Assembly (NCBI GenBank): GCA_024911895.1
Contig: GCA_024911895.1_3948.1
Length of the DNA stretch: 64,000 bases
Source of the DNA: a phage
Strand: one strand, 5' to 3'
The translations under genes and the position numbers were made by a program. The notes beneath the pieces were generated by a model. That model was not told the origin of the DNA. It searched no databases and saw nothing but the letters and a program-made list of their open reading frames with translations. This document shows, one piece after another, positions 1 to 64,000 of this stretch (the first letter of the stretch is position 1; every line of letters begins with the position of its first letter).

Positions 1-1050
1 AAAAAAATATCTGTCTAGGATGTATATCTGCTTGGTAGCCCTTAACATCTCCCTTACAAGTGCTTTGCAAAATTTTAAAATATCCTTAACAATCTCTTAA
101 CAGTTCTCACAAGCTCTTAACATCTCTTCAGAGGTCTTAACAGTTTCTTAACAGAACTAACAAGGGTGTAACAGTTTCTTAACAGTTGATACATAGACTT
201 TACAGAGTCTTAACAGATGACTAACAAGAGCTAACAAGTTAATTTTAAAGAGTTATTTTGTTAAGATAATTAACAAGTTCCTAACAAGTGTTTAACCTTT
301 TTAACAAGCTGTTAACATGGTCACTATCTCTTTTCTTATCGTTCCCTTTCCTTTCTTAGTGATTCTTTAAATAGCCCTTTTAAAAGCTCTGTATAGCTCT
401 GTATAGCCCCTTTTAAGTCTCTTCCTAGTAATTACACCCCAACTGTACAGACACCTCCTTATAGGGCTTTTCAGGAGCTTTAAAGGCTATGCCAAAGGCT
501 CTTACAAGGCTTTTACGTGGTTTTAACAGAGATTTAACAAGTTGCTAACAAGTGCCTTAAAAGCATAACTATTTAGGGATTGTTAAGAAATTGTTAAGAA
601 AATGTTAAGGGGGCTAGCATTTACGTAACTTTTAAGCTACTTTTAAGCAACTTTATAGCCCCTATAACATACTTTTAAGACACTAACAATAGGATTCGAT
701 AGATTCCTATCTCATAGCCCTTTTTAGTTATTCACAAGATACTAACGAGATAATAAAGCTTACACCCTTATAAGATTCTTTTAAGGCTCTGGGAAGCTTT
801 ATAAAGGGCTTTTAAGGGTGAGGTAATGCAATCCCTTAAGTTAGGTTGATAAGGCTGTTATAGGGCTTTATAGAGCGTTTAAATGGTTGCCCTTCCCTTT
901 CGGGTTATGGGCTTATATTTAAGTTGATTTGATAAAAGGCTATAGAGTAGACTATAGAGTTATTGCTTTTTAAGGTATGAGATAGATTCTGACTTGTTAG
1001 GGAGTCTTTAAGATTCTGGGAAGGGATTAGATAGACGTAAAAAAGCCCCT
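1..1050. repeat. ~1 kb AT-rich non-coding region packed with short direct and inverted repeats (TAACAG/TAACAAG iterons, CTCTGTATAG x2, CTATAGAGT x2, TTGTTAAGAAA-type x3, several CTTTTAAG)
   Basis: no ORF with a ribosome-binding site; about 16 copies of TAACA(G/A) between ~40 and ~320, many spaced 10-11 bp apart; inverted copies (TTGTTAAG) at ~581-612. Confidence 0.6.
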
Positions 1051-1101
1051 ATGATAAGGAGCTTTTCAGGTATCTGGGGCTATTTAGCCCCGCTGCGTCG
1101 A

Positions 1102-1350
1102 TTAGTTATAATCTTGCTTGTTGTAGTACAGGGAGACGATTTTTTCTCCCCAATAATGATAAGTATAACCATCCTTGAGAACTTCTTGTTTTGTTTCCTC
1201 CCAGAACTCATCCGAAGGATTATAATCTTTGATGGTCTGACTGATAAGACCTTTCACCATTTCAAAGGCGTTATCAGTACCTGCAATGTCAAATTTAACA
1301 TCCAGAGAGGAAAAACCGAACTCGTTAACAGTAGCGCGGATAGTTGCCAT
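1102..1350 (-). CDS. hypothetical early protein (82 aa)
   Basis: ORF whose ATG follows the conserved family-A leader (GGAG 8 nt upstream); no domain recognised. Confidence 0.55.
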   Translation of the reverse strand: MATIRATVNEFGFSSLDVKFDIAGTDNAFEMVKGLISQTIKDYNPSDEFWEETKQEVLKDGYTYHYWGEKIVSLYYNKQDYN

Positions 1351-1426
1351 TTTTGAATCTCCTAGTTTAAGGACTTTACTTAGTAGGGAGGTTATCCCTC
1401 CCGTTGATTAGTAATTTACTTGTTTT
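1351..1426 (-). repeat. family-A early cassette: hairpin GGGAGG..CCCTCCC plus conserved leader ending TAAACTAGGAGATTCAAAA-ATG
   Basis: near-identical ~80-bp unit also at 1912, 3134 and 4184, each directly upstream (minus strand) of a small ORF start codon. Confidence 0.7.
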
Positions 1427-1563
1427 GATATCTGATTGCAAGCAATTTTTTAAGCTTATCTATAAAGAATCTTTTAAGCTAATCCCTTTTAGATAAACCC
1501 CCTCGAACAAAGTTACCAATGTCAAGGGGTATTGTCAACACTTTTTAAAAAGTTTTTTGTAAG

Positions 1564-1911
1564 TTATTGATTAACTGATGAATATTTTTCAGGTTTTACA
1601 TAGCTGATACGCTGACTTTTTAGCAGGTCATCCCAGATTAACGCGGCGATATGGGCATAACCGGATTCACGTAAAAGTTTCATTGTTTTACTTCTCGTTT
1701 CAAAACGGCTTGCATAGTACTCACTATTCAGCGTCGTTTTATTCCCTTCGTTGTCTACATGGATAATCTGCATCACTTGAAAGGGGCTTGTGTCCTCGCC
1801 TTTGTTCCACTGCTCAAAGTATTTTAGGCACTGCATAGGTGACATCTTATCACTTACTTGAGTTGACCATGATGCGCCAGCTTTATCGGTAATTACGGTT
1901 ACATAAGCCAT
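1564..1911 (-). CDS. hypothetical early protein (115 aa)
   Basis: ATG directly after family-A cassette leader; no domain recognised. Confidence 0.55.
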   Translation of the reverse strand: MAYVTVITDKAGASWSTQVSDKMSPMQCLKYFEQWNKGEDTSPFQVMQIIHVDNEGNKTTLNSEYYASRFETRSKTMKLLRESGYAHIAALIWDDLLKSQRISYVKPEKYSSVNQ

Positions 1912-1985
1912 TTTTAGAATCTCCAGTTTAGGACTTTATTTAGTGGGGAAGGTCATTCCCTCCCCGTTGATTGACAATTTACAGA
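1912..1985 (-). repeat. family-A early cassette (hairpin GGGGAAGG..CCCTCCCC plus conserved RBS leader)
   Basis: sequence repeat shared with 1351, 3134, 4184; abuts the ATG of ORF 1564..1911. Confidence 0.7.
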
Positions 1986-2001
1986 TTTTTATCAGGCTTG
2001 T

Positions 2002-2235
2002 CTAGTCTTTTTCAATGATAATTTCATATTGACCGTCAACACTGTCGAAATAGATTCCATCGTCATCTTCTGTCTTAAAGTAGCATTGAATATCATCACT
2101 GGCGGGATAGTCTTGCCTTGCTATCTGGCAAACCTGAATAGCGTTTTCTTTACTCCCTGTAAACTCTTCAAGCCCTTTAAAATCGCATGAATGACCATTA
2201 CAAATTGAGAGGATAAGATAAATGGTTGTAAGCAT
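2002..2235 (-). CDS. hypothetical small Cys-containing protein (77 aa) with hydrophobic N-terminus, possibly secreted
   Basis: N-terminus MLTTIYLILSICNG; 4 Cys; preceded by hairpin 2253..2269 and AAGAGG RBS. Confidence 0.45.
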   Translation of the reverse strand: MLTTIYLILSICNGHSCDFKGLEEFTGSKENAIQVCQIARQDYPASDDIQCYFKTEDDDGIYFDSVDGQYEIIIEKD

Positions 2236-2301
2236 GATTTAAGCCTCTTAAAAGCCCCTGTGAGGGGCTAATCAGTGTTTATAAGGTGATTGCATAGGTT
2301 T

Positions 2302-2844
2302 TTAGAAAAAGCTTCTTAAATCTTTCTCTGTGATGTTTCCCGTTAATGTGTCCATGATGTCACAAAAAACCTGAATACTGTCCGACTGTTGAACACTTTT
2401 AACAAGTAGCTCTAATGTCTCCTCAAGATAGTTTAAATTTGGATTATCCAGTGAAGGAAGACAAAAAGGTGAAAACATTGCATTAAACTCGGTTACGTAA
2501 ACCTTTTTAATCCAATTTAAATCGAAGTATTCTGTAAAACTTGCTACGCCAGACATATTATCACAAGAATAATCATCATTTAGGTCATCCTCTGGGATAT
2601 CAAGTTCTAAGATAACAATATTTTGGGTTTTCATCTGGAAAGCTGCGGTGATAGCGGCATTACCTAGAGCCTGCTGGATACCTTCAGAGATTATTTCTTC
2701 CTCATCGTCGCCATAGATTTTATTTTCTGGATACACGTAAAAATTGCCGTCCATATCCGAACAATTCCATGCGCCTGATGGTTTATCACCGTTATTAATC
2801 AGGTTGAGGAAATTTTCTTGAGTAGTACCGTGAAAGCATTTCAT
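2302..2844 (-). CDS. hypothetical acidic early protein (180 aa)
   Basis: ATG after family-B leader; strongly acidic composition (runs of D/E). Confidence 0.55.
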   Translation of the reverse strand: MKCFHGTTQENFLNLINNGDKPSGAWNCSDMDGNFYVYPENKIYGDDEEEIISEGIQQALGNAAITAAFQMKTQNIVILELDIPEDDLNDDYSCDNMSGVASFTEYFDLNWIKKVYVTEFNAMFSPFCLPSLDNPNLNYLEETLELLVKSVQQSDSIQVFCDIMDTLTGNITEKDLRSFF

Positions 2845-2932
2845 TTTAGAATCTCCAGTTTAGGATTGAGTGGTAAAGCTCTTTATCTGGGGCTTACTTT
2901 ATCGAACTATAAGCCCCTTGTAAAGTACTTTA
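2845..2932 (-). repeat. family-B early cassette: hairpin GGGGCTTA..TAAGCCCC, palindrome AAAGTACTTT, leader ending AAACTGGAGATTCTAAA-ATG
   Basis: 88-bp unit essentially identical to 3642..3726 and 2 mismatches from 5845..5932; abuts the ATG of ORF 2302..2844. Confidence 0.7.
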
Positions 2933-3133
2933 TTAGTTATTTTTTACAACTTTTAAAACTGCAAGGTAACCTAAGCAATAAGAATCACCGAAAAGAGTCC
3001 TACCCATGAAAGAATCCTCTTTTATATCCTTTTCAGTGACGGTTTTTTCTACTCCGTGAAAAAGGACTATATCACCGACTTTGATATCTTTGATATGAGT
3101 AGTTTCAATGTTTAAACCGTTAATAATAGCCAT
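2933..3133 (-). CDS. hypothetical early protein (66 aa)
   Basis: ATG after family-A leader. Confidence 0.5.
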   Translation of the reverse strand: MAIINGLNIETTHIKDIKVGDIVLFHGVEKTVTEKDIKEDSFMGRTLFGDSYCLGYLAVLKVVKNN

Positions 3134-3212
3134 TTTTGAATCTCCTAGTTTAAGGACTTTACTTAGTGGGGAAGGTCATTCCCTCCCCGTTGATTAGTAA
3201 TTTACTTGTTTT
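3134..3212 (-). repeat. family-A early cassette; minus-strand TTGACA-18bp-TAAATT promoter-like element at 3199..3228
   Basis: repeat family shared with 1351, 1912, 4184; abuts the ATG of ORF 2933..3133. Confidence 0.65.
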
Positions 3213-3236
3213 AAAAACCAGTGTCAACAAAATTTT

Positions 3237-3641
3237 TCAGAGTTCTGCATAAATTGCATCGCAGACATCACGAAAATCATGATTTGTTAAATTACGTTGC
3301 AACCATGTTGCGAAAAAGTCAGCGATTGCAAAATTTGCGTCATACTCAACAGATAGCCACACTTTAACAGCAAAACGAAACATTTTTAAATCAAGCTCTT
3401 TATTCATTACCTTAGATTTGCCTAACATGTCAGACATCTCATGTTGTGCACCGTCTAGCGTGATACCTGCTGCAACGTCAGCCAGTGAGTTTTTTACGTT
3501 TTCAACGTCTAAGATAACACTTTGAATCTTCCCAATAATGTTTTGCAGTGTTTCGTCTGGCGCTGATGATGTGATAACATTAATCCGGTTAACGGTCAAA
3601 CGTGCTTTTAAGATTGATAACTCACGGTTATTAATAGCCAT
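3237..3641 (-). CDS. hypothetical early protein (134 aa)
   Basis: ATG after family-B leader. Confidence 0.55.
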   Translation of the reverse strand: MAINNRELSILKARLTVNRINVITSSAPDETLQNIIGKIQSVILDVENVKNSLADVAAGITLDGAQHEMSDMLGKSKVMNKELDLKMFRFAVKVWLSVEYDANFAIADFFATWLQRNLTNHDFRDVCDAIYAEL

Positions 3642-3726
3642 TTTAGAATCTCCAGTTTAGGATTGAGTGGTAAAGCTCTTTATCTGGGGCTTACTTTATC
3701 GAACTATAAGCCCCTTGTAAAGTACT
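3642..3726 (-). repeat. family-B early cassette
   Basis: identical to 2845..2932 over ~88 bp; abuts the ATG of ORF 3237..3641. Confidence 0.7.
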
Positions 3727-3999
3727 TTATGCTAAGTGTAATTTTTTACCTTTTACCATGATGTAACTTGATGCGTTATTACTGCATACATCTTGATAAA
3801 TTCTGCGCAAACGTCCTTCGTAGTATACTTTCCAGCTAGTTGGAATCTTTTTCCCGTATCCTGTAGCAGTTTTTTGCAGTCCTGCAAGTTGCCAATCCAG
3901 AATATGTTGTTCAGCTTGTAAATCCTCGAAGTGCATTACACCGTTCACATAGTGGCGTAGGGTTATGTTTAAAGTGCGACCGTTGTTAGTAGTGTACAT
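3727..3999 (-). CDS. hypothetical early protein (90 aa); start moved from the GTG at 4041 in the ORF track to the ATG at 3999
   Basis: ATG at 3999 is preceded by CTAGGAGCTTTTAAA, the conserved leader/RBS; position 4041 is GTG. Confidence 0.5.
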   Translation of the reverse strand: MYTTNNGRTLNITLRHYVNGVMHFEDLQAEQHILDWQLAGLQKTATGYGKKIPTSWKVYYEGRLRRIYQDVCSNNASSYIMVKGKKLHLA

Positions 4000-4024
4000 T
4001 TTAAAAGCTCCTAGTTTAAGGATT

Positions 4025-4183
4025 TTATTTTGACAATTCACTAATTAAGACATCAAAGATTATATCATTATCTGCTACAGTTGCAACACCAGTGATATAA
4101 TCAATTTCTAAGATAACAACAACTTTCGTACATAAACCATCATCTATATCATTCCAGACAACTTTATCACCTGCACAAAACAT
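4025..4183 (-). CDS. hypothetical small acidic protein (52 aa), below the ORF-track size cutoff
   Basis: own translation: MFCAGDKVVWNDIDDGLCTKVVVILEIDYITGVATVADNDIIFDVLISELSK; ATG directly after family-A cassette leader. Confidence 0.5.
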   Translation of the reverse strand: MFCAGDKVVWNDIDDGLCTKVVVILEIDYITGVATVADNDIIFDVLISELSK

Positions 4184-4264
4184 TTTTGAATCTCCTAGTT
4201 TAAGGACTTTACTTAGTGGGGGAAGCTCATTCCCTCCCCGTTGATTAGTAATTTACTTGTTTTA
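4184..4264 (-). repeat. family-A early cassette
   Basis: repeat family shared with 1351, 1912, 3134; abuts the ATG of small ORF 4025..4183. Confidence 0.65.
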
Positions 4265-4274
4265 AAAACCAAAA

Positions 4275-4607
4275 TCAAGATGAATTTTTTCGTTTGCTCA
4301 ATTCTTGAACTATTACAGCATGATAATCTTTTAAATCACTGATATTTAAAGCATTTATCAGAGAGTTATAATCATCGACAAGCTGAAAATCATCTTTGAA
4401 AATGTCGCTGATTTGATAAGTTTTTGATTGAAATCTGAAGCTCATTTCTAACCGTTTTATTTGTTCATCGCTTAAACGCTCCAGAAAGCTCATTACAAGG
4501 TTATTATTGACCTGCTGCGTGATTGCCTTACTTGCCAAATTATATGCGCTATAAGCCTTGTAAAGTGCTATAATGGCAATGATTGCAGTGATACCCATCA
4601 TTAACAT
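4275..4607 (-). CDS. hypothetical membrane protein (110 aa, N-terminal TM helix)
   Basis: N-terminal hydrophobic segment GITAIIAIIALY; RBS AAGAGGAAG; overlaps the stop of the upstream gene (coupled). Confidence 0.5.
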   Translation of the reverse strand: MLMMGITAIIAIIALYKAYSAYNLASKAITQQVNNNLVMSFLERLSDEQIKRLEMSFRFQSKTYQISDIFKDDFQLVDDYNSLINALNISDLKDYHAVIVQELSKRKNSS

Positions 4608-4897
4608 GGTGCTTCCTCTTTACGTGATACCTTGCCATTTACAGTTATCTCATAAGATTCTAATAAATCGCTTTTAGACTTTACAGGGCTTTTAAAAGTA
4701 TCATCATAGATATTGACTTGTAATACAGGTTTTTTATATTCCCTGCAACTATTCCATAAGCAAATCACTACACGACGGCCTTTGATTTTTCCGTGTAACC
4801 ATTCCATAACATCATGACTATTCCTTGATGTTTCAATGAAATCAATTTTATTAAGTAATTTGCTTAGATTTTCACGGACTTTATTTGATAGTTTCAT
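4601..4897 (-). CDS. hypothetical early protein (98 aa)
   Basis: ATG after family-B-like leader. Confidence 0.5.
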   Translation of the reverse strand: MKLSNKVRENLSKLLNKIDFIETSRNSHDVMEWLHGKIKGRRVVICLWNSCREYKKPVLQVNIYDDTFKSPVKSKSDLLESYEITVNGKVSRKEEAPC

Positions 4898-4984
4898 TTT
4901 TGAATCTACAGTTTAGGACAGTTGATAAATCTCTTTATCTGGGGCTATCTTATCAGCTTGATAACCCCGTGTAAAGAGGTCTAT
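4898..4984 (-). repeat. family-B-like early cassette (variant hairpin GGGGCTATC..GATAACCCC)
   Basis: conserved leader TTTTTGAATCTACAGTTTAGGA and hairpin; abuts the ATG of ORF 4601..4897. Confidence 0.6.
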
Positions 4985-5497
4985 TTAGTCCTTAAAGATA
5001 TTCATCACTGAATCTTTTAATGCTTCCAAGCGTTCTAATACTTCAGATTCTGCGTCTGCGTTGTTCACTTCCTCTTTTAGCCTGTCATCTAAATCATCGC
5101 CGTCACTATAACACCAATCAAAAGCGTAACCAATATAAAAACTGTCTAAAATTGTTTGACCATTTGCATCGACAACTTTCGCGGCAAGGTTGTATTCTGA
5201 AGCCTCTAAATCTCTTTCTAGTTCTTTCTGTAAGCTGATGTAAGCCTCTCTTGATGGATTTTCCCGGCCTTGTTTTGCATAGTCACTTGAAAGCTGTTTA
5301 AGGCTGTAATGTAAAGGGATTGCATATTTAAATTCATTACGCTGACAGTTGGGGTTTTTAATAGTCACGCCGCCATGATGAGTGTCTGTAAACTCCCAAT
5401 TATCAAGATTATGGCTTGCTTCAAAGCAATTAACAGCTTCGTAAATGATGGAAAATTTTTCTTTTACAACTTCAAAGGTAGCTTCTACAGTTTTCAT
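4985..5497 (-). CDS. hypothetical acidic early protein (170 aa)
   Basis: ATG after family-B leader; D/E-rich. Confidence 0.55.
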   Translation of the reverse strand: MKTVEATFEVVKEKFSIIYEAVNCFEASHNLDNWEFTDTHHGGVTIKNPNCQRNEFKYAIPLHYSLKQLSSDYAKQGRENPSREAYISLQKELERDLEASEYNLAAKVVDANGQTILDSFYIGYAFDWCYSDGDDLDDRLKEEVNNADAESEVLERLEALKDSVMNIFKD

Positions 5498-5586
5498 TTT
5501 TGAATCTCCAGTTTAGGATTAATGTGGTAAAGCTCTTTATCTGGGGCTTAAGATATCAACTTTTAAGCCCCCTGTAAAGTACTTTA
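5498..5586 (-). repeat. family-B early cassette (hairpin GGGGCTTAA..TTAAGCCCC)
   Basis: close copy of 6314..6401; abuts the ATG of ORF 4985..5497. Confidence 0.7.
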
Positions 5587-5844
5587 TCAGATTAAATTGC
5601 CAGTTAATGATAAGTGCATTTTATAGCCTTTTTTGGTAAACACGTTCACTTTACCGAGTGATTTTACACCTTTAAAAAGATTGTTTGAACTGCGTTTTAA
5701 GGTTAGTTGTTTATCAGCCTTCACGCCCCATCTTACAGCAGATGGTTTTCCGTTGTCAACAACTTTCCCGCCTAACTTTTTCGCCATGATGCGAGCGTCA
5801 TCGCGAGTTTTTGCAGTAATTACAACGTTTTTGATAATAGCCAT
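5587..5844 (-). CDS. hypothetical basic early protein (85 aa)
   Basis: ATG after family-B leader; K/R-rich. Confidence 0.5.
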   Translation of the reverse strand: MAIIKNVVITAKTRDDARIMAKKLGGKVVDNGKPSAVRWGVKADKQLTLKRSSNNLFKGVKSLGKVNVFTKKGYKMHLSLTGNLI

Positions 5845-5932
5845 TTTAGAATCTCCAATTTAGGATTTAGTGGTAAAGCTCTTTATCTGGGGCTTACTTT
5901 ATCGAACTATAAGCCCCTTGTAAAGTACTTTA
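5845..5932 (-). repeat. family-B early cassette
   Basis: 2 mismatches from 2845..2932; abuts the ATG of ORF 5587..5844. Confidence 0.7.
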
Positions 5933-6313
5933 TCAGTTAATTTTGAAAATTGTCACATAACCATCACTACCGATTATTTGAGATACTCCAGCTTTTTCTA
6001 CATGATAGCCCATATTTTCAAGATGGTAAACAGCATCATCGTAACCATATGCGCCACCCTGATAACGTCTCTTATCGCATCTTATCAGGTTTTTACCACG
6101 TCCTGCAAGTGCATTCAGTACAGCTTTTTCACTTGATAGCGTACCATCTAACATGGTTGCCGTGTAATGGTTGATTTTATTCCCGTTAATATCATACTTA
6201 AAATTGAATGCGTGAACAACAATCAATTTGCCGTTAAATTTTTCATCAAGTGACTTCTCCAGTGCGTTGCGGAAGTTGTCTTTGTTGATGAATTTCGGTG
6301 CACGATAAGCCAT
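5933..6313 (-). CDS. hypothetical early protein (126 aa)
   Basis: ATG after family-A-type leader (TAAACTAGGAGATTCAAAA). Confidence 0.55.
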   Translation of the reverse strand: MAYRAPKFINKDNFRNALEKSLDEKFNGKLIVVHAFNFKYDINGNKINHYTATMLDGTLSSEKAVLNALAGRGKNLIRCDKRRYQGGAYGYDDAVYHLENMGYHVEKAGVSQIIGSDGYVTIFKIN

Positions 6314-6401
6314 TTTTGAATCTCCTAGTTTAAGGGTTAATTTAGTAAAGCTCTTTATCTGGGGCTTAAGATATCAACTTTTAAACCCCCTGTAAAGTAC
6401 T
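6314..6401 (-). repeat. family-B early cassette
   Basis: close copy of 5498..5586; abuts the ATG of ORF 5933..6313. Confidence 0.7.
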
Positions 6402-6623
6402 TTATTTGTCGTAGTAGTAAATCGCTGTCTGCCTTGTAAATTTCTTAGTGTTTCTTGTAAGGTAGCAATTAGAATTAATAGCCGTTTCTACATAGTTGCA
6501 ATAGTCGGCTTCTGATATTCTGGACCATACGCCACAGATTTGCATGTAAAAACGTTTTGCCTTTGTGTGAATGTTAGTTGTAACCATCAATTCGCGACTG
6601 TATATCATTATTTCGCGCTCCAT
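6402..6623 (-). CDS. hypothetical early protein (73 aa)
   Basis: ORF overlapping the end of 6608..6796 (translational coupling). Confidence 0.4.
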   Translation of the reverse strand: MEREIMIYSRELMVTTNIHTKAKRFYMQICGVWSRISEADYCNYVETAINSNCYLTRNTKKFTRQTAIYYYDK

Positions 6624-6796
6624 TTCTCAAAGAGTTCAGCAGGGAAACGTTCGCTATAACCTTTTAAGGAAAAAGTGTTATCTTCGTGGATAGCTTCCAC
6701 CTGATAAACCTTATAAGAGCGTATAGTTAGCATTTTGTAAGAGTATTCGTGCTTGATGTTAACCTCATCACCAACTTTAATCTTTCTTGATGCCAT
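6608..6796 (-). CDS. hypothetical early protein (62 aa), first gene downstream of the 6847..6875 promoter
   Basis: ATG after leader AAACTGGAGATTCAAAAA. Confidence 0.5.
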   Translation of the reverse strand: MASRKIKVGDEVNIKHEYSYKMLTIRSYKVYQVEAIHEDNTFSLKGYSERFPAELFEKWSAK

Positions 6797-6846
6797 TTTT
6801 TGAATCTCCAGTTTAGGAAGTGGGCTTGATTGCCCGTCTGATGCAA

Positions 6847-6875
6847 ATATTAGATAACTATACTCAAAGAGTCAA
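6847..6875 (-). promoter_or_regulatory. sigma70-like promoter (minus strand TTGACT-17bp-TAATAT) heading the leftward early cluster
   Basis: -35 at 6870..6875 and -10 at 6847..6852 read on the minus strand; 17-bp spacer; ~50 nt upstream of the ATG of ORF 6608..6796. Confidence 0.5.
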
Positions 6876-7050
6876 TAGGAATTTTAAAAATATTTTTTGC
6901 AAAAATTGTAATGAAACGGGTGCGCGCGACTACCACAAAACAGAACTACAATCAAGAATTATTTTTCAATCCGCTACAAATTTTTCTGTTGACTTTTATT
7001 TCCAGATGTGGTAGCCTTGTGAGAAATGGCGACATCCCCACCTGCACCCA

Positions 7051-7240
7051 CCTACCTGCACAATTCTAAAATGATTTTTCTTGCCAGACCTGATTTTTCT
7101 CTGCACGTTTTGAAAATGAAAAAGCTCTTTGGAGATTACCTGCACAGTTTGAAAATGAATTTTCTCTTTGGAGTTCAAAATTATCTCTACAGATTTCTCT
7201 ACAGAACTCTACCTGCACAATCCTGAAATGAAAAAGCCCT
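7051..7240. repeat. four direct repeats, core CTGCACa(a/g)tt(c/t)TGAAAATGA, at ~7051, 7099, 7136 and 7209 in a 500-bp intergenic region
   Basis: read directly; variable spacing 37-73 bp; no coding support (the plus ORF 7026..7226 is judged spurious). Confidence 0.6.
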
Positions 7241-7304
7241 CCTTACCTGAAAAATTTACCAGATAAGAAAGGCTTAGTCTATTGTGAATATACTACGAAG
7301 TTTC

Positions 7305-8090
7305 TTAGTTCTTTGCGTCTAAGAAGGTAAGCTCTGGTGAAGAGAAAACCGTCTCGATATCCTCATCAGTTCTTGCATAGATGTAAGCATCTGCATCACT
7401 GCCAAATGTTACTGCAATCCTGTGATTGCTCTTCGACAGGTGGGTAACTAGAGCGTTACTTAGAGACATCTTTTCAACCGGAGGGTTACTTTGATGTATC
7501 TTACCTTTTCTACGTCTGAAGAGGGTAACTGCATTATCTGTGAAAACTGCTACACCTGCAAAATATTCTGGTTCACAATAGTTCTTCCAACCTGAGCGTA
7601 ACTTATGGTACATTTCACCTTCATAGACATATAGGTAAACATCTACACTCTTCATCACCTGATTGATGATAACTGTGACGGCTTGAGGGTCCAGTCCACC
7701 GATACCTGCACCAATCATAGGTAACCCAACTTTCTTCAACTGATTCACTTCACAGTATCTGTTAAGCTGTTTCAAAGATGACTCTAAAGCACTGTATCGG
7801 GCATCTTTACCAGTCTTAAGCTGAGTGTAAAGGTTAGCTATACGGCCTTGTTTTAAACGTGCTACAGAGAAATTGCCTAGTAAATTCTCACAGGGCTTGT
7901 GGCCTATTCCACCTGCATACAGATAAACTTCTGTATCAGTCTCATATGCTTTTGGGTAAAGTTTAGAAATCTTGTCAGCGATACCTGCACCCATTAAGTT
8001 CATACAGTTGCAACCGTGACCGATGACGTCAAACTTACCTTTATCAAATGCTGCAAAGATATCGCCATTGATGATTTTTACAATACCCAT
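7305..8090 (-). CDS. macro-domain protein (ADP-ribose binding/processing; TARG1/OARD1-like N-terminal domain) with ~110-aa C-terminal extension
   Basis: motifs GHGCNCMNLMGAGIA and LPMIGAGIGGLD match, from memory, the TARG1-type macro signatures (CRMGAGIA ... PRIGCGLDRL). Confidence 0.55.
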   Translation of the reverse strand: MGIVKIINGDIFAAFDKGKFDVIGHGCNCMNLMGAGIADKISKLYPKAYETDTEVYLYAGGIGHKPCENLLGNFSVARLKQGRIANLYTQLKTGKDARYSALESSLKQLNRYCEVNQLKKVGLPMIGAGIGGLDPQAVTVIINQVMKSVDVYLYVYEGEMYHKLRSGWKNYCEPEYFAGVAVFTDNAVTLFRRRKGKIHQSNPPVEKMSLSNALVTHLSKSNHRIAVTFGSDADAYIYARTDEDIETVFSSPELTFLDAKN

Positions 8091-8327
8091 TTAACATCTC
8101 TCCCAAGATTCTTTATCTTCTGAAGGTTTTACACGTTGTCCTTCGTGGTCTACCCAGATACATCCACAACCTTCACAGATTACTGGCATTGCATAGCCAG
8201 CTTTAAAGTCATCTTCAGTGATAAGACCTTTTAAGTCTCCTGTATCACGCCCGAACATTTCGATAGCACAATCTTTGCAGAAATCAGCCATGAATAATTG
8301 CCTCTTGAATGATGATGCCTTCGCCAC
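8091..8327 (-). CDS. hypothetical Cys-rich small protein (78 aa)
   Basis: CKDC ... CEGCGC cysteine pairs suggest a zinc-binding fold. Confidence 0.45.
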   Translation of the reverse strand: MAKASSFKRQLFMADFCKDCAIEMFGRDTGDLKGLITEDDFKAGYAMPVICEGCGCIWVDHEGQRVKPSEDKESWERC

Positions 8328-8517
8328 AGCGACTTTTGAAGTCTTCTAATGGTTCAGAGATGAAGCCGCGTAAACGGTCACTGAATTTACGTTTTAAACC
8401 CTTCTTATAAGTTAGCACATCTTCCCCTGCAAACGGGACGACTTCATCTCTCCCTATGAATACTGCTGAACGTACAATCTTGCGGGTCTTTTTATCTCTG
8501 GCTAGTATTACTTTCAT
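8284..8517 (-). CDS. hypothetical protein (77 aa)
   Basis: ORF in an operon-like array; no domain recognised. Confidence 0.4.
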   Translation of the reverse strand: MKVILARDKKTRKIVRSAVFIGRDEVVPFAGEDVLTYKKGLKRKFSDRLRGFISEPLEDFKSRCGEGIIIQEAIIHG

Positions 8518-8818
8518 AGTTTACCTTCTCAGTTAGCTCATACAAGTCAACATGCTCAATGCTATCAATGTTGATACCAATCTTTTTGAAGCGTTCTATC
8601 ACTTCGTTGTCAGTCATCCATATCAGACACCAATGATTATGGATGGATTCCTCAAGAAGGTCAACACAATCTTTAAAAGTTTTTGTATCACTTCTCGTTC
8701 CAACTACTGCGATTGTTCCATATAGCCACTTACCATTGCCATAAGACACTTGTGCTACGCCAACTTCTTTATCTTTCTCGTAGTAAACGGCTACAAAGTC
8801 TCTTCCATTAATCTGCAT
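8492..8818 (-). CDS. hypothetical protein (108 aa)
   Basis: ORF in an operon-like array; no domain recognised. Confidence 0.45.
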   Translation of the reverse strand: MQINGRDFVAVYYEKDKEVGVAQVSYGNGKWLYGTIAVVGTRSDTKTFKDCVDLLEESIHNHWCLIWMTDNEVIERFKKIGINIDSIEHVDLYELTEKVNYESNTSQR

Positions 8819-8820
8819 AG

Positions 8821-9090
8821 TTACTTCCTCGTTTTAAGAACTGCTAAGATTTCTTTAGAATCTGGTAAGAACCATGTGTAGTGATTCTCTTTGATTTCTG
8901 GATGAGTGTCAACCTTTATTTTGCACTCTTTACCAACATGCTTAAGCTGTGCTGTGACACCTTGCATAAAGATATGACACATCACATTATCCATAATGGT
9001 TGGTATGAAGTCAATTCGCATATAAGTTTCTTTTGGTCGTGGTAGTAGTAAGTAACCTTCTACATAGAAAGTATCTTCGTTCTCTGTCAT
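8821..9090 (-). CDS. hypothetical protein (89 aa)
   Basis: ORF in an operon-like array. Confidence 0.45.
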   Translation of the reverse strand: MTENEDTFYVEGYLLLPRPKETYMRIDFIPTIMDNVMCHIFMQGVTAQLKHVGKECKIKVDTHPEIKENHYTWFLPDSKEILAVLKTRK

Positions 9091-9356
9091 TGCTGTTTGT
9101 TCCCTAATAAAATCATGTCAATAAGGTTATTAGCTTTTATAGTGCACTGGTAAAAACCATCACGATAAAACTCAAGGGCTGCTGCCACATCACTACCAGT
9201 ATTGCCTTTGACAGTGAATCTTGATTCTTCTTGAGTGTACTTGTCACTCTCACTTACTCGGGAGTTTTTGAATGTACTGTTCACTTTGTTCGTTGAACAC
9301 CCTGACATAATTATCAGTAACACAAACATTATAAAACTCTGGCTTAGTTTTTTCAT
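9087..9356 (-). CDS. lipoprotein (89-aa precursor); candidate o-spanin or superinfection-exclusion lipoprotein
   Basis: signal peptide MKKLSQSFIMFVLLIIMSGC with lipobox MSG-C; start lies inside the 3' end of 9250..9597 in another frame; AGAGG RBS. Confidence 0.45.
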   Translation of the reverse strand: MKKLSQSFIMFVLLIIMSGCSTNKVNSTFKNSRVSESDKYTQEESRFTVKGNTGSDVAAALEFYRDGFYQCTIKANNLIDMILLGNKQQ

Positions 9357-9597
9357 ATGTTAGTACCTCTTTTGTATGCTTATTCTTAGCAAGCACATCT
9401 TTCAAATCATTTTTGTAATTAGTGCTGAGTGTGGCTAAACCTTCCTGATAAGCATCTTTAGCAACACTTATCAGCTTCTCATTGTTTAACTCAGCTTCAG
9501 CAACTTGGTAGTCTCTATAAGAGTATCCTCCCCAGACACCTGCCCCAACTAAGAAAACAATTATGAAAGTAGCTTGGCAGAACTCTTTAAATGTCAT
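9250..9597 (-). CDS. type-II membrane protein with helical periplasmic domain; candidate i-spanin (115 aa)
   Basis: N-terminal TM ATFIIVFLVGAGVWGG; 107-nt out-of-frame overlap with the downstream lipoprotein gene. Confidence 0.4.
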   Translation of the reverse strand: MTFKEFCQATFIIVFLVGAGVWGGYSYRDYQVAEAELNNEKLISVAKDAYQEGLATLSTNYKNDLKDVLAKNKHTKEVLTYEKTKPEFYNVCVTDNYVRVFNEQSEQYIQKLPSK

Positions 9598-9606
9598 TTA
9601 ACAATC

Positions 9607-9638
9607 TCCTGAAATGAAAAAGGCTCCCGAAGGAGCCT
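9607..9638 (-). terminator. intrinsic terminator: 7-bp stem AGGCTCC/GGAGCCT, loop UUCG on the minus-strand RNA, then U-run
   Basis: plus strand AGGCTCC-CGAA-GGAGCCT at 9621..9638; T-run on the minus strand at 9607..9620. Confidence 0.6.
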
Positions 9639-9649
9639 GTATCTTAACC

Positions 9650-10129
9650 TTAACCGAGGACTTTAGCAAGGATATTTGCAGCCATCGAAGAAGCTTTTGC
9701 AGCAGCAACTACGCCAGCTTTGACAGTGCTATCCTTAATAGCAGATACCGTTGCAGCATCAGTAAAGAGATAAGTGATTGTTTTAGAACCACTCGTAAAG
9801 GAAAGCATAAGAGTAGTTTCCAGATTGAAAGAGCGATACGGAGCACCTTCTTTAACGATACCTTCAGCACCTAACTCTGAAGCCTTACCCATATCATAGA
9901 TAGTCATCAGGTTTTCTTTGTGTGCAGTCGTTGAACCAGCACCTTTTACGTGCTTTTTAACATTCAACAATGCACGATATTCACGAATGCTTCCATCAGC
10001 TTTTACATTAACAGCACGGAAAATTTTACCTTCAAAGTTGCCTTGAATCATTTTACGAACTACTTCAGATTTGTTTGCCGTATCGTCCAGTGCTACCGTA
10101 ATGATATTGTTCATAAGTTTTTCTCTCAA
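9650..10129 (-). CDS. hypothetical protein (159 aa)
   Basis: ORF; 4-nt ATGA overlap with the upstream gene. Confidence 0.5.
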   Translation of the reverse strand: MREKLMNNIITVALDDTANKSEVVRKMIQGNFEGKIFRAVNVKADGSIREYRALLNVKKHVKGAGSTTAHKENLMTIYDMGKASELGAEGIVKEGAPYRSFNLETTLMLSFTSGSKTITYLFTDAATVSAIKDSTVKAGVVAAAKASSMAANILAKVLG

Positions 10130-10821
10130 TGTTTAACTAACATGGTTTTAATGTGTGGAAGGATTCTGTTAACCTTCTGAACATTCTTCTCTGTATCTTC
10201 TATAAAGCATACTATATTAAAATAAGGAAGAATGCAAGACTGAATCATCCTCACTTTCAAACTTTCTGCACTTATAGAGTTAGTTCCAAAACCACGCATA
10301 AAAAGCATGTAGTCATGCTCTATGTTATGCCTTAAGAACATCTCAGTAGGTATTCTCTGAGATTCACCTCTCGCTGTCAAGAGTCCAATGGCAGCATGAT
10401 TAGCAATTGCATCAATAATACTAAAAACATATGTTGGTTTTGCTCTTACAGAGTCAAGAAGATTAGTGTATTGTGAGAATGACCCATCAGTCAATTCCGT
10501 TGAGCAATCTTCGTGATTAAAATTTGTAAGAACACCATCAATATCTGCTAAGATGAGGTTACCTTTTTCTACAAGGTCTTTATTGACTATGACTAAACTA
10601 TCACGACTTACACCTATAGCTTGTCCAGTTTCTTTATCCACAACGTTCACAATTGGTTCTGATGTGTGGAACTCTTCAAGTGAACATACAACTTCTCTTG
10701 CAGTGTCTTCAAAATCCCTGCACTGTTCTGGAGTCCATACACAGGAATCAAGACCTAACTCATGAGGATGCAAGTCATAAGCGTGGCACAGGACTTCATC
10801 AGACTTTCTTAATTTTTTCAT
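10126..10821 (-). CDS. HAD-superfamily phosphatase-like protein (231 aa)
   Basis: motif I LILADIDGVLT (DxDxV/T), motif II-like GLLTARG, acidic motif IEDTEKN. Confidence 0.4.
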   Translation of the reverse strand: MKKLRKSDEVLCHAYDLHPHELGLDSCVWTPEQCRDFEDTAREVVCSLEEFHTSEPIVNVVDKETGQAIGVSRDSLVIVNKDLVEKGNLILADIDGVLTNFNHEDCSTELTDGSFSQYTNLLDSVRAKPTYVFSIIDAIANHAAIGLLTARGESQRIPTEMFLRHNIEHDYMLFMRGFGTNSISAESLKVRMIQSCILPYFNIVCFIEDTEKNVQKVNRILPHIKTMLVKH

Positions 10822-11347
10822 GATTTACCTTAGAAATGTTTGTTGCAAATTCACATTGAGCAATAACTTTCATATTGTTATAGACATCTTGAGAGTATTT
10901 CTTAGCTTTAGGGATTTTGTACGAATACCCAGCATTATATGATGCTAAAACTTTTTGTAAAGTCTTCTTTGACTTTGGCTGACCATGTACCTTTGTCCAA
11001 AACTCAAGCTCTTTATGTGTTTCTTTTGCGGCATAGTCAAAGTCTTTTAAGAGTTTCTTTTTAGCAACATTAGGACTAATTTTGTTACGCTTTACAACAG
11101 TCTTCAAGTGATTCTGGAAGATACCGTAGTCATGGGTCTTTTTATTTTCTACCTTCAGACCTAACTCTGACTCTTGTAAGGCTATAGCTGCTAGAGTGAT
11201 ACCCCAACCTTTACCCATGTTATTCTCACCATACTGGTAAGCTTTTAACATGTTAACTTTTTGGCTAATTGATAGCTCTGGGCAGTCAACTGCATAAGAT
11301 AAGTGTGCTGTAAACATTAAGCACAAGCCTAGAATCAATTTCTTCAT
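10799..11347 (-). CDS. secreted lytic transglycosylase (SLT domain) protein, possible endolysin or cell-wall remodelling enzyme
   Basis: signal peptide MKKLILGLCLMFTAHLSYA; SLT family-1 motifs in order: LQESELG (E-S), DYGIFQ, SYNAGYS. Confidence 0.5.
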   Translation of the reverse strand: MKKLILGLCLMFTAHLSYAVDCPELSISQKVNMLKAYQYGENNMGKGWGITLAAIALQESELGLKVENKKTHDYGIFQNHLKTVVKRNKISPNVAKKKLLKDFDYAAKETHKELEFWTKVHGQPKSKKTLQKVLASYNAGYSYKIPKAKKYSQDVYNNMKVIAQCEFATNISKVNHEKIKKV

Positions 11348-11412
11348 TGGTTCTCCTGTTTAGTTTATCGTGACAACAATTATACAGCACTCTGCACAAA
11401 ATACAAATAAAA

Positions 11413-11430
11413 AAGGCCGCCGAAGCAGCC
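11413..11430 (-). terminator. hairpin terminator after rIIB (7-bp stem with one mismatch, UUCG loop), followed by a minus-strand U-run
   Basis: plus AGGCCGC-CGAA-GCAGCCT; the plus-strand A-run at 11401..11412 gives the minus-strand U-run. Confidence 0.5.
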
Positions 11431-11447
11431 TTTTAAGAAATTACTTA

Positions 11448-12557
11448 TTAGATTTCACGTTTACGTTGAGAGATAAGTTCACCAGCAGTGCCAACGATGA
11501 CATGCAAAGCTTCAGTCTTACCATCCCATGCTTTCAGCACTTTACGTTGATTATCAACGATTGCTGCAACTTCATAACGAGAGGAACGCATCTTCATATC
11601 GTTGTAATCAGTTGGTACGGATACAACATCTCGTGGATGGACACGAACCTTCAGGATGGTATCACCTGAGAAGCAACGAACATAATCCCAAGCGCCAACA
11701 TGAAGACCTTGAGAGCAAGTTACGTTACGGTTATTATCAACCATCCAACGTGGCATTTCTACAATGTTACCCAAATCATTAGGCACTTTGTAGGTGTGAG
11801 AGTCAACCAGCTTGCCTTCACGAGTAGAGACTTTCTTCCAACCAATGATGTAGCCCTCTTCATCAATTTCAACATCAAGGTGAGATACAAATCCCCAAAG
11901 TTGTTCTACAGAATCTTTAGATGGGTTTTCCATCAGTTTTTCGAAGAACATTACAAGTCGTTCAAAACCTTTATCACCAGTTTTCATCATGTGAAGAATA
12001 CGGTCAACCAGAGTAGAACGCATCTCAACAGCACCGTAGAATAGCTTGTCACCTTTGATTGTAATAGCACCCTGAGTGAAGTTTTCGATAGACTTACGAA
12101 TGTTCATTAGTTCAAATGCTTTCTTGAACTCACCTTTCACAACATGAACTACAATCTCTTGATAGTTTGGATGAGTAGACTCAACAATTTCAGATTCTGA
12201 ACCATAAGTCATAATTACAGAGTCACCAGTAATCATGTACTCAATCTTGTCATCTTTCTGCATAGCTTCGTGCAGTTTATTTACTGGAGCTTTCTGTACA
12301 GTCTCTTTAACGACCTTTTCAACTGGTTTGCCAGCTTTCTTTTTAAAAGTCTTAGCAACTTGCTTCAAAGTCTTCGTAGCTGGTGTAGAAGTTGCCTTTT
12401 TATTCCCTTTTAGGGTTGCTTCATGACGCTCTACAGCACGACCAACTGAACGGGTTGAAGTGTTAAATTTCTGTGCAATAGCTGTTTTGGTCAGCTTACC
12501 TTCTTTTACCAGTTTGTAAATTTCTGCGTCAATCTGTGCTTTAGTTTTAGTAGTCAT
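11448..12557 (-). CDS. rIIB: rIIB-like protein
   Basis: aligns by eye with T4 rIIB as recalled: LFYGAVEMRSTLVDRIL, CSQGLHVGAWDY, KVRVHPRDVVSVPTDYNDMKMR; lies directly downstream of rIIA. Confidence 0.75.
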   Translation of the reverse strand: MTTKTKAQIDAEIYKLVKEGKLTKTAIAQKFNTSTRSVGRAVERHEATLKGNKKATSTPATKTLKQVAKTFKKKAGKPVEKVVKETVQKAPVNKLHEAMQKDDKIEYMITGDSVIMTYGSESEIVESTHPNYQEIVVHVVKGEFKKAFELMNIRKSIENFTQGAITIKGDKLFYGAVEMRSTLVDRILHMMKTGDKGFERLVMFFEKLMENPSKDSVEQLWGFVSHLDVEIDEEGYIIGWKKVSTREGKLVDSHTYKVPNDLGNIVEMPRWMVDNNRNVTCSQGLHVGAWDYVRCFSGDTILKVRVHPRDVVSVPTDYNDMKMRSSRYEVAAIVDNQRKVLKAWDGKTEALHVIVGTAGELISQRKREI

Positions 12558-12602
12558 CTTATTACTCTCTCTTGTTAGTTAATCAATCAATTTGTGAGGC
12601 TA

Positions 12603-12632
12603 TTCTAAGGGGCTTTGAAGCCCCTTGTCAAA
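12603..12632 (-). promoter_or_regulatory. sigma70-like promoter for rIIB whose 18-bp spacer is a perfect hairpin (TTGACA-AGGGGCTTCAAAGCCCCT-TAGAAT on the minus strand)
   Basis: -35 at plus 12627..12632, -10 at plus 12603..12608; hairpin 12607..12626. Confidence 0.45.
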
Positions 12633-12636
12633 CACT

Positions 12637-15003
12637 TTAATCGTAAATTGTTGTACCTTCTGGAACACATTTCACATCAAAGCCTAAAAACTTACTCACT
12701 TCGATAGGTGATACTTTATTCCAATCTAAGTGTGAAAGCAAGAAGTTTTCTTGTTTTCTTTTTGAAAGATAGTTTGTCAGCTTAATGACCATACGGTCAC
12801 CAGCTTTCTTAATTTTCTTGTACAGCTTTGTATCATTGTCAAGGCACTCTTTCAAAGTTTGCAACCGACTAATAGTGTAAGTGTATGCAAACGGTGCAGC
12901 AACGTATTGGATTTTACCAAACATTGCCTCAACAGCATCTTCATTACCTTCTAAGAAGATAGTTTTGTTTGTGTCTCGTGAATAGCAATAGCCACGAGAA
13001 ATCTTCCTGTTATTGAACGTAAAGTTTCTGGCAATAATCCAACTGCTTGTAAGGTCAAGGACACCATTCATATAGATACGTGTCATATACCTGTTATGAT
13101 TAATCCAATGAACATCAGTTAAGCTGTCGTTCAAGAGTTTCTCATCTACTTCAATCCAGTCTTCTGGTATCTTTTTCCAATTTGCTTTTCGGAAAACATA
13201 GACTGTCTTTTCAATGACATTGGCAACTGACTTAGCTACATCTTCTGGAGATGAGCAAAAACATTCGCCATCAACTGTGTCACCTACTGCCTTAATATAA
13301 AGCTGAGGCTCTTCAATCGTGTCTAAGTCTTCTGACACCTCTTTGTATGAAGCTACACCTTCTGCTGGAACAGCTTTCCAGAGTTTTACAACACCTCTTA
13401 CAGCTTCTTTACGCTGGTAATGGTGTTCCTTATCAGACATCTTCACAATCTTTAACAAGCTTTTATCAAGTTTGTGCAGATTGATTAGGTCGTCTAGCTC
13501 TTCCTCATTAGAGAATACAAAGACAATACCATTGTATCTGTGAAACAGACTTGACTCGCTGGCATAGTCTCGACATGCACCACGCAGAATCTGATTGCGT
13601 CCTACAGTCTTCTCAGTACCATTTTTATTGCGACGGTCATTTATAACAAACAAAAACTGTTCAATTTGACTTTTACGCATTGCGCCAAATATATTGAACA
13701 TACTTGCCTCTTGAGTGTAGGAAAGCGCTGTTGCACGAATCTTACTCTCTAAAGAGTTAAACTTAACATAAGCAACTGGATTATAAAGATAATCTACTTT
13801 AGGGATGTTGTTTCCGTTCCTATCAACCTTAATATTACCTTTACCATCACGTTCATAGATAACTGAGCCGTCTTCTGCGTAGATAATTCCACGACGAATG
13901 TTTAGTAATTCTTCTTCCAGAGAATCAAGCTTAACGCCTCCCCACTCTAGCTTTGGACACACAGCATTAAACATCTCTCGTGAGTTCAAACGTAACTCAG
14001 CATAAGCCTGTGCAGCATCCATGAGTGTAGGTTGGCTATTAACTTTCTTGATAACATCCTTTGTAATGGCTTCAGTTATCTTTTTAGTAGCCTCAATGAT
14101 AACATTTTTTGTCGTGTCATTCATCTGCAATGCTTCACGAGAAGCTGCAATAGCAACTGAACCAATAGGCATGTAGATGTTTACAAGGTCTACGCTCCTA
14201 CGGAAAAATTCTGGCAATACTTTGAAGAAATCATCTCCAAGTAATGCTTCCATGTTAACAGGGTAGGCAATGTTACCCATCACCACATTAAACTCTGTTC
14301 TGTTAGCGCCAGAACGCCAGCTTTGCTTATGAATCATGGCATCATAAACACCTTCTTCACGGGCAATGACGTTCATATCTGCTAATACATCGTCGTACTC
14401 AATATTACTTTCTGGTTTTACAGTGAAGTATGAGTACACATTCCCAGCTTCTTCAAAGAACTTTGAGATACGGTGGTCAGCAACTGCCACACGTACAGCT
14501 AAACCATTAGGTTCTTTTGTTGGGTTAGTTGTCAGCTTAGTTACTTGAGGGATACCATTCTCAAGATAAACAGAGTACTTATTAACAACACCGTCAACAT
14601 AGCTAGATACTGTGAATGACTGAGCAATTGCAAATGGTGACTTTGAGCCGATACCCATTGCACCAATGTAGTCATTAGAGTCATTCTTCGTAGAAGCTCC
14701 ATAGTTTAGGTACAAACTCATAACTTTATCATGAGTCAATCCAGTTCCAAAATCACGAACTTCGAAGTAAGGCTCAAAACGAGTAGGTAAATGCACATGG
14801 AATGGAATGTTCTCTTTTCCAGCTTCTTTCTGAGCATCTACTGCGTTACATGACAGTTCACGAATCACTGCCCTTTCTTTAAAGGTGTATACACCAGAAC
14901 TCAAAAGGCTGAACATCTCAGGTGTCATTGTAATCTGTGCTTGAGACGTCTCTAAAGAAGTTGAACTCTTAATCACTTCTGCGTGGTCATTTACCATGCG
15001 CAT
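12637..15003 (-). CDS. rIIA: rIIA-like protein with N-terminal GHKL/HATPase-like domain
   Basis: AVIRELSCNAVDA, EVRDFGTGL, SNDYIGAMGIGSKSPF match the T4 rIIA N-terminus as recalled; 788 aa. Confidence 0.75.
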   Translation of the reverse strand: MRMVNDHAEVIKSSTSLETSQAQITMTPEMFSLLSSGVYTFKERAVIRELSCNAVDAQKEAGKENIPFHVHLPTRFEPYFEVRDFGTGLTHDKVMSLYLNYGASTKNDSNDYIGAMGIGSKSPFAIAQSFTVSSYVDGVVNKYSVYLENGIPQVTKLTTNPTKEPNGLAVRVAVADHRISKFFEEAGNVYSYFTVKPESNIEYDDVLADMNVIAREEGVYDAMIHKQSWRSGANRTEFNVVMGNIAYPVNMEALLGDDFFKVLPEFFRRSVDLVNIYMPIGSVAIAASREALQMNDTTKNVIIEATKKITEAITKDVIKKVNSQPTLMDAAQAYAELRLNSREMFNAVCPKLEWGGVKLDSLEEELLNIRRGIIYAEDGSVIYERDGKGNIKVDRNGNNIPKVDYLYNPVAYVKFNSLESKIRATALSYTQEASMFNIFGAMRKSQIEQFLFVINDRRNKNGTEKTVGRNQILRGACRDYASESSLFHRYNGIVFVFSNEEELDDLINLHKLDKSLLKIVKMSDKEHHYQRKEAVRGVVKLWKAVPAEGVASYKEVSEDLDTIEEPQLYIKAVGDTVDGECFCSSPEDVAKSVANVIEKTVYVFRKANWKKIPEDWIEVDEKLLNDSLTDVHWINHNRYMTRIYMNGVLDLTSSWIIARNFTFNNRKISRGYCYSRDTNKTIFLEGNEDAVEAMFGKIQYVAAPFAYTYTISRLQTLKECLDNDTKLYKKIKKAGDRMVIKLTNYLSKRKQENFLLSHLDWNKVSPIEVSKFLGFDVKCVPEGTTIYD

Positions 15004-15031
15004 AATACTTTCCTCTTAGTTTACTGTTAAA

Positions 15032-15208
15032 TTACTTATTAAACATTTTACCAGAACCACCACACATAGGGCAACAACCTGCTCTTGTATACCCTTCCCC
15101 ATTGCAGTAATCACACTTCTTGTGTTCTGCAAAGTACTTGCAAAGAAGGTAAACAAATACTGCTACGCTACCAAGTGACAGTAAAATTTCTATCCAATAT
15201 GCTTGCAT
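15032..15208 (-). CDS. small membrane-anchored Cys-rich protein (58 aa), below the ORF-track cutoff
   Basis: own translation: MQAYWIEILLSLGSVAVFVYLLCKYFAEHKKCDYCNGEGYTRAGCCPMCGGSGKMFNK; TM helix plus CxxC..CCxxC. Confidence 0.45.
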   Translation of the reverse strand: MQAYWIEILLSLGSVAVFVYLLCKYFAEHKKCDYCNGEGYTRAGCCPMCGGSGKMFNK

Positions 15209-15525
15209 GACTCACCTCTCATATTTTTGTAAAGGATAAAGCTTCTGTCATGGACGATACTTGTAGATACTGCAAAGTTACTTTCAAGCATCTGTTTGTT
15301 TGGATTGTAGAAGCTTTTTTTAAACTCGTCAAGCGCAAATTGGTGGTTGTCTGGAAGACCTTTTACACAAACTTTTATTGTGACTGCTGCTGCAATCTTG
15401 CCATTCAGTTCTTCTTTAGCTGCTACTAAAATTTTGTTAAGGAACTTTTTACCATCTTCAGGTTTCTTAATATTCTCCCAACGCTCTTCTAAGACAATGT
15501 TGATGTTCATCTCTTTGATTTTCAT
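15190..15525 (-). CDS. hypothetical protein (111 aa)
   Basis: ORF; no domain recognised. Confidence 0.5.
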   Translation of the reverse strand: MKIKEMNINIVLEERWENIKKPEDGKKFLNKILVAAKEELNGKIAAAVTIKVCVKGLPDNHQFALDEFKKSFYNPNKQMLESNFAVSTSIVHDRSFILYKNMRGESCKHIG

Positions 15526-15532
15526 AATCTTC

Positions 15533-15564
15533 TCCAGAAATTAAAAAGGCTCCCGTAGGAGCCT
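15533..15564 (-). terminator. intrinsic terminator after the Nampt-like gene (stem AGGCTCC/GGAGCCT, UACG loop, U-run)
   Basis: plus AGGCTCC-CGTA-GGAGCCT at 15547..15564; minus-strand T-run at 15533..15546. Confidence 0.6.
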
Positions 15565-15578
15565 CTTATCATATACTT

Positions 15579-17360
15579 TTAAAGCTGCTTGTCAATATTA
15601 TTTCGAATATCACCAAGAGTTGTGTAACCGAACTGCTCAGAGTCGCTAAAGACTAAACGTAAAGCACAAGCTGGATGCTCAAGTGCATCTGCAAAACTCT
15701 GGAATCCATAGCCGTCTACAGCTTTCAGACTCTCACCATCCCACATAGGGGCTACACCACCAAAAGCAGACTTCTTAACACCACTATCTGTTTTAGGGTC
15801 TTTTGCAAGCATAATCTCTTTACCACCAATGCTTGCAAGAGTTGCTTTGACAGCAAATGCAAAGGTGTCACGAGTCATGTACTGGTAAGTGTAAGAACCC
15901 ACACCAAACACTACGTTAGAGCTTGCAAAACCCATTTCATACAAACGCTTCAGGATTTCGTTTGCACGTTCCAACGTGATAGAGTCACCATAAATAAGGC
16001 CAATGTGCTCATCCAGCACCTTAAAGCCTTTAGAGTTGATAGTTCCTCCAAAGATGTTATACAGTGTTTTGATAGCTCCATCAATCTCCGCTACAGGACG
16101 TGTTACAACGTTTGCAGAACCAACCATATAAGCATTTTTCAACAGCACTGTATCAGCAACTTCAAAGTCTTCTCTGTCAACAACCATTTCGTAGCCTTCT
16201 GACAGTAGCCATCCAGCAATACCATAACTGATATTTTCAAGCTTCATGTTCAGAACAGCATTCAACATCGTGTCGCTGGCTTCAAGCTTGCTTAAGTGTT
16301 CGTAATAAGCCTTTTTAGCACACTCTAAATGGATTGCTTTGTATCCTGCGACAATATGTACAGGGTCTCCAGAATCAGGACGAATTACCAGTTTACCATC
16401 ACGTCCCATAATCTCTTTGCGGAGTTCTGGTAATATGACTGATACAGTCCTCCAGAAATTATAAGTATCTGAGACAACACTTGCAATACCAGTTGGGTAA
16501 GTCTCTGTTAAAAAACGACGGAAGGTTTGTAACTCACCTTTAAAACGTCTTTCATCTTCAATCAACTCATTACCACCTTCCCAAGCAATGTTTGCACACA
16601 TTACAGAGTGTTCAGTGGCTGGTACAGAGCTACCAATATCAGAGATTGGGTAGGACTGTCCATAGATACGTTTAGCTGTATACACAGCAGGAAAACTGTC
16701 AGTTCCTTTAAAGCTTGTTAAGTGACCTACAGCGTTAAATGCATCATCAGTAAAGCCGGACATGCCGCGCATAGCAAAGTCATGGCACTGATAAGGTAAA
16801 TGCAAGTCGTTGTCACAAGTAAGGTCAGCCCACTTCTTACAAATGCGTTTGTAATGTAATGCAATAGTTGCAATGGTGCAAGCCTTCCAAATCTCAGCAG
16901 AGAAAGCATCTTCCAGATAACCTGCTACCCAATGGAAACCTGAAACAGTGTTCTGGAAGACAATCATTGGGACACGCATCGGGACAACTGTGCCTTCTTC
17001 TACAGCGTATACTTCAACTGGTAGGTAACCTAAGTCGTGAAGTGCTTCCCAATGCTCTCGACCGATAGCATCTTTACCCAGAACACCATTCATGACTTCT
17101 AAGATTTCGTCAATTGCTTCTTTTTTATCACGTTCAAAGAAAGTGGCGTTCCAGTGGTCTATCAGGTAATCTTTAACAAAACGTTGAATACCAAAAGCCA
17201 CTACACCATCAATTACTAAGGGGCTGTTAAACCACTTATCACTACGTGGTGTCAGGTTCAACATAAGATATTGCGTAGCATCTGGATACTGATATATATG
17301 TGATGCCTTGTAAGCATCTGCATTAAGACCTGCTGGTACTGCGTAAAGTGACTTACTCAT
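15579..17360 (-). CDS. nicotinamide phosphoribosyltransferase-family protein (Nampt-like; could instead be a nicotinamide-ADPR transferase-type enzyme)
   Basis: 593 aa; overall Nampt-like composition and length class; adjacent to a Prs-like gene; family call from memory of phage NadV-type proteins. Confidence 0.6.
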   Translation of the reverse strand: MSKSLYAVPAGLNADAYKASHIYQYPDATQYLMLNLTPRSDKWFNSPLVIDGVVAFGIQRFVKDYLIDHWNATFFERDKKEAIDEILEVMNGVLGKDAIGREHWEALHDLGYLPVEVYAVEEGTVVPMRVPMIVFQNTVSGFHWVAGYLEDAFSAEIWKACTIATIALHYKRICKKWADLTCDNDLHLPYQCHDFAMRGMSGFTDDAFNAVGHLTSFKGTDSFPAVYTAKRIYGQSYPISDIGSSVPATEHSVMCANIAWEGGNELIEDERRFKGELQTFRRFLTETYPTGIASVVSDTYNFWRTVSVILPELRKEIMGRDGKLVIRPDSGDPVHIVAGYKAIHLECAKKAYYEHLSKLEASDTMLNAVLNMKLENISYGIAGWLLSEGYEMVVDREDFEVADTVLLKNAYMVGSANVVTRPVAEIDGAIKTLYNIFGGTINSKGFKVLDEHIGLIYGDSITLERANEILKRLYEMGFASSNVVFGVGSYTYQYMTRDTFAFAVKATLASIGGKEIMLAKDPKTDSGVKKSAFGGVAPMWDGESLKAVDGYGFQSFADALEHPACALRLVFSDSEQFGYTTLGDIRNNIDKQL

Positions 17361-17376
17361 ATTTTATCTCTCTCTC

Positions 17377-17868
17377 TTAGTTATGTCTTGCAAACTCACC
17401 ATGAAGTTCTATTCGCTTTTTAATTACAGCTTCTTTTGCTTCTTCTACCGTTTTAAATCTTCCACAAAAGTATTCTTTATGGTAAAGCATGACTCTTGCT
17501 TTGTAAAGACCTGTTTGTTTACAAAAACTTACACCCTTCACACCAGTTTTATTATTCTTGTATATACCCCTATTCCTCTGATTTTGTGACTTTGTGCTAA
17601 GTCTTAAATTCTCCAACTTATTATTAGGTTTATCAAGGTCTATGTGGTCTATCTCATATCCACTTGGTATCTCACCTCCAGACATAATCCATGCAATATT
17701 ATGTGCATAGTACCTCTTCTTATTTATCTGGACTTGGATATAACCCTTCTTAGACCTTGTGCCAGCCACATTACCAGCAATAGCGGTACTGCAAAGGGTT
17801 ACTCTCCAAATTAATAAACCTGTATCTGGCTCATATATTAGGTATCTTTCAAAATAACCCTTATTCAT
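17377..17868 (-). CDS. HNH homing endonuclease with C-terminal AP2 DNA-binding domain
   Basis: HNH region GYEIDHIDLDKPNNKLENLRL; AP2-like GVKGVSF...GRFKTVEEAKEAV...HGEFA; inserted between the Nampt-like and Prs-like genes. Confidence 0.7.
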   Translation of the reverse strand: MNKGYFERYLIYEPDTGLLIWRVTLCSTAIAGNVAGTRSKKGYIQVQINKKRYYAHNIAWIMSGGEIPSGYEIDHIDLDKPNNKLENLRLSTKSQNQRNRGIYKNNKTGVKGVSFCKQTGLYKARVMLYHKEYFCGRFKTVEEAKEAVIKKRIELHGEFARHN

Positions 17869-17876
17869 ACTGTTAC

Positions 17877-18758
17877 CTAATCAATGTTTGCTACAGTAAC
17901 TTGACCATAATGTGTTAAGCCACGGTCTTTAGCTTCCCCTAAAGAGTTTGTAGTGTAAATGTGGTCAATACCATTGTCAAGAAGGTTTTCAACACCTTTA
18001 GAGAAAATACCATGTGTTACATAGAGTTCCACACGTTTTGCACCTGCTTCACGAAGATGTTTAGCTGCCTCTACGAATGTTCGACCACCATCACAGATAT
18101 CATCAAGAATCATGACAGTTTTATCTGTCAAATCAACATCATCAAGGATTCGCATACCAGTTATTTCACCAGTCTTAAGGTTGCGTACTTTAGACATTGT
18201 GATATATGGTTTATCCACCTCTTTAGCAGTCTCTGCAATCTTCTTAGCAGCACCTGCATCTGGGGCTACTAAGTAGTCAACCAGAGGGTCATTTGCATAG
18301 TGGACTGCAATCTCCTTTTGAGGAATACTCTGGAAGCAATTGAAAAGGTTATCTGGAACGTAACTGTGAGGGTCAACTGCACAGACTGCACCAAATCCCA
18401 TTGCATTTACCTGTTTAGAAAAAACCTTCAAAGCTGCTGCGTCGCCTTTAAACATGTGACGGTCATATCGTGCATTTGGTAAGTAGTAAAAGATGACAGT
18501 CTTTAAAGCATAATCATGAGGAATTAAATCATCAATTGCTTCTTTAGCAAGCGCCACAGCAAACAATGTGTCTTTATCATAACCTTTTACAATCATAATC
18601 ACATTGTTGATGGATGATGCAGCATAAGCAGTAAAATCAACAAACTCTGGTGAAAAGTGTCCACCAATCTCACCAGAAGGGAATTGGATGATGTTAAACT
18701 CTTCTTCATGAGTTCCTTTAGTTGGTGAATGAACTGTAACACGTATAGATGTTTTCAT
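17877..18758 (-). CDS. ribose-phosphate pyrophosphokinase-family protein (Prs-like; could instead be an ADPR-pyrophosphate synthetase-type enzyme); start moved to the ATG at 18758
   Basis: PRPP-binding loop VMILDDICDGGRT, VDPH, APDAGA; GA-rich RBS GAGAGAGAAA; the ORF-track start at 18773 is TTG. Confidence 0.6.
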   Translation of the reverse strand: MKTSIRVTVHSPTKGTHEEEFNIIQFPSGEIGGHFSPEFVDFTAYAASSINNVIMIVKGYDKDTLFAVALAKEAIDDLIPHDYALKTVIFYYLPNARYDRHMFKGDAAALKVFSKQVNAMGFGAVCAVDPHSYVPDNLFNCFQSIPQKEIAVHYANDPLVDYLVAPDAGAAKKIAETAKEVDKPYITMSKVRNLKTGEITGMRILDDVDLTDKTVMILDDICDGGRTFVEAAKHLREAGAKRVELYVTHGIFSKGVENLLDNGIDHIYTTNSLGEAKDRGLTHYGQVTVANID

Positions 18759-18769
18759 AATTTTCTCTC

Positions 18770-19048
18770 TCAATCAAAAGTTACGTTAGTTACTGCCATT
18801 GCAGACTTGCATTTTACAGGGTCTACAACGTGATAAAGTACACTACAGTTTCCTGTGCTATCTGGCACAGGCTTTACCCATTGCTGCTTGACAGTTGGTT
18901 CTCCTAAGTCTTTGTAAGAACCATCTGTAAAGTTGTTTACCATCTCAAGTGCAATTGGCTCTGGAACATGACCACGTATCATGTACATTTCACAACCATT
19001 ACCACCTTCACTGACTAATGGTAAAATCTCCCACTTTTCTTTAGCCAT
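18770..19048 (-). CDS. hypothetical protein (92 aa)
   Basis: ORF with ATG start. Confidence 0.45.
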   Translation of the reverse strand: MAKEKWEILPLVSEGGNGCEMYMIRGHVPEPIALEMVNNFTDGSYKDLGEPTVKQQWVKPVPDSTGNCSVLYHVVDPVKCKSAMAVTNVTFD

Positions 19049-19556
19049 TGTAAGTTGCCCTATAAACTATCTCGAACTTCAACAGGAGAGATATTGCCAA
19101 ATCTGTATAGTCGTTGTCAAGCACATCTGGCATATTATTTTTGATATATCTCTCTTGCTCTTCATAGGTCATCTTAGGGGTACTTAAAAGACTATCTCCT
19201 TGCTTCTGGTTATCAGCTTTAGTCTGAATAAACCAGTTTGCACAGTGATGTTCACCACCTTTTGTAACAGGTTTGTGATGACCTAATGTGAAGGATTGAC
19301 TGCCTGTGTATCTGCAAAGTTTATTGAGTACTGTAATGGTGTTCTTCACAACAAAACATTCATACAGATTATCTATGGTGTAGTGTGGGTAATATCGAAA
19401 TAATGCTCTTTCACGAGTACTCTCACGATTCCAGAGAATCATGTGATTGGAGTTGGAAGGGTCGTATTGGTGGGAGTCAATGAACTCTTGACGTTCCTCA
19501 AAGCTGAGTCTTAAAACTGACATTGCAGCCGAACGTTTCAGGTTTGACAGATACAT
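19041..19556 (-). CDS. hypothetical protein with HNH-like motif (possible HNH endonuclease)
   Basis: LGHHKPVTKGGEHHCANW resembles the HH..GG..N core of HNH nucleases. Confidence 0.35.
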   Translation of the reverse strand: MYLSNLKRSAAMSVLRLSFEERQEFIDSHQYDPSNSNHMILWNRESTRERALFRYYPHYTIDNLYECFVVKNTITVLNKLCRYTGSQSFTLGHHKPVTKGGEHHCANWFIQTKADNQKQGDSLLSTPKMTYEEQERYIKNNMPDVLDNDYTDLAISLLLKFEIVYRATYNG

Positions 19557-19607
19557 ATTATCTCCAAAATAAAAAGGGAACCTTTACAGTTCCCTTATAG
19601 TATCTGC

Positions 19608-19928
19608 TTACTGAGCTACTTTCAAGATTCTTGTGAATGGAATTTCACTTTCTTCCATTAACTCTTTAGTTTCTTTGGTAACTTTCACAAAGTTATCTAG
19701 GCAGATAATCTTCTTATCTTTCTTACTATAGGTTAATTTAACCTTTTCAATATCTTTCTCAGAGCTTTTCTCTTCATTGAAGAGTTTTACAGCCTCTTTG
19801 AATGGGAGATATGAGCCATCATTATCACTAATGAATCCTGTACCACAATAGTAGGAGTTATGCTCTCTAGCCATAAACTGGCACAGTAAGAAAATCTGTA
19901 ATTTACGAGTGTTATAAACTTTGCTCAT
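19608..19928 (-). CDS. hypothetical protein (106 aa)
   Basis: ORF. Confidence 0.45.
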   Translation of the reverse strand: MSKVYNTRKLQIFLLCQFMAREHNSYYCGTGFISDNDGSYLPFKEAVKLFNEEKSSEKDIEKVKLTYSKKDKKIICLDNFVKVTKETKELMEESEIPFTRILKVAQ

Positions 19929-19930
19929 GA

Positions 19931-20197
19931 TTATTTAGCCTTCTTATTACGTTTACGGTTACGAGCTTTCTTAGCTGCTCGTTTAATAGCTGCTGCACCA
20001 GACGGACGGTGGGCTTGTTTCTTACCACCTTTGCCACGGCCTACATAGATGTAAGGCTGCTGTTCAATTTGGCTTGTAAGAACCTGTGCAACCGCTGAAG
20101 CATCTACACCGACTTGCTTTCCAGTCATAGAAACAATTGCTGCTGCTTTTGCCAGTGCCTTCAAGAATCCAGCTTTCATATTACCTAAAATTCCCAT
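19931..20197 (-). CDS. hypothetical basic protein (88 aa) with Lys/Arg-rich C-terminus
   Basis: ATG at 20197, preceded on the minus strand by a (GA)12 tract. Confidence 0.5.
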   Translation of the reverse strand: MGILGNMKAGFLKALAKAAAIVSMTGKQVGVDASAVAQVLTSQIEQQPYIYVGRGKGGKKQAHRPSGAAAIKRAAKKARNRKRNKKAK

Positions 20198-20204
20198 TTT
20201 TTAG

Positions 20205-20228
20205 TCTCTCTCTCTCTCTCTCTCTCTC
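20205..20228 (-). repeat. (TC)12 on plus = (GA)12 on the minus strand, 8 nt upstream of the ATG of 19931..20197
   Basis: perfect 24-nt dinucleotide repeat read directly. Confidence 0.9.
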
Positions 20229-20310
20229 ATTAAAGTTTAATACAGAACTTATGAAGTTCTTCTTCAGTGATACCAATTGGAGTTATACCTTAGTCCATTT
20301 GCCAGAATAA

Positions 20311-20796
20311 TCACTCTGCTCTCCACTGACAATCACCTTGCCACCCATACTCTTTTCTCCAGAGGTTTTGGTTATCAGAACCACGATATGGTTTAACTGT
20401 TGGTTTAGATGAATCATACTTACCATCAATCACCACGTCAACATATTTCATCACATCAAGGTGAATTTTTTCATGTAACTGAAAACCTGTCCAGAGCCAG
20501 ATAGATTTTTCTGGGTAAACGGTTTTAATACGTTTGCATATGTTGGTAACCTCTTGAATGTTTCTATCATCCAGAGGTTCTCCACCAAGTATTGACAGCC
20601 CACTGATGGCATTATCATCCATTAACTTAATGATGCCATAAAGGTTTGCATAAGTGAACTCTTTACCAGCATTAAACTTCCAAGATTCCTTATTAAAGCA
20701 ACCTTCACAGTGATGCTTACAACCAGCTACGAAGAGGCTTACACGAACCCCTTCACCATTAGCTGTGTCAAATGGTCGAATCTCCATGTAATTCAT
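20311..20796 (-). CDS. nrdG: anaerobic ribonucleotide reductase activating protein (radical SAM)
   Basis: CKHHCEGC (CxxxCxxC) near the N-terminus; 161 aa; same operon orientation as nrdD. Confidence 0.7.
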   Translation of the reverse strand: MNYMEIRPFDTANGEGVRVSLFVAGCKHHCEGCFNKESWKFNAGKEFTYANLYGIIKLMDDNAISGLSILGGEPLDDRNIQEVTNICKRIKTVYPEKSIWLWTGFQLHEKIHLDVMKYVDVVIDGKYDSSKPTVKPYRGSDNQNLWRKEYGWQGDCQWRAE

Positions 20797-20805
20797 CTAG
20801 TTACC

Positions 20806-21105
20806 TCACCAATACATATAAGTGTTCTTAGCGGCTTTCTTTGGAGACTTGCTATCAATATCAAAATCTTCATCTAAGAAGGATGTCTTAGAAAGCTGCC
20901 TGATTTGTGTTCTTGTAAGACGTTTAGTAGCCTTCTTAATCTCCCTACAAGGTTGACTTGTAAAGTCATAAGAGCCACCTTTTCTGGACATCATATCAGA
21001 ATGGAAGTAGACATCTGAGGCATTTTCTCTGTTACGCACCTCATTCCTCCACTCATAGAGTCCGTGAACGTTCTTTAAACCTTTTCTTCGAATTGTTTTA
21101 CTCAT
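20806..21105 (-). CDS. hypothetical protein (99 aa)
   Basis: ORF. Confidence 0.45.
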   Translation of the reverse strand: MSKTIRRKGLKNVHGLYEWRNEVRNRENASDVYFHSDMMSRKGGSYDFTSQPCREIKKATKRLTRTQIRQLSKTSFLDEDFDIDSKSPKKAAKNTYMYW

Positions 21106-21497
21106 TCAAACACCACCTGACAGGGAACCTGTTTAGTAATAAACTCTTCACAGTGCTCTTTAATGAAGTTTTGTAATGGCACACAATCTTGTGCACAAGT
21201 CATTAGCATAATGTACTCTGGATTCATAATATTTTCAAGACTGTAGAAGACAACATCGTCAGATAATTCATGACCGTCTTCTTCAGACCAAGTTCCAGTG
21301 ACTACAGCTAATTTGTCAAGCAATTCATTAGGCAATGCTACACCATCTTCTACAGAATCACTTAGAACGTTGTCACCAACATACAATGTGAAGGTCGTAT
21401 GAAATGTTGAGTATTTTACGTGATTCTTTTCGCAAGAGCCACACTCTGAGGCGTAATCTTTAATCCACTCTAATTGTTTTTGGCTTAACTTAATCAT
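21102..21497 (-). CDS. hypothetical protein (131 aa)
   Basis: ORF; ATGA overlap with neighbours. Confidence 0.5.
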   Translation of the reverse strand: MIKLSQKQLEWIKDYASECGSCEKNHVKYSTFHTTFTLYVGDNVLSDSVEDGVALPNELLDKLAVVTGTWSEEDGHELSDDVVFYSLENIMNPEYIMLMTCAQDCVPLQNFIKEHCEEFITKQVPCQVVFE

Positions 21498-21709
21498 AAT
21501 TTGACCTTAGTTGGTATTGCAGAAAATGCAATAGTTAACCCTAAAAATGGTTTGAAGCATGACCACAAATCCATCTGACCCTGATATGAAAACTCCCATT
21601 GTGGGTCTGAGAAACCCCATACTGTGACACTAACCCCAATAAAGAATACCGCTATATGCAGTATGGGTGTCGACACCTTTAAAAGCTTAGACATAATTAA
21701 TTCCACCAT
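21494..21709 (-). CDS. hypothetical membrane protein (71 aa)
   Basis: two hydrophobic segments. Confidence 0.4.
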   Translation of the reverse strand: MVELIMSKLLKVSTPILHIAVFFIGVSVTVWGFSDPQWEFSYQGQMDLWSCFKPFLGLTIAFSAIPTKVKL

Positions 21710-22080
21710 ATAGTTTTCCCATTATCACATGTGTAAAGATATTCTATAGAAGTTTGTGGAACAAGTATAGTGGTACTCCCACTAAGCACGCTCACAAAAT
21801 AAGTTACCTCACGGTTTTGAGAGGTTTTTACACAATTGTTTGCATCCATCCATGCCATTACCTTATACGAATCATATACAACAAAAGCACAAAATATAAG
21901 GAATCCCACTACCATAGCTTTAAAGATAAACTCAGGCCAAAAATCTGAGCAAATAATGTCTTTAAAACGCATGACACCGATAATGATTAATATGATGAGA
22001 CATGCAAGGCTACAAACTGCTACATAAAGCCACAAGTCCATGATACAACTCCAATAAAAAAGGTGATGTAAGCCTATCAA
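21697..22080 (-). CDS. hypothetical membrane protein (127 aa)
   Basis: multiple hydrophobic helices (LWLYVAVCSLACLIILIIIGV, AMVVGFLIFCAFVVY). Confidence 0.45.
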   Translation of the reverse strand: MIGLHHLFYWSCIMDLWLYVAVCSLACLIILIIIGVMRFKDIICSDFWPEFIFKAMVVGFLIFCAFVVYDSYKVMAWMDANNCVKTSQNREVTYFVSVLSGSTTILVPQTSIEYLYTCDNGKTIWWN

Positions 22081-22103
22081 GACTCACACCACCATGTCAA
22101 GTT

Positions 22104-24248
22104 TTACATAGAAACTCTGTCACGAATCTCAGCGATTTTTGCATCATTCATTCGTGATTCACCTTTAATCTTAGTCCATCCAAGATAACCACACACCCTG
22201 TTAATCACAGAGATATCATGTGAATGGCAAACCTCACATTCTTCAACATCAGCCTTTGGTCTGTTACCACAATGCTCACAGATTGCTAAGTCAAAGTTAA
22301 GTCCCTGATAAAAACCTTTCAACATGCCTCTTGTAATACAGCTTTTAAGTGCTGATAAGTTTTCTGGGTTAGCCACCCTTACATACTGGATTCTGCCACC
22401 TCTACAGATATGGAAGAATGGCTCTTCTAAGTCCTGCTTCTCAAATGGTGAGATGTCTGCTGCAACATTCATATGAAAACTGTTTGTGAAGTATTCCTTG
22501 TCAGAAACACCTTTAATAACGCCAAACATATCTCTGAACTGTTTTAGTTGAGTTCCACAAAGTGATTCTGCTGGAGTACCATAGACGGCATATAAGAAGC
22601 CATCTTCGTTTTTAAACTCTTCAGTTTTCATGTTGATGTATGCCAGAACATCGTATGCAAAACTATAGCTTCCAACTTCATGAAGTCGTTTACCCTCAGC
22701 AAGAACAGATAACTCATCAAGCGCAGTAACCCCAAAAGAAGCTGTGAAAGACTTCACGATATCCCAACCAACCTTGTCAGTAGGTTTCTTAGTCCCTTTG
22801 TACAGACCACCTTGTGTGAATGCAAGAGGGTTAGAACTTGCTGGCATATTAGCAATCATTTCGTAGCGTTTCTTGTGGAAGTTGCGAATCATCTCTAGGT
22901 GCTTATCAAGCTCTTTCCAGAAATCTAAACCATTCTCTTTAGAATACTGGTAAATCATTGGTAAGTTCAAAGATACAGCACCAATGTTAGCACGACCAAC
23001 GTAGAACTCTTCTCCACCCTCATTAAGATATGGAGATAAAAAGGCTCTGCAACCCATCGGTGAAATTACCTTACCAGAACGCTCAAAAGCCTCTGCTACA
23101 GCGCCATGACCAGACACACTTAAGAAATCTGGGTACATTGCTTTAGAGCAACACTCGATGGCTTTACTGTACAGGTGACCTTGACAGATATTTTCATCAT
23201 GTCTCTTCTGGTCATAAATATAAACCAGTTTAGGGAATACAACAGGTTTTTTGCTCTTGCCTTGTCCATTCATACGAACATCTAGGAGAGTACTTGCAAT
23301 CATGTATTGGAGTCGATTATCCTCATTAGACATATCTGAGTCAAGTAAACCAAATGTTAAAGTTGTGAATGCAAAATCACCACGGCTACAAGGTACGGTA
23401 TTTAGTTTCATCTCAAGTGACTGAAAACCCTGAGTCAGTTCAATTTGTAACTGCTCCATTACATAATTGTGGTAATGCTCTTTAGGAATACCATAAGATG
23501 ATGCTTTCTCAGCATGATAGCGTAGAGACTTCTTAGCATACGGTACAAGTACCTTATCAATCTCTGCTAAAGTAAAACCACCAAATTGCTGTGCAGTTGC
23601 TGAAAGTACTACGTCACCAATAACCTGCAACGCTGACAGTACAGATTTAGGTTCACAGTACTCAATGCCGGACATTTCAAAGCCACCTTTTAGTACTTTA
23701 CCAATGTCAAACAGGCAACAGTTAATACCACCAAAAATCAGGTCTCTCAAATCGTGGATATAGATAAAGCCTTTCTCAATGGCTTCAAGTTCCTCTGGTG
23801 TTAGATGATACTGTTTAAAGATTTCTTTAGTCAGATAACCACGGATAATTGAACCTTTCGTAGAAATTAAACTACTGTCAAAGTTAGCATTTTCACGGTC
23901 ACCTAAGAAGAGTGTATCTTTAGTCTTCTGGTAGAGTTCATCCCAATTTTGAGCAACCTCTTTACGGTAATTTCTGTATGTTGAGTAAGACTCATAAATC
24001 TCGTGATTGACCTCTGCCAAAGCACCTTCAACAATACTGTGAATATCATTTACCGAAATTAGTAAATTATTCTGTTTAGTAGATTTTACCAGAATCCTCA
24101 TAAATGCTGACTCAAGAGCTTGAGTAACATCTGGTGGGAGTTCTTTATACCCAACCCTATTAGCTGACTTTGTGACTGCTGCTAAAACTTTTTTGATATC
24201 AGGTTCTTCGAGTGAGCCATTCTTTTTAATAATCTGTACTTTGTTCAT
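22104..24248 (-). CDS. nrdD: anaerobic (class III) ribonucleoside-triphosphate reductase
   Basis: 714 aa; C-terminal glycyl-radical motif RVCGYLG; Cys cluster CEHCGN..CEVCH. Confidence 0.8.
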   Translation of the reverse strand: MNKVQIIKKNGSLEEPDIKKVLAAVTKSANRVGYKELPPDVTQALESAFMRILVKSTKQNNLLISVNDIHSIVEGALAEVNHEIYESYSTYRNYRKEVAQNWDELYQKTKDTLFLGDRENANFDSSLISTKGSIIRGYLTKEIFKQYHLTPEELEAIEKGFIYIHDLRDLIFGGINCCLFDIGKVLKGGFEMSGIEYCEPKSVLSALQVIGDVVLSATAQQFGGFTLAEIDKVLVPYAKKSLRYHAEKASSYGIPKEHYHNYVMEQLQIELTQGFQSLEMKLNTVPCSRGDFAFTTLTFGLLDSDMSNEDNRLQYMIASTLLDVRMNGQGKSKKPVVFPKLVYIYDQKRHDENICQGHLYSKAIECCSKAMYPDFLSVSGHGAVAEAFERSGKVISPMGCRAFLSPYLNEGGEEFYVGRANIGAVSLNLPMIYQYSKENGLDFWKELDKHLEMIRNFHKKRYEMIANMPASSNPLAFTQGGLYKGTKKPTDKVGWDIVKSFTASFGVTALDELSVLAEGKRLHEVGSYSFAYDVLAYINMKTEEFKNEDGFLYAVYGTPAESLCGTQLKQFRDMFGVIKGVSDKEYFTNSFHMNVAADISPFEKQDLEEPFFHICRGGRIQYVRVANPENLSALKSCITRGMLKGFYQGLNFDLAICEHCGNRPKADVEECEVCHSHDISVINRVCGYLGWTKIKGESRMNDAKIAEIRDRVSM

Positions 24249-24262
24249 TATTGCCCCTTTAC

Positions 24263-24288
24263 ATGCTAAAAAGGTCTCCGAAGAGACC
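24263..24288 (-). terminator. UUCG-loop hairpin with U-run just upstream of nrdD (terminator or attenuator)
   Basis: plus GGTCTC-CGAA-GAGACC at 24273..24288; minus-strand T-run at 24263..24272. Confidence 0.45.
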
Positions 24289-24296
24289 CTTTCATT

Positions 24297-24503
24297 TTAA
24301 ATCTTTTTAGAAAACTTCGAAACGAGTTTTCTTAGTTTTTCAGTGATGCCTAGCTGTATCTCTAATATTTCAAAGATAACCCATAGTAACATGGCCCCAA
24401 ACAATGAACCTTGTTCAAAATCAGTAAATAGGTTAACAATCAGCATACCAATCACAATAGCTGGTGCATCAACAACCAAACCTTCCCAAATGCGTTTAAG
24501 CAT
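24297..24503 (-). CDS. hypothetical small membrane protein (68 aa)
   Basis: hydrophobic segments. Confidence 0.4.
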   Translation of the reverse strand: MLKRIWEGLVVDAPAIVIGMLIVNLFTDFEQGSLFGAMLLWVIFEILEIQLGITEKLRKLVSKFSKKI

Positions 24504-24738
24504 TATTCACCTCTGCCATAAAATTCTGTAGCGTCCCAACAGGTTTTAGGTTTTGTCCATCAGTTTTCATGATGAATGGCATCTGACGAACTGGCATCTG
24601 TGCAATATCCATCAGGTCTGACAGTTCATAATCCTGCCCTAACATTCTCACAACATGGTCAATACCACGAGCTTTTGCAAAATTCTTTGCAGTCTCACAC
24701 TGAGGGCATCCAGTTTTGGAGTAAATCACATAAGTCAT
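24496..24738 (-). CDS. glutaredoxin/NrdH-like redoxin
   Basis: CPQC active-site motif at residues 11-14; 80 aa; adjacent to nrdB. Confidence 0.65.
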   Translation of the reverse strand: MTYVIYSKTGCPQCETAKNFAKARGIDHVVRMLGQDYELSDLMDIAQMPVRQMPFIMKTDGQNLKPVGTLQNFMAEVNNA

Positions 24739-25811
24739 TAAGGAACCTCTAAAAATCCACTATTCAAATCATCTACAACAGTATTCAACAGGTACGCACC
24801 GTTCTGTTGCTCCTGATTAGCATTCTGCTCTTTATCAATTTCCATCTTCTTAATCATATACTTCAAAGGTGGTTCTTTAGGAGCTACAAAATCTCTGGGA
24901 ATGCCAAACATATCATACAGTGGGGCAGCATTATAGTAAACCCACTCATGAAGAAGTTTTGTATTTAAGCCAACTACAGCACGTCCTTCGGAGAAGATAT
25001 AATACGACCATTTCTCTTCACTTTCAACTACTTCATCTAGGATTACTTTAATCTCTGGAAGAATTTGTTGAAAAGCTTTCTGCCACTCATCATCTCTTAA
25101 AGTTTCTTTTAAAACTTCAATATCAATTTTAGTGTGAAGGATTTCATCAAGCATAATTTTCTGGACAGCTTGAGCAATACCCTGAAATTTATCTTGAGCA
25201 TCAAGTGCAAAAGTACATGCAAAGGATGCCATAAAAGATATACCTTCAAGTGCAGTCACTGCAAACAGCCCTTTCAGAATCGCTTTATGGAAGTGTAAAG
25301 GGTCTTTGTCCAGAAGTGAATCACGGACATAACTCAGGCGATAGTTTATACCTTCATCCAGTAATTCTTCAAGAACACGATTCACAGTTTTTAATCGGTC
25401 TTGTACAGCAACATTCTGGTTAATCTCATCTAAGATTGTTTCAGGGTTTTTAATACATTGCCTTACAATCTCCGAGTAAGTGAGAGCATGTAGGTTTTCA
25501 ATCTCAGACTGCTTCATAATTGCAGTTGCATAGATGTCATCAGAGATAAATGGTGCAAAGGCAAATGCCAAGCTCTTAGCAACTTGAGTATCTGCTTCCC
25601 ATTGCCACTTAAGAATCTCAAGCATTACACCTGACATTGATGCTGGGACACTCTCAAAATCAAGACGTGATTGTTCAAAAGGGAACTCATCTTCTGACCA
25701 GTCTTGCGCTTTTTGTTGTTTATATAGCTCAAAGATTTTTGGGTAGTGCTTATTAAGTGAGTCAAATGTCTTTCTCTCACCACCTAAAAAGATTGGGTGT
25801 TGGTTAATCAT
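24738..25811 (-). CDS. nrdB: ribonucleotide reductase class Ia beta subunit; start moved to the ATG at 25811 with AAGGAGA RBS
   Basis: ferritin-like diiron protein of typical length next to nrdA; RBS AAAGGAGA 9 nt upstream. Confidence 0.75.
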   Translation of the reverse strand: MINQHPIFLGGERKTFDSLNKHYPKIFELYKQQKAQDWSEDEFPFEQSRLDFESVPASMSGVMLEILKWQWEADTQVAKSLAFAFAPFISDDIYATAIMKQSEIENLHALTYSEIVRQCIKNPETILDEINQNVAVQDRLKTVNRVLEELLDEGINYRLSYVRDSLLDKDPLHFHKAILKGLFAVTALEGISFMASFACTFALDAQDKFQGIAQAVQKIMLDEILHTKIDIEVLKETLRDDEWQKAFQQILPEIKVILDEVVESEEKWSYYIFSEGRAVVGLNTKLLHEWVYYNAAPLYDMFGIPRDFVAPKEPPLKYMIKKMEIDKEQNANQEQQNGAYLLNTVVDDLNSGFLEVP

Positions 25812-26065
25812 AGTGTGATTTCTCCTTTCTTTATCATTTCTAAGGCTTGTTTTCGGTCTAGAACTTCCCAATTTTCTTTGTTGAACATCTCATAAGGTCT
25901 TGCGTAGATTTTACCATCTGCTGTAGAGATGTAAGAGATACCAGTGACCCATGAGTCATCATTTTGTTTTATCATCATGTCTGTGCTACTCACATAGTAC
26001 ATCGTTTTCCGAGGTTTGTGGAGCAAATATATGGGTCTCTCATGTTTTTCTATTAGGTCTTTCAT
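25808..26065 (-). CDS. hypothetical protein (85 aa) between nrdA and nrdB
   Basis: ATG at 26065 with GGAGA RBS; stop overlaps the nrdB start (ATGA). Confidence 0.4.
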   Translation of the reverse strand: MKDLIEKHERPIYLLHKPRKTMYYVSSTDMMIKQNDDSWVTGISYISTADGKIYARPYEMFNKENWEVLDRKQALEMIKKGEITL

Positions 26066-26120
26066 AGTTTCTCCAAAGTTAATTTTAGAGGGTCTTTTAC
26101 GACCCTCATAGTTATTAAAA

Positions 26121-28355
26121 CTAAACACCACAACCCTCGCAATAAGCATCTTGCAGTGCAGATTTACCTACACCGATGCGACTGTTAAGGTAGTACATGG
26201 TTTTCATACCCACTGAGTTGGCATAAATCATGTACTTCAAAGCTTGAGCCAATGATACCTTCTTAGCTTTTGCGTAGTCAACATAGAAATCTGAAGAGAT
26301 AGCTTGACCAGTGAACTTTTGAACAATTGCATAACAATCAATCAGGTCAAAGGTGTCAATACCCCAAGCAATTTCATATACATACTTCAACTCTTCATAA
26401 TCTGGAACAATAAACAGCACGTTACCAGTTGCAGACTTTTTAGTTAAAATAAAGTCACGAATTGGGTACAAGCCATTTGTCGTATTAGTTGCTAGTGAAG
26501 AACTTTCATTAGGCATGTAAGCTTCTAATACAGAGTTTCGGATTCCACCATTCTCTTTGATACGTTGTGCTAAGTCATCCCAATCATATCGTAGTTTCGC
26601 ATCATGCTTTTCATCAATCTTCTTGTTAGCTGTCTTTGGAGGAACCCACCCTTCAGGATACTTAGTGAACTGCATATACTCAGGTACACCACGTTCTTTA
26701 GCAAGTCTTAAAGAAGCTTCGTGTAAGTAGTAAGAGTGCATTTCAGCAAGCTCATGAAGCTTCGTCTTACCTGCTCTTGAAGAGTAGTTCACGTAGTTTT
26801 TTGCAAGGTAATGAGCCACATTTGTAAGGCCAATACCAACAGAACGACGCTTCTGAACATGGTTACGCATCGACGGATACGGATAATCCATAAGGTCAAT
26901 AACGGAGTCAACCATTGCAAGAGCATAATAAGCAACGTCAGCGTATTCATCTTCTGAAATTCTCCCTGCAACCAAACTAGCTAGGAAGCAAAGAGCTACC
27001 TCACCATCCTCTTTCACAGCATCATCTCTGTAAAGGTCTGTCTCTTTCTCAAAGCCGTACACTGGCAACACAATTTCCATACAAAGGTTTGACATCTTCA
27101 AAGGCTCTTTAAATGGTGTATGTGTGTTTGCATTATTCGTGAAGAATGGGTACACACGGCCTGTTGCATAACGCTGCTGGATAAACAGTTTAGCAATTTC
27201 ACGAGCCTTCACCCGTCTGTGTTTAACACCTGAATGTACTGCGTGACCAACTGCCATAGCAAACTCATCAGCAGATGCTGTGTAGAACATGTCATAGAGC
27301 TTTGGTGCATCCTTGTAAGAGAATAGCAACCAGTCTGTATCATATTGAACACACTGCCAGAAATAATCATTTGTACCAAATGAGTAGTCCATCTCGTTAA
27401 TACGTTTCGAAGGAACCGTTGTGGGGTGCTTCAAACGCAGTAAATCTTCAATCTGCGGGTCTAGAGCAGTGTAGAAGTTGTTAGCTGAACCACCACGGCT
27501 CTTCTGTTTGTTTGCCTCTACAGATGAACGTACAAGCTTGTAATAAGGTAGTTTACCCATGTGCTCAATAGTATTTTGACGAATACCATCACCAATAGTG
27601 CGAGTCTCCATCAGCATACCAATACCAGCTTGCTTTGTAGTCATATCATAAGCAACCTTTGCAGCAATACCGAGAGATTCAGCAGTATCATTCGCCTTAA
27701 TCAAACAGCATGACGCATAACCTGATTTAGTAGCTCTTAAACCATTCAGATAAGGCGTAGGAGCATTAATCTTCAGGTCAGATAGGTAAGTGTACAGCTT
27801 GATAACATCTTGCAGTCTACGGTGCTTTGGTTGCTTCTCAAAGGCTTTCATAGCCATACCCATAAACATAAATTGTGGTGACTCAAAAAGTCTTCCCGTT
27901 TTAATATCACGGATACCATACTTGTCTCTGAACTGTTTCAAGACTGCATAACCGTAAGAGATATCTTTTGAGTGCACAATGTAACCTTGCAGATATTCAA
28001 GCTCTTCCTGAGAATAGTCCATCTTCTCCCAAAGTCCTGCTCTCTCCATATTTTTAACGAAGGTAACCAGTGTAGGAACCTTAGTAAAGCCTCCAAAGGC
28101 TTCTTTGTAGATAATTCCCAGAAGTAGCCGTCCAGCCATATCTGAGTACTCTTGAGTTTGCTTATCAACACAAACATCAATCATGGCTTGGTGCATCTCT
28201 TTTGTAGTGCAACCCTCATAGACACGTTTCATGGCTTCCATAGTGACTTCTGACCAGATAATACCACGCTTATCTGCCCATGATGCCCACTTATTCAGTC
28301 TTTCTGGGTCAAAGTTTACTACTGTACCATTTGATTTTTTAATTGTCTTAATCAT
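26121..28355 (-). CDS. nrdA: ribonucleotide reductase class Ia alpha subunit
   Basis: 744 aa; N-terminal ATP-cone-like segment; active-site NLCMEI motif. Confidence 0.8.
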   Translation of the reverse strand: MIKTIKKSNGTVVNFDPERLNKWASWADKRGIIWSEVTMEAMKRVYEGCTTKEMHQAMIDVCVDKQTQEYSDMAGRLLLGIIYKEAFGGFTKVPTLVTFVKNMERAGLWEKMDYSQEELEYLQGYIVHSKDISYGYAVLKQFRDKYGIRDIKTGRLFESPQFMFMGMAMKAFEKQPKHRRLQDVIKLYTYLSDLKINAPTPYLNGLRATKSGYASCCLIKANDTAESLGIAAKVAYDMTTKQAGIGMLMETRTIGDGIRQNTIEHMGKLPYYKLVRSSVEANKQKSRGGSANNFYTALDPQIEDLLRLKHPTTVPSKRINEMDYSFGTNDYFWQCVQYDTDWLLFSYKDAPKLYDMFYTASADEFAMAVGHAVHSGVKHRRVKAREIAKLFIQQRYATGRVYPFFTNNANTHTPFKEPLKMSNLCMEIVLPVYGFEKETDLYRDDAVKEDGEVALCFLASLVAGRISEDEYADVAYYALAMVDSVIDLMDYPYPSMRNHVQKRRSVGIGLTNVAHYLAKNYVNYSSRAGKTKLHELAEMHSYYLHEASLRLAKERGVPEYMQFTKYPEGWVPPKTANKKIDEKHDAKLRYDWDDLAQRIKENGGIRNSVLEAYMPNESSSLATNTTNGLYPIRDFILTKKSATGNVLFIVPDYEELKYVYEIAWGIDTFDLIDCYAIVQKFTGQAISSDFYVDYAKAKKVSLAQALKYMIYANSVGMKTMYYLNSRIGVGKSALQDAYCEGCGV

Positions 28356-28367
28356 TTTTAAATCCTA

Positions 28368-28395
28368 CAGATGAAAAGAGCCTCCGAAGAGGCTC
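28368..28395 (-). terminator. UUCG-loop hairpin plus U-run between gene 28402..28743 and nrdA
   Basis: plus GAGCCTC-CGAA-GAGGCTC at 28378..28395. Confidence 0.5.
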
Positions 28396-28401
28396 CCTAG
28401 T

Positions 28402-28743
28402 TTAAATCTTGAAAATTTGCTCATTCTGCCACATATCGTAAAACTTATCACTTACTTTTGTGACTGAAGAAGTGTGCATACAATTCAGGAAGAACCATGA
28501 TGATGATGTATTATCATCCATAAGTGTTTCAAGTTTTTGTGTAACGTTCACATCCATGTCTGCAACAACGTAATTACCTCGCATCTTGCAAACAATCCTT
28601 CCAAACAAGATTGCACTTCTCCCTCTTCTGTCATCACAGTACATAACTGTGTCTCCGTGCTTAACGTCTTGTCCGATACTGTCAACACCTAACTTAGCAC
28701 CTGAGATAATGTCATCATAAGATAGCTTTTTTGCTTTAGACAC
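28402..28743 (-). CDS. hypothetical protein (113 aa)
   Basis: ORF. Confidence 0.45.
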   Translation of the reverse strand: MSKAKKLSYDDIISGAKLGVDSIGQDVKHGDTVMYCDDRRGRSAILFGRIVCKMRGNYVVADMDVNVTQKLETLMDDNTSSSWFFLNCMHTSSVTKVSDKFYDMWQNEQIFKI

Positions 28744-29068
28744 GGTATTTCTCCAAGTTTCTTTTTAGATATAACCAACCATAGTCGGTTCTTTCTACAC
28801 CCATGAAGAGTGGAGCCATCACAACTTTACCGAAAGTATTTCTGTGTTGGCAGATTTCAAAGGAATACTCTTTCTCAATATCAATCCCGTATTTGTACAG
28901 GACTGCTTTTAAAACTTGTTCATTGTCCAGAAGTGTATCTGGAGTCTCACCATATTTTTCTAGTAACGAGTCATTCATAAACACCGTCATAGAAATATTG
29001 TAGTTTGAGAAGTGGCTCTTCTGAGCCACACACTCTTTATTAATGTTCTGTGAATCCATTATAACCAA
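28736..29068 (-). CDS. hypothetical protein (110 aa)
   Basis: ORF. Confidence 0.45.
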   Translation of the reverse strand: MVIMDSQNINKECVAQKSHFSNYNISMTVFMNDSLLEKYGETPDTLLDNEQVLKAVLYKYGIDIEKEYSFEICQHRNTFGKVVMAPLFMGVERTDYGWLYLKRNLEKYRV

Positions 29069-29795
29069 CCCCTTTTAACCAGCACTTCAGGTTATTAGCA
29101 TCATAATTCAGTTTCGGGTATGAGGTTACATGGAACTGCTCACCATCATAGTAGACAATATCTGCAATCCATAGTCCGTTCTCTTTACAGAAGTCTTTAT
29201 CTGCTTTAGAGGTAATTGGATTAACTTCTACAAAACCATCTACACCCAAATCCTTTAAGCTACCTACAATACCTTTGCAGATAACGCATGTCTCAGATAC
29301 TACCACAAAAAGTTCTTGGCTTTCAAGTTCTACAATGTATTCACCAAGCTGCACTTTAGGGAGATTAGACTGCTTCATAATCTTACCATCGGCTGCACGA
29401 ACAATCGCATACCACTCTTTACCATCAACTACTGACATTCTGATGATACACTCTTGACCAGTACGCTTCTCAATATCTGCAAGACGTTTTAAAGCTTCTT
29501 CATAGTCGTCTGTATACTTCAGGTCATTATTATGGCAAACAGCTTCCATAGCACCATTGTGGTCATGTTGTGACAGATAAATCAATCCGTCAAGAACATA
29601 TTGCAAATCTGCCTGAGCATCCAGTGTCTCAATGGGGTCTTTCTCTTCAATTGCTTTTACAAGCTCTTTTGCTTCTTCAAGCATACACAGAGATTGAGAT
29701 TTTAAAGATTCCCAATACTCATCACTGTAAGGTTGCTTTTGAGTGTTTCCACAACGAAGATTCCAGTTTTTTACTGATTCTCTTGAGTTAAACAT
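29040..29795 (-). CDS. hypothetical protein (251 aa); N-terminal segment weakly resembles a MazG-like all-alpha NTP pyrophosphohydrolase
   Basis: MLEEAKELVKAIEE ... DAQADLQYVLDGLIYL (EExxEL / DxxDxL pattern); weak. Confidence 0.25.
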   Translation of the reverse strand: MFNSRESVKNWNLRCGNTQKQPYSDEYWESLKSQSLCMLEEAKELVKAIEEKDPIETLDAQADLQYVLDGLIYLSQHDHNGAMEAVCHNNDLKYTDDYEEALKRLADIEKRTGQECIIRMSVVDGKEWYAIVRAADGKIMKQSNLPKVQLGEYIVELESQELFVVVSETCVICKGIVGSLKDLGVDGFVEVNPITSKADKDFCKENGLWIADIVYYDGEQFHVTSYPKLNYDANNLKCWLKGVGYNGFTEH

Positions 29796-30034
29796 TTGGA
29801 CTCCTTAAAATATCTGCTAACCTTTAGCTCTCGTGTTTCAATATATTCCAGATGCTCACGTAGCTCTTGACGTTTAAGCATTAGGTGCTGCATTTGAGAT
29901 TCAACAGCTTCAACCTCTTTAATTATTGACTCTCTGGCATTTGCAAGAATGCGCTCAAGTTCTTCAATCTTGCTGTCAACCTTTGCTACATGACTCACAG
30001 CTTTACTTTTGTTAAACATTTTATTCTCTCTCAA
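29771..30034 (-). CDS. hypothetical coiled-coil protein (87 aa)
   Basis: heptad-like charged sequence. Confidence 0.4.
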   Translation of the reverse strand: MRENKMFNKSKAVSHVAKVDSKIEELERILANARESIIKEVEAVESQMQHLMLKRQELREHLEYIETRELKVSRYFKESKCLTQENQ

Positions 30035-30040
30035 TAGTTG

Positions 30041-30541
30041 TCAAGTACAATTTGCTTTCATTACCTTATGGATTCTTTTTTCAGCATCTTCATAAGTTTC
30101 TTTAGTAATAAACTTAATTGCTGCAATATTGGCATTGTAGAAGAGTCTGAGCTTCGAGTCAATCCTTTTTGTCATTACATCGAACTTATGTTGAAGGTTT
30201 GCTTCACCATAAACTAGGCCACCTTTTGTGTAGTAGGTTTGAATAATGTAAAAGTCAAAAAATTCTTTTCCAAAGCTCTCAATATCTTTTTTAATATACT
30301 CAGAAGAAGTCTCATAAGTCATCCAATCACTTTCCTTAGTGACTACCTTCTTCCGAGTCTTCCCAGCAACTTTTCTTTTAGTCACACTATTAAGCTGTTT
30401 CTTACCCAAATAGTACTGTCCAGTCTTTTTGCAGTACACTAGGTAGACAAAGCCAAAGTGCTTTGCTGGGTCAACTTCACCACATAGTGAAACCCAATGT
30501 CCATATTCAGGGCAATTGCCAAAACCTTTTATTTTTCTCAT
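30041..30541 (-). CDS. GIY-YIG-like domain protein, possible homing endonuclease
   Basis: GFVYLVYCKKTGQYYLGKK resembles GIY..(10)..YIG. Confidence 0.3.
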   Translation of the reverse strand: MRKIKGFGNCPEYGHWVSLCGEVDPAKHFGFVYLVYCKKTGQYYLGKKQLNSVTKRKVAGKTRKKVVTKESDWMTYETSSEYIKKDIESFGKEFFDFYIIQTYYTKGGLVYGEANLQHKFDVMTKRIDSKLRLFYNANIAAIKFITKETYEDAEKRIHKVMKANCT

Positions 30542-31065
30542 TCATCACCTTTATTAGCAAACTCTTTGTGTAAACGTTGACGTTCCCTATTTACAACCTC
30601 TGCTGCTTCATCAATAGTGTCATAGTTGCCGAAGAAGTAGACCCTCTTCTTAAAAGTTATCTGTGTAGACCACTTACCATACTGTTTTTTGTAGTACACA
30701 CCTTTAACACCTGATTTATTGTTCTTATTGAGCAACCTATTACATTGGTTCTCTGATAACGTACATGCCCTAAGATTTACCCAGCGATTGTCTAGTGTTA
30801 CATGATTTTTATGGTCAACACACTCAGGTAGGTATCCATCCATATACAGAACGGCTAGGGTATGTGCATAATAGCCCTTACCAAACAAATAAATTCTGGT
30901 GTACCCTCTTAAGTTTGTACCTGCAACAGAGCCAATTTTTGTGTGTCTAGCAGATTTCTTAATCCAAGTAAAGACCCCTGTTTCGGGGTCATAATGTAGG
31001 TACTCTTTAAGAGTTTGTTGAGTTAACATTTGGTGTCCACCCATACTTATCAAAAGTAAAATCAT
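30538..31065 (-). CDS. HNH homing endonuclease with AP2 domain (true start probably internal, near 31029-31044)
   Basis: VDHKNHVTLDNRWVNLRACTLSEN; AP2-like GVKGVYY...GNYDTIDEAAEVV...HKEFA; overlaps the 3' end of the exonuclease gene. Confidence 0.65.
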   Translation of the reverse strand: MILLLISMGGHQMLTQQTLKEYLHYDPETGVFTWIKKSARHTKIGSVAGTNLRGYTRIYLFGKGYYAHTLAVLYMDGYLPECVDHKNHVTLDNRWVNLRACTLSENQCNRLLNKNNKSGVKGVYYKKQYGKWSTQITFKKRVYFFGNYDTIDEAAEVVNRERQRLHKEFANKGDE

Positions 31066-32053
31066 CTTTCTTATTTCTTTCCTGATAAGCTAAGAAGAAG
31101 TGTTGCTGCATTAGTTCTAAAGGTGTTCTGGTAACTGTTTGACCATCCCACGAGACATAAGTGTAGGACTCTTTCTTAGCATAAAGTTCATAGATAGCAT
31201 CAAGACACTCTTTGTAAGTTGTTTTCCCTTCAAGAGCCTTCATCACAGTAGCTTTACCAACACCCTTTAAACCAAAATAATTATCCGCATTGTCGCCAGC
31301 CACAGCTTGATAGCAAAGAAATTTAAAACCTACCCCAACTGTCTTCTTAGCTTTTGGTGTCGATTTTATTGGACAATCCCAAATTTCACCAACGTTGTTA
31401 TCAGCAATGAAGATTAAAGGTGATTTTTCATAGGTCATATCAATGCAGTAAGTGCCTTCAGCTTGGCGAAGGTCTTTATCAATGCTCATTAAGGCAGCCT
31501 TTTTACCCATCTTTTCAGCTTTAGCAATAACGATAGAGTCAGCTTCAAATCCATCAAGAATCAATTTGAACTCTGGTCTTGACAGAAGGTATTCACGACA
31601 AGCGACTAAGTGTGTTGGTGTGACAGCATCTTTACGGTTACCTTGATATTGGTGCTCAAGACCTTTAACGTCTTTATGTTTATGCACACCTTTCTCTGTT
31701 AAATAACCTACCCAAGTTCTCTCTTTACCAACAATCTTAAGCCATTCCTGAAGCACCTGTTGAGTAGCCATGATAGCTTCTTTTTCACTCTTAGCTTCTT
31801 TCCAAGTCTGTCTTTCCCATTCATCTTCATCAAATGTCAGGCCAAGTTCTTCCACAAGGATTCTCTGGTCTGCTAACCATCTTGCAGCATCTTTCGCATT
31901 ATCAAATGGCTCAGACTCTTCTGCTGTGAGTTTATTGACGTATTTATATTTTGCTTTCTCAACTACACAAGCACCTTTATAGGCAATACTATCAGAGTCA
32001 ATAAAGACATGTGTAACTGAATCGGGAAGCTTTGTTAATGTGTACTTCTCCAT
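31007..32053 (-). CDS. 5'-3' exonuclease / flap endonuclease (T7 gp6 / T4 RNase H family)
   Basis: N-terminal VFIDSDSIAYKGA; helix-3-turn-helix motif AGDNADNYFGLKGVGKATVMKAL. Confidence 0.65.
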   Translation of the reverse strand: MEKYTLTKLPDSVTHVFIDSDSIAYKGACVVEKAKYKYVNKLTAEESEPFDNAKDAARWLADQRILVEELGLTFDEDEWERQTWKEAKSEKEAIMATQQVLQEWLKIVGKERTWVGYLTEKGVHKHKDVKGLEHQYQGNRKDAVTPTHLVACREYLLSRPEFKLILDGFEADSIVIAKAEKMGKKAALMSIDKDLRQAEGTYCIDMTYEKSPLIFIADNNVGEIWDCPIKSTPKAKKTVGVGFKFLCYQAVAGDNADNYFGLKGVGKATVMKALEGKTTYKECLDAIYELYAKKESYTYVSWDGQTVTRTPLELMQQHFFLAYQERNKKDDFTFDKYGWTPNVNSTNS

Positions 32054-32115
32054 TATGGCTCTCCATATGAAAAAGCCCCATACTAAGTACAGGGCTTTAA
32101 AGTAACTTTTAGAGA

Positions 32116-32973
32116 TTAGTCTTCTGTATCGAAGTCTTCATCTTCTTCGTCATCTGGGTCTGGCAAGTCTTCATCGTCACCATCATCAGAATCATTCGAA
32201 GATTTATGGTCTGTTGCGTCTTCTTCAGTGATTTCACCGTTATCTTCAACACCATCAAGACCAAGCATAGCCAATTCATCTTCATCCAGTTCAGGCTCAC
32301 CATTAGCACCGTTACCACCAGTGTAAGGTACAAGAGTATCAATGATAAACTGTTCCTGAATAGGTTTTGTCAGAACATTGTTCTCAAAAGTGTAGAAGTG
32401 AGTAGAGAGAATCACACTACCAAAAGAACCGTTGCCAACTGCGATATCTGGATGAATTACGTCATAGTTCTTGTCATCTTCATGTTTATCAGAAGCTTGA
32501 GCTTTGATTTTCTTCATCGGCTGCTTAACAGCTACACGCTTACCATTTACCTCTTCAATCAGCATTACAGGGAATGACTGTTTAGCTGTCCACACAGCAC
32601 CATCTTTATAAGCTGCTGCACGACTTACTTTCAAGATGTAGTAAGTATCTGCTTCAAATGGTGGTTTGCAGCCAAACTTCTCTTCGAAGTCATCTGCATC
32701 AACTGCTTCAGTAGTGACTTTATCCCAACCTTCTGGGTTTTTCTTAGACTTAGTAAACTCTTTAAAGAGTTTGTTACCGTCTTCTGCCAGAATTGATACG
32801 CTGTAGTTACAGTCTTTGCCTGGGAATTTCTTATCAATAGACTTACCTTTTCCCGGACGTGGTGAAGTGTTCAGGTAATAAAACCAGACATCTTTCAGCA
32901 GGTAACGCAGAGTTTGACGTTCAGTACCGTTGTACTTCTCTACCGGAGCTTTCATTTTAACAACTTTAGACAT
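32116..32973 (-). CDS. putative single-stranded DNA-binding protein with acidic C-terminal tail
   Basis: C-terminus DDGDDEDLPDPDDEEDEDFDTED; located in the replication module. Confidence 0.4.
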   Translation of the reverse strand: MSKVVKMKAPVEKYNGTERQTLRYLLKDVWFYYLNTSPRPGKGKSIDKKFPGKDCNYSVSILAEDGNKLFKEFTKSKKNPEGWDKVTTEAVDADDFEEKFGCKPPFEADTYYILKVSRAAAYKDGAVWTAKQSFPVMLIEEVNGKRVAVKQPMKKIKAQASDKHEDDKNYDVIHPDIAVGNGSFGSVILSTHFYTFENNVLTKPIQEQFIIDTLVPYTGGNGANGEPELDEDELAMLGLDGVEDNGEITEEDATDHKSSNDSDDGDDEDLPDPDDEEDEDFDTED

Positions 32974-33045
32974 TATTTAAACCTCTATCTCAATTTATGA
33001 AGAGTACCAATTCTAGTTTGTTGATACTCTATTGTCAAATACTAA

Positions 33046-33195
33046 TTACTGGAAGTTGTGCTTATCTTTAGAAGCTGCTTTGCGTGCAGTTTTTCCAGTT
33101 CTTACACGTTTTTCTTCATAGTATTTTGCTGGTTTTCCAGCAGTGGCTTTTAAGGAATCCCCAAAAACTTTTTCAAATGCTTTAGAGTGTTTCAT
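33046..33195 (-). CDS. small basic protein (49 aa), below the ORF-track cutoff
   Basis: own translation: MKHSKAFEKVFGDSLKATAGKPAKYYEEKRVRTGKTARKAASKDKHNFQ; GGAGAA RBS 7 nt upstream. Confidence 0.4.
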   Translation of the reverse strand: MKHSKAFEKVFGDSLKATAGKPAKYYEEKRVRTGKTARKAASKDKHNFQ

Positions 33196-33485
33196 GATAT
33201 TCTCCGATATACTTGATATTCAAACACATTTTCTTTAATTATAAACAGCCAACTAATATTATGCTGAGGCAGCGAAATGATGACTGTAATCATGCTTTGG
33301 TGGAAATCTTCTTTTATCTCAACTTCCCCGTTGCATTTCATAAGGAGCATTCTATAGAACCTATCAATCTTTGTCAAACACTCTTCCTGAAATTTATTTA
33401 AACTTTTTTCTTCAAAGAAGGGTACGAACCCCTCTCTTTTATAACTATCACTCAGTTTCAAACGGGCAGTCATCTGCATCCTCAC
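33192..33485 (-). CDS. hypothetical protein (97 aa)
   Basis: ORF overlapping the primase-helicase 3' end. Confidence 0.35.
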   Translation of the reverse strand: MRMQMTARLKLSDSYKREGFVPFFEEKSLNKFQEECLTKIDRFYRMLLMKCNGEVEIKEDFHQSMITVIISLPQHNISWLFIIKENVFEYQVYRRIS

Positions 33486-35439
33486 TTAATACAGGTGGAA
33501 TCGTTGAGCTTTGACGCTGTTCTTCAGTATAGACTTCGCCAGTCTCACGGTCAAATACTTCATCCTCATAATGAGGTAAAGAGTCATCATAATGGTCTTC
33601 AGCTTCACCAATACCAAACTGTTGACGAATATTTTCTGCTGCACCATCAATGTCAACACCACATCCAGAAGCTTTGATAAGGCGGCCTGTCTCAGGATTA
33701 TACCAAGTGTGACCAGCAATACCAGTTGACTTACCATGACGACGACACTTAGTTAGTTTAATCTTCGTGATGTTCTTCTTAACAGGGTCTGGGTCAACCT
33801 TGTTACGCATTAACAAAATATTATTCATGGAAATCTGGAAATACGCACCAGAGCCTTTAATATCCTCTTCAGAGATATCTCCACCTTCAGAGTTGGCTTT
33901 CTGACCACCTGCGCTCTTACGAACGTGACAGACGTTCACCTGTGCATACTGGTAGCGTTTGCAACGACGCAATAGTTCAGACAAAACTTCCTCTTCATCA
34001 GTATCTGAACGTGACAGAGCCAACGTAATAGGGTCAAGAATAATAATCTTACAGTCTAAACTGTTAACAAGATAGTCAACAAATTCCAGCAGGTTATCTT
34101 GGTCAATTGCACCTTGATGGTCTACGATATGGATACGACGACCTTTAGATAGCTCTGCATGTGCTTCCTTCAATTCATCCCAATCTCGTTCATCATAAGG
34201 AATCTCAGAAATCTGCTTGCTCAGGTGAATTGCACAGAGCATCTCCATCAACTCTTCATAGGTATCTTCAACTGGAATTACACCAATATTGTAATCGGTT
34301 TCCTTCCAAGCAGTGTAAATCATTTCACGGGTATATGCTGATTTACCTACTGAAGATGGTGCTGCCAGAGTTGTAATCTCACCTAAACCATAACCACCAT
34401 AAGTCAGCCTGTTCAAATCTCCGAAAGATTCTGGGAAAGGAATCAATGGAATCTGACCACGATTCTTCATTGCCTCAAAACCATCTGCGAAGTTCTTGAT
34501 ACCAGCAGGACAGTAACGAGGTGCATTGTAGATACGCTGCTTAAACCCTTCCAGAACTGTATCTTTCTCTTTATAGAACTTTGTCCACCATTCGTTAAGG
34601 TCTTTTACACCTTCTGGATACTGGAACAAACGAACCTTCTCAATAGGTAGGATACCAGCCGCCTCTTTGGTAGCTTTAGCACCTGCTTCATCGTTATCAA
34701 AGCACAAGTAAATCTCATCAAATGATGTGATGTACTGATAGTTGTCTTTGATAGACTTAATGTTTGCACCTGATGGAACAGATACGTGACAGTAATTCTT
34801 ACGACGAGACTTATCTTTAATCGCCAAAGAAGTCATGTAGATAGCTGTAGCGCACTCCATCTCACCTTCCCAGATGAATAGACGGTTGCCACCTTCTGGA
34901 GCAACCCATGAACCGAACATTGCCAGTTCACCTTTAATGTCTCCAACACCACCTGAAAAGTCTTTTAACTTTCCACGTAGATGTTCTTTTGGGTGGTCTT
35001 CTGGGTAACGGTGACGAACACGGTAGCCAACATGTTCTAGCTTGCCATCCTCATTACGTTTGTAAGTTGGATAGAAATGTGCATCAATTTCACCATCACT
35101 GTCAATGTCTACCTTGATGCCTAAGCGTTCAAGAACTTTTGCAGGAATCTTCCTGTCTTTTAAGTCCATTGCTTCAAGGTTTTCTTTTACATCGTCTAAA
35201 TCCATTCCACGGAAAGTACGGTTTTTATTGTCTGAACCAGTAGAATAAGTGCTCACGATTTGTCCTTTATCAAAATCCCACTCTGGGAAACCTTTGTTAC
35301 AACTAAAGCAAGTCATCGAATAAGAATCATCGTCATGATGGTAGATTGAACCAGCATCTGATGAACCACAACGTGGACATGCACAATGACCAATAAACTG
35401 ACCAGCCTCTTTCAATTTACGACCTTTAGACATTAGCAC
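33448..35439 (-). CDS. DNA primase-helicase (zinc-finger primase plus DnaB-like helicase)
   Basis: N-terminal CPRCGSS...CFSCNKG zinc ribbon; Walker A LAAPSSVGKSAYT; 663 aa. Confidence 0.75.
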   Translation of the reverse strand: MLMSKGRKLKEAGQFIGHCACPRCGSSDAGSIYHHDDDSYSMTCFSCNKGFPEWDFDKGQIVSTYSTGSDNKNRTFRGMDLDDVKENLEAMDLKDRKIPAKVLERLGIKVDIDSDGEIDAHFYPTYKRNEDGKLEHVGYRVRHRYPEDHPKEHLRGKLKDFSGGVGDIKGELAMFGSWVAPEGGNRLFIWEGEMECATAIYMTSLAIKDKSRRKNYCHVSVPSGANIKSIKDNYQYITSFDEIYLCFDNDEAGAKATKEAAGILPIEKVRLFQYPEGVKDLNEWWTKFYKEKDTVLEGFKQRIYNAPRYCPAGIKNFADGFEAMKNRGQIPLIPFPESFGDLNRLTYGGYGLGEITTLAAPSSVGKSAYTREMIYTAWKETDYNIGVIPVEDTYEELMEMLCAIHLSKQISEIPYDERDWDELKEAHAELSKGRRIHIVDHQGAIDQDNLLEFVDYLVNSLDCKIIILDPITLALSRSDTDEEEVLSELLRRCKRYQYAQVNVCHVRKSAGGQKANSEGGDISEEDIKGSGAYFQISMNNILLMRNKVDPDPVKKNITKIKLTKCRRHGKSTGIAGHTWYNPETGRLIKASGCGVDIDGAAENIRQQFGIGEAEDHYDDSLPHYEDEVFDRETGEVYTEEQRQSSTIPPVLSEDADDCPFETE

Positions 35440-35626
35440 CTCTTCGTTGTAGTTCTGCCTTCAATCCGTTTTCAATCTTGTCCAGTTCATGAATTTCATC
35501 TGCAATCTCTTTCCTTCGTGATTCAACTCTCTTAAGACGTTCAATCATTACCTCATCGGAAAGAGATGAGAGTTCCACTAAACGATGGTCAATAACTTTA
35601 AAATTATCTTTTACTCTCATCTTCAT
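35426..35626 (-). CDS. hypothetical coiled-coil protein (66 aa)
   Basis: ORF overlapping the primase start. Confidence 0.35.
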   Translation of the reverse strand: MKMRVKDNFKVIDHRLVELSSLSDEVMIERLKRVESRRKEIADEIHELDKIENGLKAELQRRGANV

Positions 35627-35634
35627 TCTCTCTT

Positions 35635-36381
35635 TTAAATTTTCAGGATAGCTCTTAGCTTGCTTTCAAGGTCTTCAAGAGTACCATTATTATGGATAAT
35701 GTCACGCGCATATTTGGTAGAAATTCCATTTTCTGAAACATGTGATGAAACCTTGTCCACATTGTCTCTTTTTACTTCAATAGTTTGGTGTGCAAATCTA
35801 CTCAGCCACTCAGCTTCAGAGTCAAACCTTAAGTCACTGATTAAAACGACACCTTCTTGATTCCTAAGTGAGCAAACGTCAAAGAAGTTTACCATCCTTT
35901 TTTCAAGGTCTTTAGACCAGAACTTGTCACCCATAACTTTACGGATTACTTCAGTGCCCCAAATCTGTTGAATTTGTCTTGATGAGAATTTATACTTTTT
36001 GCTAAATCCCAGACGTGTCAATAGAGTCGGTTTAGCAACCTTCTTAAGCTCCATGATTAATCGTCCGGTTAACTCCGAAATAAGCTTAAAGTCCATATGG
36101 TAACGTTCATCTCTGAAGGTGAACTCCATAGCTTCCGTAACTTTAGTCATAAGTTCAGAGTATGATAAATCAAAGACCTGTGGAGTCTCTTTAGTTTCAC
36201 CGTACAGGTCATTCCAAGTCAGGTCAAATATCTTTGATGCAGATAGCTTAAGATTGTCTGCATAGGCCATTACTGCAACATTGTAGCCATACTCATCTTC
36301 TAAGATATTCTTAACAATAGAACAGGAGGTGTCTTTTCCAGAACGTGCCTTTCCAGTAAATGCAATAATACTACTACTCAT
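35635..36381 (-). CDS. deoxynucleoside monophosphate kinase (T4 gp1-like); start moved to the ATG at 36381
   Basis: P-loop FTGKARSGKDT; C-terminal IIHNNGTLEDLESKLRAIL resembles T4 gp1 ITNDGSLEELFSKIKNTL as recalled. Confidence 0.65.
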   Translation of the reverse strand: MSSSIIAFTGKARSGKDTSCSIVKNILEDEYGYNVAVMAYADNLKLSASKIFDLTWNDLYGETKETPQVFDLSYSELMTKVTEAMEFTFRDERYHMDFKLISELTGRLIMELKKVAKPTLLTRLGFSKKYKFSSRQIQQIWGTEVIRKVMGDKFWSKDLEKRMVNFFDVCSLRNQEGVVLISDLRFDSEAEWLSRFAHQTIEVKRDNVDKVSSHVSENGISTKYARDIIHNNGTLEDLESKLRAILKI

Positions 36382-36442
36382 TTTGTCTACCTTAATTACC
36401 AAAAAGCCCCCAACTAAGGAGGCTTGCAAGATTTATAAAGAC

Positions 36443-37255
36443 TTAGTGCAGTTTGTCACTAGTAATCTGTGATTGCTCTTTTTCAGCCATAGCTGAGACT
36501 TGCTTCACAAAATCGTCACCAAAGTTAATGCGAAGCTTCTCTTCAATGATTGAAGCACCAATGTTTACCAAAACATCATTGATTGCTTGCATACTGACAC
36601 CACCAGTCATCTCCTCAACGAACTCAATGGTTACACCCAACATCTGAGAAAGTTGGATTAGTGCAACGATATTCATCATTGTAGAGATAGCAGGAATCAT
36701 CAGAGCAACCTTAACCTGTAGTGGTTCTACATCAGCTACAGAATCATCTTTCACAGCTTCTGCTAAAGAGTCTTTAGTTTGCTGGATAATCTCTTTGATT
36801 CGTGGGTTTAGCTCTTCTACACCCCAATCAAGTTTTTCATATCGTGACAGCTTCTCTTCCATTCGCTTCTCAAGAGCAGCCATAACAGCACTCGTTGACG
36901 AAATTAACAGGTCAACTAGCTCATTATTATCTAAGAGCAGTAGCGAGTCTTTTTCTTCAGAGGTCATGGCAATATAGTCATTTTTCTGCATCTCATAGAA
37001 AATGAACTCTGCAAGAGCATCAACACCTACAACGATAGATGCTAAAGCAAGTTTTTTGTCACACAGCATCATATTAACCTGTTCTGCAAAAGCACCGTTA
37101 TCAGACTTGTCTTTAGGCAAGTTATAGCTTGCAGGCATAAACTGCTCTGTGTAGTTGTTTCCACGAAGAATCATAGCCATGCTTTCTACGGCATTGATTA
37201 AGAATGCTTCGTCAATACCTTTTTCTTCAAGCATCTGGTCTACAGTAGTATTCAT
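36443..37255 (-). CDS. hypothetical protein (270 aa)
   Basis: ORF. Confidence 0.5.
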   Translation of the reverse strand: MNTTVDQMLEEKGIDEAFLINAVESMAMILRGNNYTEQFMPASYNLPKDKSDNGAFAEQVNMMLCDKKLALASIVVGVDALAEFIFYEMQKNDYIAMTSEEKDSLLLLDNNELVDLLISSTSAVMAALEKRMEEKLSRYEKLDWGVEELNPRIKEIIQQTKDSLAEAVKDDSVADVEPLQVKVALMIPAISTMMNIVALIQLSQMLGVTIEFVEEMTGGVSMQAINDVLVNIGASIIEEKLRINFGDDFVKQVSAMAEKEQSQITSDKLH

Positions 37256-37256
37256 A

Positions 37257-37679
37257 TTATTTCTCTCTCAGTTGGTTAAGTTTCTTTCTAGAACATTTTA
37301 AGTTTTCTGATGAAGAAAAGTCAAGTGTCTTTTCAGAACGTGGATAGTAATGTCTATCCCAAGAAGTTTCAACATCATTAATCAGTGACGCTAGATTACA
37401 CAGGTCTGTACCACTTTGCAACTTCTTTTTAAGAGAATCTAGTAAAGCAACTGTATCTTTAGCTTTACGTCTCGCTGTAGCAACATCTTTCATATGCTCA
37501 AATACAGAGCATTTTAAGTCATCTTCATAGTTTTCAGACAACTCTATTTCATGTTGTATATCAACCATTCTCCTGTGATGGTGAGCATATTCCCGTTGAG
37601 CAGCAATGTCAAGTTCTTCCAACTTCTGCAAAGCTCTAACAAAGTCAGCTATGTCTGGGTGAACAAACATTTTCTGCAT
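37257..37679 (-). CDS. hypothetical protein (140 aa)
   Basis: ORF; AGAGG RBS. Confidence 0.5.
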   Translation of the reverse strand: MQKMFVHPDIADFVRALQKLEELDIAAQREYAHHHRRMVDIQHEIELSENYEDDLKCSVFEHMKDVATARRKAKDTVALLDSLKKKLQSGTDLCNLASLINDVETSWDRHYYPRSEKTLDFSSSENLKCSRKKLNQLREK

Positions 37680-37936
37680 GTAAGCCTCTTTTAAGTAACT
37701 ATTAAGTTTTAATCTTTTATCTTAACGTATTCTATACGTTATACTTTAAAGCTTTTTAAAAGCTATTAAATAATCTTTTAAGAGTTTTAAAGTATCTGTA
37801 TAGTTAAACTGTTAAGTAACCTTTTAAGTAAAAACCCACTTCGCAAAGATTAACACCTTGTCAAGTACATTGTCAACTTGCTTTTTATAATTTTTTGCAG
37901 TAATGTATGAGGTTAATGATTTTAGAGGGAGTAAAA
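37680..37936. promoter_or_regulatory. AT-rich divergent intergenic region between the leftward and rightward gene blocks, carrying copies of motifs from the 1-1000 region (TCTGTATAG, CTGTTAAG, CTTTTAAG)
   Basis: read directly; GAGGGAG RBS before the polymerase ATG at 37937. Confidence 0.5.
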
Positions 37937-40636
37937 ATGGAAAACGTAGATTTTAAAAACTTACATTTAGTTGGTGATACAGAAACTGATGGTTTACTCC
38001 TTGAGTTCACTAAAGTTCACGTAATGGCTTTCGCAGATTATAAATCTGACGATGAAGAGCCACCTGTATGGGTCTTTACAGATGAGCCTATCCTCGGTCA
38101 CAAGTACACTAAGTACATTAAGGGTGGTTTACGTGAAGGTGTTGAGTTTGCGTTAAAGGCAAAACGACTTTGTATCCATAACGGCCTCGGTTATGACTGG
38201 TGGGTCTTCAATCACATTGCACCGGATTTATGGAACTTTGATAATCCAAAATGTAAGCCGTGGAGTAATTTCTTTCAGGATTCTCTTATCCAGTCTCGTG
38301 TTCAGTGGATGGATAGACCAACTCCAAAGGGTTATAAAGGTGCTCATGGTTTGGCTGCATGGGGTGCTCGTGTTGGTGTTCGTAAACCAGAGATTGAACA
38401 TTGGGGTGTGTGGAATGCAGAAATCTTCACTCGTGTTGTAGAAGATATCCGTATTAACGCCAAAACTAAACGGGCACTTGATAATGAATATCTCAAGCTT
38501 AAGAAGTGTGGTATAGACACTTATGAAACTTACATGCGAGCTAAAGAAACATCTTTCTGGATGAGTCAACAGGCTATCAATGGCTGGAAAGCTGATAAAG
38601 AGCTTATGGAGTTCCATGTAAAGGAACTTGACAAGTTGACTAATGAGCTTGCTTCAGAGGTTGAACCACATCTACCTCCAACTATTAAGACCAAAGGTAA
38701 AGTTACTGGAGAAGAATTTGCAAGAGCTTGGAATGAGTATGTTGAAACATTTGGTCATGCAGATGGACTGAAGAGAATCACCAAGTATCCTAAGACAAAG
38801 TATCGTCAGCAGGTACGTAACGGTGAGATGCAGACATATGAAATCAAGCCATTTGGTAAGCCAACTACAAAGATTTTTAACATTGAAAAGAGAAATTGCT
38901 ATACACCAACCAACTCTGTAACTGGTGAAGAGTACAAGGAAGGTTTTGTAGCAATGAAGGATGCTCGTGCAATTTGCAATGAGTTGAATGCAAAGATTGG
39001 TAAGAAATGCAAAGACTGGAAGCCAGTAAAAACAGTTAAAACTGTGAAGTACTATAACAGTCATGTTGTTAACCACTTTGAGCTTGAGTCAAGTCGCTAC
39101 ACAGGTTTGATTGATGCACCATATACACCAATTGAGTTCGAAGTTTCTCGTATGACTCAGGTAGCAGTTGTTAAAGACTACTTGAAATCAGTTGGTTGGA
39201 TTCCAGATGACTGGAACTACAAGAAAGACTCAGATGGTCGTCCTGTTAAGGTTTGTCGTTTCAAAGACAACAAAAAGATGATTACCAAGCATCCTAAATG
39301 GCAGGAGATGGTTGAACGGTGTGGTTTGAGTTATGTTGAACATGAAGGTGTCCAGTACATTGAGCATAACTGGTCTGTGAAGAAGTACACAGATTTGCTT
39401 GAGCCTTGCTTAATCCGTACTTCACCAAAACTTACTGAATCATCTTATGATACGATTGAAGGTGAGCTTGGACAGAAGATTGCTAAGTACTATACTTTGA
39501 TGCACCGACGCAGAACTATTGAGAACTCAAAGGATGATGAAAAAGGTTGGTTGAACCAGATTCGTCCTGATGGTCGACTTAGTGCTGGTGCAATGGTGTT
39601 TGGTACTTCAACTGGACGTATGACACAATATGGTATTGTAAACGTACCGTCTGGTGCTGCTGTCTATGGAGCACCTATGAGGGAGGTATGGACTTGTGAA
39701 GATGGTACAGATATCATCTCCGTAGACCAAAACTCAGCACAGCTAGTTCTCCTTTGTAACTTTATGGGTGATGAAGACTTCACTAAAGCGGTAACTGAGG
39801 GTAAAGAGTCAGTAGAGTTCACTAAGCAAGAGGATGGCAGATACTACTGTAAGCATCTTGATAAGTATCTTAACCCAGAAACTGACAAGTATCTTCGTTA
39901 TGATGCTGAGAATGACCTCTATGAAGTCTATACAGGGACTGATGCACATACATTGAACAGTATTTACTTTGGTCTTAACAAAGAAGAGGATATTATTCTT
40001 TGTAGGGAGACACAGGATGAGGAACTTCTTCACGAGATTACAAAAGGTCGTAAGAAGAGCAAAAATGGCATCTACGCCCTGTTATTTGGAGCCGGAGATG
40101 AGAAGTTTGCGAAAACTATCAAGGCATCATCTACGGAAGAGGGTGCGTTGACTAAACAAACTTACTTTGTGCGTCTACCTAAGATTAAAAAACTGCTTGA
40201 TAGATTAGAGGAAGACTTCAAAGCAACTAAGAAAGCACTTGAAGAGGTTTTCGGAAAAACTTCTGCAATTGCCAAAGGTGGCTATATCAAAGTTGCTGGA
40301 GCGTGGTTATGGTGTAAATCTCCACATAAGTTATTGAATTACACACTTATGGGCAGTGAGGCGCAGGTGCAGAATGAGGGTATTAACTTGGCTAACAGAG
40401 AGTTAACAGAGCGCAAGCTTACAGTTCTAAATGGTAGGAAGCCTGCTATTGGTGCTAGGTGGGTCTGTAGTTACCACGATGAGGTCTCTTTAGAGGTTCC
40501 AACCAAAGATGTACCTGATGTTAAGGAGATTATTGATAGAATGTATGGTCAAGCATCAAAAAATCTTGGATTAAAGAGTAAGACGCTTGTTACAGGCACT
40601 GGTAAGGTAGGTAAGACATGGTACGCCGTACACTAA
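37937..40636 (+). CDS. DNA polymerase, family A (with 3'-5' exonuclease domain)
   Basis: exo motif LVGDTETDGL; motif A-like ISVDQNSAQLVLL; motif B RKKSKNGIYALLFGAG; motif C VCSYHDEVSLE. Confidence 0.8.
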   Translation: MENVDFKNLHLVGDTETDGLLLEFTKVHVMAFADYKSDDEEPPVWVFTDEPILGHKYTKYIKGGLREGVEFALKAKRLCIHNGLGYDWWVFNHIAPDLWNFDNPKCKPWSNFFQDSLIQSRVQWMDRPTPKGYKGAHGLAAWGARVGVRKPEIEHWGVWNAEIFTRVVEDIRINAKTKRALDNEYLKLKKCGIDTYETYMRAKETSFWMSQQAINGWKADKELMEFHVKELDKLTNELASEVEPHLPPTIKTKGKVTGEEFARAWNEYVETFGHADGLKRITKYPKTKYRQQVRNGEMQTYEIKPFGKPTTKIFNIEKRNCYTPTNSVTGEEYKEGFVAMKDARAICNELNAKIGKKCKDWKPVKTVKTVKYYNSHVVNHFELESSRYTGLIDAPYTPIEFEVSRMTQVAVVKDYLKSVGWIPDDWNYKKDSDGRPVKVCRFKDNKKMITKHPKWQEMVERCGLSYVEHEGVQYIEHNWSVKKYTDLLEPCLIRTSPKLTESSYDTIEGELGQKIAKYYTLMHRRRTIENSKDDEKGWLNQIRPDGRLSAGAMVFGTSTGRMTQYGIVNVPSGAAVYGAPMREVWTCEDGTDIISVDQNSAQLVLLCNFMGDEDFTKAVTEGKESVEFTKQEDGRYYCKHLDKYLNPETDKYLRYDAENDLYEVYTGTDAHTLNSIYFGLNKEEDIILCRETQDEELLHEITKGRKKSKNGIYALLFGAGDEKFAKTIKASSTEEGALTKQTYFVRLPKIKKLLDRLEEDFKATKKALEEVFGKTSAIAKGGYIKVAGAWLWCKSPHKLLNYTLMGSEAQVQNEGINLANRELTERKLTVLNGRKPAIGARWVCSYHDEVSLEVPTKDVPDVKEIIDRMYGQASKNLGLKSKTLVTGTGKVGKTWYAVH

Positions 40637-41121
40637 CACTTCAAGATTACAAGGATAATTTTATTTATGACCCCGACAAAGGGGTCTTCTACAACAAGTA
40701 TGACAGGAATAGACAAGCTAAAGCTGGACAGATTGCAGGAGGAAGTGATACTTATGGTTACAAAGTACTTAAATTCAAAGGTGTCGTAATAAAAGTTCAT
40801 CACCTCGTTTGGTGGTTCGAACATGGTTACAAACCCACTAAGATGATAGACCACATTGATGGTAACAGAAGTAATAATCATATCTCTAATCTTAGGGAGG
40901 CTGATAAGTATGGAAACGCCCAAAACAGGGTTAAGCAGACAGCTAACAAGTCAGGTTACAAGGGTGTGCATTATTTTAAAGACTGCAATAAATGGAGGGC
41001 TGCTATAACATGCAGAGGTAAAAGGACATCACTTGGTTTATTTGACACACCAGAAGAAGCCCATAAAGCTTACTGTGAAGCTGCTGTAAAACTCCACGGA
41101 GAGTTTGCAAAACTAAGTTGA
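40618..41121 (+). CDS. HNH homing endonuclease with AP2 domain
   Basis: IDHIDGNRSNNHISNLREA; AP2-like GYKGVHY...GLFDTPEEAHKAY...HGEFA; overlaps the polymerase 3' end. Confidence 0.7.
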   Translation: MVRRTLTLQDYKDNFIYDPDKGVFYNKYDRNRQAKAGQIAGGSDTYGYKVLKFKGVVIKVHHLVWWFEHGYKPTKMIDHIDGNRSNNHISNLREADKYGNAQNRVKQTANKSGYKGVHYFKDCNKWRAAITCRGKRTSLGLFDTPEEAHKAYCEAAVKLHGEFAKLS

Positions 41122-41172
41122 CAATGTGCTCAGGGAAGAGTACCTTATACTGTATCTTGTATAGGAGGTTAT

Positions 41173-41385
41173 ATGACACTTGCAGACGTTATTCAGCAAC
41201 TTCACGACAATTGCTACACTCCAGAGATGATTCAGGAGATGCTTATTGTAGTGATGCCTAGTAAGTTCGTAAAAGGTTTTAATCATGATTCTTTAAGGTC
41301 TGCGCATATCCTTATTGTCGATGGTAAGATTGCAAGAGACCGCACAGGAGTCCTTAAGGGTGCACGTATTAGTATTGACCTCTGA
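41173..41385 (+). CDS. hypothetical protein (70 aa)
   Basis: ORF with GGAGG RBS. Confidence 0.5.
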   Translation: MTLADVIQQLHDNCYTPEMIQEMLIVVMPSKFVKGFNHDSLRSAHILIVDGKIARDRTGVLKGARISIDL

Positions 41386-41402
41386 GTATTGGGGATACCA
41401 AA

Positions 41403-41558
41403 ATGAAACGCAAAGTTAAGTTTTTTAATTTATATGGAAGAGTTGGTAAAGGTTTTGACTGGCAACTGTTACGTTCAAATGTTAAAAGCAATGAATTAGC
41501 ACCACTTATCATTCATTATCGACGTACATACAGAGAAGTAGAGCATCGTGAACAGTAA
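41403..41558 (+). CDS. small basic protein (51 aa), below the ORF-track cutoff
   Basis: own translation: MKRKVKFFNLYGRVGKGFDWQLLRSNVKSNELAPLIIHYRRTYREVEHREQ; GGGGA upstream. Confidence 0.4.
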   Translation: MKRKVKFFNLYGRVGKGFDWQLLRSNVKSNELAPLIIHYRRTYREVEHREQ

Positions 41559-41571
41559 TAGGAGAAGTGTT

Positions 41572-41808
41572 ATGTGGAAAGTAGTAATTGCGCTTGGTGT
41601 TATTTTTCTATCTGGCTGCAACCCTTCTTATGAAGATAAAAATGCTTCTTACAGCCTCCCACCAGAGATGCAAGATTGCAGAGTATACAAGTTACATGGT
41701 GATGCTATAAGCAGAGATATTGTTGTTGTAAGATGTCCAAATTCTCAAACAACAACATCTTATAGCTATGGCAAAAATGGTCAATCACATACCACGGTTA
41801 TTGAGTGA
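41572..41808 (+). CDS. outer-membrane-type lipoprotein (78-aa precursor); start at the ATG at 41572 rather than the GTG at 41548
   Basis: MWKVVIALGVIFLSGC with lipobox LSG-C; AGGAGA RBS 7 nt upstream; two further Cys in the mature part. Confidence 0.55.
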   Translation: MWKVVIALGVIFLSGCNPSYEDKNASYSLPPEMQDCRVYKLHGDAISRDIVVVRCPNSQTTTSYSYGKNGQSHTTVIE

Positions 41809-41818
41809 GGTTTTCACG

Positions 41819-42025
41819 ATGGAAGTATTAGTAAACTACATCTATCGTTATGATGTTGTTCACTCCACTACAACCGTAGCTCAACGTAATCCAATCGTCC
41901 CACGAGAAGGTGAGTTGGTTCGCATTGAGGGTTGGACTTACACTGTGGAAAGCATCATTCATAAGTTTGATGTTGCTGGTGATGTTCAAGTTATCGACGT
42001 AGAGATTGGTGATAAGAGAAAATGA
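41819..42025 (+). CDS. hypothetical protein (68 aa); start at the ATG at 41819
   Basis: GTGAGG RBS; the upstream extension in the ORF track would overlap the lipoprotein gene. Confidence 0.45.
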   Translation: MEVLVNYIYRYDVVHSTTTVAQRNPIVPREGELVRIEGWTYTVESIIHKFDVAGDVQVIDVEIGDKRK

Positions 42026-42213
42026 CTGTAGAAGATAAATTTAAGAACGCAGTTCTTACAGAAGATGGTGAGCTTGAAACATTCATTCTTCGTGTTGATG
42101 GTAAACTATTCCGGTGTCGTTGTGGGTCAAACTGTTTCCATAAACCAGATAAAAATGACTTAGAGCTTTACGCATGTAATGCTTGCAACACTTGGTATCA
42201 CTCAGAGGAATAA
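42022..42213 (+). CDS. small zinc-ribbon protein (63 aa)
   Basis: CRCGSNC ... CNACNTW cysteine pairs. Confidence 0.5.
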   Translation: MTVEDKFKNAVLTEDGELETFILRVDGKLFRCRCGSNCFHKPDKNDLELYACNACNTWYHSEE

Positions 42214-42214
42214 A

Positions 42215-43315
42215 ATGACAATTCTGTACAAACAAAATAAAGACGGCTCTTTTAACGTCTGGTCATGCGTTGCTGTAGGTGACAAAGTTATTACAACCTA
42301 CGGTAAAGAAAATGGCAAGATGATGTTTGAAGAGTATACAGCAGAACCTAAAAACATCGGTAAAAAGAATGAGCGTAACGCTGAACAGCAAGCTCTCTTT
42401 GAAGTTGCTGCTAAGTATAAAAAGCAAGTTGACCGTAAAGGGTATGCTTACACAAAAGAGTCTGCACAGAATACTGAGAAGGTAGGTGTACAGCTTGCTC
42501 ATGATGCTGCAAAGGTTAGTCATGCAAAGTATCTGAAGTTCCCTGCTGATGCTCAACCAAAACTTGATGGTGTCCGTTGTAGAATTTCAAGAGATGCTGA
42601 TTCAGTTAGTTTTACGGCTTATTCTCGTGAGAATACTGTTTACAACGTTCCAGCAGAACTAATCCCAGATTTGCTTTTGTTGCTTAAATTACATCCGCAA
42701 GTTGAGGACTTTGATGGTGAGATTTATGCTCATGGTTGGGACTTAGAAGATATTGTCTCTATGATTAAGAATGCTGACAATCCAGACCGTCACCTTCTTA
42801 AGTTCTACTGGTATGATATCTGTGACAATTCAAAAACTTGGCCTGAGCGTCGTGAAGTTATTGATAACTCACCCATTATTGAGCTTGGTGATACCTGTAG
42901 AGTTGTTCCTGTACAGACTATCCGTGTCAACTCTTGGGAAGAGTTCGATGAAGCTCATGATAAGTGGGTTGAAGCTAAGTTTGAAGGTGCAATGTACCGT
43001 TCAATCTCTGAAGACTCCTTCTATGAGTGTTGTCACCGTTCATACTTCTTGATTAAGCACAAGAAGATGCACACTGAAGAGTTTAAAGTGACTGGTGTAA
43101 AGACCGATAAACGTGGTCATGGCAAGTTCGTTGTAGAGACTCTTCCTAACGTCTTTGTAGATGTCTCATGGAAAACTACTCATGAGAAGAAACAGTATCT
43201 TGCTGAGCATCCTGAAGAGTTTATCGGTAAACCTTTAACGGTTCAGTTCCAGAAGATGACTCGTAAGGGGTCTTTACAGTTCCCTGTGGGGTTAGTTATA
43301 CGAGATTATGAATAA
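42215..43315 (+). CDS. ATP-dependent DNA ligase; start at the ATG at 42215
   Basis: adenylation motif I KLDGVRC; GAGGAA RBS; 366 aa. Confidence 0.7.
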   Translation: MTILYKQNKDGSFNVWSCVAVGDKVITTYGKENGKMMFEEYTAEPKNIGKKNERNAEQQALFEVAAKYKKQVDRKGYAYTKESAQNTEKVGVQLAHDAAKVSHAKYLKFPADAQPKLDGVRCRISRDADSVSFTAYSRENTVYNVPAELIPDLLLLLKLHPQVEDFDGEIYAHGWDLEDIVSMIKNADNPDRHLLKFYWYDICDNSKTWPERREVIDNSPIIELGDTCRVVPVQTIRVNSWEEFDEAHDKWVEAKFEGAMYRSISEDSFYECCHRSYFLIKHKKMHTEEFKVTGVKTDKRGHGKFVVETLPNVFVDVSWKTTHEKKQYLAEHPEEFIGKPLTVQFQKMTRKGSLQFPVGLVIRDYE

Positions 43316-43321
43316 AAGTTG

Positions 43322-43349
43322 TTGACATAGATAATTTGGTGAGTATACT
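43322..43349 (+). promoter_or_regulatory. sigma70-like promoter TTGACA-16bp-TATACT in the 280-bp intergenic region upstream of the secreted-protein gene
   Basis: -35 at 43322..43327, -10 at 43344..43349; a second TTGACA at ~43525. Confidence 0.5.
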
Positions 43350-43597
43350 GAGCAGCATAAACCAACAGGTACTCACCAGCATCACTTAAGAATCTTATAA
43401 GAGGGTTTTTAAGTAATGTATTGCACGGTAAGGTGATGTGAAGTCTGGTTTTGCATGGTGTGGTTTGGTATGGAAGGATGGCAGTAGCCTTATAAAAAAT
43501 CTGCCAAATAAGCTATAAAGTCTGTTGACAAGTCAGGTGTTATAGCTTATTTTTATACTCAATGTAATACAAAATTTAATATAACTTTGAGGTCATT

Positions 43598-43981
43598 ATG
43601 AAAAAGATTTTATTAGCTGCTGCAATGGTTATGACGATGAATTTACCAGTCAATGCAACAGAACTTCCAAATGTGGACTTATCAGGTGTTCCAGAAGACA
43701 CTTGTCAGATTGTAAAAGGTGTTGCCCTGACTAATGGTGAGCTACTTAAACCAATCTCTGAAGAGTCTTTAACAGAGATGACCGATAAGGTAACTGACTA
43801 TCAGTATCGTGTTCTTGCAGAGTATTTCCTGCAATCTGCAAATATTAAAGAGAAGCACCCTGATGATATTGATGTACAGGCTATGCTCAATCATCGTATT
43901 CAGTTTAAAGAAGATTTGATGCAAAAAGCTATGTATGGTGTTGAGTATTTCTTAGAAAACAGAAGCTGCACAGGTATTTGA
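43598..43981 (+). CDS. secreted/periplasmic protein (127 aa) with cleavable signal peptide
   Basis: MKKILLAAAMVMTMNLPVNA signal peptide; own promoter region upstream. Confidence 0.55.
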   Translation: MKKILLAAAMVMTMNLPVNATELPNVDLSGVPEDTCQIVKGVALTNGELLKPISEESLTEMTDKVTDYQYRVLAEYFLQSANIKEKHPDDIDVQAMLNHRIQFKEDLMQKAMYGVEYFLENRSCTGI

Positions 43982-43982
43982 T

Positions 43983-44195
43983 ATGGCTCTTAAAAAGTTA
44001 CATCCCAGAAGCGGTTATGGTAAGATAATTGATGATACAGATGGCTTTACAGTCTTTACAGTTATCTGTCAAGATGATTCACAGATTGAAAAGGCTCTTG
44101 ATGATTATCTTAATGATGAACGTGAAAAGGTCAGAGCTACAAACATAGACTCATTAATTGATACTTCACGTAAACGGAAGAAGAAAGATGAATGA
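43983..44195 (+). CDS. hypothetical protein (70 aa)
   Basis: ORF. Confidence 0.45.
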   Translation: MALKKLHPRSGYGKIIDDTDGFTVFTVICQDDSQIEKALDDYLNDEREKVRATNIDSLIDTSRKRKKKDE

Positions 44196-44487
44196 GGTTT
44201 TTGACCCTTATGCTCCACAAGATGATTGGGAGGCTGATAGAGAGGCTGAAATGGAGAGTTATATTTGTCCAATGGATGTAGACGAAATGAGAGACTTCGT
44301 TGCACATCGTTTTAAGAGAGAGATTAAATCCAGAGGTCTTTCTCAAGAGCAAGTCGCTAAAATTTGTGGTATCTCTCAAGCTCGTGTATCCAACATAATC
44401 CACCTCACTGGGAATGTCTCTCTTGAGTATATGTTGGAAGTGTGTGAAAAATTTGGTGTTAATTTCAATTTAAGGTTGGCAGATTAA
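44188..44487 (+). CDS. helix-turn-helix (XRE-like) DNA-binding protein; start at the ATG at 44188
   Basis: HTH segment LSQEQVAKICGISQARVSNII; GGAAGAAGAAAG upstream. Confidence 0.5.
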   Translation: MNEVFDPYAPQDDWEADREAEMESYICPMDVDEMRDFVAHRFKREIKSRGLSQEQVAKICGISQARVSNIIHLTGNVSLEYMLEVCEKFGVNFNLRLAD

Positions 44488-44488
44488 T

Positions 44489-44848
44489 ATGAAACGTGAA
44501 AACATTATCCACTCTGAAAACTTCGCATTAGGCTTTTATGGTGCACCTACTCACCTTGAAAAGTACTACGGTGTAGAAATTCTTTCCAATCTCATTATGG
44601 CTTACAAAGATGGTAAGATTAAGCATACTGAGAAGAAACGTGTCATGGGTTATATGGCTGTAGGTTCAGCAATCTCAAACATTAAGCTGGAAACAACTAG
44701 CAGCCAGATTGTGAAAGACCACTTCATCAAAGAACTTTACCACAATCTTGATGGTGTAGATGTTCAGGCTGTTTGGCTAGATGTTGATGGTCACAACTAC
44801 ACAAGTTTCGTTTTCAAAAACGATGACATTAAGTGTCTGTTCCCATAA
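44489..44848 (+). CDS. hypothetical protein (119 aa)
   Basis: ORF. Confidence 0.5.
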   Translation: MKRENIIHSENFALGFYGAPTHLEKYYGVEILSNLIMAYKDGKIKHTEKKRVMGYMAVGSAISNIKLETTSSQIVKDHFIKELYHNLDGVDVQAVWLDVDGHNYTSFVFKNDDIKCLFP

Positions 44849-44861
44849 TAGGTGATTAACG

Positions 44862-45377
44862 ATGATTGATATCTACTTACAAGATGCTCATGCAGACTTC
44901 CTTAAAGAGATGCTTAAAAAGTTTATGGCTTCACAGTATGAGAATGAAGCATCTTTTAAAATAGTGACATGTGGTGACGAAGCTGGTTTTGTTGAGATTG
45001 AACATGAAGGTACTGGAAAGACTGTTTGTAAGTTACCTGATAGTATGTTCTCTAACACGTTCTTAACAAAGACTATTATAAATGTTAAGCTTGTGCCTCA
45101 GATTGAAACATACTCTGGTACAGATTACCCTAAAGGTTTTAAGTCACTGATGAAGTACTTCTTAGATGACTTTGTGAGTAATCTTCTGCGAGAGGTAAAA
45201 GAAAGTCGTACAGTGTTAACTGTAGAGAACATCGGAGGAACTGTCAGGGTTACTTCTGACTGTTTTGTGATGAGCCTCTTCGACTTCGTTCCTAAGAACT
45301 TTGATGGTATTCTGGATGAAGAAGATGACTGTGTAGACTTTATATTGGTTCTTGAGCCAGTTTTTGAGGTTAAATAA
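44862..45377 (+). CDS. hypothetical protein (171 aa)
   Basis: ORF. Confidence 0.5.
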   Translation: MIDIYLQDAHADFLKEMLKKFMASQYENEASFKIVTCGDEAGFVEIEHEGTGKTVCKLPDSMFSNTFLTKTIINVKLVPQIETYSGTDYPKGFKSLMKYFLDDFVSNLLREVKESRTVLTVENIGGTVRVTSDCFVMSLFDFVPKNFDGILDEEDDCVDFILVLEPVFEVK

Positions 45378-45638
45378 ATGAAAATTGAACACTGCTATGA
45401 GTCTGATGGAACACCTATCCGATGTCCACATTGTGGGTGTACAGACTTACAAGGTGAGGTAAGTGAAATAGTCAACGGTCATATTGCTGAAGAAAGTACA
45501 AGGTGTACAGGGTGTAATGAAATTATCGCTTTCTGGGCTTATGGTTCATACCAACCATCTCCACATTTTATCTACCATCGTAGTAAAGTCGTGAAGAGTG
45601 TCATTAACTGGTTCATTAAGAAAGGGTTTACAAAATGA
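45378..45638 (+). CDS. small zinc-ribbon protein (86 aa)
   Basis: CPHCGC ... CTGCNE. Confidence 0.5.
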   Translation: MKIEHCYESDGTPIRCPHCGCTDLQGEVSEIVNGHIAEESTRCTGCNEIIAFWAYGSYQPSPHFIYHRSKVVKSVINWFIKKGFTK

Positions 45639-46180
45639 TTAAGCTAATATTTGCAAGTGGTGAAAACGGTGAATTTGGTACACCTACTGGTATGCCGTGG
45701 CCTCGACATAAACAGGATATGCAAGAGTTTAAGAGACTCACTAAAAATAACTTAGTAGTCATGGGTAATGAGACTTTTAAGACTCTGGGTAGTAAACCTT
45801 TACCAGAACGTGCAAACCTTATCTTAACAAACTCTGTACCATATTTAGGCATAGACTTTGACAAAGATGAGATAATGTATGCTAAGGCCACTAAAGAGTC
45901 ATTTGGAGCATTTTTGAAGTATCTTGATAGCTCTATTGATGAAGATGTCTTTGTAATTGGTGGTGCAGGTGTCCTTGTAAATGCTTTACCATATGCTGAT
46001 GTAGTGTTCCATACAGTTTTCCATAAAGTTACTGAAGAGGCCACTGTGCATTTACCTTTTGAAAACTTCTTTGAGAAGTTGTATGATAGTCGTGTATTTG
46101 CAAAGGTGCAGTCAAGACCCTCCGATGATGGTAAAGCAACCTTTGAGATTTATGTTCCACAAGTAAAAGGACACTTTTGA
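45635..46180 (+). CDS. frd: dihydrofolate reductase
   Basis: N-terminal MIKLIFASGENGEFG..GMPWP...LVVMGNETFKTL, typical DHFR signature; 181 aa; directly upstream of thymidylate synthase. Confidence 0.75.
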   Translation: MIKLIFASGENGEFGTPTGMPWPRHKQDMQEFKRLTKNNLVVMGNETFKTLGSKPLPERANLILTNSVPYLGIDFDKDEIMYAKATKESFGAFLKYLDSSIDEDVFVIGGAGVLVNALPYADVVFHTVFHKVTEEATVHLPFENFFEKLYDSRVFAKVQSRPSDDGKATFEIYVPQVKGHF

Positions 46181-46181
46181 T

Positions 46182-47081
46182 ATGTCACAAGCTGATTTGA
46201 GTTACAAAAATATCATGAACCATGTTTTATCCGTTGGTGAACTGCGTACTACACGAACTGGAGATGTTATCTCTGCATTTGCTCCACCACAGTTTCGCTT
46301 TGATATGCGAACTGGTTTCCCGCTCTTAACATCTAAACAGGTGTTTACACGGCAAGTTATCGGAGAAGCTTTATGGTTCCTGAATGGTGAGAATAAACTT
46401 GGTGAACTCCGTTACCGTACTTGGGGTGAAAATGATGGAGAACGCTGGACTATCTGGTCAGATGATTTTAAACGCTGGTTAAGCTCTAACTATTCTTCTG
46501 AACAAGATTGGTTAGAGGATGCAGGTGGGAGAATCTACGGAGTTCAGTGGAGAAACTTTGAAGGTCATAATGGTTGTGTTGTAGACCAACTAGAGACCTT
46601 AGTAGCAAAGATGAAGGGTGATATCACAGACCGTTACATGCTTGTTAATGCTTGGAATGCAGCAGATATTGCAGCAAACTCAATGGCTTTAGCACCTTGT
46701 CATGTTCTGTTTCAGATTTATATCACTAATGAAGGGGAAGTAGATTTGCAATGGTATCAGCGTTCTGTAGACACCTTTTTAGGACTTCCATTTAACATTG
46801 CATCTTACGGCTTTATTCTGGAAGTTCTTTGTAAGATGACTGGGTACACTCCACGATACTTGATAGGTGTCTTTGGAGATACTCAAATTTATCAGAACCA
46901 TATGAAGCAGGTTTATGAACTGATGAATAATGAAGAGTTCCATGCGCCTACTTTTGAGATTGGTGTACAGCTTAACACTCTAAGTGACCTTAAACATCTT
47001 ACCGCAAGTGATTTTATTGGTGGTATTAGCAACTACAAACATGCAGGAAAGATTGAAGCACCTTTATCAGTGGGTAAGTAA
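46182..47081 (+). CDS. thyA: thymidylate synthase (ThyA type)
   Basis: active-site LAPCHVLFQIY and QRSVDTFLGLPFNIASYGFIL motifs; 299 aa. Confidence 0.8.
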   Translation: MSQADLSYKNIMNHVLSVGELRTTRTGDVISAFAPPQFRFDMRTGFPLLTSKQVFTRQVIGEALWFLNGENKLGELRYRTWGENDGERWTIWSDDFKRWLSSNYSSEQDWLEDAGGRIYGVQWRNFEGHNGCVVDQLETLVAKMKGDITDRYMLVNAWNAADIAANSMALAPCHVLFQIYITNEGEVDLQWYQRSVDTFLGLPFNIASYGFILEVLCKMTGYTPRYLIGVFGDTQIYQNHMKQVYELMNNEEFHAPTFEIGVQLNTLSDLKHLTASDFIGGISNYKHAGKIEAPLSVGK

Positions 47082-47082
47082 A

Positions 47083-47125
47083 AACAAAAAGGCTCCTTTT
47101 TACGGGAGCCTTAAAATTTTATTTT
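47083..47125. terminator. hairpin (AAGGCTCC..GGAGCCTT) between the convergent blocks; probable bidirectional terminator
   Basis: stem 47089..47096 / 47105..47112, flanked by A-run and T-run. Confidence 0.5.
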
Positions 47126-47490
47126 TCAGTATTCTTTGTGTTCTTTTCAGTAATAGCTTGGAGGGCTGATACTGATTGAGCCAGATTATTTACACTGTCA
47201 GAGAATTTATCAAGAGTTTTGGTAAGTTTTGCGTTTTCACCCTTAACATTCTCTAACTGAACTTTCTGGTTCTCCATCCCTAGTTGAATCAATCTCATGT
47301 CAGACTGTAAATCACGAATAGCTGAATAATTACTTTTGGAATAATTATCTAGCTGCTGTAACTTTGTTGTGATAGACACTTCTTGTTTACCATCCGAAAC
47401 TTGCATGGTGGTATACATCCCAATAACACTAAAAATACCAACTACAATTGCACCAATATTATTTTTAAAAGCTTCCTCTAGCCACTTCAT
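47119..47490 (-). CDS. membrane-anchored coiled-coil protein (123 aa); lysis or fiber-assembly accessory candidate
   Basis: N-terminal TM IGAIVVGIFSVIGMY then heptad-rich region; GGGGGAGAAA RBS. Confidence 0.45.
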   Translation of the reverse strand: MKWLEEAFKNNIGAIVVGIFSVIGMYTTMQVSDGKQEVSITTKLQQLDNYSKSNYSAIRDLQSDMRLIQLGMENQKVQLENVKGENAKLTKTLDKFSDSVNNLAQSVSALQAITEKNTKNTEK

Positions 47491-47685
47491 TTATTTCTCC
47501 CCCTTAAAAGCTTTTTCTAAGTTATCTACGAACTCATCATCAATAGGTGTATCTGTCTTACTTGCGAGATATCTTGCGAGTCTGAAGAACACTTTCTCAA
47601 TCATGTATTCACTTAGAAGGGATAAAATGAGTTTCCAGAAGAAGCTACCTAGATTTTTTAGAAGAATTGCTAGGATTGTAGGCAT
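47491..47685 (-). CDS. small membrane protein (64 aa), holin-like topology
   Basis: hydrophobic N-terminal half, charged C-terminus; TAA-ATG junction with the downstream gene. Confidence 0.35.
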   Translation of the reverse strand: MPTILAILLKNLGSFFWKLILSLLSEYMIEKVFFRLARYLASKTDTPIDDEFVDNLEKAFKGEK

Positions 47686-47764
47686 TTAATCACCTCATCA
47701 GCCAAGATGGTGAGAATACCCATAAAGAATATTAACACCATCTTAACAATCAGTCAACAAGGGA

Positions 47765-50314
47765 TTAAGCAGTTCTTACCCAAGCCATTAACTTATAGAA
47801 CTGGTTAGTTACACTAAATGCTGAACCAGAACCTGTACCACCAGTGTCGCCACTGAATGTGTGGTTGTGTCCACCAATACCTACACCGTGAGTATGAGCA
47901 TCTACCCAACTTGTTCTACCTGTCCAAGCTCTAGAGGCATAGAAGTTAACAGGAGTACCATAAGTGAAGTTATTACCTGTGAATCCTCTAGAGGCTTGTG
48001 AACCTGAGATAGCAAATGCCCCACTTGCTGTATAAAAGCTATTTGCGTCACTTCTGAAGAAACCGAAGTCGCCAGAGATTTCCATATTACCTCTGTCGTG
48101 GTCGTGAGCACCCTGACCATCTGTATACTTAGTGCCATAGTCAAACCAAGAAGTTGTTCCAGAGAAGCTATGCGTGTGTGAAGGTAAGTTACCAACAGAC
48201 AACGTTACAGAATCTGAACCACCAGTTGTAGCAACATCTGAACCATTTGCTGCTGCGATTCTGATAGTTCTACCAACACCATTATTCAGGTACGTCCAAG
48301 TTAACCCAGGAAGTGCTGTATTAGGGTTAACATTACTGTTAAACCACGTTACAATACCTACTGGATAGATTTTATTAAGGTCTGTGGAGTCACTGATGGC
48401 CTGTGCAATCTTCTGGTCAGTTTCAGTTTTAGTGTATGCACCGATGTCTGAAGGGGTTGGTTTTTGCAAACTTGTGTAGTATTTTGCAATTGTACCCTTC
48501 ACAATACCTTGCGGAGCATCATCAAATGTCTGTGGAACTTCAAACAACTGTACACTTGCATTACTAGAAGATTGAACTCTTGATGTTGTGTTATTTTGGT
48601 ATGAACCAACTCTACAGTAAATGTCATAAGTATCACCAGATGTATTAACATGACCGATATCAGTGATGATAGTATTATCTGATGTTCTCCAAGCCACGAC
48701 ATTTAAACCTTTCGGATAATCATTCGATGTTCGTAAAACAATCTCACACTTACCTGCTTGGTGTGGTGTATTGGCATTAAAACCTGACCCACCAAATACC
48801 TCAATGACAGCAGTGGAGGCTGATTGTGGCATAACAACAGTAGCAATTTTAGCCCATTTTTCATCGTATCCCATATTGAAGCTAGTGCTTCTGATTCTCA
48901 GGTATCTGCTATCGGCAGATGATTTGTTATAGTATCTCCCATCAATGTTAGTCCAGTCTTGTGGTTGAACCTGACCATTGATATACAGATTCTTATTTAC
49001 ACTTACTAACGTTGACTCAAGAGAAATCTGAGTCCCAGAAAAGCTGTTACTTAGTGTCACGTTATTACTATCTGCACCACCAATACCAACCCACCATCTT
49101 GATACATTAGCAGTGTCCACACCACGAATATATAATGGCTTGCTCTGAGTAGAGTTTTTAATAACTAGACCTTCGTTATCACTAACAACTGTCTGCACAC
49201 CATTAAAAGTATTCATTGCATTGGTTCTTGCAATTGTACTTAATGTTGCTGCCGGAATATATCTAGAGTCAATGTTAGACCAATCAGAAGGTTGAACTTG
49301 ACCAGTGATTTTTACACCCTTATTAAATGTTACACCAGACGCGTTTAATTTAATAGAAGTATCACCCTTGTAATCATAAAGTGTGATATTAGAGGTTGCA
49401 TCACCTTTACCAATAAACCACAAACCATTGTTTTCACTATCTCTTGCTAGGATGAACAAAGTATCATTAACAGTTTTATTTTTTAAAATGATAGCAGCCC
49501 CATCAGAGTTCACGCTAACATTATTACTGAATGTGTTTAAACCACTAAAAGTATTATTACCAGCTAACTGTGCAAATCTCTGATTAGCAACTGTCTGAGT
49601 GAAGTATCTAGCATCTAAGTTAGAGAAGTCAGAAGGTTTGACTTGACCAGTGATGCTTAATGTTTTATTGAGAGCCACGACACTAGATAGAATAACTTCA
49701 CAGTCTGTCTTGTGGTTGCGGATAGTAACATTATCACCCCCTGAACCATTACCGATATACCATCTATACTCACCAGCACTATCCTGACCTCTGATATATA
49801 ACGGTGAGTTCTCAGAAGAGTTTTTTAACCTAATAGCTTCACCATTTGCTTGGATAGTTTGTTGGGATGTAAAGATGTTATTTGCAGCAAGCCTTGCATA
49901 TCTTGCATCATTCTCTTCATTAGTTCTCATACCAAGCTCATTAGGACTTGGCTTATTCAGAGTATGATAAACAGTTGCTGACCTTGAAGCATCTGCAATA
50001 GTGAGTTTAAGACCATTTGAGTTAATTTTAAAAGTCTTTAAAATATCCCCAATAGTAATCTCGGAAGAGTCTGTAGGGTCAAATACTACCTTTCCACCGT
50101 AAAGCAACTTGACAATACCTAAATCCCCCGTCATAGTGCTCCCAGCAATCTGAACAAACCTTTCTAGTTTGAAGGAAGCTAAGAAGTCTTGATAGGTCAT
50201 TCTACGGTCTTCGTCACCCAACATTTCAGGTCTTTTCTTAACTCTGATGTGCAATAGGTCTTCTGAACGAATTGTGTCGATTGAGTTTAATTGACTCAAT
50301 TTGTAATCTGCCAT
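47765..50314 (-). CDS. long tail fiber protein (849 aa)
   Basis: three internal ~80-aa repeats (..IRLKNSSENSPLYIRG.., ..IILKNKTVNDTLFILAR.., ..LVIKNSTQSKPLYIRGV..); His-rich C-terminus (HTHSFSGTT, HTHGVGIGGHNHTFSG). Confidence 0.7.
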   Translation of the reverse strand: MADYKLSQLNSIDTIRSEDLLHIRVKKRPEMLGDEDRRMTYQDFLASFKLERFVQIAGSTMTGDLGIVKLLYGGKVVFDPTDSSEITIGDILKTFKINSNGLKLTIADASRSATVYHTLNKPSPNELGMRTNEENDARYARLAANNIFTSQQTIQANGEAIRLKNSSENSPLYIRGQDSAGEYRWYIGNGSGGDNVTIRNHKTDCEVILSSVVALNKTLSITGQVKPSDFSNLDARYFTQTVANQRFAQLAGNNTFSGLNTFSNNVSVNSDGAAIILKNKTVNDTLFILARDSENNGLWFIGKGDATSNITLYDYKGDTSIKLNASGVTFNKGVKITGQVQPSDWSNIDSRYIPAATLSTIARTNAMNTFNGVQTVVSDNEGLVIKNSTQSKPLYIRGVDTANVSRWWVGIGGADSNNVTLSNSFSGTQISLESTLVSVNKNLYINGQVQPQDWTNIDGRYYNKSSADSRYLRIRSTSFNMGYDEKWAKIATVVMPQSASTAVIEVFGGSGFNANTPHQAGKCEIVLRTSNDYPKGLNVVAWRTSDNTIITDIGHVNTSGDTYDIYCRVGSYQNNTTSRVQSSSNASVQLFEVPQTFDDAPQGIVKGTIAKYYTSLQKPTPSDIGAYTKTETDQKIAQAISDSTDLNKIYPVGIVTWFNSNVNPNTALPGLTWTYLNNGVGRTIRIAAANGSDVATTGGSDSVTLSVGNLPSHTHSFSGTTSWFDYGTKYTDGQGAHDHDRGNMEISGDFGFFRSDANSFYTASGAFAISGSQASRGFTGNNFTYGTPVNFYASRAWTGRTSWVDAHTHGVGIGGHNHTFSGDTGGTGSGSAFSVTNQFYKLMAWVRTA

Positions 50315-50333
50315 TATAAATTTTCCTCTTAAA

Positions 50334-50351
50334 AGGGGCTATAAAGCCCCT
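50334..50351 (-). terminator. hairpin (AGGGGCT-ATAA-AGCCCCT) followed by UUUUAAGAGG and the next ATG: attenuating terminator/RBS module between the two fiber genes
   Basis: read directly; the same module type occurs at 2253..2269. Confidence 0.45.
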
Positions 50352-50360
50352 GTAAAGAAA

Positions 50361-51536
50361 TTAAGCTGTTCTTTGCCACACATATACTACAAAAGATGGT
50401 TGCTCAACACTGAAAGCTTGACCACCACCAACAGAACCAGATGTTCCTGAGTGTGTATGTTCAGAGCTAGAGACAGTAACAGTGCCAGTATGACTGTGTG
50501 AACCAATATTAACAGTGTGGCTATGAGCACCAATTGCAACAGTATGGCTATGAGCACCAGATGATGCAGTTGTGCCTGAGAAGCTATGGGTGTGAGCACC
50601 TGCTAAATCAGTATACGAAGCATTACCAACCCCAGCATCAGCAGACGCGGTAATAGCATTCCACCCACTCCTATCATTACCTCTCAGTGGTACTCTATGG
50701 TTATGGTTACCTTCATTACTTGTTGTTCCGCTAAATGTGTGAGCGTGAGCACCAGCACCATCTGTTGCCTTCGTACCATAATCGAAAGTTGATGTACTTC
50801 TTGAACCATAATCAAAACTGGAGATAGATGCACTTGCAGAGTGTGTATGACCACCACCTGTTAAATAGATAGAGTGAGTATGTGCTGGTAAATTATTATT
50901 TGTTAATGCTACAGTCTGAGAACCAAACGTTGAACCAACAGGTCTAGAGTCTGTATCATAACCAACTAGTGCCCTACCTTTAGAGACTAACTCCCAAGTA
51001 CCTCCACAGAGTAAGTAAGTGGATGGGTTAGCAGAGTTAACAGACAGATGAATAGTACCTACTGGATAAGAGGCTTGAATAGCTTTGTATAGATTATTCA
51101 CTGCTCTCGCGGTAGCATATTTATCAGCATCTTCATTGTACAGGTTGGATGTTGTCCAGTTCTGAACATTACTTAATCCAACCTGTGCTTTCGTTGTATT
51201 GTGTGGGTTACTTTTGTCGTCAATATGTTGCTGGATTAAGTTATTCACTTCCTCTGACGACATAATTTGTAGATTTGCTCTTGCCTCAGCAACATTTACA
51301 ATATCTGACAAGTTATTAGCTGCAACTAATTGAAGAGAGTTAATAACATTATCAAGACCAACTTGTGATTTAGTTACACCATGAGGGTTATTCCTCAAAG
51401 ATGCGTGAGGTGCTAACAACTGTTCAAGCGTACATCTTTTATCCTCAACACCTTGCTTAAGATGGAAGATATCACTCAAATCAATTGGTAAGGCCGCTTG
51501 TGGCAAGGCACTAATTTGAATTTCACCTACTGCCAT
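50361..51536 (-). CDS. tail fiber protein (391 aa) with phage tail-fibre repeats and His-rich C-terminal region
   Basis: repeats NPHGVTKSQVGLDNV / NPHNTTKAQVGLSNV; HTHSIYLTGGGHTHS, AHAHTFSGTT; C-terminus similar to that of the 849-aa fiber. Confidence 0.7.
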   Translation of the reverse strand: MAVGEIQISALPQAALPIDLSDIFHLKQGVEDKRCTLEQLLAPHASLRNNPHGVTKSQVGLDNVINSLQLVAANNLSDIVNVAEARANLQIMSSEEVNNLIQQHIDDKSNPHNTTKAQVGLSNVQNWTTSNLYNEDADKYATARAVNNLYKAIQASYPVGTIHLSVNSANPSTYLLCGGTWELVSKGRALVGYDTDSRPVGSTFGSQTVALTNNNLPAHTHSIYLTGGGHTHSASASISSFDYGSRSTSTFDYGTKATDGAGAHAHTFSGTTSNEGNHNHRVPLRGNDRSGWNAITASADAGVGNASYTDLAGAHTHSFSGTTASSGAHSHTVAIGAHSHTVNIGSHSHTGTVTVSSSEHTHSGTSGSVGGGQAFSVEQPSFVVYVWQRTA

Positions 51537-51538
51537 TA

Positions 51539-51841
51539 TTAAGCTCCTACATATTCATATGTGTAAAGGTTTCTTGTACTTGTTGATGCAGTCCCTGTCT
51601 CAGACTTAATTAGATTCCAGCCATTAGCCACTAAATCTGGTTGCTCGGTTGCATAGGAGCGAACTTCACCAACAGTGCCATTTACTTTATTCAGCAGGTA
51701 GTTGATAATATAGTTGAACCACTGTCTACCCATAGGCTCACCCTTTAAAAGACCTGTCTCTTGAACTTCCGTTGGTGGTAAAACTTTTAACTGATTACCA
51801 TCAGTATCCACTTCATTTGTAGACCAATTTAAAACTGCCAT
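51539..51841 (-). CDS. small tail-fiber-associated protein (100 aa)
   Basis: position between baseplate and fiber genes; [16 protein letters not shown] segment. Confidence 0.4.
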
Positions 51842-52695
51842 TAAGAATTTCCTTCTTGTTGTGATTTATCTTTTCTGCCTTTGACAATTTGTGCAACCTC
51901 AGCCATGATTCCATATGCACCACCTGCAATAGCTTCTTTACCAACGATGAAATATCCACTAGTATTAGACCTATCTACAGCCATGTAATCATCACTCTGT
52001 GAGTTTGCTGTTCTGTCAACCTTAAAGTAACCATCAATAACACCAGCATCTGCAAGACTTCCTACTAGGTTGGACTCCAGAGAGCCACCAGTGTTATTTG
52101 TGACAAGACCCCTGTTAGCATCAGTTACAAACCAGTTCTCTTTATCATCAACAATAGCAAGTGCTGAGTCAGCAACCTCTACAGGTGTCCAAGCAGTTCC
52201 ATTTAAAGTAACATCTCTTAAGATAACAGCAGAACCAGTAGTTGTTGCAGAAATCTTTGACAGTGTATATGCAGCATCAAGAACGCTCTTTCTGGTGTTA
52301 ATACGGATAACGATACCACCAGTCTTAGGGGTAATATGCTCAAAAATCTGAGAGAAAGTTGCACCATATAGTGTCATAATTGCTTTTTGCAAGAATGTTG
52401 GAGTAGTGTCAGAGCGTCTTAGGAAGATTTGGATATAAAGCATAGCTCTATATGTTTCATCATCAGCACCTAAAGGTCTAGGAACTTTAATCAGTGAGCC
52501 AATATTATCAAGTTGTTGGCCTACTGACGTCCTAATATTTCTCTCTGTGTGCATCTGCCAGCAAACATCCTCTAGTGTTTGTAGCTCATCAGTGACTGCT
52601 TTCAAGATGCTTGTGTAGATAAATTTATCTTTAAACTGTGTTACAGTTCGTTCATCAAGTGTTTTGTAATAAACACTATCAATCTTTTCAAACAT
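51841..52695 (-). CDS. baseplate protein (gpI-like, fiber attachment)
   Basis: synteny: directly downstream of the J-like baseplate gene. Confidence 0.35.
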
Positions 52696-52697
52696 TA

Positions 52698-54166
52698 TTA
52701 CTCCTTAGCGATGGTATACTGGCTGCTTTCCCAAACAGTATATTGGTCACCGTCAACAGTAATTCTTGCTGTAGTATATTGTCCGTCACTAGGTGGAACT
52801 GATTGGCTGTTTGATAAGGCTACTTTAACCTCGTTAATCTCAATACCTTTAATTACGTCATAGATATATCCGTAGATTCTGTTAGGGATAACGTCATTAC
52901 CAACCTTAAGAGTTCTTCCGTAGGCATTAATACCTTGTACAATACTGTCTCTGATATCCTCTTCAGGGATTGTCAAGCTCTCTTCGTCATATAAAGAGTA
53001 AGAGACTTTAACAAATGCGTATTTTGGTGTTGGTCTGCTAAAATAAATATTATGTGCTAAACCACCTAAATCATAGGCTGTGCCAAAAATCGAGCCATAA
53101 GCCCTAATACCAGCAGGTTTTGTATCCCAGATTGCTTGAGCAACATTATCATTTTGACCACCAACTACGACAATCTTAAAAGATTTTGGTGGAAGACCTT
53201 CTGAGTTTGTCTCTTCAGTATCATTTTCAACACCTGAAGCATCTGAGACCCCTTGAACTCTTTTAACAGCAGCTACAATTGCATCCAAAGTCCCTACACC
53301 AGTAACTGCTAATGATTCTAAATATCTCTGTCTAAGTTCTGTGTCAGTTTCTTCGTTTCTACCAGTTGTTAAGTCATACCTGTTATAGATGCTGTCAAGA
53401 CCATCAACAGTTGTCTCAATCTCAATAAGAGTTCCAGCTAAAGCAGGAATAGCACCAACCTCTTCAGCCACTACATCTGAGATAGTTGTAATCTTTGTAA
53501 AGGTCAGAAACGTTGTCGCAGTAACAACCATAGGGTTTGTTCTTGCAATGATATCACCCTCATCTTTATAGATTCTTAATGAGGCTCCATCATTGATAAC
53601 TTCTGCTTTTGCTACAATACCACCATTAATAGCCTCTGCTAATTTAGTTAGTAGTGTGGTAATTGTGTCTGATGAGGTTGGTTTATATGAGAAAATAATG
53701 TTATCAATAATAATAACATAATCTGCATCAGTTCGTAAAGAGTTAACTTCAAGAACAGCTTCAACACAATATGATGGGGTAAGGGTAATATTGTTAACTG
53801 GATAAAAGATATTTCCAGCAGTACTTCTCAATCTTGTTGTTGAAGAGATGGTAGCACCAGTTGTTCCAGTGAACTCAACCTGACCCCTTGTTGCCTGAGC
53901 AACATATCTGTATACAGCATTCAAAGCTGTAATATCATCAAGGTTAAATCCTTCAGCCTTGTCAATTGTCCCGCCGTCATAGATTTCTGATAGAATCTCG
54001 TGTGTATCTGCTAAAGACCTTGCAATTGAAGCTAGGAAGAGACCTAACTGGCTATCTTCAGAGACGTCAAGGTTTGGTGAAATATCTCTAAGAAGTCTTG
54101 ATTTGATATTATCAAAAATTTCCTGATATCTTAGAGTTTGTAATCCTGTTGTAGTTAATCCTGCCA

Positions 54167-54167
<1 letters not shown>
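52698..54167 (-). CDS. baseplate J-like protein (489 aa)
   Basis: size and position after the gp25/gpW-like gene. Confidence 0.45.
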
Positions 54168-59551
<5,384 letters not shown>

Positions 59552-59552
<1 letters not shown>

Positions 59553-59791
59553 TACATTTTTCCTGCTCTTCTAAGTTCGTTGTAAGCAATTTCCTCTTTA
59601 TACGACCTCTGAATCTCAAGAAATTGTCTCAATGATAATAAATCAGAGAATGTCATAGCAAAGAGTTGGTCAAGTGTTTCTTTACACCCTTCCATACCAT
59701 AAATAGCAAGCACAAATTTCATCTCGTCTGCTTCTTCATAGGTTGCCTCTACAGCAGCATCAGTTAGTGGTGTCTGTAGAGTGTTACCCAT
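59552..59791 (-). CDS. tail assembly chaperone, -1 frame partner (probable C-terminal extension of a frameshift fusion)
   Basis: lies in the -1 frame relative to 59794..60192; that frame is open from the slippery site to this ORF; no RBS before its ATG. Confidence 0.5.
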
Positions 59792-59793
59792 GT

Positions 59794-60192
59794 TTACTGA
59801 GAAGTTAGGCTTTTGAAAATGCTTGCTTCGAAAAAACTTCCGAAGTTTGCCTCCAGCGCAAATGCTAAGTAATCAATAAATTCACCGTAATTTGCTTGGA
59901 AGTAGGTATCGATATTTAGTGGGAAGTCATCAACAGTTGCTCCTTGAAATAGTAGGTTAGCCATTTCTTCAAGGTTAATTTCTTCAATTCTGTCAAAACA
60001 AGCTTCAACAAGTTCTTTAAATGGAACCATTGGAGCTTCTTTCTTACCCTTGTCAGTCAGACTTGACAGCATCTGTGCAAAAGTTGGAACAACAATTTTA
60101 CCCAACTTCATAGACATCTTAATACCATCTCTTGCCCCAAGCAGAACGATATTTACTTTCTTACCATTAATTACTCTAGCTTCTGTTTTCAT
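59794..60192 (-). CDS. tail assembly chaperone (gpG/E-like)
   Basis: 132 aa, between the tail tube and tape measure genes; contains the slippery site near its 3' end. Confidence 0.5.
   Translation of the reverse strand: MKTEARVINGKKVNIVLLGARDGIKMSMKLGKIVVPTFAQMLSSLTDKGKKEAPMVPFKELVEACFDRIEEINLEEMANLLFQGATVDDFPLNIDTYFQANYGEFIDYLAFALEANFGSFFEASIFKSLTSQ
59830..59836 (-). other. candidate -1 programmed ribosomal frameshift site, heptamer T_TTT_TTC (codons AGT TTT TTC)
   Basis: heptamer is in the zero frame of 59794..60192, 11 codons before its stop; -1 frame reads FFRSKHFQKPNFSVN-MGNTLQTP.. without a stop. Confidence 0.5.
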
Positions 60193-60213
60193 TGTGATTC
60201 CTTAATACTTTTA

Positions 60214-60253
60214 AAAGAAACAAAAAAGGGGAAGACCTTTTAAAGTCTCCCCC
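60214..60253 (-). terminator. intrinsic terminator after the tail tube gene (9-bp stem with one mismatch, then U-run)
   Basis: plus GGGGAAGAC-CTTTTAAA-GTCTCCCCC at 60228..60253; minus-strand T-run at 60214..60227. Confidence 0.55.
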
Positions 60254-60265
60254 TTATAGGATTTA

Positions 60266-60712
60266 TTAAACACTTGACGCTGGAATTGTAGAAGTGTAGT
60301 CTAGCTTCTCACAACCAAAAATCCAAGTCTTAGAGTTCTGGTCACGACCAAGTTCAATCTGTGGTAGTTCCTGCAACCAAGCGTTAATACCAGTTGCCAG
60401 AACAGAGCCTGATGGGTCGTAGATTACGAAGTTAGAAGAGATATCTTCTTCAAGTTCCATATTGTCTTGTTTAGCTTGAATTGCAGAAAGCATCTGGTTA
60501 GAGAGAGAAGTCTGCATTAGCTCAATCTCGATAGTACCTGTCTTGTCTGCATTTCTTGTCAGAGCAACTTGACCACCTGCACCTACAACTGGTGTCACAA
60601 GTGGTGATGTTCTCTGTAGACGTAAGAATGAGTCTGGGGCAAAGCCTTCAATGGCAATACCATTCCAGCTACACACAACGTCTTTAGGGGAATATTGCTG
60701 ATACATAGCCAT
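60266..60712 (-). CDS. tail tube protein
   Basis: 148 aa, directly downstream of the sheath gene and followed by a strong terminator. Confidence 0.5.
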   Translation of the reverse strand: MAMYQQYSPKDVVCSWNGIAIEGFAPDSFLRLQRTSPLVTPVVGAGGQVALTRNADKTGTIEIELMQTSLSNQMLSAIQAKQDNMELEEDISSNFVIYDPSGSVLATGINAWLQELPQIELGRDQNSKTWIFGCEKLDYTSTIPASSV

Positions 60713-60727
60713 TCCAATTTACCTCTA

Positions 60728-62080
60728 TTATTCGTAAGCCACTGTACCTTTCAAGTCAACATCCAAGATAGCTCCTGCTAAGATACCTGAGAAGGTAACG
60801 TCTTTCAGGATACGAGCTTTCTTGTCTGCTAAAGCAACTTGAGAGGCTTTAGGAACATTAACTGTGTAAGATGACAGGAAGTTTCTGTTGACTGCTCTTT
60901 GCAGAGAGGTTTCAATGACTTGACGAATACGGGTAATACCAGTATCATCATAAGTAATCTTACCACCCTTCTGGTTAATTAGCAAGTCTCTCAGAGAAGT
61001 TTTCAGGTCTGATTCTAACCAGTCAACACCACGGATGATATCAATCCATTCCCCACCAGAAGTAATCCCTCTACGAACCACTGGAACACCACCATCAAGG
61101 TCAATAAAGTTACAGTGACGTGCATCTAAAGCTGACTTCTGAATACTTGTCAGAGGTCTCTTATTAGCTGGCTGTAGAGAAGCAGCTACACCAGTTAGCT
61201 GTGCATTGCCCCAAGCAATCGAACCTGCATCATATGGAGCACCATAAGCAGTGTATGCCATTTCTGGATAGTCTTCTGCTGCTGTGTGATGCCACAAGCA
61301 AACGGTACGAGTGTACTGACTCTTAGCAAGCTGTGCTGGAACATCATTTGCACTAGCTAATTCTGTACCTTGCAGTGCTGTTACATCAGAGTTAGCTGTA
61401 AAGAAAATCTTCTTACGAGCTTGAATCTCAGAAGCCATTGCTAAGACAAACTGTTGAGTTCTGTCTTCTGCTGCAATGAAATACCAGTCAGTTGAATAAG
61501 CTTCAATAGCTGCCAGAGCAGTTGATGCTGTATCAGCAGTTGTACTTGCAATTGACACTGTTTGTGCTGTAGTGGTAACCTTCACGAAGTCGTTCACACC
61601 AGCTTTGGTGATTACCATTGTTGCTGAACCGCCAGCACCAGTTACATTGACAGTGACCTTATCTTTAATTGTTGGGTCAGCTTCAATCTGTGTTTTAAGC
61701 TGCTGTAACACCTTCTCAGCAGTATCTTCTGACTGTGAAGTGTACTGGAATGGTTGAGAAACTCCACCGCCCACAGCTACAGTTAAAGAATAATTGGTGC
61801 TTTCAGTAACAGAGTCAGGAATTGATACAGTGTACTGCATAGCACGTCTACCAATATAAAGCTGGGTTACTTTAGGAGTCTGACTCCAAAGTTGTTTAGC
61901 AGCCTTATATGCAGCAGAATTTTCATCGAAATCTTCAGCAACTTCAGTTAAGGAAGTGTAACCACGGACTCTTTCTTCAAAGTTATCTGTTGAAGCTAAA
62001 AATAGTGGTAGCCCAAAACCTTCTCTTGTAGTTCCTGCGGTGTTCAATGTAATATCTACATTAACAATTGGATTCCACAT
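60728..62080 (-). CDS. tail sheath protein
   Basis: 450 aa, directly upstream of the tube gene in a myovirus-type tail module. Confidence 0.5.
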   Translation of the reverse strand: MWNPIVNVDITLNTAGTTREGFGLPLFLASTDNFEERVRGYTSLTEVAEDFDENSAAYKAAKQLWSQTPKVTQLYIGRRAMQYTVSIPDSVTESTNYSLTVAVGGGVSQPFQYTSQSEDTAEKVLQQLKTQIEADPTIKDKVTVNVTGAGGSATMVITKAGVNDFVKVTTTAQTVSIASTTADTASTALAAIEAYSTDWYFIAAEDRTQQFVLAMASEIQARKKIFFTANSDVTALQGTELASANDVPAQLAKSQYTRTVCLWHHTAAEDYPEMAYTAYGAPYDAGSIAWGNAQLTGVAASLQPANKRPLTSIQKSALDARHCNFIDLDGGVPVVRRGITSGGEWIDIIRGVDWLESDLKTSLRDLLINQKGGKITYDDTGITRIRQVIETSLQRAVNRNFLSSYTVNVPKASQVALADKKARILKDVTFSGILAGAILDVDLKGTVAYE

Positions 62081-62680
62081 TTATTTTACCCCTTTGGAGT
62101 CTACATCTAGATGGATAGTATATTCTGGTGGCTCTTGTCCTTCTCCGTAAACCAATTCACCATCAACAATGACACGTTCAATAATACCTCCACGTTCATC
62201 TTTCAGGACTGAATTTTTTACAAGAGTTACAACAAGAGGTGCAGAATTTTCGAAATCTGTATTAAGATAAGTATAGTCATTTGGTATAGCTCCAGTATCT
62301 AGAACTGTAGCTCCTGTCTCTTCAAGGATTAAATCTCTGACTGAACTCATCTCTAATCGTTGTTTAAGCTCAAGTATAATACTGTGAGCACCTTTACCAT
62401 TTACCGTAATTAATACTGGAATCTGAAAAGCAATTCTGTAGCAAACTACATCATCCTCAACAAACTTATCAAGAACCCAACCATAAGGTGTTGCAGCATC
62501 TTGACAATATACGGTAATAAATGGTTGGTCAGGTTTTAAACCTTTGTCATTTGAGTTATCAGAAGGGTAAGCTCTAATTACATTTGGTCTATTATTTTTA
62601 TCACGAGCTAGTCTGTGACCAATAACATCCACTAAGGTTCTAACTAGACCTTTTTCAAGTTCTGCTGTTTCTAACTGCAT
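62081..62680 (-). CDS. tail completion / sheath terminator-like protein (199 aa)
   Basis: synteny upstream of the sheath gene. Confidence 0.3.
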   Translation of the reverse strand: MQLETAELEKGLVRTLVDVIGHRLARDKNNRPNVIRAYPSDNSNDKGLKPDQPFITVYCQDAATPYGWVLDKFVEDDVVCYRIAFQIPVLITVNGKGAHSIILELKQRLEMSSVRDLILEETGATVLDTGAIPNDYTYLNTDFENSAPLVVTLVKNSVLKDERGGIIERVIVDGELVYGEGQEPPEYTIHLDVDSKGVK

Positions 62681-63056
62681 TCATTTTATCCCTTCTAATA
62701 ATGATATATTCATAATGGGACGTATGGGCTAATTGCTGTGACCAATCCATAGTCATAAATACTTCATACTCATGACCATCAATCATAACAATGTCAGACT
62801 CATTCCACTCTACATCATCTGAAGTTCTAAGTTTATATGTGGTATACAGGATTCTTGTATCGGTAAGCCTGATACCTTCCGGTAAAGCAATCTGTGTACC
62901 ATTCTTTACAGAACCTTTGATATATGGCTGGATATTACCTTTGCAGTTAACCTCTACAATATCTTGTGAAGCTACCCAATCACCATCATCATTATAATAA
63001 CCGTCTTCAGAGACTTTACGCTTTACTACAAAGCTGTGTCTGTTTAAGAGTCTCAT
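62655..63056 (-). CDS. neck / head-tail joining protein (133 aa)
   Basis: synteny. Confidence 0.3.
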   Translation of the reverse strand: MRLLNRHSFVVKRKVSEDGYYNDDGDWVASQDIVEVNCKGNIQPYIKGSVKNGTQIALPEGIRLTDTRILYTTYKLRTSDDVEWNESDIVMIDGHEYEVFMTMDWSQQLAHTSHYEYIIIRRDKMNAVRNSRT

Positions 63057-63535
63057 TTTTTAATACCCTTCTTAGTAGAAATTTTATAAGCAAGGTTCTC
63101 CCTTAAGTCACCTGTCTCAACAAGAGGTGCATTAAAGCCTTTTTTCTTGACTGTGGAAGGTGCGTTAGGAGGGAGGATAGCAGAGTTACCAAAACCTCTT
63201 TTAATTGCCTTTTGAGCATTCTTTGCAAATGCTTCTAAGGTATCTGAAGGGTCTGTGTTGAGACTGCTAAGTTGCTTATATAGATTCTTCTTAGTCTGCT
63301 CTAACAAGGTCTGTTTGTTTAGCATCATAGTGATTTCAAACAACCTACGATATACTTTACCAGAAGCTGAAGGAACCCCAATAACTTCTTGTAAATACAT
63401 TAAAGCAGGATAAGAAAAACCAGAGCTATGTTGACCTTGTTCTTGAAAATACCCAACTTGAGCATTAGCCGTTTGCAAGTTCTTCATAGCCCCGACTAAT
63501 TTTGCTCTAGCGGGGTGAATAACCCTTTTAACCAT
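63053..63535 (-). CDS. virion morphogenesis / head-tail connector-associated protein (160 aa)
   Basis: synteny; ATGA-type overlaps with neighbours. Confidence 0.3.
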   Translation of the reverse strand: MVKRVIHPARAKLVGAMKNLQTANAQVGYFQEQGQHSSGFSYPALMYLQEVIGVPSASGKVYRRLFEITMMLNKQTLLEQTKKNLYKQLSSLNTDPSDTLEAFAKNAQKAIKRGFGNSAILPPNAPSTVKKKGFNAPLVETGDLRENLAYKISTKKGIKK

Positions 63536-63984
63536 TATTCATCTCGCTCGATAATAAATACGCCATTAACACGGTTGCAGTAATCTCTGCCTTCGTATCT
63601 GGCAGCATCACCATATTCTGTGTATTTCTTGACAGAGCAAGGATTCTGACGACGCATGTCAATATCACACTGATTAATACCACCTGCATAGGGTAGTCCT
63701 GAAACAGAGCTTTTAACAAGGTCGTCATAAACAGCTTTCAGAGACTTGAATCTGGAAGAGTTACGTAAATAAACACCACCAACCTTCTCATCTCCCATCT
63801 TGGCTACTTGAAAGAGTAAATATTTAAGAGCTTTGATGGCTGCTTTCTTTTCATCCTTTCCAGATTCTAGATAGAACCACTCTAGCACAGACTGCTCAAT
63901 AAGAATTTCATCATTATTGGTGTCTGTGCAGAGGATTCTTACTCTATCAAGAGGGTTATTGGCTGGGTCGCCTGTATAACACAT
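63535..63984 (-). CDS. head completion / neck protein (149 aa)
   Basis: AAGGAGGG RBS upstream at 63990..63997; synteny. Confidence 0.35.
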   Translation of the reverse strand: MCYTGDPANNPLDRVRILCTDTNNDEILIEQSVLEWFYLESGKDEKKAAIKALKYLLFQVAKMGDEKVGGVYLRNSSRFKSLKAVYDDLVKSSVSGLPYAGGINQCDIDMRRQNPCSVKKYTEYGDAARYEGRDYCNRVNGVFIIERDE

Positions 63985-64000
63985 TCATAACCCTCCTTAC

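Follow-up and report, generated by a model that had tools for sequence, protein, structure and literature searches.

The window analysed here, a 64,000-nucleotide stretch of phage DNA, belongs to a virulent Felixounavirus with 96% nucleotide identity to Escherichia phage JLBYU32, and carries on its minus strand a gene for a two-domain macro protein. The protein is 98.9% identical to VpaE1 ORF013, and its gene occurs in about 256 sequenced Ounavirinae genomes, where it is mostly labelled "phosphatase", the usual database label being "putative phosphatase". The features of the locus, together with two NAD-related genes of the same genome, are as follows.

7305..8090, minus strand: complete coding sequence of the two-domain macro protein (261 aa plus stop, ATG start), orthologue of VpaE1 ORF013, which is labelled 'putative phosphatase'
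7623..8090, minus strand: macro domain, aa 1-156, ALC1-like (TARG1/DarG/SCO6735) class, homologue of T4 Tk.4/AdfM
7977..8021, minus strand: motif GHGCNCMNLMGAGIA, aa 24-38, phosphate-binding loop with invariant H25, G26, N28, C29, M33, G36 and A38
7821..7835, minus strand: invariant NLYTQ motif, aa 86-90, with Q90 at the position of the TARG1 catalytic K84
7689..7724, minus strand: motif LPMIGAGIGGLD, aa 123-134, second Gly-rich ADP-ribose-binding loop
7308..7622, minus strand: C-terminal extension of 105 aa (aa 157-261), made up of a linker helix at 158-167, six beta strands and one short helix
8091..8327, minus strand: Cys-rich (CxxC...CxGC) small ORF upstream of the macro gene, 66 aa as annotated in relatives, co-transcribed
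7234..7275, minus strand: intrinsic terminator (17-pair stem and T-run) that begins 30 nt past the stop codon and ends the transcription unit
7055..7231, minus strand: array of four copies of a 20-nt motif, TCATTTTMRAAYTGTGCAGG on the gene strand, just past the terminator
6875-6847: conserved, predicted sigma70-like promoter within the downstream gap
15579-17360: NAMPT-like gene (PF04095 and PF18127)
17877-18773: PRPP-synthetase-like gene, separated from the NAMPT-like gene by an HNH endonuclease gene

The macro gene sits near rIIA/rIIB, within a tight run of co-oriented small genes with terminators at its bounds, in a region that we take to be transcribed early. A GGGAGAG run resembling a Shine-Dalgarno sequence can be read 5' of its ATG, and the stop codon of the upstream Cys-rich ORF directly adjoins this ATG. 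That ORF was considered as a conserved partner gene and rejected, being kept only in the closer lineages. Homologues of 32-35% identity keep the same synteny, and a HAD/PNKP-like gene (PseT-like in the VpaE1 annotation) of the same cluster is kept even in distant relatives. No DarT-like neighbour was found by a Pfam scan of the neighbouring genes or in the annotations of relatives; what surrounds the gene is small phage ORFs, genes of the spanin-like kind and the terminator. The window has no paralogue, and a stand-alone paralogue suggested by weak matches in BPS17L1 and finno was discarded because both proved to be the orthologous gene in a divergent allele. The gene body is exchanged as a cassette between phages that are otherwise 95% identical, and such swapping is typical of arms-race genes. 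The sequence-only reading of this DNA had also pointed to an NAD-related pair in the same genome; both genes are indeed present, but their link to the macro gene is one of co-occurrence only, since they lie 8-10 kb off, beyond rIIA/rIIB.

Class and active site of the macro domain

The presence of a macro domain, as the sequence-only reading had claimed, was confirmed with the Pfam profile Macro PF01661 (E=1e-7, 32.4 bits against a cutoff of 22), which covers aa 25-141 of the protein and positions 2-117 of the 118 in the profile, and phrog_335 was matched over the full length (E=4e-113). The predicted division into about 150 aa of macro domain and a tail of about 110 aa came close, as the domain spans aa 1-156 and is followed by 105 aa without a Pfam match. 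When the family profile was compared with solved proteins, the matches were TARG1 (5e-17), SCO6735 (6e-16), DarG of M. tuberculosis (7e-16), BT1257 (E=1.6e-15), DarG of Thermus aquaticus (1.9e-14) and Poa1p (E=6.6e-14), which places the domain in the ALC1-like class. A profile search against DarG and a structure prediction had been proposed as checks, and both were run. DarG was the sole family matched in the NCBIfam and PADLOC searches, and through its macro part only: the NCBIfam equivalog NF048014 gave 47.8 bits against its 250-bit cutoff and was matched at positions 12-154 of 338, and the PADLOC profile at positions 14-146 of 329. On the DarG model the macro protein scored higher than T4 Tk.4 (48 against 36 bits). 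The AF2 model of the macro protein (pLDDT 86.8, pTM 0.86) has the three-layer alpha/beta/alpha macro fold and matches the macro domains of TARG1, DarG, Poa1p and nsP3 with target TM values of 0.70-0.84, among them 0.84 on TARG1, 0.82 on T. aquaticus DarG and 0.75 on Poa1p. TARG1/OARD1 was the top solved-protein match both by sequence (phmmer, E=1e-5) and by structure (Foldseek, E=5e-10).

Homology with T4 Tk.4/AdfM was found by BLASTP (35% identity over aa 3-157, E=2e-24), and the HGCNC, MGxGxA, NLYTQ and P.IGAGIG motifs are invariant in both proteins. Both also carry a PHROG-style 'phosphatase' label and are encoded by non-structural genes of virulent enterobacterial myoviruses, whereas Tk.4 is a single domain of 155 aa and the Felix O1-like protein has an extra C-terminal domain of 105 aa. 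Given that the AdfM family has now been characterised, the macro part is an already known kind of protein and is less novel than the earlier reading implied.

Both motifs quoted in that reading are present exactly, and the Gly-rich ADP-ribose-binding loops, GAGIA and GAGIGG, are invariant in the family. All 20 invariant columns of an alignment of the phage AdfM/Tk.4 family (A3) are present in the macro protein. The H-x-x-N pattern of the first motif appears to parallel H24/N27 of SCO6735 and N22 of DarG. In the profile alignment Q90 stands opposite TARG1 K84, and TARG1 D125 aligns with G131, so that the Lys84/Asp125 dyad of TARG1 is absent. The assignment to the TARG1/OARD1 type thus held for the best solved-protein match and failed for the catalytic residues. 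Q90 does not vary among the phage homologues compared, of which 19 have two domains and 12 a single one. According to the literature, DarG K80 corresponds to TARG1 K84, and SCO6735 carries Q85 there; Q90 would then occupy the position of both DarG K80 and SCO6735 Q85, by transitivity through TARG1 K84 rather than by direct alignment. Among the matches listed, no DarG-annotated record offered a genuine plasmid DarG for such an alignment, and the alignment of a second PDB query stopped short of the SCO6735 Gln position.

With Gln at the K80/K84 position and no Lys/Asp dyad, the macro protein is predicted to be a Gln-type enzyme like SCO6735 of Streptomyces coelicolor (PDB 5e3b), with which it shares, besides the profile match, the first-loop H-x-x-N. 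SCO6735 differs in being a bacterial, single-domain protein with a DNA-damage promoter and a longer central loop. Human TARG1 (PDB 4j5r, 4j5s) is likewise a single domain, and it carries the dyad that the phage protein lacks. DarG2 of T. aquaticus and M. tuberculosis (PDB 5m31, 5m3e, 5m3i) shares the macro class and fold, as well as the arrangement of an N-terminal macro domain followed by a C-terminal accessory domain. However, the phage protein has Gln where DarG has its catalytic Lys80, it contains no sequence counterpart of the DarT-binding domain at the C-terminus of DarG (profile positions ~155-338), and its gene has no adjacent darT.

The C-terminal extension

The domain fused to the macro part is the uncharacterised portion of the protein. 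It is a lineage-specific orphan domain, conserved among the Felix O1-like phages, for which a small beta-rich fold is predicted with confidence by the structural model. No Pfam match to aa 157-261 appeared even at E<=10, nor did the divergent C-terminal variants match any Pfam family, and a PHROGs search with this part returned its own family only, plus noise at E=0.026. Used alone, the C-terminal fragment matched nothing among 5.8 billion proteins in a word-indexed search. When 1.84 billion representatives were searched exhaustively with hmmsearch, no credible homologue came up outside the gene family, the matches being only two-domain relatives, fragments and multi-stretch matches in giant repeat proteins. 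Since the one giant protein that was inspected (P0038) consists of PQQ-type beta-propeller repeats, the latter matches were read as pattern and not as homology. No similar solved fold was found, and Foldseek against BFVD retrieved the SUSP2 orthologue only. Proteins of 260 aa of the L035/L036 type showed no likeness to the C-terminal profile in hhalign, despite matching the same phrog_335 columns.

Both domains are under purifying selection, with dN/dS of 0.171 for the C-terminal domain against 0.068 for the macro domain. Between relatives the C-terminal domain is 13-19% identical and the macro domain 40-53%, and the former evolves much faster. A charge signature of ssDNA mimicry or DNA binding was rejected as a general feature, as the net charge of the C-terminal domain ranges from -5 to +4 and its basic RRRKGK hairpin is not conserved; the charge thus lends no support to ssDNA mimicry or to a general DNA-binding surface.

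Proposed function and alternatives

With moderate confidence, we favour the reading that the macro protein acts as an anti-DarT factor like AdfM/Tk.4, with SCO6735-like Gln catalysis and a C-terminal module for partner specificity. The N-terminal macro domain would bind ADP-ribose and hydrolyse the ADP-ribose that DarT2-type toxins put on thymidine of single-stranded phage DNA, and its removal would restore replication. Q90 of NLYTQ, together with H25 and N28, may place the substrate and a water molecule, so that catalysis could proceed without the nucleophilic Lys of the TARG1/DarG type. The C-terminal 105 residues would fold as a module of their own, rich in beta structure, quick to evolve and packed against the macro domain. 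The contribution of this module would most likely be partner specificity, through contacts with the toxin, with ssDNA or with part of the replisome, and not chemistry.

A counter to DarT-like DNA ADP-ribosylation had already been suggested from the sequence, and it is now supported by homology to T4 Tk.4/AdfM, for which the role has been shown genetically; for another phage macrodomain, PhiKZ gp104, it has been shown biochemically. A T4 tk.4 knockout is sensitised to DarTG2, and Tk.4 was named AdfM in 2025 (preprint 10.1101/2025.11.20.689424). This evidence is genetic and comes from a preprint, and the biochemistry of Tk.4 would follow by analogy. The PhiKZ gp104 macrodomain AdfM strips DarT2-made ADP-ribose from DNA in vitro (PMC13309987). 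This chimallivirus protein, likened here by description only, is also a phage anti-DarTG2 macrodomain, but it is of the Lys type (N23/K78) and is imported into the phage nucleus. SCO6735 cleaves ADP-ribosylated thymidine (dT-ADPr) DNA and protects against DarT, and its Q85A mutant is inactive (literature). Given that both PhiKZ AdfM and DarG use Lys, the proposed Gln mechanism rests on one characterised enzyme, SCO6735. DarTG systems occur in E. coli, according to PMC7003065. Against the anti-DarT reading, T4 Tk.4 shares no more than 35% identity with the macro protein, two other proteins, BT1257 and the yeast ADP-ribose-1''-phosphate phosphatase Poa1p, lie nearly as close, and the score on the DarG equivalog falls far short of its cutoff. 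Substrate shifts are easy among macro domains. Moreover, a systematic survey argues that soluble derivatives of ADP-ribose are what most phage macro domains act on (PMC9503650).

The macro protein might instead reverse ADP-ribosylation of protein or RNA made by host ART toxins, for example mRNA-modifying CmdT-like enzymes, or act broadly on several macromolecules. TARG1, its top structural neighbour, and SCO6735 act both on DNA and on Asp/Glu-linked protein ADP-ribose. We nevertheless regard this as unlikely, because the only defence family that the protein resembles is DarG, which is inactive on proteins, the phenotype of the characterised phage homologue is specific to DarTG2, and no ART gene was noticed near the locus. 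Quite unlikely, too, is a housekeeping small-molecule hydrolase, either a Poa1p-like phosphatase or an O-acetyl-ADP-ribose deacetylase, that would dispose of side products from RNA repair or NAD metabolism in the infected cell. The T4 tk.4 record 'contains A1pp phosphatase motif', Poa1p and BT1257 are the best PDB matches of T4-type Tk.4, and the conserved PseT-like gene in the cluster and the NAD-salvage genes of the genome would suit such a role. Poa1p, however, scores below TARG1, SCO6735 and DarG, the DarTG2 phenotype of T4 Tk.4 has been demonstrated, and an unsystematic look noticed no Appr>p-producing enzyme of the KptA/Tpt1 type; nor would one expect alleles to be replaced as cassettes, or a fast-evolving domain to be appended, in a metabolic clean-up enzyme. 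Degradation or sequestration of ADP-ribose-derived immune signals or toxic metabolites, such as Thoeris gcADPR or ADPR-derived second messengers, is highly improbable: it was predicted for most phage macro domains on comparative-genomic grounds (Iyer et al. 2022, PMC9503650), and it fits the co-occurring NAD+ salvage genes, which counter NAD-depleting immunity, and the fusion of some relatives, among them plasmid matches and P0027, to domains of the SLOG or cREC type, which are linked to nucleotide signalling, but it is without experimental precedent in this macro clade, whose nearest characterised members (SCO6735, DarG, TARG1 and T4 AdfM) act on macromolecular ADP-ribose.

Returning to the anti-DarT factor, we also considered, as a doubtful extension, that the C-terminal domain works against host defence as a second module without enzymatic activity, either by holding DarT2 or some other toxin in a clamp or by anchoring the hydrolase at ssDNA or at the replisome. 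In that case the protein would amount to a self-contained 'orphan antitoxin' that convergently rebuilds the enzyme-plus-binder architecture of DarG with an unrelated, previously undescribed fold, and co-evolution with the variable toxins of hosts would account for its fast divergence and its cassette-like allelic exchange. If the orphan domain does bind toxin or DNA, it would illustrate how an antitoxin, once borrowed, is elaborated by phages.

Felix O1-like phages are in wide use for Salmonella and E. coli typing, biocontrol and therapy, and their early "hypothetical" genes decide which defence-carrying strains get killed. A literature search found no study or experiment linking these phages with DarTG or with the macro gene. 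The AdfM class assignment predicts that they resist DarTG2 and that deletion of the gene should sensitise them. The little-studied Gln-type variant of the ALC1-like class would, judging from sequence, no longer be confined to one Streptomyces enzyme but comprise thousands of phage genes as well, T4 AdfM among them.

The downstream gap

The gap 3' of the macro gene measures 508 bp and separates its stop at 7305 from the start of the next minus-strand ORF at 6796, in agreement with the regulatory gap of about 500 bp described in the sequence-only reading, and it holds both the terminator and the sigma70-like promoter. No Rfam match and no GC-skew inflection indicating an origin were found at this gap. 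Its RNA fold has a z-score of -3.1, which comes largely from the terminator. The array of four 20-nt copies is tightly linked to the 3' end of the macro gene in all relatives.

Family, fold and active site of the macro domain

A sequence-only reading had assigned the N-terminal part of the following gene product to the TARG1/OARD1-type macro domains on the basis of two motifs, which we found at aa 24-38 (GHGCNCMNLMGAGIA) and aa 123-134 (LPMIGAGIGGLD) of the protein.

7305-8090, minus strand: macro protein ORF, 261 aa, ATG start (macro domain aa 1-156, C-terminal extension aa 157-261)

In an HMM search against macro-domain families and DarG, the antitoxin of the DNA-ADP-ribosylating DarTG2 defence, Pfam Macro matched above threshold (32.4 bits vs 22, E=1e-7), and phrog_335 "phosphatase" matched over the full length (E=4e-113). 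DarG was the sole meaningful NCBIfam/PADLOC match (E=1.2e-12 and 2.5e-13), confined to the macro part of the ~330-position models and scoring 47.8 bits against an equivalog cutoff of 250. Among solved structures, the best single-sequence match was human TARG1/OARD1, followed by Thermus DarG. A wider alignment including T4-type proteins (A3) was also compared with solved structures, by means of a profile of 21 phage homologues.

Matches of the A3 profile to solved structures
TARG1, E=5e-17
SCO6735, E=6e-16
M. tuberculosis DarG, E=7e-16
BT1257, E=1.6e-15
T. aquaticus DarG, E=1.9e-14
yeast Poa1p, E=6.6e-14

The AlphaFold2 model of the protein (19 homologues) was confident (pLDDT 86.8, pTM 0.86), and its nearest Foldseek neighbour was TARG1 (target TM 0.84), followed by Taq DarG (0.82) and Poa1p (0.75); these alignments all span just ~155-175 columns, corresponding to the macro domain. 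The Pfam, profile and structure matches therefore bear out the assignment to TARG1-type macro domains.

The residues H25, G26, N28, C29, M33, G36 and A38, the stretch N86-L87-Y88-T89-Q90, and P124, G127, G129 and I130 were invariant both in an alignment of 19 two-domain homologues (A1) and in A3. In the profile alignment, catalytic K84 and D125 of TARG1 face Q90 and G131, respectively, and therefore the TARG1 dyad is absent from the macro protein. According to the literature, K80 of DarG is equivalent to TARG1 K84, and Streptomyces SCO6735 carries Gln85 at this position, where Q85A or Q85E kills activity; SCO6735 removes thymidine-linked ADP-ribose from DNA, probably via activated water, and protects against DarT. 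The mutated residues H24 and N27 of SCO6735 parallel H25 and N28 of the macro protein and, judging from the residue pattern, are probably their equivalents. Given the invariant Q90 at the K84 position and Gln85 of SCO6735 there, the entire phage Tk.4/AdfM-type family, T4 protein included, belongs to the Gln-type, ALC1-like macrodomain class. We found no published description of a family-wide Gln active site in Tk.4/AdfM-type proteins.

In a tblastn search against phages, the macro part (aa 3-160) was ~34% identical to genes in hundreds of T4-like phages, which adjoin vs and are annotated tk.4. T4 Tk.4 itself (NC_000866 60922-61389), whose record text reads "contains A1pp phosphatase motif", showed 35% identity across aa 3-157 (E=2e-24). 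The Felix O1-type macro domain scored 48 bits against the DarG model, compared with 36 bits for T4 Tk.4, and the T4-like phages carry the macro core without any C-terminal tail. In a November 2025 preprint, tk.4 alone among the T4 genes turned conditionally essential when the E. coli host expressed DarTG2, its clean knockout was sensitised to DarTG2, and the gene was renamed adfM, for anti-DarT factor macrodomain (10.1101/2025.11.20.689424). PhiKZ gp104, independently named AdfM in 2026, strips DarT2-made ADP-ribose off DNA in vitro (PMC13309987). The macro part adds a member to this family, the function of which was worked out in 2025-2026.

On balance, we lean towards the macro protein being an anti-DarT2 factor of the AdfM type with probable early expression. 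By a Gln/water hydrolytic mechanism, its macro domain would take ADP-ribose off thymidines in the ssDNA of the phage, and the C-terminal domain would serve as an accessory specificity or partner-binding module. The macro protein might instead de-ADP-ribosylate protein or RNA, which we judge improbable. Slightly less probable again is a Poa1p-like small-molecule phosphatase or deacetylase; other records label the gene "phosphatase", "O-acetyl-ADP-ribose deacetylase", "macro domain-containing protein" or "hypothetical protein", and Poa1p ranks below TARG1 and DarG in both the profile and the fold comparison. Degradation of ADP-ribose-derived immune signals by the macro protein is very improbable. 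The NAD-salvage genes at 15.6-18.8 kb fit a general theme of countering NAD/ADP-ribose immunity.

in 15579-18773, minus strand: NAMPT-like gene, 593 aa, PF04095 and PF18127
in 15579-18773, minus strand: PRPP-synthetase-like gene, 298 aa
17377-17868, minus strand: HNH homing-endonuclease gene between these two, with a weak AP2-like match

The sequence-only reading had noted that the macro gene shares its genome with this NAD-related pair. The two genes were confirmed, but they have no specific linkage to the macro gene, since rIIA/rIIB and several transcription units lie between.

The C-terminal extension and cassette exchange

The extension (aa 157-261) is real and under selection. It was present at similar length in 29 IMG/VR loci and in metagenomic proteins whose overall identity is as low as 32%, and these distant proteins share the rIIA-rIIB ... 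HAD/PNKP ... macro synteny; rIIA, rIIB and a PseT-like HAD gene sit a few kb upstream of the macro gene. Across 19 distinct co-linear Felixounavirus alleles, dN/dS was 0.171 in the extension, compared with 0.068 in the macro domain. The extension is 13-19% identical in distant homologues, compared with 40-53% for the macro domain, and thus evolves much faster; its only conserved residues are P174, G179 and, nearly, Y236.

As modelled by AlphaFold2, the extension forms a linker helix, six beta strands and a short helix. Its pLDDT was mostly 83-92 within the full-length model and averaged 79 when modelled alone, values which, together with the full-length pTM of 0.86, suggest packing against the macro domain. 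Pfam gave no match to the extension, BFVD returned a single orthologue and nothing else, and its profile, searched exhaustively against 1.84 billion representatives, found 10 matches, none outside the two-domain family, its fragments and repeat-protein noise. No stand-alone copy was found among these representatives and no paralogue within the window, nor did we find a published description of two-domain proteins in which the C-terminal fold is an orphan and evolves fast.

The net charge of the extension varies from -5 to +4 among homologues, which disfavours a conserved acidic ssDNA mimic, as the DarG C-terminal domain is in the literature, and likewise a generally basic DNA-binding surface. 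It is conceivable, though doubtful, that the C-terminal domain binds a toxin or DNA and rebuilds the dual mechanism of DarG with an unrelated fold.

In BPS17L1-type Felixounaviruses (L002, Salmonella phage BPS17L1; loci L033/L034), the flanks of the macro gene are ~95% identical in DNA, while the gene body (window 7948 to 7252) lacks nucleotide similarity; protein identity is 42% overall, falling to ~28% in the C-terminal part. This difference at 7252-7948 is an allelic cassette replacement. About 31 phage records fell in the 60-80% identity band for the macro gene region. In other phage groups the macro core carries different C-terminal tails: the 260-aa proteins of loci L035/L036 showed no similarity to the extension by hhalign, and L062, L082 and L084 have short acidic helical tails. 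A conserved enzymatic core with variable modules and cassette exchange would be the pattern usual for counter-defence genes.

Fusions to other domains were also observed. Bacillus thuringiensis plasmid matches (H113-H120) have the macro core fused to SLOG-family proteins, and a 339-aa metagenomic protein (P0027) combines the macro domain with a PF20274 domain.

Transcription unit and downstream intergenic region

By megablast, window 6500-9500 was 96% identical to Escherichia phage JLBYU32 and matched ~200 Felixounavirus genomes at 90-95%; VpaE1 ORF013 ("putative phosphatase") is 98.9% identical to the macro protein. The macro gene is the final gene of a tightly packed minus-strand series of small genes.

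9638-9621: terminator, after which the small-gene run begins
8091-8327, minus strand: small Cys-rich ORF (MADFCKDC...CEGCGC), 78 aa; 66 aa in annotated relatives
7275-7234: strong terminator ending the run, 17-pair stem, begins 30 nt past the macro gene stop
7055-7231, minus (gene) strand: 20-nt motif, TCATTTTMRAAYTGTGCAGG, in four direct copies at 7055, 7100, 7139 and 7212, directly past the terminator
within 6847-6916: strong sigma70-like promoter, TTGACT-17-TAATAT, with an AT-rich palindromic stretch, AAAAATATTTTTAAAA, in front of it
5512-5587, 5858-5933 and 6330-6405: three copies, 79-93% identical, of a 76-nt intergenic module between small minus-strand genes

A Shine-Dalgarno-like GGGAGAG run lies upstream of the macro gene ATG, which abuts the stop codon of the Cys-rich ORF. 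This ORF, probably a zinc ribbon, is kept in Felixouna-, Susp-, Moogle- and BPS17L1-type phages; at its position the distant relative L004 has an unrelated-looking CxxC...CxxC ORF of 63 aa.

The gap after the gene, put at about 500 bp in the sequence-only reading, measured 508 bp, since the next minus-strand ORF starts at 6796. The 20-nt motif copies lie ~74, 147, 186 and 231 nt past the macro gene stop, and the motif is absent elsewhere in the 64 kb (0.08 copies expected by chance). Of the 27 closer (Felixouna-, Susp- and Moogle-type) loci, 25 keep this copy number and spacing, and two have three copies. BPS17L1-type phages keep three copies and the L035/L036 lineage two, where the macro protein is only 42-45% identical; conservation of the array thus exceeds that of the preceding gene. 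It could represent iterons, operator sites or a specialised promoter array. Neither an Rfam match nor a GC-skew inflection was found at the array.

The promoter within 6847-6916 is conserved across Felixouna-, Susp- and Moogle-type phages and is predicted to drive the next gene (6608-6796). Between array and promoter, segment 6990-7050 is G-rich on the gene strand in the window (GGTGGGTGCAGGTGGGGATGTCGCC...); four closer relatives in the alignment have a C-rich CCCCCTCTTACTCCCCCTCC segment instead, and neither version is present in the more distant L035. The intergenic region is otherwise conserved, so the replacement is a local one. Each 76-nt module, which recurs in relatives, combines a GGGGCTTAAG...CTTAAGCCCC hairpin with promoter-like hexamers and is probably a repeated terminator-promoter cassette.

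Follow-up and report, generated by a model that had tools for sequence, protein, structure and literature searches.

Spanins carry out the last step of lysis by phages of Gram-negative hosts, and the lambda and T4 work behind the present picture of their mechanism was summarised by Kongari et al. in a curated spanin census (BMC Bioinformatics 19:326, 2018; PMC6139136). In lambda the pair consists of Rz, a type II inner-membrane protein, and Rz1, an outer-membrane lipoprotein read in a different frame of the same DNA, the genes being fully embedded; Rz1 is short and unstructured and carries a penta-proline (PMC6139136). The T4 proteins PseT.3 and PseT.2 (117 and 99 aa) come from separated genes, distant from those for holin and endolysin and close to pseT, the polynucleotide kinase (PNK) gene, in the order alc, pseT.3, pseT.2, pseT.1, pseT in the direction of transcription. 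In the experimentally validated o-spanin family of T4 a C-terminal helix is predicted, and a proline-rich region is lacking (PMC6139136). Two-component spanins generally carry a cysteine near the heterotypic interface that is available for homotypic disulfides (PMC6139136). The same census covers the pair of Felix01 (NC_005282), p014 and p015 at 5330-5678 and 5571-5841, which is listed as 'ovl' OIS/OOS with 115 and 89 aa and a 107-nt overlap. Its 'JH2' i-spanin family has 15 members, phiEco32-like podophages included, and its 'JH2' o-spanin family 11 (PMC6139136). The published tables give 66% helix and no predicted coiled coil for the Felix01 i-spanin (Kongari et al. 2018). Complementation, deletion or localisation tests of the Felix O1/JH2 spanin family were not found in the literature searched.

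The window, by which we mean the whole 64,000-nt stretch of phage DNA that was analysed, carries a pair that is very probably the overlapped two-component spanin of a Felix O1-like myophage (Felixounavirus), belonging to the JH2 families. It has the 115/89-aa lengths of Felix01 p014/p015, the 107-nt overlap, the ribosome-binding motifs and the mature CST start, and differs by a few substitutions, for example a lipobox of IMSG in the window versus TMSG in Felix01. Around the pair, a 4-kb stretch matches about 200 Felix O1-like myophages (hosts E. coli, Salmonella and Shigella) at 95-97% identity, and the window is broadly collinear with the genome of Salmonella phage BPS17W1, in which the pair is annotated as i-spanin/o-spanin; the GenBank records of JLBYU32 and Pr103Blw carry the same annotation. 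Few residue differences are seen by inspection between the window i-spanin and Felix01 p014 (~97% identity); several relatives, BPS17W1 among them, have a 100% identical i-spanin, and that of Moogle is 77% identical. The o-spanin is, by tblastn, 94% identical to those of FelixO1 and wV8, against 82% for Moogle. The initial annotation had read the locus as a spanin pair from its overlapped architecture and had pointed to curated spanin families as a check. That reading equals the published curated annotation of Felix O1-like phages as well as that of GenBank relatives, with p014/p015 and the JH2 families agreeing in lengths and overlap, and the pair is thus already known. Positions of the features are collected in Table 1.

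Table 1. Features of the spanin locus and of neighbouring or related genes, in window coordinates.
Feature	Position	Strand	Basis or remark
i-spanin gene, 115 aa	9250..9597	minus	ORF, phrog_1152, likeness to Felix01 p014, hydropathy
o-spanin gene, 89-aa precursor, 70 aa mature	9087..9356	minus	ORF, phrog_4180, likeness to Felix01 p015
107-nt dual-coding overlap	9250..9356	minus	ORF coordinates; flattened codon-position variability
Shine-Dalgarno GAGGT and spacer for the o-spanin start	9357..9375	minus	sequence AAAGAGGTACTAACATATG; inside the i-spanin coding sequence
Upstream leader	9598..9638	minus	GC hairpin and T-run, then the i-spanin AGGAG; terminator scan, RNA fold
Terminator-like hairpin	9638..9621	minus	AGGCTCC-TTCG-GGAGCCT-TTTTT
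159-aa ORF, TTG start	9650..10129	minus	phrog_2267, function unlabelled
Gene for a 182-aa protein (SLT-like)	10799..11347	minus	signal peptide MKKLILGLCLMFTAHLSYA; phrog_600
89-aa ORF after the o-spanin gene	8821..9090	minus	phrog_4391, function unlabelled
Macro-domain 'phosphatase' gene	7305..8090	minus	
Short ORFs only	6100..7300		
Putative holin gene	47122..47490	minus	98% identical to BPS17W1 'holin'

Translation of the i-spanin ORF begins MTFKEFCQATFIIVFLVGAGVWGG (ORF listing and minus-strand read, 8700..10000), with an AGGAG Shine-Dalgarno 8 nt ahead of the ATG. Residues 6-24, FCQATFIIVFLVGAGVWGG, make up the sole strongly hydrophobic stretch (Kyte-Doolittle 19-residue maximum 1.75), and the protein is, as predicted from its sequence, a type II inner-membrane protein with a single N-terminal transmembrane domain (TMD) and an 88-aa periplasmic domain that is expected to be mostly helical. 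An AF2 model of low confidence likewise shows a TM helix and, after it, three or four helices in the periplasmic part, with helices predicted at 39-55, 65-79 and 85-111. The best-conserved part of the protein is the motif EKTKPxFYNvCxTDxYxxvFNE, which includes Cys92; in a cross-lineage alignment its core, EK-x-(K/Q/E/N)-(P/T)-x-(F/Y)-x-N-x-C-x-(T/S)-x-x-Y-x-x-x-(F/Y)-N, is invariant or near-invariant. Among the PHROGs, phrog_1152 ('Rz-like spanin') matches the i-spanin with E = 8.9e-42.

The o-spanin precursor starts with MKKLSQSFIMFVLLIIMSG, after which the mature protein begins CST; the lipobox is IMSG followed by Cys20, with Ser at +2, and the signal peptide has two Lys in its n-region and a hydrophobic core of KD 1.75. 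GAGGT stands 9 nt ahead of the ATG. Ser at +2 implies a predicted sorting to the outer membrane, and Ser or Thr, never Asp, occupies this position in all 8 lineages compared. After the lipid-bearing Cys there is a polar, proline-free linker and then a conserved C-terminal segment, LEFYRDGFYQCTIKANNLIDMIL, with Cys71. Across lineages the alignment gives this block as G-x(6-8)-(L/A)-(E/D)-(F/W/Y/L)-(Y/W)-x-x-x-(Y/F)-x-x-C-(A/T)-x-x-x-N-x-L-(I/V/L)-(D/E), in which the Cys is Cys71. The best PHROG match is phrog_4180 ('unknown function', E = 2.6e-50), and phrog_456, 'Rz-like spanin', matches weakly (E = 5.5e-5). In the AF2 model a signal helix is followed by disorder at residues 20-53 and one long helix at 54-87, the latter being the best-supported part (pLDDT 66-73). 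The o-spanin stop overlaps the start of the next gene as ATGA (9087..9090, minus strand). The initial annotation had called a TM protein with a helical periplasmic domain and, beginning within the last 107 nt of its gene in another frame, a lipoprotein with a signal peptide, the lipobox MSG-C and a mature part lacking proline, all of which was borne out on the minus strand by the ORF coordinates, the hydropathy and helices of the first protein, the n-region, core and Cys20 of the second, and a count of 0 Pro in its 70 mature residues.

Mean pLDDT is 56 and 58 for the two spanins. This low confidence is attributed to shallow alignments: protein searches returned almost only close relatives (24 and 15 clusters, 5 representatives), probably because overlapped small genes are under-called in protein collections. 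Searches for solved structures related by sequence to either spanin found none.

Set beside lambda, the window pair likewise combines a type II inner-membrane protein with an outer-membrane lipoprotein, the two being read from the same DNA in different frames, together with periplasmic cysteines available for homotypic disulfides. However, the genes are overlapped rather than fully embedded, no sequence similarity to Rz/Rz1 is detectable, and the window o-spanin, with its 70 aa, predicted C-terminal helix and lack of proline, falls outside the proline-rich Rz1 type. Likeness to T4 lies in the protein sizes, in the location near a PNK gene and far from holin and endolysin, and in an o-spanin with a predicted C-terminal helix but no proline-rich region. 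The T4 genes, in contrast, are separated, and the T4 proteins have no Cys in the i-spanin and two in the o-spanin, whereas the window has one in each. BLASTP against PseT.3/PseT.2 gave no homology beyond the signal peptide (E = 17 for the i-spanin; E = 0.03 for the o-spanin, signal peptide only). With no detectable homology, one o-spanin Cys instead of two, and overlapped genes, the pair stands apart from the T4 family. Cys92 of the i-spanin and Cys71 of the o-spanin are invariant across lineages, and this single periplasmic Cys per subunit fits the published spanin Cys rule.

The pair is widely distributed. Matches by tblastn were obtained in 357 phage records for the o-spanin and 406 for the i-spanin, and a script applied to the fetched loci, which looked for a lipobox ORF whose start falls within the 3' end of another ORF encoding an N-terminal TMD, found the overlapped pair in Felix O1, Moogle, Sf16, mistaenkt, Erwinia phage Fifi318, Pectobacterium phage Arno18, 'Listeria' phage LPML1, Kuravirus Paul, Proteus siphophage Isfahan and Klebsiella phage phi_270. 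Its range takes in Felixounavirus, Mooglevirus, Suspvirus, Kolesnikvirus, Arno18, LPML1, Kuravirus Paul, Gorganvirus Isfahan and phi_270; the TMD protein and the lipoprotein co-occur in eight phage lineages, the overlap is 107-164 nt long among relatives, and the pair is kept in lineages with only ~30% amino-acid identity. The phiEco32/Kuravirus o-spanins, which were kept separate in the 2018 grouping, are linked here to the Felix O1 o-spanin family, the link being a weak one (tblastn E ~4e-3 plus the shared C-terminal motif). A minor addition to what was known is that, as judged by alignment, o-spanins of the phiEco32/Kuravirus, Kolesnikvirus, Gorganvirus and phi_270 types share the C-terminal Cys motif of Felix O1.

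Two host labels among the relatives are odd. LPML1 (OK283618.1) is labelled a Listeria phage and belongs to the Ounavirinae, with a spanin pair of Gram-negative lipobox type; its host label is probably wrong, since such a pair fits a Gram-positive host poorly. A 98% identical o-spanin is found in 'Campylobacter phage A132' (MG065664), the label of which is similarly odd.

The surroundings of the pair differ among these phages. In Isfahan the pair comes directly after the genes for a Phage_holin_8 protein (E = 1e-13), another small membrane protein and an endolysin with a CHAP domain, and in the siphophage phi_270 a GH108+PG_binding_3 endolysin and small membrane proteins precede it. Homologues of both proteins therefore hold the canonical last positions of a lysis cassette. 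The window pair lies outside any lysis cassette, among genes of early or nucleotide-metabolism type (rIIB, PNK, macro-domain phosphatase), the order in the direction of transcription being rIIB, the SLT-like gene, PNK, the 159-aa ORF, i-spanin and o-spanin. The putative holin is encoded far from here and combines one N-terminal TMD with a long C-terminal domain that is polar and helix-prone, and the BPS17W1 'lysin' (endolysin) has no match within the 64-kb window. With the holin gene at this distance and the endolysin gene outside the window, the lysis genes are dispersed over tens of kilobases. Genome announcements of Felix O1-like phages likewise describe endolysin, i-spanin, o-spanin and putative holin as scattered rather than in a cassette.

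That both frames of the overlap are in use can be read from the pattern of substitutions. The o-spanin frame is +1 relative to the i-spanin frame, and the last 35 i-spanin codons, with the conserved motif and Cys92, encode in +1 the o-spanin signal peptide, lipobox and first linker residues. For the 511-nt unit of eight Ounavirinae loci, which are 79-97% identical, the number of variable columns was tallied at each codon position. In the i-spanin-only segment, read in the i-spanin frame, variable sites at positions 1/2/3 number 18/13/49 (~80 sites each), and in the o-spanin-only segment, read in its own frame, 13/9/43 (~55 sites each; 54/54/55), third-position excesses with p = 1.5e-10 and 1.2e-12 respectively. 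Within the overlap the counts flatten to 8/6/11 in the i-spanin frame and 6/11/8 in the o-spanin frame (~36 sites each). Third-position variability thus drops across the eight loci from 49/80 to 11/36 for the i-spanin (Fisher p = 0.003) and from 43/55 to 8/35 for the o-spanin (Fisher p = 3e-7). Both overlapping frames are under purifying selection at once; the collapse of third-position variability in the overlap indicates dual coding and rules out a chance ORF. A further minor addition is that the most conserved motif of the i-spanin is the very part overprinted by the o-spanin signal peptide, and a mutation-tolerant signal peptide laid over the most constrained i-spanin motif would make an instructive case of how constraint is partitioned in overprinted genes.

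These statistics bear directly on the alternative that only the 115-aa gene is real, the 89-aa frame being a chance ORF or its true product being a 73-aa form that starts at Met17 and has no signal peptide. Such a view can draw on the databases, where many entries are 73, 72 or 68 aa long, the Pr103Blw record has a 222-nt CDS and some records annotate the i-spanin alone. Judged by their sequence, the 73-aa and 222-nt forms begin at Met17, and the full 270-nt o-spanin frame is present in the Pr103Blw DNA. However, the non-overlapping 163 nt show the strong o-frame periodicity just given (13/9/43, p = 1e-12), and the full-length start, n- and h-region, lipobox and GAGGT are conserved down to ~30% identity. 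Gene callers are biased against overlapping genes (Kongari et al. 2018, PMC6139136), a bias that would explain the short calls. On the codon-position statistics and the conservation of the full signal peptide the chance ORF and the 73-aa form were both rejected, and we regard it as extremely unlikely that either is correct. A different objection, that the lipoprotein could be an exclusion protein that happens to overlap, had been raised in the initial annotation on account of the missing prolines; its function would be superinfection exclusion or receptor masking of the Llp/Cor type, and the overlap with an unrelated membrane gene would be incidental. Indeed T5 Llp and the lambdoid Cor are, like the window o-spanin, small phage-encoded outer-membrane lipoproteins, the proline-free mature protein has no match to lambda Rz1-type o-spanins, its best PHROG is of unlabelled function, and the genes lie in an early-looking region apart from holin and endolysin. 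Llp and Cor, in contrast, have no homology to the window o-spanin, are not paired with an overlapping type II protein and do not follow endolysins. The lipoprotein is always overlapped with the same TMD-protein homologue, in eight lineages with different receptors and morphotypes, and two siphophages have the pair immediately behind the endolysin gene, Isfahan with a Pfam-supported holin ahead of it as well. Pfam, NCBIfam and PADLOC searches gave no meaningful match for either spanin, to an exclusion or defence family or otherwise, the NCBIfam matches being signal-peptide-level noise far below cut-offs, and the conserved Cys pattern agrees with the spanin rule. As for the prolines, the mature o-spanin is free of them in the Felix O1, Moogle and Susp group, and its homologues in other lineages contain 1-4; bar one in the Erwinia and Pectobacterium block, these all fall in the weakly conserved linker behind the lipid anchor. 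Since the prolines of relatives sit in this variable linker, their absence is a lineage-specific trait of a variable spacer and not evidence against spanin function, and the T4 family, in which a proline-rich region is likewise lacking, points the same way. The exclusion lipoprotein was rejected on its co-occurrence with the partner gene and on the lysis-cassette context of relatives, and we consider it a very improbable reading of this gene.

It also should be considered that the two proteins might form an envelope-spanning complex without a lytic role, one that, for example, controls lysis timing or remodels the envelope in concert with the neighbouring rII genes and secreted SLT-like protein. 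The closeness to rIIA/rIIB and to that protein would suit such a function, as would the distance from holin and endolysin and the lack of a predicted coiled coil. The T4 spanins, however, are likewise remote from t and e, beside pseT, and yet are proven spanins; homologues of the window pair occupy canonical lysis cassettes, and positive support for a non-lytic role is absent. We therefore give this explanation next to no credence and retain the overlapped two-component spanin.

By analogy with lambda Rz/Rz1 and T4 PseT.3/PseT.2, the spanin pair would work as follows. The i-spanin would be anchored in the inner membrane, and the o-spanin, lipidated at Cys20, would be sorted by the Lol system to the inner leaflet of the outer membrane. 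The C-terminal regions of the two proteins, presumably the EKTKP...C92...FNE segment of the i-spanin and the o-spanin helix around C71, would bind to each other, so that a complex reaches across the periplasm through the meshes of the peptidoglycan, and homotypic disulfides at the conserved Cys92 and Cys71 may stabilise it. As a rough length estimate, an 88-residue, mostly helical i-spanin domain, a flexible 34-residue linker and a 34-residue o-spanin helix could bridge a periplasm of some 20-25 nm. Destruction of the murein by holin and endolysin would then free the complexes, which would disrupt the outer membrane, fusion with the inner membrane being the probable route, and so complete lysis. 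It is thus predicted that Felix O1-like phages break the host outer membrane at the end of infection with this pair. We also entertain, as a rather unlikely idea, that o-spanins of the Felix O1/phiEco32 type form a mechanistically distinct class, in which a proline-rich fusion motif is lacking and a Cys-bearing amphipathic C-terminal helix (LEFYRDxxYxCxIxxNxLID) docks on the i-spanin EKTKPxFxNxC...FNE as a disulfide-stabilised helical bundle; if so, the step of outer-membrane disruption would work differently from that of lambda Rz1. Felix O1-like phages are widely used for typing and biocontrol of Salmonella and E. coli, and, with the pair predicted to serve the last lysis step, its correct annotation therefore matters for engineering and for studies of lysis timing, the more so as automatic gene callers often shorten the o-spanin or drop it.

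Between the 159-aa ORF and the i-spanin gene, ~10 nt before the i-spanin Shine-Dalgarno, there is a terminator-like hairpin with a 7-bp GC-rich stem, a UUCG loop and a T-run. A fold of the whole 71-nt leader with this hairpin was not significant against shuffles (z = -0.97), and a sigma-70 promoter scan near the spanin genes found none above shuffle expectation. Kuravirus Paul has an annotated terminator at the equivalent place, just before the i-spanin ribosome-binding site (2231..2252 of fetched locus L003). Because a terminator-like hairpin precedes the i-spanin gene, the spanins may be expressed by read-through or from an unrecognised promoter.

Several neighbours deserve mention. The 159-aa ORF, for which relatives annotate a 154-aa version with an ATG start (465 nt), always lies between PNK and i-spanin in the Ounavirinae and gave no Pfam or NCBIfam match. 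Between the rIIB and PNK genes, the 182-aa protein with a signal peptide has a weak SLT lytic-transglycosylase match (Pfam E = 1.2e-3, below cut-off), its homologue in one relative is annotated as an SLT domain protein, and the 3' end of its gene overlaps the PNK start by 23 nt; its product could provide, close to the spanins, a second protein that is secreted and acts on murein. ARAGORN found no tRNA genes in the 64-kb window, and any tRNA genes therefore lie elsewhere in the phage genome. The macro-domain gene, ~1 kb downstream of the pair in the window, comes immediately after the pair in Kuravirus Paul (L003 2761..3201) and in Erwinia phage Fifi318 (L004 2784..3566), and the window and Paul macro-domain proteins are homologous (BLASTP E = 2e-8, 25% identity), which suggests a module of spanins and macro-domain protein common to myophage and podophage lineages.

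Follow-up and report, generated by a model that had tools for sequence, protein, structure and literature searches.

The gene at 10799..11347 on the minus strand of a 64,000-nt stretch of phage DNA (the window) encodes, by sequence comparison, a member of the T4 Vs.1/Felix O1 ORF3 family (PHROG 600). We consider it likely that its product is a lytic transglycosylase exported through Sec to the periplasm, where it would serve as an accessory peptidoglycan-remodelling enzyme; that it is the endolysin of this phage is very unlikely. The sequence, the T4 homology and the SLT similarity of the family are already on record. What we add is firmer evidence, drawn from the fold, invariant residues, export signals, a cysteine pair and operon structure, together with a correction concerning the endolysin.

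A Vs.1-family gene next to rIIB

The window belongs to a Felix O1-like myovirus (Ounavirinae, Felixounavirus). When the 5 kb around the gene (9000-14000) were used as a DNA query, 270 phage records matched, the best being Escherichia phage Pr103Blw at 96.9% identity. The original prediction had placed a secreted-type SLT gene beside rIIB, and a minus-strand ORF is found at exactly 10799-11347; its translation contains all of the strings quoted in support, namely MKKLILGLCLMFTAHLSYA followed by VDCPE, LQESELG, DYGIFQ and SYNAGYS.

10799..11347, minus strand: CDS of the Vs.1-type precursor, ATG start, 182 aa, 20.8 kDa
11448..12557: rIIB, the upstream neighbour of the gene

The ORF is a real gene under strong purifying selection and not a chance reading frame, because in addition to the 270 matching phage records it matches the PHROG 600 profile (E=1.1e-57; protein residues 1-170 against 176 of the 178 profile positions) and shows dN/dS values of 0.08 and 0.13 against its orthologues in Suspvirus and Mooglevirus. 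Felix O1 ORF3 (NP_944779) is identical to the window protein at 180 of 182 positions (99%). Its GenBank note reads ‘hypothetical 20.7 kD protein in vs-regB intergenic region’, so the T4 Vs.1 counterpart had already been identified. In a BLASTP comparison, T4 Vs.1 (181 aa vs 182 aa) aligns over the full length at 32% identity (E=2e-16). Nolan et al. reported a marginal SLT similarity of vs.1 in 2006 (PMC1524935), and we found no enzymatic or genetic data on any Vs.1-family protein in the searchable literature.

Among the records listed, those of Felixounavirus label this gene ‘hypothetical protein’. It can be renamed ‘exported SLT-domain lytic transglycosylase, Vs.1 family’, which is a routine annotation improvement. 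Other Vs.1 homologues are labelled ‘endoribonuclease’ in several records, some of them T4-like, or ‘C-type lysozyme/alpha-lactalbumin family’, and the note in the Citrobacter phage Mordin record reads ‘similar to T4 endoribonuclease RegB and contains lysozyme-like domain’. The ‘endoribonuclease’ label was apparently carried over from regB, the neighbouring gene in T4, and these labels are propagated annotation errors.

Fold and catalytic motifs

Scored alone against Pfam SLT (PF01464), the window protein reaches 18.8 bits (E=0.0012), below the gathering cut-off of 21.3 bits; the SLT/GH23 assignment therefore rests on transitive homology and structure. An HMM match to SLT/GH23 had been proposed as a check on the original prediction, and it falls short for the window protein itself and holds for its family: T4 Vs.1 scores 25.1 bits, above the cut-off, and SLT matches at E<=1e-3 are found in 40 of 60 sampled family members (best 2.8e-12). 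A precomputed SLT match also exists for orthologues of 37-39% identity whose gene order is conserved. As a single sequence, the window protein found no match in the PDB by phmmer at E<=10 and only a spurious ArpU match in NCBIfam. A 60-sequence family profile matches EtgA, a T3SS-associated lytic enzyme, at E=4e-6 as its best PDB sequence match, and a 15-sequence profile matches both EtgA and goose lysozyme with Glu59 aligned to the catalytic Glu of each (SRESHAG in the goose enzyme).

The AlphaFold2 model (mean pLDDT 84.8, core >90) predicts a lysozyme-like alpha-helical fold that can be superposed on solved GH23 enzymes. The best Foldseek matches in the PDB and BFVD are all GH23 or ‘Transglycosylase SLT domain’ proteins, headed in the PDB by the g-type lysozymes of cod and ostrich and a GH23 chitinase. 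The transitive and structural evidence is consistent throughout and places the window protein in the GH23/family-1 lytic transglycosylase fold.

10802..11290, minus strand: mature protein, aa 20-182, a lysozyme-like helical domain of 18.6 kDa and pI 9.7
Within the mature protein: motif I, E59-S60; motif II, G75..Q78; motif III, S136-Y137-N138-A139-G140; motif IV, Y151
11171..11173, minus strand: codon of Glu59, the predicted single acid/base catalyst, invariant in 151/151

The family-1 lytic transglycosylase motifs named in the original prediction are present, and we counted their residues in 151 aligned family members. Glu59, Tyr137, Gly140 and Tyr151 are invariant (151/151 each). In motif I, Ser60 is kept in 145/151; in motif II, Gly75 is kept in 143/151 and Gln78 in 90/151, with His at the latter position in 53; and in motif III, Ser136 is found in 137/151 and Asn138 in 142/151.

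GH23 also includes true hydrolases such as g-type lysozymes and chitinases. Position 73, within HDYG, is Asp in the Ounavirinae clade and in 53/151 members, and Asp73 aligns with Asp60 of EtgA, so lysozyme-like or hybrid chemistry retains a small probability. Together with the g-type lysozymes and the chitinase at the top of the PDB structure matches, and with EtgA as the best sequence match, this residue would speak for a muramidase (a g-type-lysozyme-like hydrolase) or an EtgA-like hybrid, a reading that would leave localisation and the accessory role unchanged. However, position 73 is Ser in 80/151 members, including the canonical SxGxxQ context of family-1 lytic transglycosylases, so a second carboxylate is not required by the family, and all four of the four family-1 motifs are present. 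We therefore regard a hydrolase or hybrid as unlikely. Pure lytic transglycosylase chemistry is what the motifs suggest for the window protein.

Predicted export signals and a cysteine pair

The cleavable signal peptide claimed at the outset, ending in HLSYA before VD, can be read from the sequence with all three of its regions.

11291..11347, minus strand: predicted signal peptide, aa 1-19, with n-region MKK, h-region LILGLCLMFTA and c-region HLSYA

Signal peptidase I is predicted to cut between Ala19 and Val20, with Ser at -3 and Ala at -1. The h-region comprises 11 residues with a mean Kyte-Doolittle value of 2.6 and is followed by a His and the S-Y-A site. A crude hand rule, which asks for K/R among residues 1-8 and for a mean Kyte-Doolittle value >= 2.0 over a stretch of 10 residues, is positive in 122/141 full-length relatives (87%), 118 of which also have a small -3/-1 site.

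Two cysteines point to the same compartment. Cys22, which is residue 3 after the predicted cut, and Cys165 occur together in 71 family members and are jointly missing from 69, with a mixed state in 11 (Fisher p=1e-29, uncorrected for phylogeny). A neighbour-joining tree from which those regions were left out gives 14 independent contrasts, and in 8 of these the two positions change jointly. A Cys22-Cys165 disulfide is thus likely from the sequences, and since the pair is gained and lost together, it fits a disulfide formed in an oxidising compartment and lends independent support to export. Taken at the level of sequence, Sec export of the window protein is a well-supported prediction.

Other modes of membrane attachment were considered. 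A lipoprotein of the MltA-E type would carry a lipobox ([LVI][ASTVI][GAS]C), and none is present; the sole candidate, L-G-L-C9, was rejected because it has Leu at -1 and Cys9 is unconserved in relatives. SAR endolysins carry an uncleaved, weakly hydrophobic N-terminal TM segment of ~18-20 residues that is rich in Gly, Ala and Ser. A SAR anchor was likewise rejected: the N-terminal segment of the window protein is too short and too hydrophobic, and the S-Y-A site follows it.

Transcription unit, terminators and a candidate promoter

The gene had been credited with its own UUCG-loop terminator upstream. The hairpin is real, but it belongs to rIIB.

11401..11434, minus strand: rIIB terminator (Felix O1 ‘t2’), with a T-tract after its UUCG-loop hairpin
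11379..11384, minus strand: candidate -10 hexamer TATAAT, within the TGTGCAG..TGTATAAT block
11353..11357, minus strand: Shine-Dalgarno sequence AGGAG, 5 nt between AGGAG and the ATG
10126..10821, minus strand: polynucleotide kinase (pnk) gene, overlapping the 3' end of the gene by 23 nt
9650..10114, minus strand: counterpart of Felix O1 ORF5 (PHROG 2267, function unassigned), third gene of the unit
9621..9638, minus strand: UUCG-loop terminator ‘t5’ (Felix O1), closing the three-gene unit

The hairpin at 11434..11411 has 10 pairs (-17.3 kcal/mol, z = -4.45) and starts 14 nt past the rIIB stop codon. Letter for letter it is the Felix O1 terminator t2, and relatives differ from it by G-U vs A-U pairs. 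Given its position after the rIIB stop codon and its identity to t2, we conclude that the rIIA-rIIB unit is terminated here. The interval from t2 to the gene contains the TGTGCAG..TGTATAAT block, which is conserved in Felixounavirus, Suspvirus and Mooglevirus and has a perfect -10 and a weak -35. This 20-nt TATAAT block occurs once in the window and was found by eye and by its conservation; a consensus sigma-70 scan of the terminator-to-gene interval listed no promoter. We treat the block as a candidate promoter only.

On the downstream side, the 23-nt overlap with pnk indicates that the two genes are probably co-transcribed and translationally coupled. The ORF3-type gene is the first of a three-gene unit (ORF3, pnk, ORF5) bracketed by t2 and t5, an arrangement that is also annotated in the curated Citrobacter phage Mordin record. 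Rfam returned nothing credible over 8000-13000. A Pfam search of the neighbouring pnk, ORF5 and spanin genes gave no matches, and a paired periplasmic inhibitor is therefore not supported.

Several features of the surrounding sequence deserve mention in their own right. Hairpins with a GC stem, a UUCG (once UACG) tetraloop and a T-tract occur five times on the minus strand, with 0.03 expected:

9618-9636, 11411-11429, 15544-15562, 24269-24287 and 28375-28393, all minus strand: UUCG/UACG terminators

This hairpin is the standard terminator type of the phage (Felix O1 t2, t5, t111, t116 and others). On the minus strand of 9087-10821, polynucleotide kinase is followed by a small ORF and by overlapping i-spanin and o-spanin genes:

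9250-9597, minus strand: i-spanin, with an N-terminal TM segment
9087-9356, minus strand: o-spanin, with a lipobox-like MSGC

We take this order to resemble T4 pseT - pseT.1 - pseT.2/pseT.3, and by that analogy the linkage of pnk and spanins may be ancestral to both groups. Positions 1-8000 of the window hold families of repeated intergenic cassettes (for example 1340-1451, 1903-2014, 3123-3237, 4173-4288 and 6303-6352), including copies of a 108-nt cassette at 2842, 3639, 5496, 5842 and 6314. Read on the minus strand, each cassette has a GGGGAGGGAATGACCTTCCCC-type hairpin and then a conserved leader with AAACTAGGAGATTCAAAAATG that precedes several small genes. The cassettes have the appearance of regulatory/RBS modules that are reiterated in the early region.

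The endolysin is encoded elsewhere

The original prediction noted that no lysozyme-type endolysin is recognisable in the window, and it raised the possibility that the exported protein is a secretion-dependent endolysin or, alternatively, a peptidoglycan-remodelling enzyme. The first observation is correct: the lysin of Pr103Blw, used as a tblastn query against the 64-kb window, gave no match. The lysozyme is missing because the window stops ~5 kb short of the lysin gene. Pr103Blw (96.9% identical) encodes a 154-aa ‘lysis protein’ of the T4-lysozyme type at 5866-6330, which maps outside the window, and the window spans the terminal-repeat region to ~23.6 kb of the Pr103Blw map. Window positions 3-614 match the short direct terminal repeat of Pr103Blw (612-1 of that record, reverse orientation). 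As the window starts within the terminal repeat, the source record was opened differently, and the lysin lies ~5 kb past the left edge.

The genus thus has a separate lysin, which undercuts the endolysin half of the original prediction. In Felix O1 it is gp35, with Phage_lysozyme and cd00737 domains (PMC3185647), and the identical lysin of C600M2 and CL1, both close relatives of the window, has been purified and is lytic in vitro (PMC9156722). T4 likewise keeps vs.1 alongside its own endolysin gene e. By classical genetics, T4 lysis depends on gene e, mutants of which fail to lyse. The holin and the spanins, too, have genes of their own, those of the spanins (9087-9597) following directly after t5. 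With endolysin, holin and spanins all accounted for, we take the window protein to be an accessory and not the lysis enzyme.

A secretory endolysin would be exported early by Sec and restrained until a holin or pinholin depolarises the membrane, as signal-peptide and SAR endolysins are. The combination of a signal peptide with a muralytic fold would suit such a protein, and the gene lies 1.2 kb upstream of the spanin genes. In end-point RT-PCR of Felix O1, the ORF3 transcript was maximal at 25 min (‘middle’), together with those of ORF1, ORF4, ORF6 and the lysin ORF35 (PMC3185647, Table 3), and ORF6 is the i-spanin. Since ORF3 shares its transcript class with the lysin and the i-spanin, it could make some contribution to lysis. 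Against the endolysin reading stand the soluble T4-lysozyme-type lysin of the genus and the fact that T4 carries vs.1 yet needs gene e. The N-terminus also speaks against it, as 11 strongly hydrophobic residues followed by S-Y-A look like a cleavable signal peptide and not a long Gly/Ala-rich SAR anchor. Moreover, two genes and a terminator separate the gene from the spanins. We judge a secretory endolysin to be very improbable. The reading that survives is the alternative of a peptidoglycan-remodelling enzyme, a predicted Sec-type exported protein of the GH23/SLT fold with family-1 motifs.

Phage SLT domains are often virion-associated, and Foldseek also found weak BFVD matches to tape-measure and tail SLT domains and to PRD1 P7. 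A virion-borne hydrolase that aids tail penetration, in the manner of T7 gp16, PRD1 P7 or phiKZ gp181, would account for these matches. However, the 17 proteins that were identified in Felix O1 virions do not include Gp3 (PMC3185647), a cleavable Sec signal peptide would direct the protein to the periplasm and away from cytoplasmic virion assembly, and the gene sits among the early-middle rII/pnk genes, distant from the structural module. We give this explanation hardly any weight. T4 uses the periplasmic proteins Sp and Imm for exclusion, and an equally slight chance attaches to a catalytically inert, exported peptidoglycan- or lysozyme-binding protein that has only the SLT fold, for instance a superinfection-exclusion factor, for which the marginal Pfam score and the fact that activity has never been reported would speak, but in which the invariance of the catalytic Glu and the substrate-binding motif residues across 151 divergent sequences would be unexpected.

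Proposed function

For the Felix O1 ORF3-type protein we infer export, disulfide, chemistry and biological role as follows. The gene would be transcribed in mid-infection, probably from a promoter just past the rIIB terminator. Sec would export the precursor, signal peptidase I would cut after Ala19, and the Cys22-Cys165 disulfide would probably lock the protein in the periplasm. There, the basic 18.6-kDa GH23-fold protein would use Glu59 as its only acid/base catalyst to cleave the MurNAc-beta-1,4-GlcNAc bond, yielding the 1,6-anhydroMurNAc ends of lytic transglycosylase chemistry. Its periplasmic remodelling of peptidoglycan would be accessory to the cytoplasmic T4-lysozyme-type endolysin, the holin and the spanins. 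Candidate purposes are pre-weakening of the sacculus, effects on superinfection and, by analogy with EtgA and VirB1, making room for trans-envelope complexes such as the spanins.

A further and rather doubtful idea is that the Vs.1 family is the phage counterpart of ‘specialised’ lytic transglycosylases (EtgA, VirB1), exported before lysis to open or thin the sacculus locally. If true, such local opening could let i-/o-spanin bridges thread through the wall, and a pre-weakened wall could speed lysis where the endolysin alone is slow. In that case, large virulent phages of Gram-negatives would share a widely conserved accessory component of envelope take-over and lysis that has so far escaped recognition.

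Distribution of the family

By tblastn, the Vs.1 family occurs in 2,129 of 50,697 phage records, among them T4-like phages, Vi01-like Ackermannviridae, Ounavirinae, and Aeromonas and Vibrio jumbo phages. A conserved enzyme that is predicted to be exported and to cleave the wall is found in about 4% of sequenced phage genomes, T4 included. An exhaustive profile search resolved the family into a discrete clade of 1,265 clusters at 50% identity, with members almost always 160-200 aa long. Kolesnikvirus shares the rIIB - SLT - pnk order, and so does a metagenomic relative at 37% identity. T4 vs.1, flanked by regB and vs, likewise has pre-late genes around it.

Two records bear unexpected host names. 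‘Campylobacter phage A126’ (MG065668.1, 43 kb) has a gene whose product matches the window protein at 100% identity, from which the record looks like a mislabelled or contaminant Felixounavirus sequence. In the ‘Campylobacter coli’ assembly GCA_053226485.1, a Vs.1-like gene lies three genes from a chimallin gene, which marks the contig as that of a jumbo phage.

Comparison with known systems

Among family-1 lytic transglycosylases (PF01464, GH23), Slt70, MltC, MltE and MltF differ from the window protein, which has neither accessory domains nor a lipobox. EtgA, IagB, IpgF and VirB1 are enzymes of secretion systems, whereas the window gene belongs to a virulent phage and has no T3SS or T4SS cluster around it; the contexts we examined were all phage (Ounavirinae, T4-like, Vi01-like and jumbo-phage contigs), and none was a T3SS, T4SS or flagellar cluster. 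No EscI-like partner is known for the window protein. The similarity to EtgA/VirB1-type enzymes is too remote to place the window protein in that subfamily.

Signal-peptide and SAR endolysins (fOg44 Lys44, P1 Lyz, phage 21 R) are muralytic and exported by Sec before lysis, which is how the window protein would resemble them. They differ in having a T4-lysozyme-type fold, in contrast to GH23 here, and in that a separate canonical endolysin exists here; SAR endolysins differ further in their SAR anchor, where the window protein has a short, cleavable-looking signal peptide.

T4 Vs.1 has its size, signal-peptide-like N-terminus and motifs in common with the window protein, but it lacks the Cys22/Cys165 pair and Asp73, and its gene does not follow rIIB. 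The gene for Felix O1 ORF3 occupies the same position as the window gene, after rIIB and terminator t2.

Follow-up and report, generated by a model that had tools for sequence, protein, structure and literature searches.

A probable NARP1 locus for NAD+ reconstitution in a Felixounavirus, with a homing endonuclease gene between its two enzyme genes

Published NARP1 experiments and the genomic setting of the locus

NARP1, a two-enzyme phage NAD+ reconstitution pathway consisting of Adps and Namat, was discovered in the Felixounavirus Bas63, where it is encoded by genes 79-80, and deletion of these genes made the phage ~20-fold more sensitive to SIR2-HerA (10.1101/2024.02.11.579819). ADPR-PP was seen by MS only when wild-type Bas63 was combined with the defence system, and the effect of Bas63 NARP1 was independent of host pncC/nadR (10.1101/2024.02.11.579819). 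Bas63 Adps resisted purification, and the reactions were instead characterised in vitro with the proteins of SPbetaL1; published in vitro enzyme activity extends to proteins of DyoEdafos and P. foliorum as well. SPbetaL1 Adps converted ADPR to ADPR-PP and gave no product from a ribose-phosphate substrate and ATP. When ADPR-PP was left out, SPbetaL1 Namat made NMN from PRPP, and NAD+ was the sole product of Namat given mixed substrates.

The 64,000-nt stretch of phage DNA that was analysed (the window) is a Felixounavirus genome, with ~94-96% nucleotide identity to many members over 4.6 kb. We estimated a probability of about 0.9 that its adps-namat locus (table 1) is NARP1, a known system whose enzymology is already known. 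The original prediction had placed here two minus-strand genes, for a Nampt-family protein and a Prs-family protein, with an HNH-AP2 endonuclease gene between them and a UACG-loop terminator after the pair. All of these were recovered, the enzymes by open reading frames, Pfam, and PHROGs and the endonuclease by its HNH_3 and AP2 domains, and all three genes are intact in the list of open reading frames. The hairpin after namat consists of AAGAGGCTCC-TACG-GGAGCCTTTT followed by a T-run. The mechanical open reading frame of adps reaches a TTG at 18773, and its 293 aa are counted from an ATG that is preceded by the ribosome-binding site GAGAGAGAAAA and agrees with the 882 nt annotated for the gene in Bas63, FelixO1, and SeKF_63. 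This ATG lies 11 nt after the stop of orf92, which is kept in Bas63 (0078), FelixO1, and SeKF_63 but not in a more distant relative. Across one gene, namat adjoins adps 519 nt downstream, well inside the vicinity used for NARP1 (<=10 genes), and the window and Bas63 share the neighbourhood nrdG ... orf171, orf92, adps, namat ... rIIA. No Pfam match was found for orf92, orf171, or orf111, and scanning the window for tRNAs and Rfam families gave no hits. A PHROG label 'NAD synthetase' at 30041..30541 was considered as a third NAD gene and rejected, the gene being a SegE-type GIY-YIG endonuclease.

Considering that the locus is situated just downstream of nrdA/B, nrdD, and nrdG, the pair could be viewed as a nucleotide-supply module, in which the Prs-like enzyme raises PRPP for phage nucleotides together with the ribonucleotide reductases and any effect on NAD+ is incidental. 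We regard this as extremely improbable, because 97% of Adps-clade genes have a Namat homologue within 10 genes rather than adjoining nucleotide-synthesis genes, the tested Adps did not behave as a Prs, and the pair is found without nrd neighbours in unrelated phages, for example SPbetaL1 and FADO.

Table 1. Features of the adps-namat locus, in window coordinates
Feature	Position	Strand	Basis or remark
adps (Prs-family, 293 aa), probable first NARP1 enzyme	17877..18758	-	ORF, Pfam, Bas63_0079 orthology
HNH-AP2 homing endonuclease gene (163 aa), free-standing, between adps and namat	17377..17868	-	ORF, Pfam, PHROG
namat (Nampt-family, 593 aa), probable second NARP1 enzyme	15579..17360	-	Bas63_0080 orthology, AlphaFold2 model
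orf92, phrog_4726, unknown function	18770..19048	-	Adjoins adps on upstream side
orf171, phrog_3500, unknown function, weak HNH-like match	19041..19556	-	First gene past upstream terminator
Terminator-like hairpin upstream of orf171	19574..19596	-	5' side of putative five-gene unit
Intrinsic-terminator-like hairpin, UACG loop and T-run	15544..15567	-	Starts 12 nt past namat stop
Namat selectivity-clamp loop (SCL) TPRSDKWFNSPL, residues 37-48	17217..17252	-	Identical to Bas63
Namat selectivity-clamp helix (SCH), residues 488-498	15867..15899	-	Published signature match
Namat insertion A, residues ~258-278, second variable-length site	16527..16589	-	
Namat insertion B, residues ~342-427, compact alpha/beta subdomain	16080..16337	-	Specific to Ounavirinae-type phages
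Adps ribose-phosphate (PRPP-type) loop VMILDDICDGGRT, residues 215-227	18078..18116	-	Aligned with Adps homologues and with E. coli Prs
Adps N-terminal domain, residues 1-180, 'W' allele of dimorphic region	18219..18758	-	Nucleotide and protein identity

The probable Adps and Namat enzymes

The Namat of the window is the syntenic orthologue of Bas63_0080, to which it is 96% identical with 593 aa in both. It matched Pfam NAPRTase (5.5e-34) and NAMPT_N as well as the PHROG 'nicotinamide phosphoribosyl transferase' (1.3e-200). Among 42 homologues, no variation was seen at the catalytic residues F195, R198, D221, H251, R327, and D329, and the conserved core covers the equivalents of SPbetaL1 F189, R192, D215, and R306 and the catalytic His. 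The clamp helix of the window (GSYTYQYMTRD; GSFTYQYNTRD in SPbetaL1) fits the signature published for Namat (GSX-Phi-X-Phi-X-Phi-TRD, positions 3 and 7 being aromatic; PMC12774641), which the solved Nampts lack, HdNadV reading GAQTYQRNTRD and Xcc GGALLQKVDRD. The SCL of a Namat supplies the adenine-stacking residue either as an Arg at position 3 or as the residue that follows a Lys/Tyr. In the published model of Bas63 Namat, the fourth SCL residue, following the Lys, stacks on the adenine; given the identity of the two loops, the window SCL would supply this adenine-stacking residue as well.

The protein had been described as about 100 aa longer than cellular Nampt. The extra length is real (593 aa against 482-496 aa in Nampt/Namat) and results from two insertions, A and B, but it is a feature of the Ounavirinae lineage and not of Namat, the SPbetaL1 enzyme having 491 aa. 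Insertion A spans 21 aa in the window, has 7 aa in forms of 495 aa, and reaches as many as 45 aa elsewhere. Ounavirinae Namat contains a confidently folded inserted subdomain of 72 aa, for which no fold relative was detected and of which we found no discussion in published NARP1 work.

Adps is the syntenic orthologue of Bas63_0079 (79% identity) and shares 34% identity with the Adps of SPbetaL1, which has been tested biochemically. Its matches were Pfam Pribosyltran (2.7e-11) and Pribosyl_synth (1.8e-9) and the PHROG 'ribose-phosphate pyrophosphokinase' (1.6e-96); like the family matches of Namat and the endonuclease, these far exceed what chance would give. K190 aligns with SPbetaL1 K162, the catalytic Lys equivalent to B. 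subtilis Prs K197; R97, D99, R100, D129, H131, and R192 are conserved in the alignment with homologues, and the loop residues D219, D220, D223, G225, and T227 are invariant in an alignment with Adps homologues and E. coli Prs. The original prediction had contrasted the DGGRT of this loop with the DTGGT of housekeeping Prs. That difference is real (E. coli Prs reads DDMIDTGGT), but it does not define Adps, as the aligned loop of SPbetaL1 Adps is DDLSSFGGT. As a diagnostic of Adps, DGGRT was rejected, with SSFGGT/SSYGGT in SPbetaL1/FADO Adps and DAGGT in Cronobacter homologues.

The original prediction had proposed a comparison with profile HMMs and structures. The NCBIfam Prs equivalog models scored Adps at 41-102 bits, with cut-offs of 296-536 (best model 102, cut-off 296). 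PRK01259, a subfamily model, gave 88 where 297 is required, and of the NCBIfam Prs models only TIGR01251, a broad subfamily model, was passed (117 against 113). Adps falls short of the equivalog thresholds of housekeeping Prs and lacks its D-T-x-G-T loop. The PDB holds no Adps structure, and the best match there was Sulfolobus Prs (9e-19). For the AlphaFold2 model of Namat (pLDDT 94), the best PDB matches were 9w5x/9w5w 'Namat' (E 1e-53, TM 0.95 normalised by target). Neither Pfam nor NCBIfam has a curated HMM specific to Adps or Namat, and the NadV-type PRK09198 (NCBIfam) absorbs Namat.

The Pfam, PHROG, and NCBIfam names are those of Prs and Nampt, and FelixO1 nadV has been so annotated since 2003. 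Read in this way, the pair would carry out classical NAD+ salvage, the Prs-like enzyme making PRPP from ribose-5-phosphate, the Nampt-like enzyme making NMN, and host NadR/PncC finishing NAD+. Because SPbetaL1 Namat makes NMN from PRPP in vitro, the window pair may have some classical salvage activity. Nevertheless, salvage is very unlikely to explain the pair: Bas63 still counters SIR2-HerA when its host lacks both pncC and nadR, SPbetaL1 Adps is inactive on the ribose-phosphate substrate and yet turns ADPR into ADPR-PP, Namat yields only NAD+ from mixed substrates, the window Namat has an adenine clamp absent from true Nampts, and the Prs equivalog scores lie far under their cut-offs.

Gene integrity, orthology, signature residues, fold, and the polymorphism of the endonuclease gene were observed directly, and we infer the reactions of the window pair and its effect on defence from published experiments with orthologues and homologues. 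Conversion of ADPR to ADPR-PP and then to NAD+ appears by far the most likely chemistry, an assignment that rests on orthology, because the pair is syntenic and orthologous with that of Bas63, Namat carries the adenine clamp, and its model fits the Namat structures. The original prediction had proposed Adps/Namat NAD+ reconstitution for the pair and left the chemistry open; the orthology to Bas63 79-80 and the clamp support that reading and, within the limits of sequence evidence, decide for ADPR-based chemistry. Defence systems that deplete NAD+, such as SIR2-HerA, DSR1/2, type I Thoeris, and SEFIR, split NAD+ into ADP-ribose and nicotinamide, and Adps would use ATP to pyrophosphorylate ADP-ribose at C1'', giving ADPR-PP. 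Namat would then combine ADPR-PP and nicotinamide directly into NAD+, without PRPP or host NMN adenylyltransferases, its choice of ADPR-PP over PRPP probably being due to the adenine clamp formed by the TPRSDKW loop and the GSYTYQYMTRD helix.

Within the N-terminal domain of Adps, nucleotide identity to Bas63 falls to 59-81%, against a background of ~93%. The window carries the W allele, while Bas63 and FelixO1 carry the F allele, and the protein identity between W and F is 58% over residues 1-60, ~73% over 61-180, and 97% over 181-293. The N-domain of Felixounavirus Adps thus exists as two deeply diverged alleles, and we found no discussion of them in published NARP1 work. It is conceivable, though unlikely, that these recombining alleles, next to a nearly invariant C-terminal domain, and the Ounavirinae Namat subdomain arose in another round of the arms race, serving regulation, partner binding, or escape from a host factor directed at NARP1 enzymes; alternatively, both are neutral decoration.

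The HNH-AP2 homing endonuclease gene

The gene between adps and namat encodes an HNH_3 domain (2e-18, 1-46/46) and an AP2 domain (4.6e-4, 1-53/54) and belongs to phrog_99 (3.6e-67). We found it in 62 of ~260 related phage records (~24%), in one place each and always at this site, and two paralogues occur elsewhere in the window. When occupied and empty sites were aligned, Bas63 and SeKF_63 proved to have no endonuclease gene, and the gene replaces the intergenic hairpin of the empty alleles, the adps-namat spacing being ~519 nt with it and ~48 nt in its absence. Moreover, diagnostic flank bases were strictly linked to endonuclease occupancy (9/9 vs 24/24). No link was found between occupancy and the Adps allele, as W and F are both found at occupied as well as at empty loci. 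Judged by its domains, its one-site polymorphism, and its linked flanks, this is a free-standing homing endonuclease gene with putative cleavage activity; it is selfish and not part of the NAD+ chemistry. With its co-converted flanks, it sits inside a probable anti-defence operon.

On another view, the insertion of this gene has split the operon, so that the pair is uncoupled or decaying, by a polar effect on namat or by lost stoichiometry, and the phage is left unprotected. In its favour, the intergenic hairpin of the empty alleles is gone, the spacing is 10-fold larger, and the experimentally studied Bas63 represents the allele without the endonuclease gene. Even so, we consider this outcome highly improbable, considering that neither the Adps nor the Namat reading frame is truncated and no catalytic residue is missing, that the namat ribosome-binding site GAGAGAGA is retained in endonuclease-bearing alleles, the reference phage FelixO1 included, and that no terminator was predicted in or after the endonuclease gene save for weak hairpins within its reading frame. 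Furthermore, the endonuclease-bearing alleles persist at the frequency given above and are spread over three genera, FelixO1 included, with namat 96-98% conserved.

Comparison with described systems

Hundreds of Felix O1-type genomes still label the pair 'ribose-phosphate pyrophosphokinase' and 'nicotinamide phosphoribosyltransferase', and several Felix O1-type phages serve in typing and therapy. As NARP1, the pair would broadly counter immunity that works by depleting NAD+, with a bearing on host-range prediction. This overall picture is left unchanged by the endonuclease gene with its co-converted flanks, by the two Adps N-domain alleles, and by the Namat subdomain that has no fold relative.

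The NARP1 of Bacillus phage SPbetaL1 (PDB 9w5w, 9w5x) resembles the window locus in gene order, Namat fold, catalytic residues, clamp signature, and the Adps Lys, at ~34% identity for Adps and ~38% for Namat. Its 491-aa Namat is without insertions A and B, its SCL stacking residue is Arg40 where the window has Lys42-Trp43, and its Adps loop reads SSFGGT against CDGGRT. NARP2 and bona fide Nampts (KVP40 NadV, Haemophilus ducreyi NadV 9ke8, human NAMPT) share with the window Namat the fold and the nicotinamide/ribose-phosphate core. In contrast to it, they use PRPP, pair with Nmnat, and lack the two aromatics at the SCH positions; the window Namat has the clamp, and its partner is Adps.

A third gene inside an adps-namat operon is also found in NARP1-AP, with the Macro-domain phosphatase Adpp, and in mycobacteriophage DyoEdafos (RyDEP). 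The third gene of the window differs in encoding a selfish HNH-AP2 endonuclease that carries no domain related to ADPR, and neither a Macro-domain ADPR-1''-phosphatase nor an RyR-domain glycosidase was found by Pfam or NCBIfam among the neighbours of the locus. The ORF127-ORF128-nadV genes of Salmonella phage FelixO1 (NC_005282) have the same three-gene order, the same HNH site, and the same endonuclease-linked flank markers, and the HNH gene is ~90% identical at the nucleotide level. FelixO1 differs from the window in its F-type Adps N-domain, and its annotation is still that of classical salvage.

Bas63 (Escherichia phage JohannRWettstein, MZ501086) differs in a 45-nt adps-namat spacer with a hairpin in place of the 163-aa HNH-AP2 gene, in the other allele of the Adps N-domain (58-73% identical over residues 1-180), and in an extra 345-nt gene (0081) after namat. 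Nevertheless, the two phages belong to the same genus and share the neighbourhood of the locus, an Adps C-terminal domain that is 98% identical, and identical SCL and SCH.

Locus layout and orthology to Bas63

The three minus-strand ORFs of the locus, adps (Prs family), an HNH-AP2 homing endonuclease gene (HNH gene) and namat (Nampt family), agree exactly with the original prediction in coordinates and lengths, and the Pfam domains and PHROG E-values (table) bear out its families, the assignment of all three predicted products being unambiguous. The UACG-loop terminator that it had placed after the pair was likewise found. In a mechanical ORF listing adps would begin farther upstream, with a TTG (position 18773); we took the ATG at 18758 as the start because GAGAGAGAAAA precedes it, the upstream gene stops 11 nt before it, and the resulting length of 882 nt equals that annotated for adps in relatives. 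Considering the hairpin before orf171 and the terminator after namat, the putative unit is orf171-orf92-adps-HNH-namat. Its first gene, orf171, was kept in all Felixounavirus genomes examined; the product weakly resembles an HNH endonuclease (phrog_2214, 1.4e-4) and contains an HH...N motif. The neighbours (nrdA/B, nrdD and nrdG upstream; rIIA downstream) follow the Felix O1 layout. The 4.6-kb region matched 260 phage records, mostly at 90-96% nucleotide identity, nearly all from Felixounavirus and other Ounavirinae with E. coli, Salmonella, Shigella and Citrobacter as hosts.

Features of the locus and related elements
Feature	Position	Strand	Remarks
namat ORF	15579..17360	minus	593 aa; Pfam NAPRTase/NAMPT_N; PHROG 1e-200
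HNH gene ORF	17377..17868	minus	163 aa; complete, Pfam HNH_3 + AP2; PHROG 4e-67
adps ORF	17877..18758	minus	293 aa; Pfam Pribosyltran/Pribosyl_synth; PHROG 2e-96
Adps residues 1-180	18219..18758	minus	low-identity stretch
orf171	19041..19556	minus
Terminator, UACG tetraloop	15567..15544	minus	begins 12 nt past namat stop
Second terminator-like hairpin	19596..19574	minus	upstream of orf171
Linked flanks of HNH gene	17361..17376, 17869..17879, namat 5' end 17302..17360		loci L013-L040
Namat site A	residues ~258-278		21 aa vs 7 in ~495-aa core
Namat site B	residues ~342-427		89 aa vs 17 in ~495-aa core
HNH-AP2 paralogue	within 30041..31065	minus	175 aa; 39% identical to HNH gene product; beside exonuclease gene
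SegE-type GIY-YIG endonuclease	within 30041..31065	minus	166 aa; adjoins 175-aa paralogue, the two beside exonuclease gene
HNH-AP2 paralogue	40618..41121	plus	167 aa; 34% identical to HNH gene product; overlaps 3' end of DNA polymerase ORF (37907..40636)
nrdD	22104..24248	minus	714 aa, unbroken

NARP1, the phage pathway in which Adps makes ADPR-PP from ADPR and ATP and Namat makes NAD+ from ADPR-PP and nicotinamide, was first found in Felixounavirus, the genus of the window (10.1101/2024.02.11.579819). Removal of genes 79-80 from BASEL phage Bas63 (JohannRWettstein; MZ501086) lowered plating about 20-fold on SIR2-HerA cells and abolished NAD+ buffering, wild-type Bas63 still escaped the defence when the host lacked both pncC and nadR, and ADPR-pyrophosphate was detected only with wild-type Bas63 plus the defence system (10.1101/2024.02.11.579819). 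The two Bas63 genes, 0079 with 293 aa and 0080 with 593 aa, run collinear with adps and namat of the window in a backbone otherwise about 93% identical; the Namats share 96% identity over their full length and the Adps proteins 79%. Bas63 gene 0081 (L005:15509-15853, ~345 nt), between namat and the orf111 homologue, also occurs in several other relatives and is absent from the window. Moreover, nrdD of Bas63 (L005:6631-9517) is annotated in two parts, interrupted by a homing endonuclease gene, another endonuclease presence/absence difference from the window.

Chemistry of the Adps/Namat pair

We consider that the ADPR/ADPR-PP route applies to the window pair with a probability of about 90%, as argued by orthology to Bas63 79-80 and by signature residues including the Namat clamp; the NAD+ reconstitution reading of the original prediction would then be right. 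The in vitro chemistry comes from the homologues of Bacillus phage SPbetaL1, not from the Bas63 proteins: SPbetaL1 Adps gave no product from a ribose-phosphate substrate and ATP and converted ADPR and ATP to ADPR-PP, mutation of its K162 abolished activity, and SPbetaL1 Namat favoured ADPR-PP over PRPP and produced NAD+ (10.1101/2024.02.11.579819). K162 aligns with K190 of the window Adps, in which the Prs catalytic residues (R97, D99, R100, D129, H131, K190, R192 and the DD...D.G.T loop) are kept. The NCBIfam Prs equivalog models scored it at 41-102 bits (cut-offs 296-536), and judged by sequence it is a Prs-family protein but not a canonical Prs. The loop difference noted earlier is confirmed, with DGGRT in the window against DTGGT in E. 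coli Prs (DDMIDTGGT), but it fails as an Adps hallmark, the tested SPbetaL1 Adps having DDLSSFGGT. The loop is DDLSSYGGT in FADO Adps and DDLCDAGGT in chromosomal Cronobacter homologues.

Namat is set apart from Nampt by an adenine selectivity clamp of two elements, one of them a variable loop, SCL (2026 structural study, PMC12774641). At the clamp-helix position, window Namat (residues 488-498) has GSYTYQYMTRD and SPbetaL1 Namat GSFTYQYNTRD, whereas bona fide Nampts have GAQTYQRNTRD (H. ducreyi NadV) or GGALLQKVDRD (Xanthomonas); the SCL, TPRSDKWFNSPL, is the same as in Bas63. Catalytic-core residues F195, R198, D221, H251 and R327 were invariant in 42 aligned homologues. The AlphaFold2 model (pLDDT 94) superposed best on Namat crystal structures 9w5x/9w5w (E 1e-53, TM 0.95 on target), followed by H. 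ducreyi NadV and human NAMPT.

The roughly 100 aa of extra length ascribed to the Nampt-like protein are real, and lie at two sites of variable length (A and B) relative to the ~495-aa core of SPbetaL1 Namat and enterobacterial chromosomal homologues. Among phage records, site B was found only in 254 Ounavirinae-type ones (42-100% identity); it also occurs in metagenomic relatives whose overall identity is as low as about 46%. Whether modelled within the whole protein or by itself (pLDDT 87), site B is confidently predicted to form a small alpha/beta subdomain. The Namat structural paper does not discuss site B, nor does its text contain the word "insertion" (PMC12774641).

Adps alleles and the homing endonuclease gene

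Nucleotide identity of adps to Bas63 drops to 59-81% exactly across the first ~600 nt (backbone ~93%), with the 5' border at the start codon. We found two deeply diverged N-domain alleles within Felixounavirus: W in the window, SeKF_63, pinkbiff and cluster P0121 (791 members), and F in FelixO1, Bas63 and BPS15Q2. They share 58% identity over residues 1-60, about 73% over 61-180 and about 97% over 181-293. Adps identity had a bimodal distribution across the phage database: 155 records reached at least 90% and another 94 fell at 60-80%, with 4 between these groups. The main residual uncertainty on the chemistry is that the studied Bas63 has the F allele and the window the W allele; Adps enzymes just ~30-35% identical to either have the same activity.

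The HNH gene occurred in 62 of ~260 related records, always as one copy. FelixO1 carries it at the same site as the window, already annotated in the reference genome, whereas Bas63 and SeKF_63 lack it. At the empty site the adps stop is followed by the hairpin GGGGCT-(TGAA/TCCA)-AGCCCC, ATTTT, GAGAGAGA and ATG; at the occupied site the order is TAG, 8 nt, HNH ORF, TAA, GAGAGAGAGAT-AAAAT-ATG. By this alignment, the element has evidently taken the place of the intergenic hairpin and left the namat ribosome-binding site. Within the NARP1 operon, the GC-rich hairpin and ATTTT of the gene-free alleles (Bas63 L005:13629-13673; SeKF_63 L006:2432-2476) may serve in attenuation or in RNA stability; HNH-bearing alleles have lost them.

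Of 33 loci compared, 5 came from annotated phage records (including the window) and 28 from IMG/VR; 9 carried the HNH gene and 24 did not. Linkage to occupancy was perfect for the adps stop (TAG in 9/9 occupied, TAA/TGA in 24/24 empty) and for namat base 5 (G, AGT Ser2, in occupied versus C, ACT/TCT, in empty loci) and near-perfect for namat bases 18 and 58-59, while no site in the last 360 nt of adps was linked among these loci. The linkage is seen with either Adps allele and in more than one genus (FelixO1; phiSUSP1, L035; Moogle, L036). The linked bases imply that co-conversion reached about 60 nt into namat. Such linkage, with a short co-conversion tract, is the mark of lateral spread by a homing endonuclease gene, and it suggests that cleavage falls either at the intergenic hairpin or within the 5' end of namat. 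Two HNH-AP2 paralogues lie elsewhere in the window (table). The PHROG label "NAD synthetase" on the adjoining 166-aa SegE-type gene is misleading. Some NARP1 operons contain a Macro phosphatase or RyDEP; unlike for these, nothing suggests a part for the HNH gene in NAD+ chemistry.

Comparison with known systems

Enterobacterial chromosomes carry similar pairs, as in Cronobacter sakazakii (L010:5085-8360), where an adps-like gene (285 aa) and a namat-like gene (496 aa), the latter encoding the clamp signature of Namat, lie divergent from an NrtR-type Nudix/winged-helix regulator gene. Members of this regulator family respond to ADP-ribose, and the arrangement therefore suggests a regulated cellular NARP1.

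In every feature testable by sequence, the window locus agrees with NARP1, and in sequence-level tests it did not match NARP2/Nampt (Nampt partnered with Nmnat), NARP1-AP (NARP1 with a Macro-domain phosphatase) or housekeeping Prs. Our analysis uses orthology and the clamp signature to resolve the chemistry, takes away the weight of DGGRT as a clue, characterises the homing endonuclease gene and brings out two small, puzzling features of the lineage. The locus itself is already known: it is one more example of the type system, in the genus where that system was first described, and FelixO1 is annotated with the endonuclease-split arrangement.
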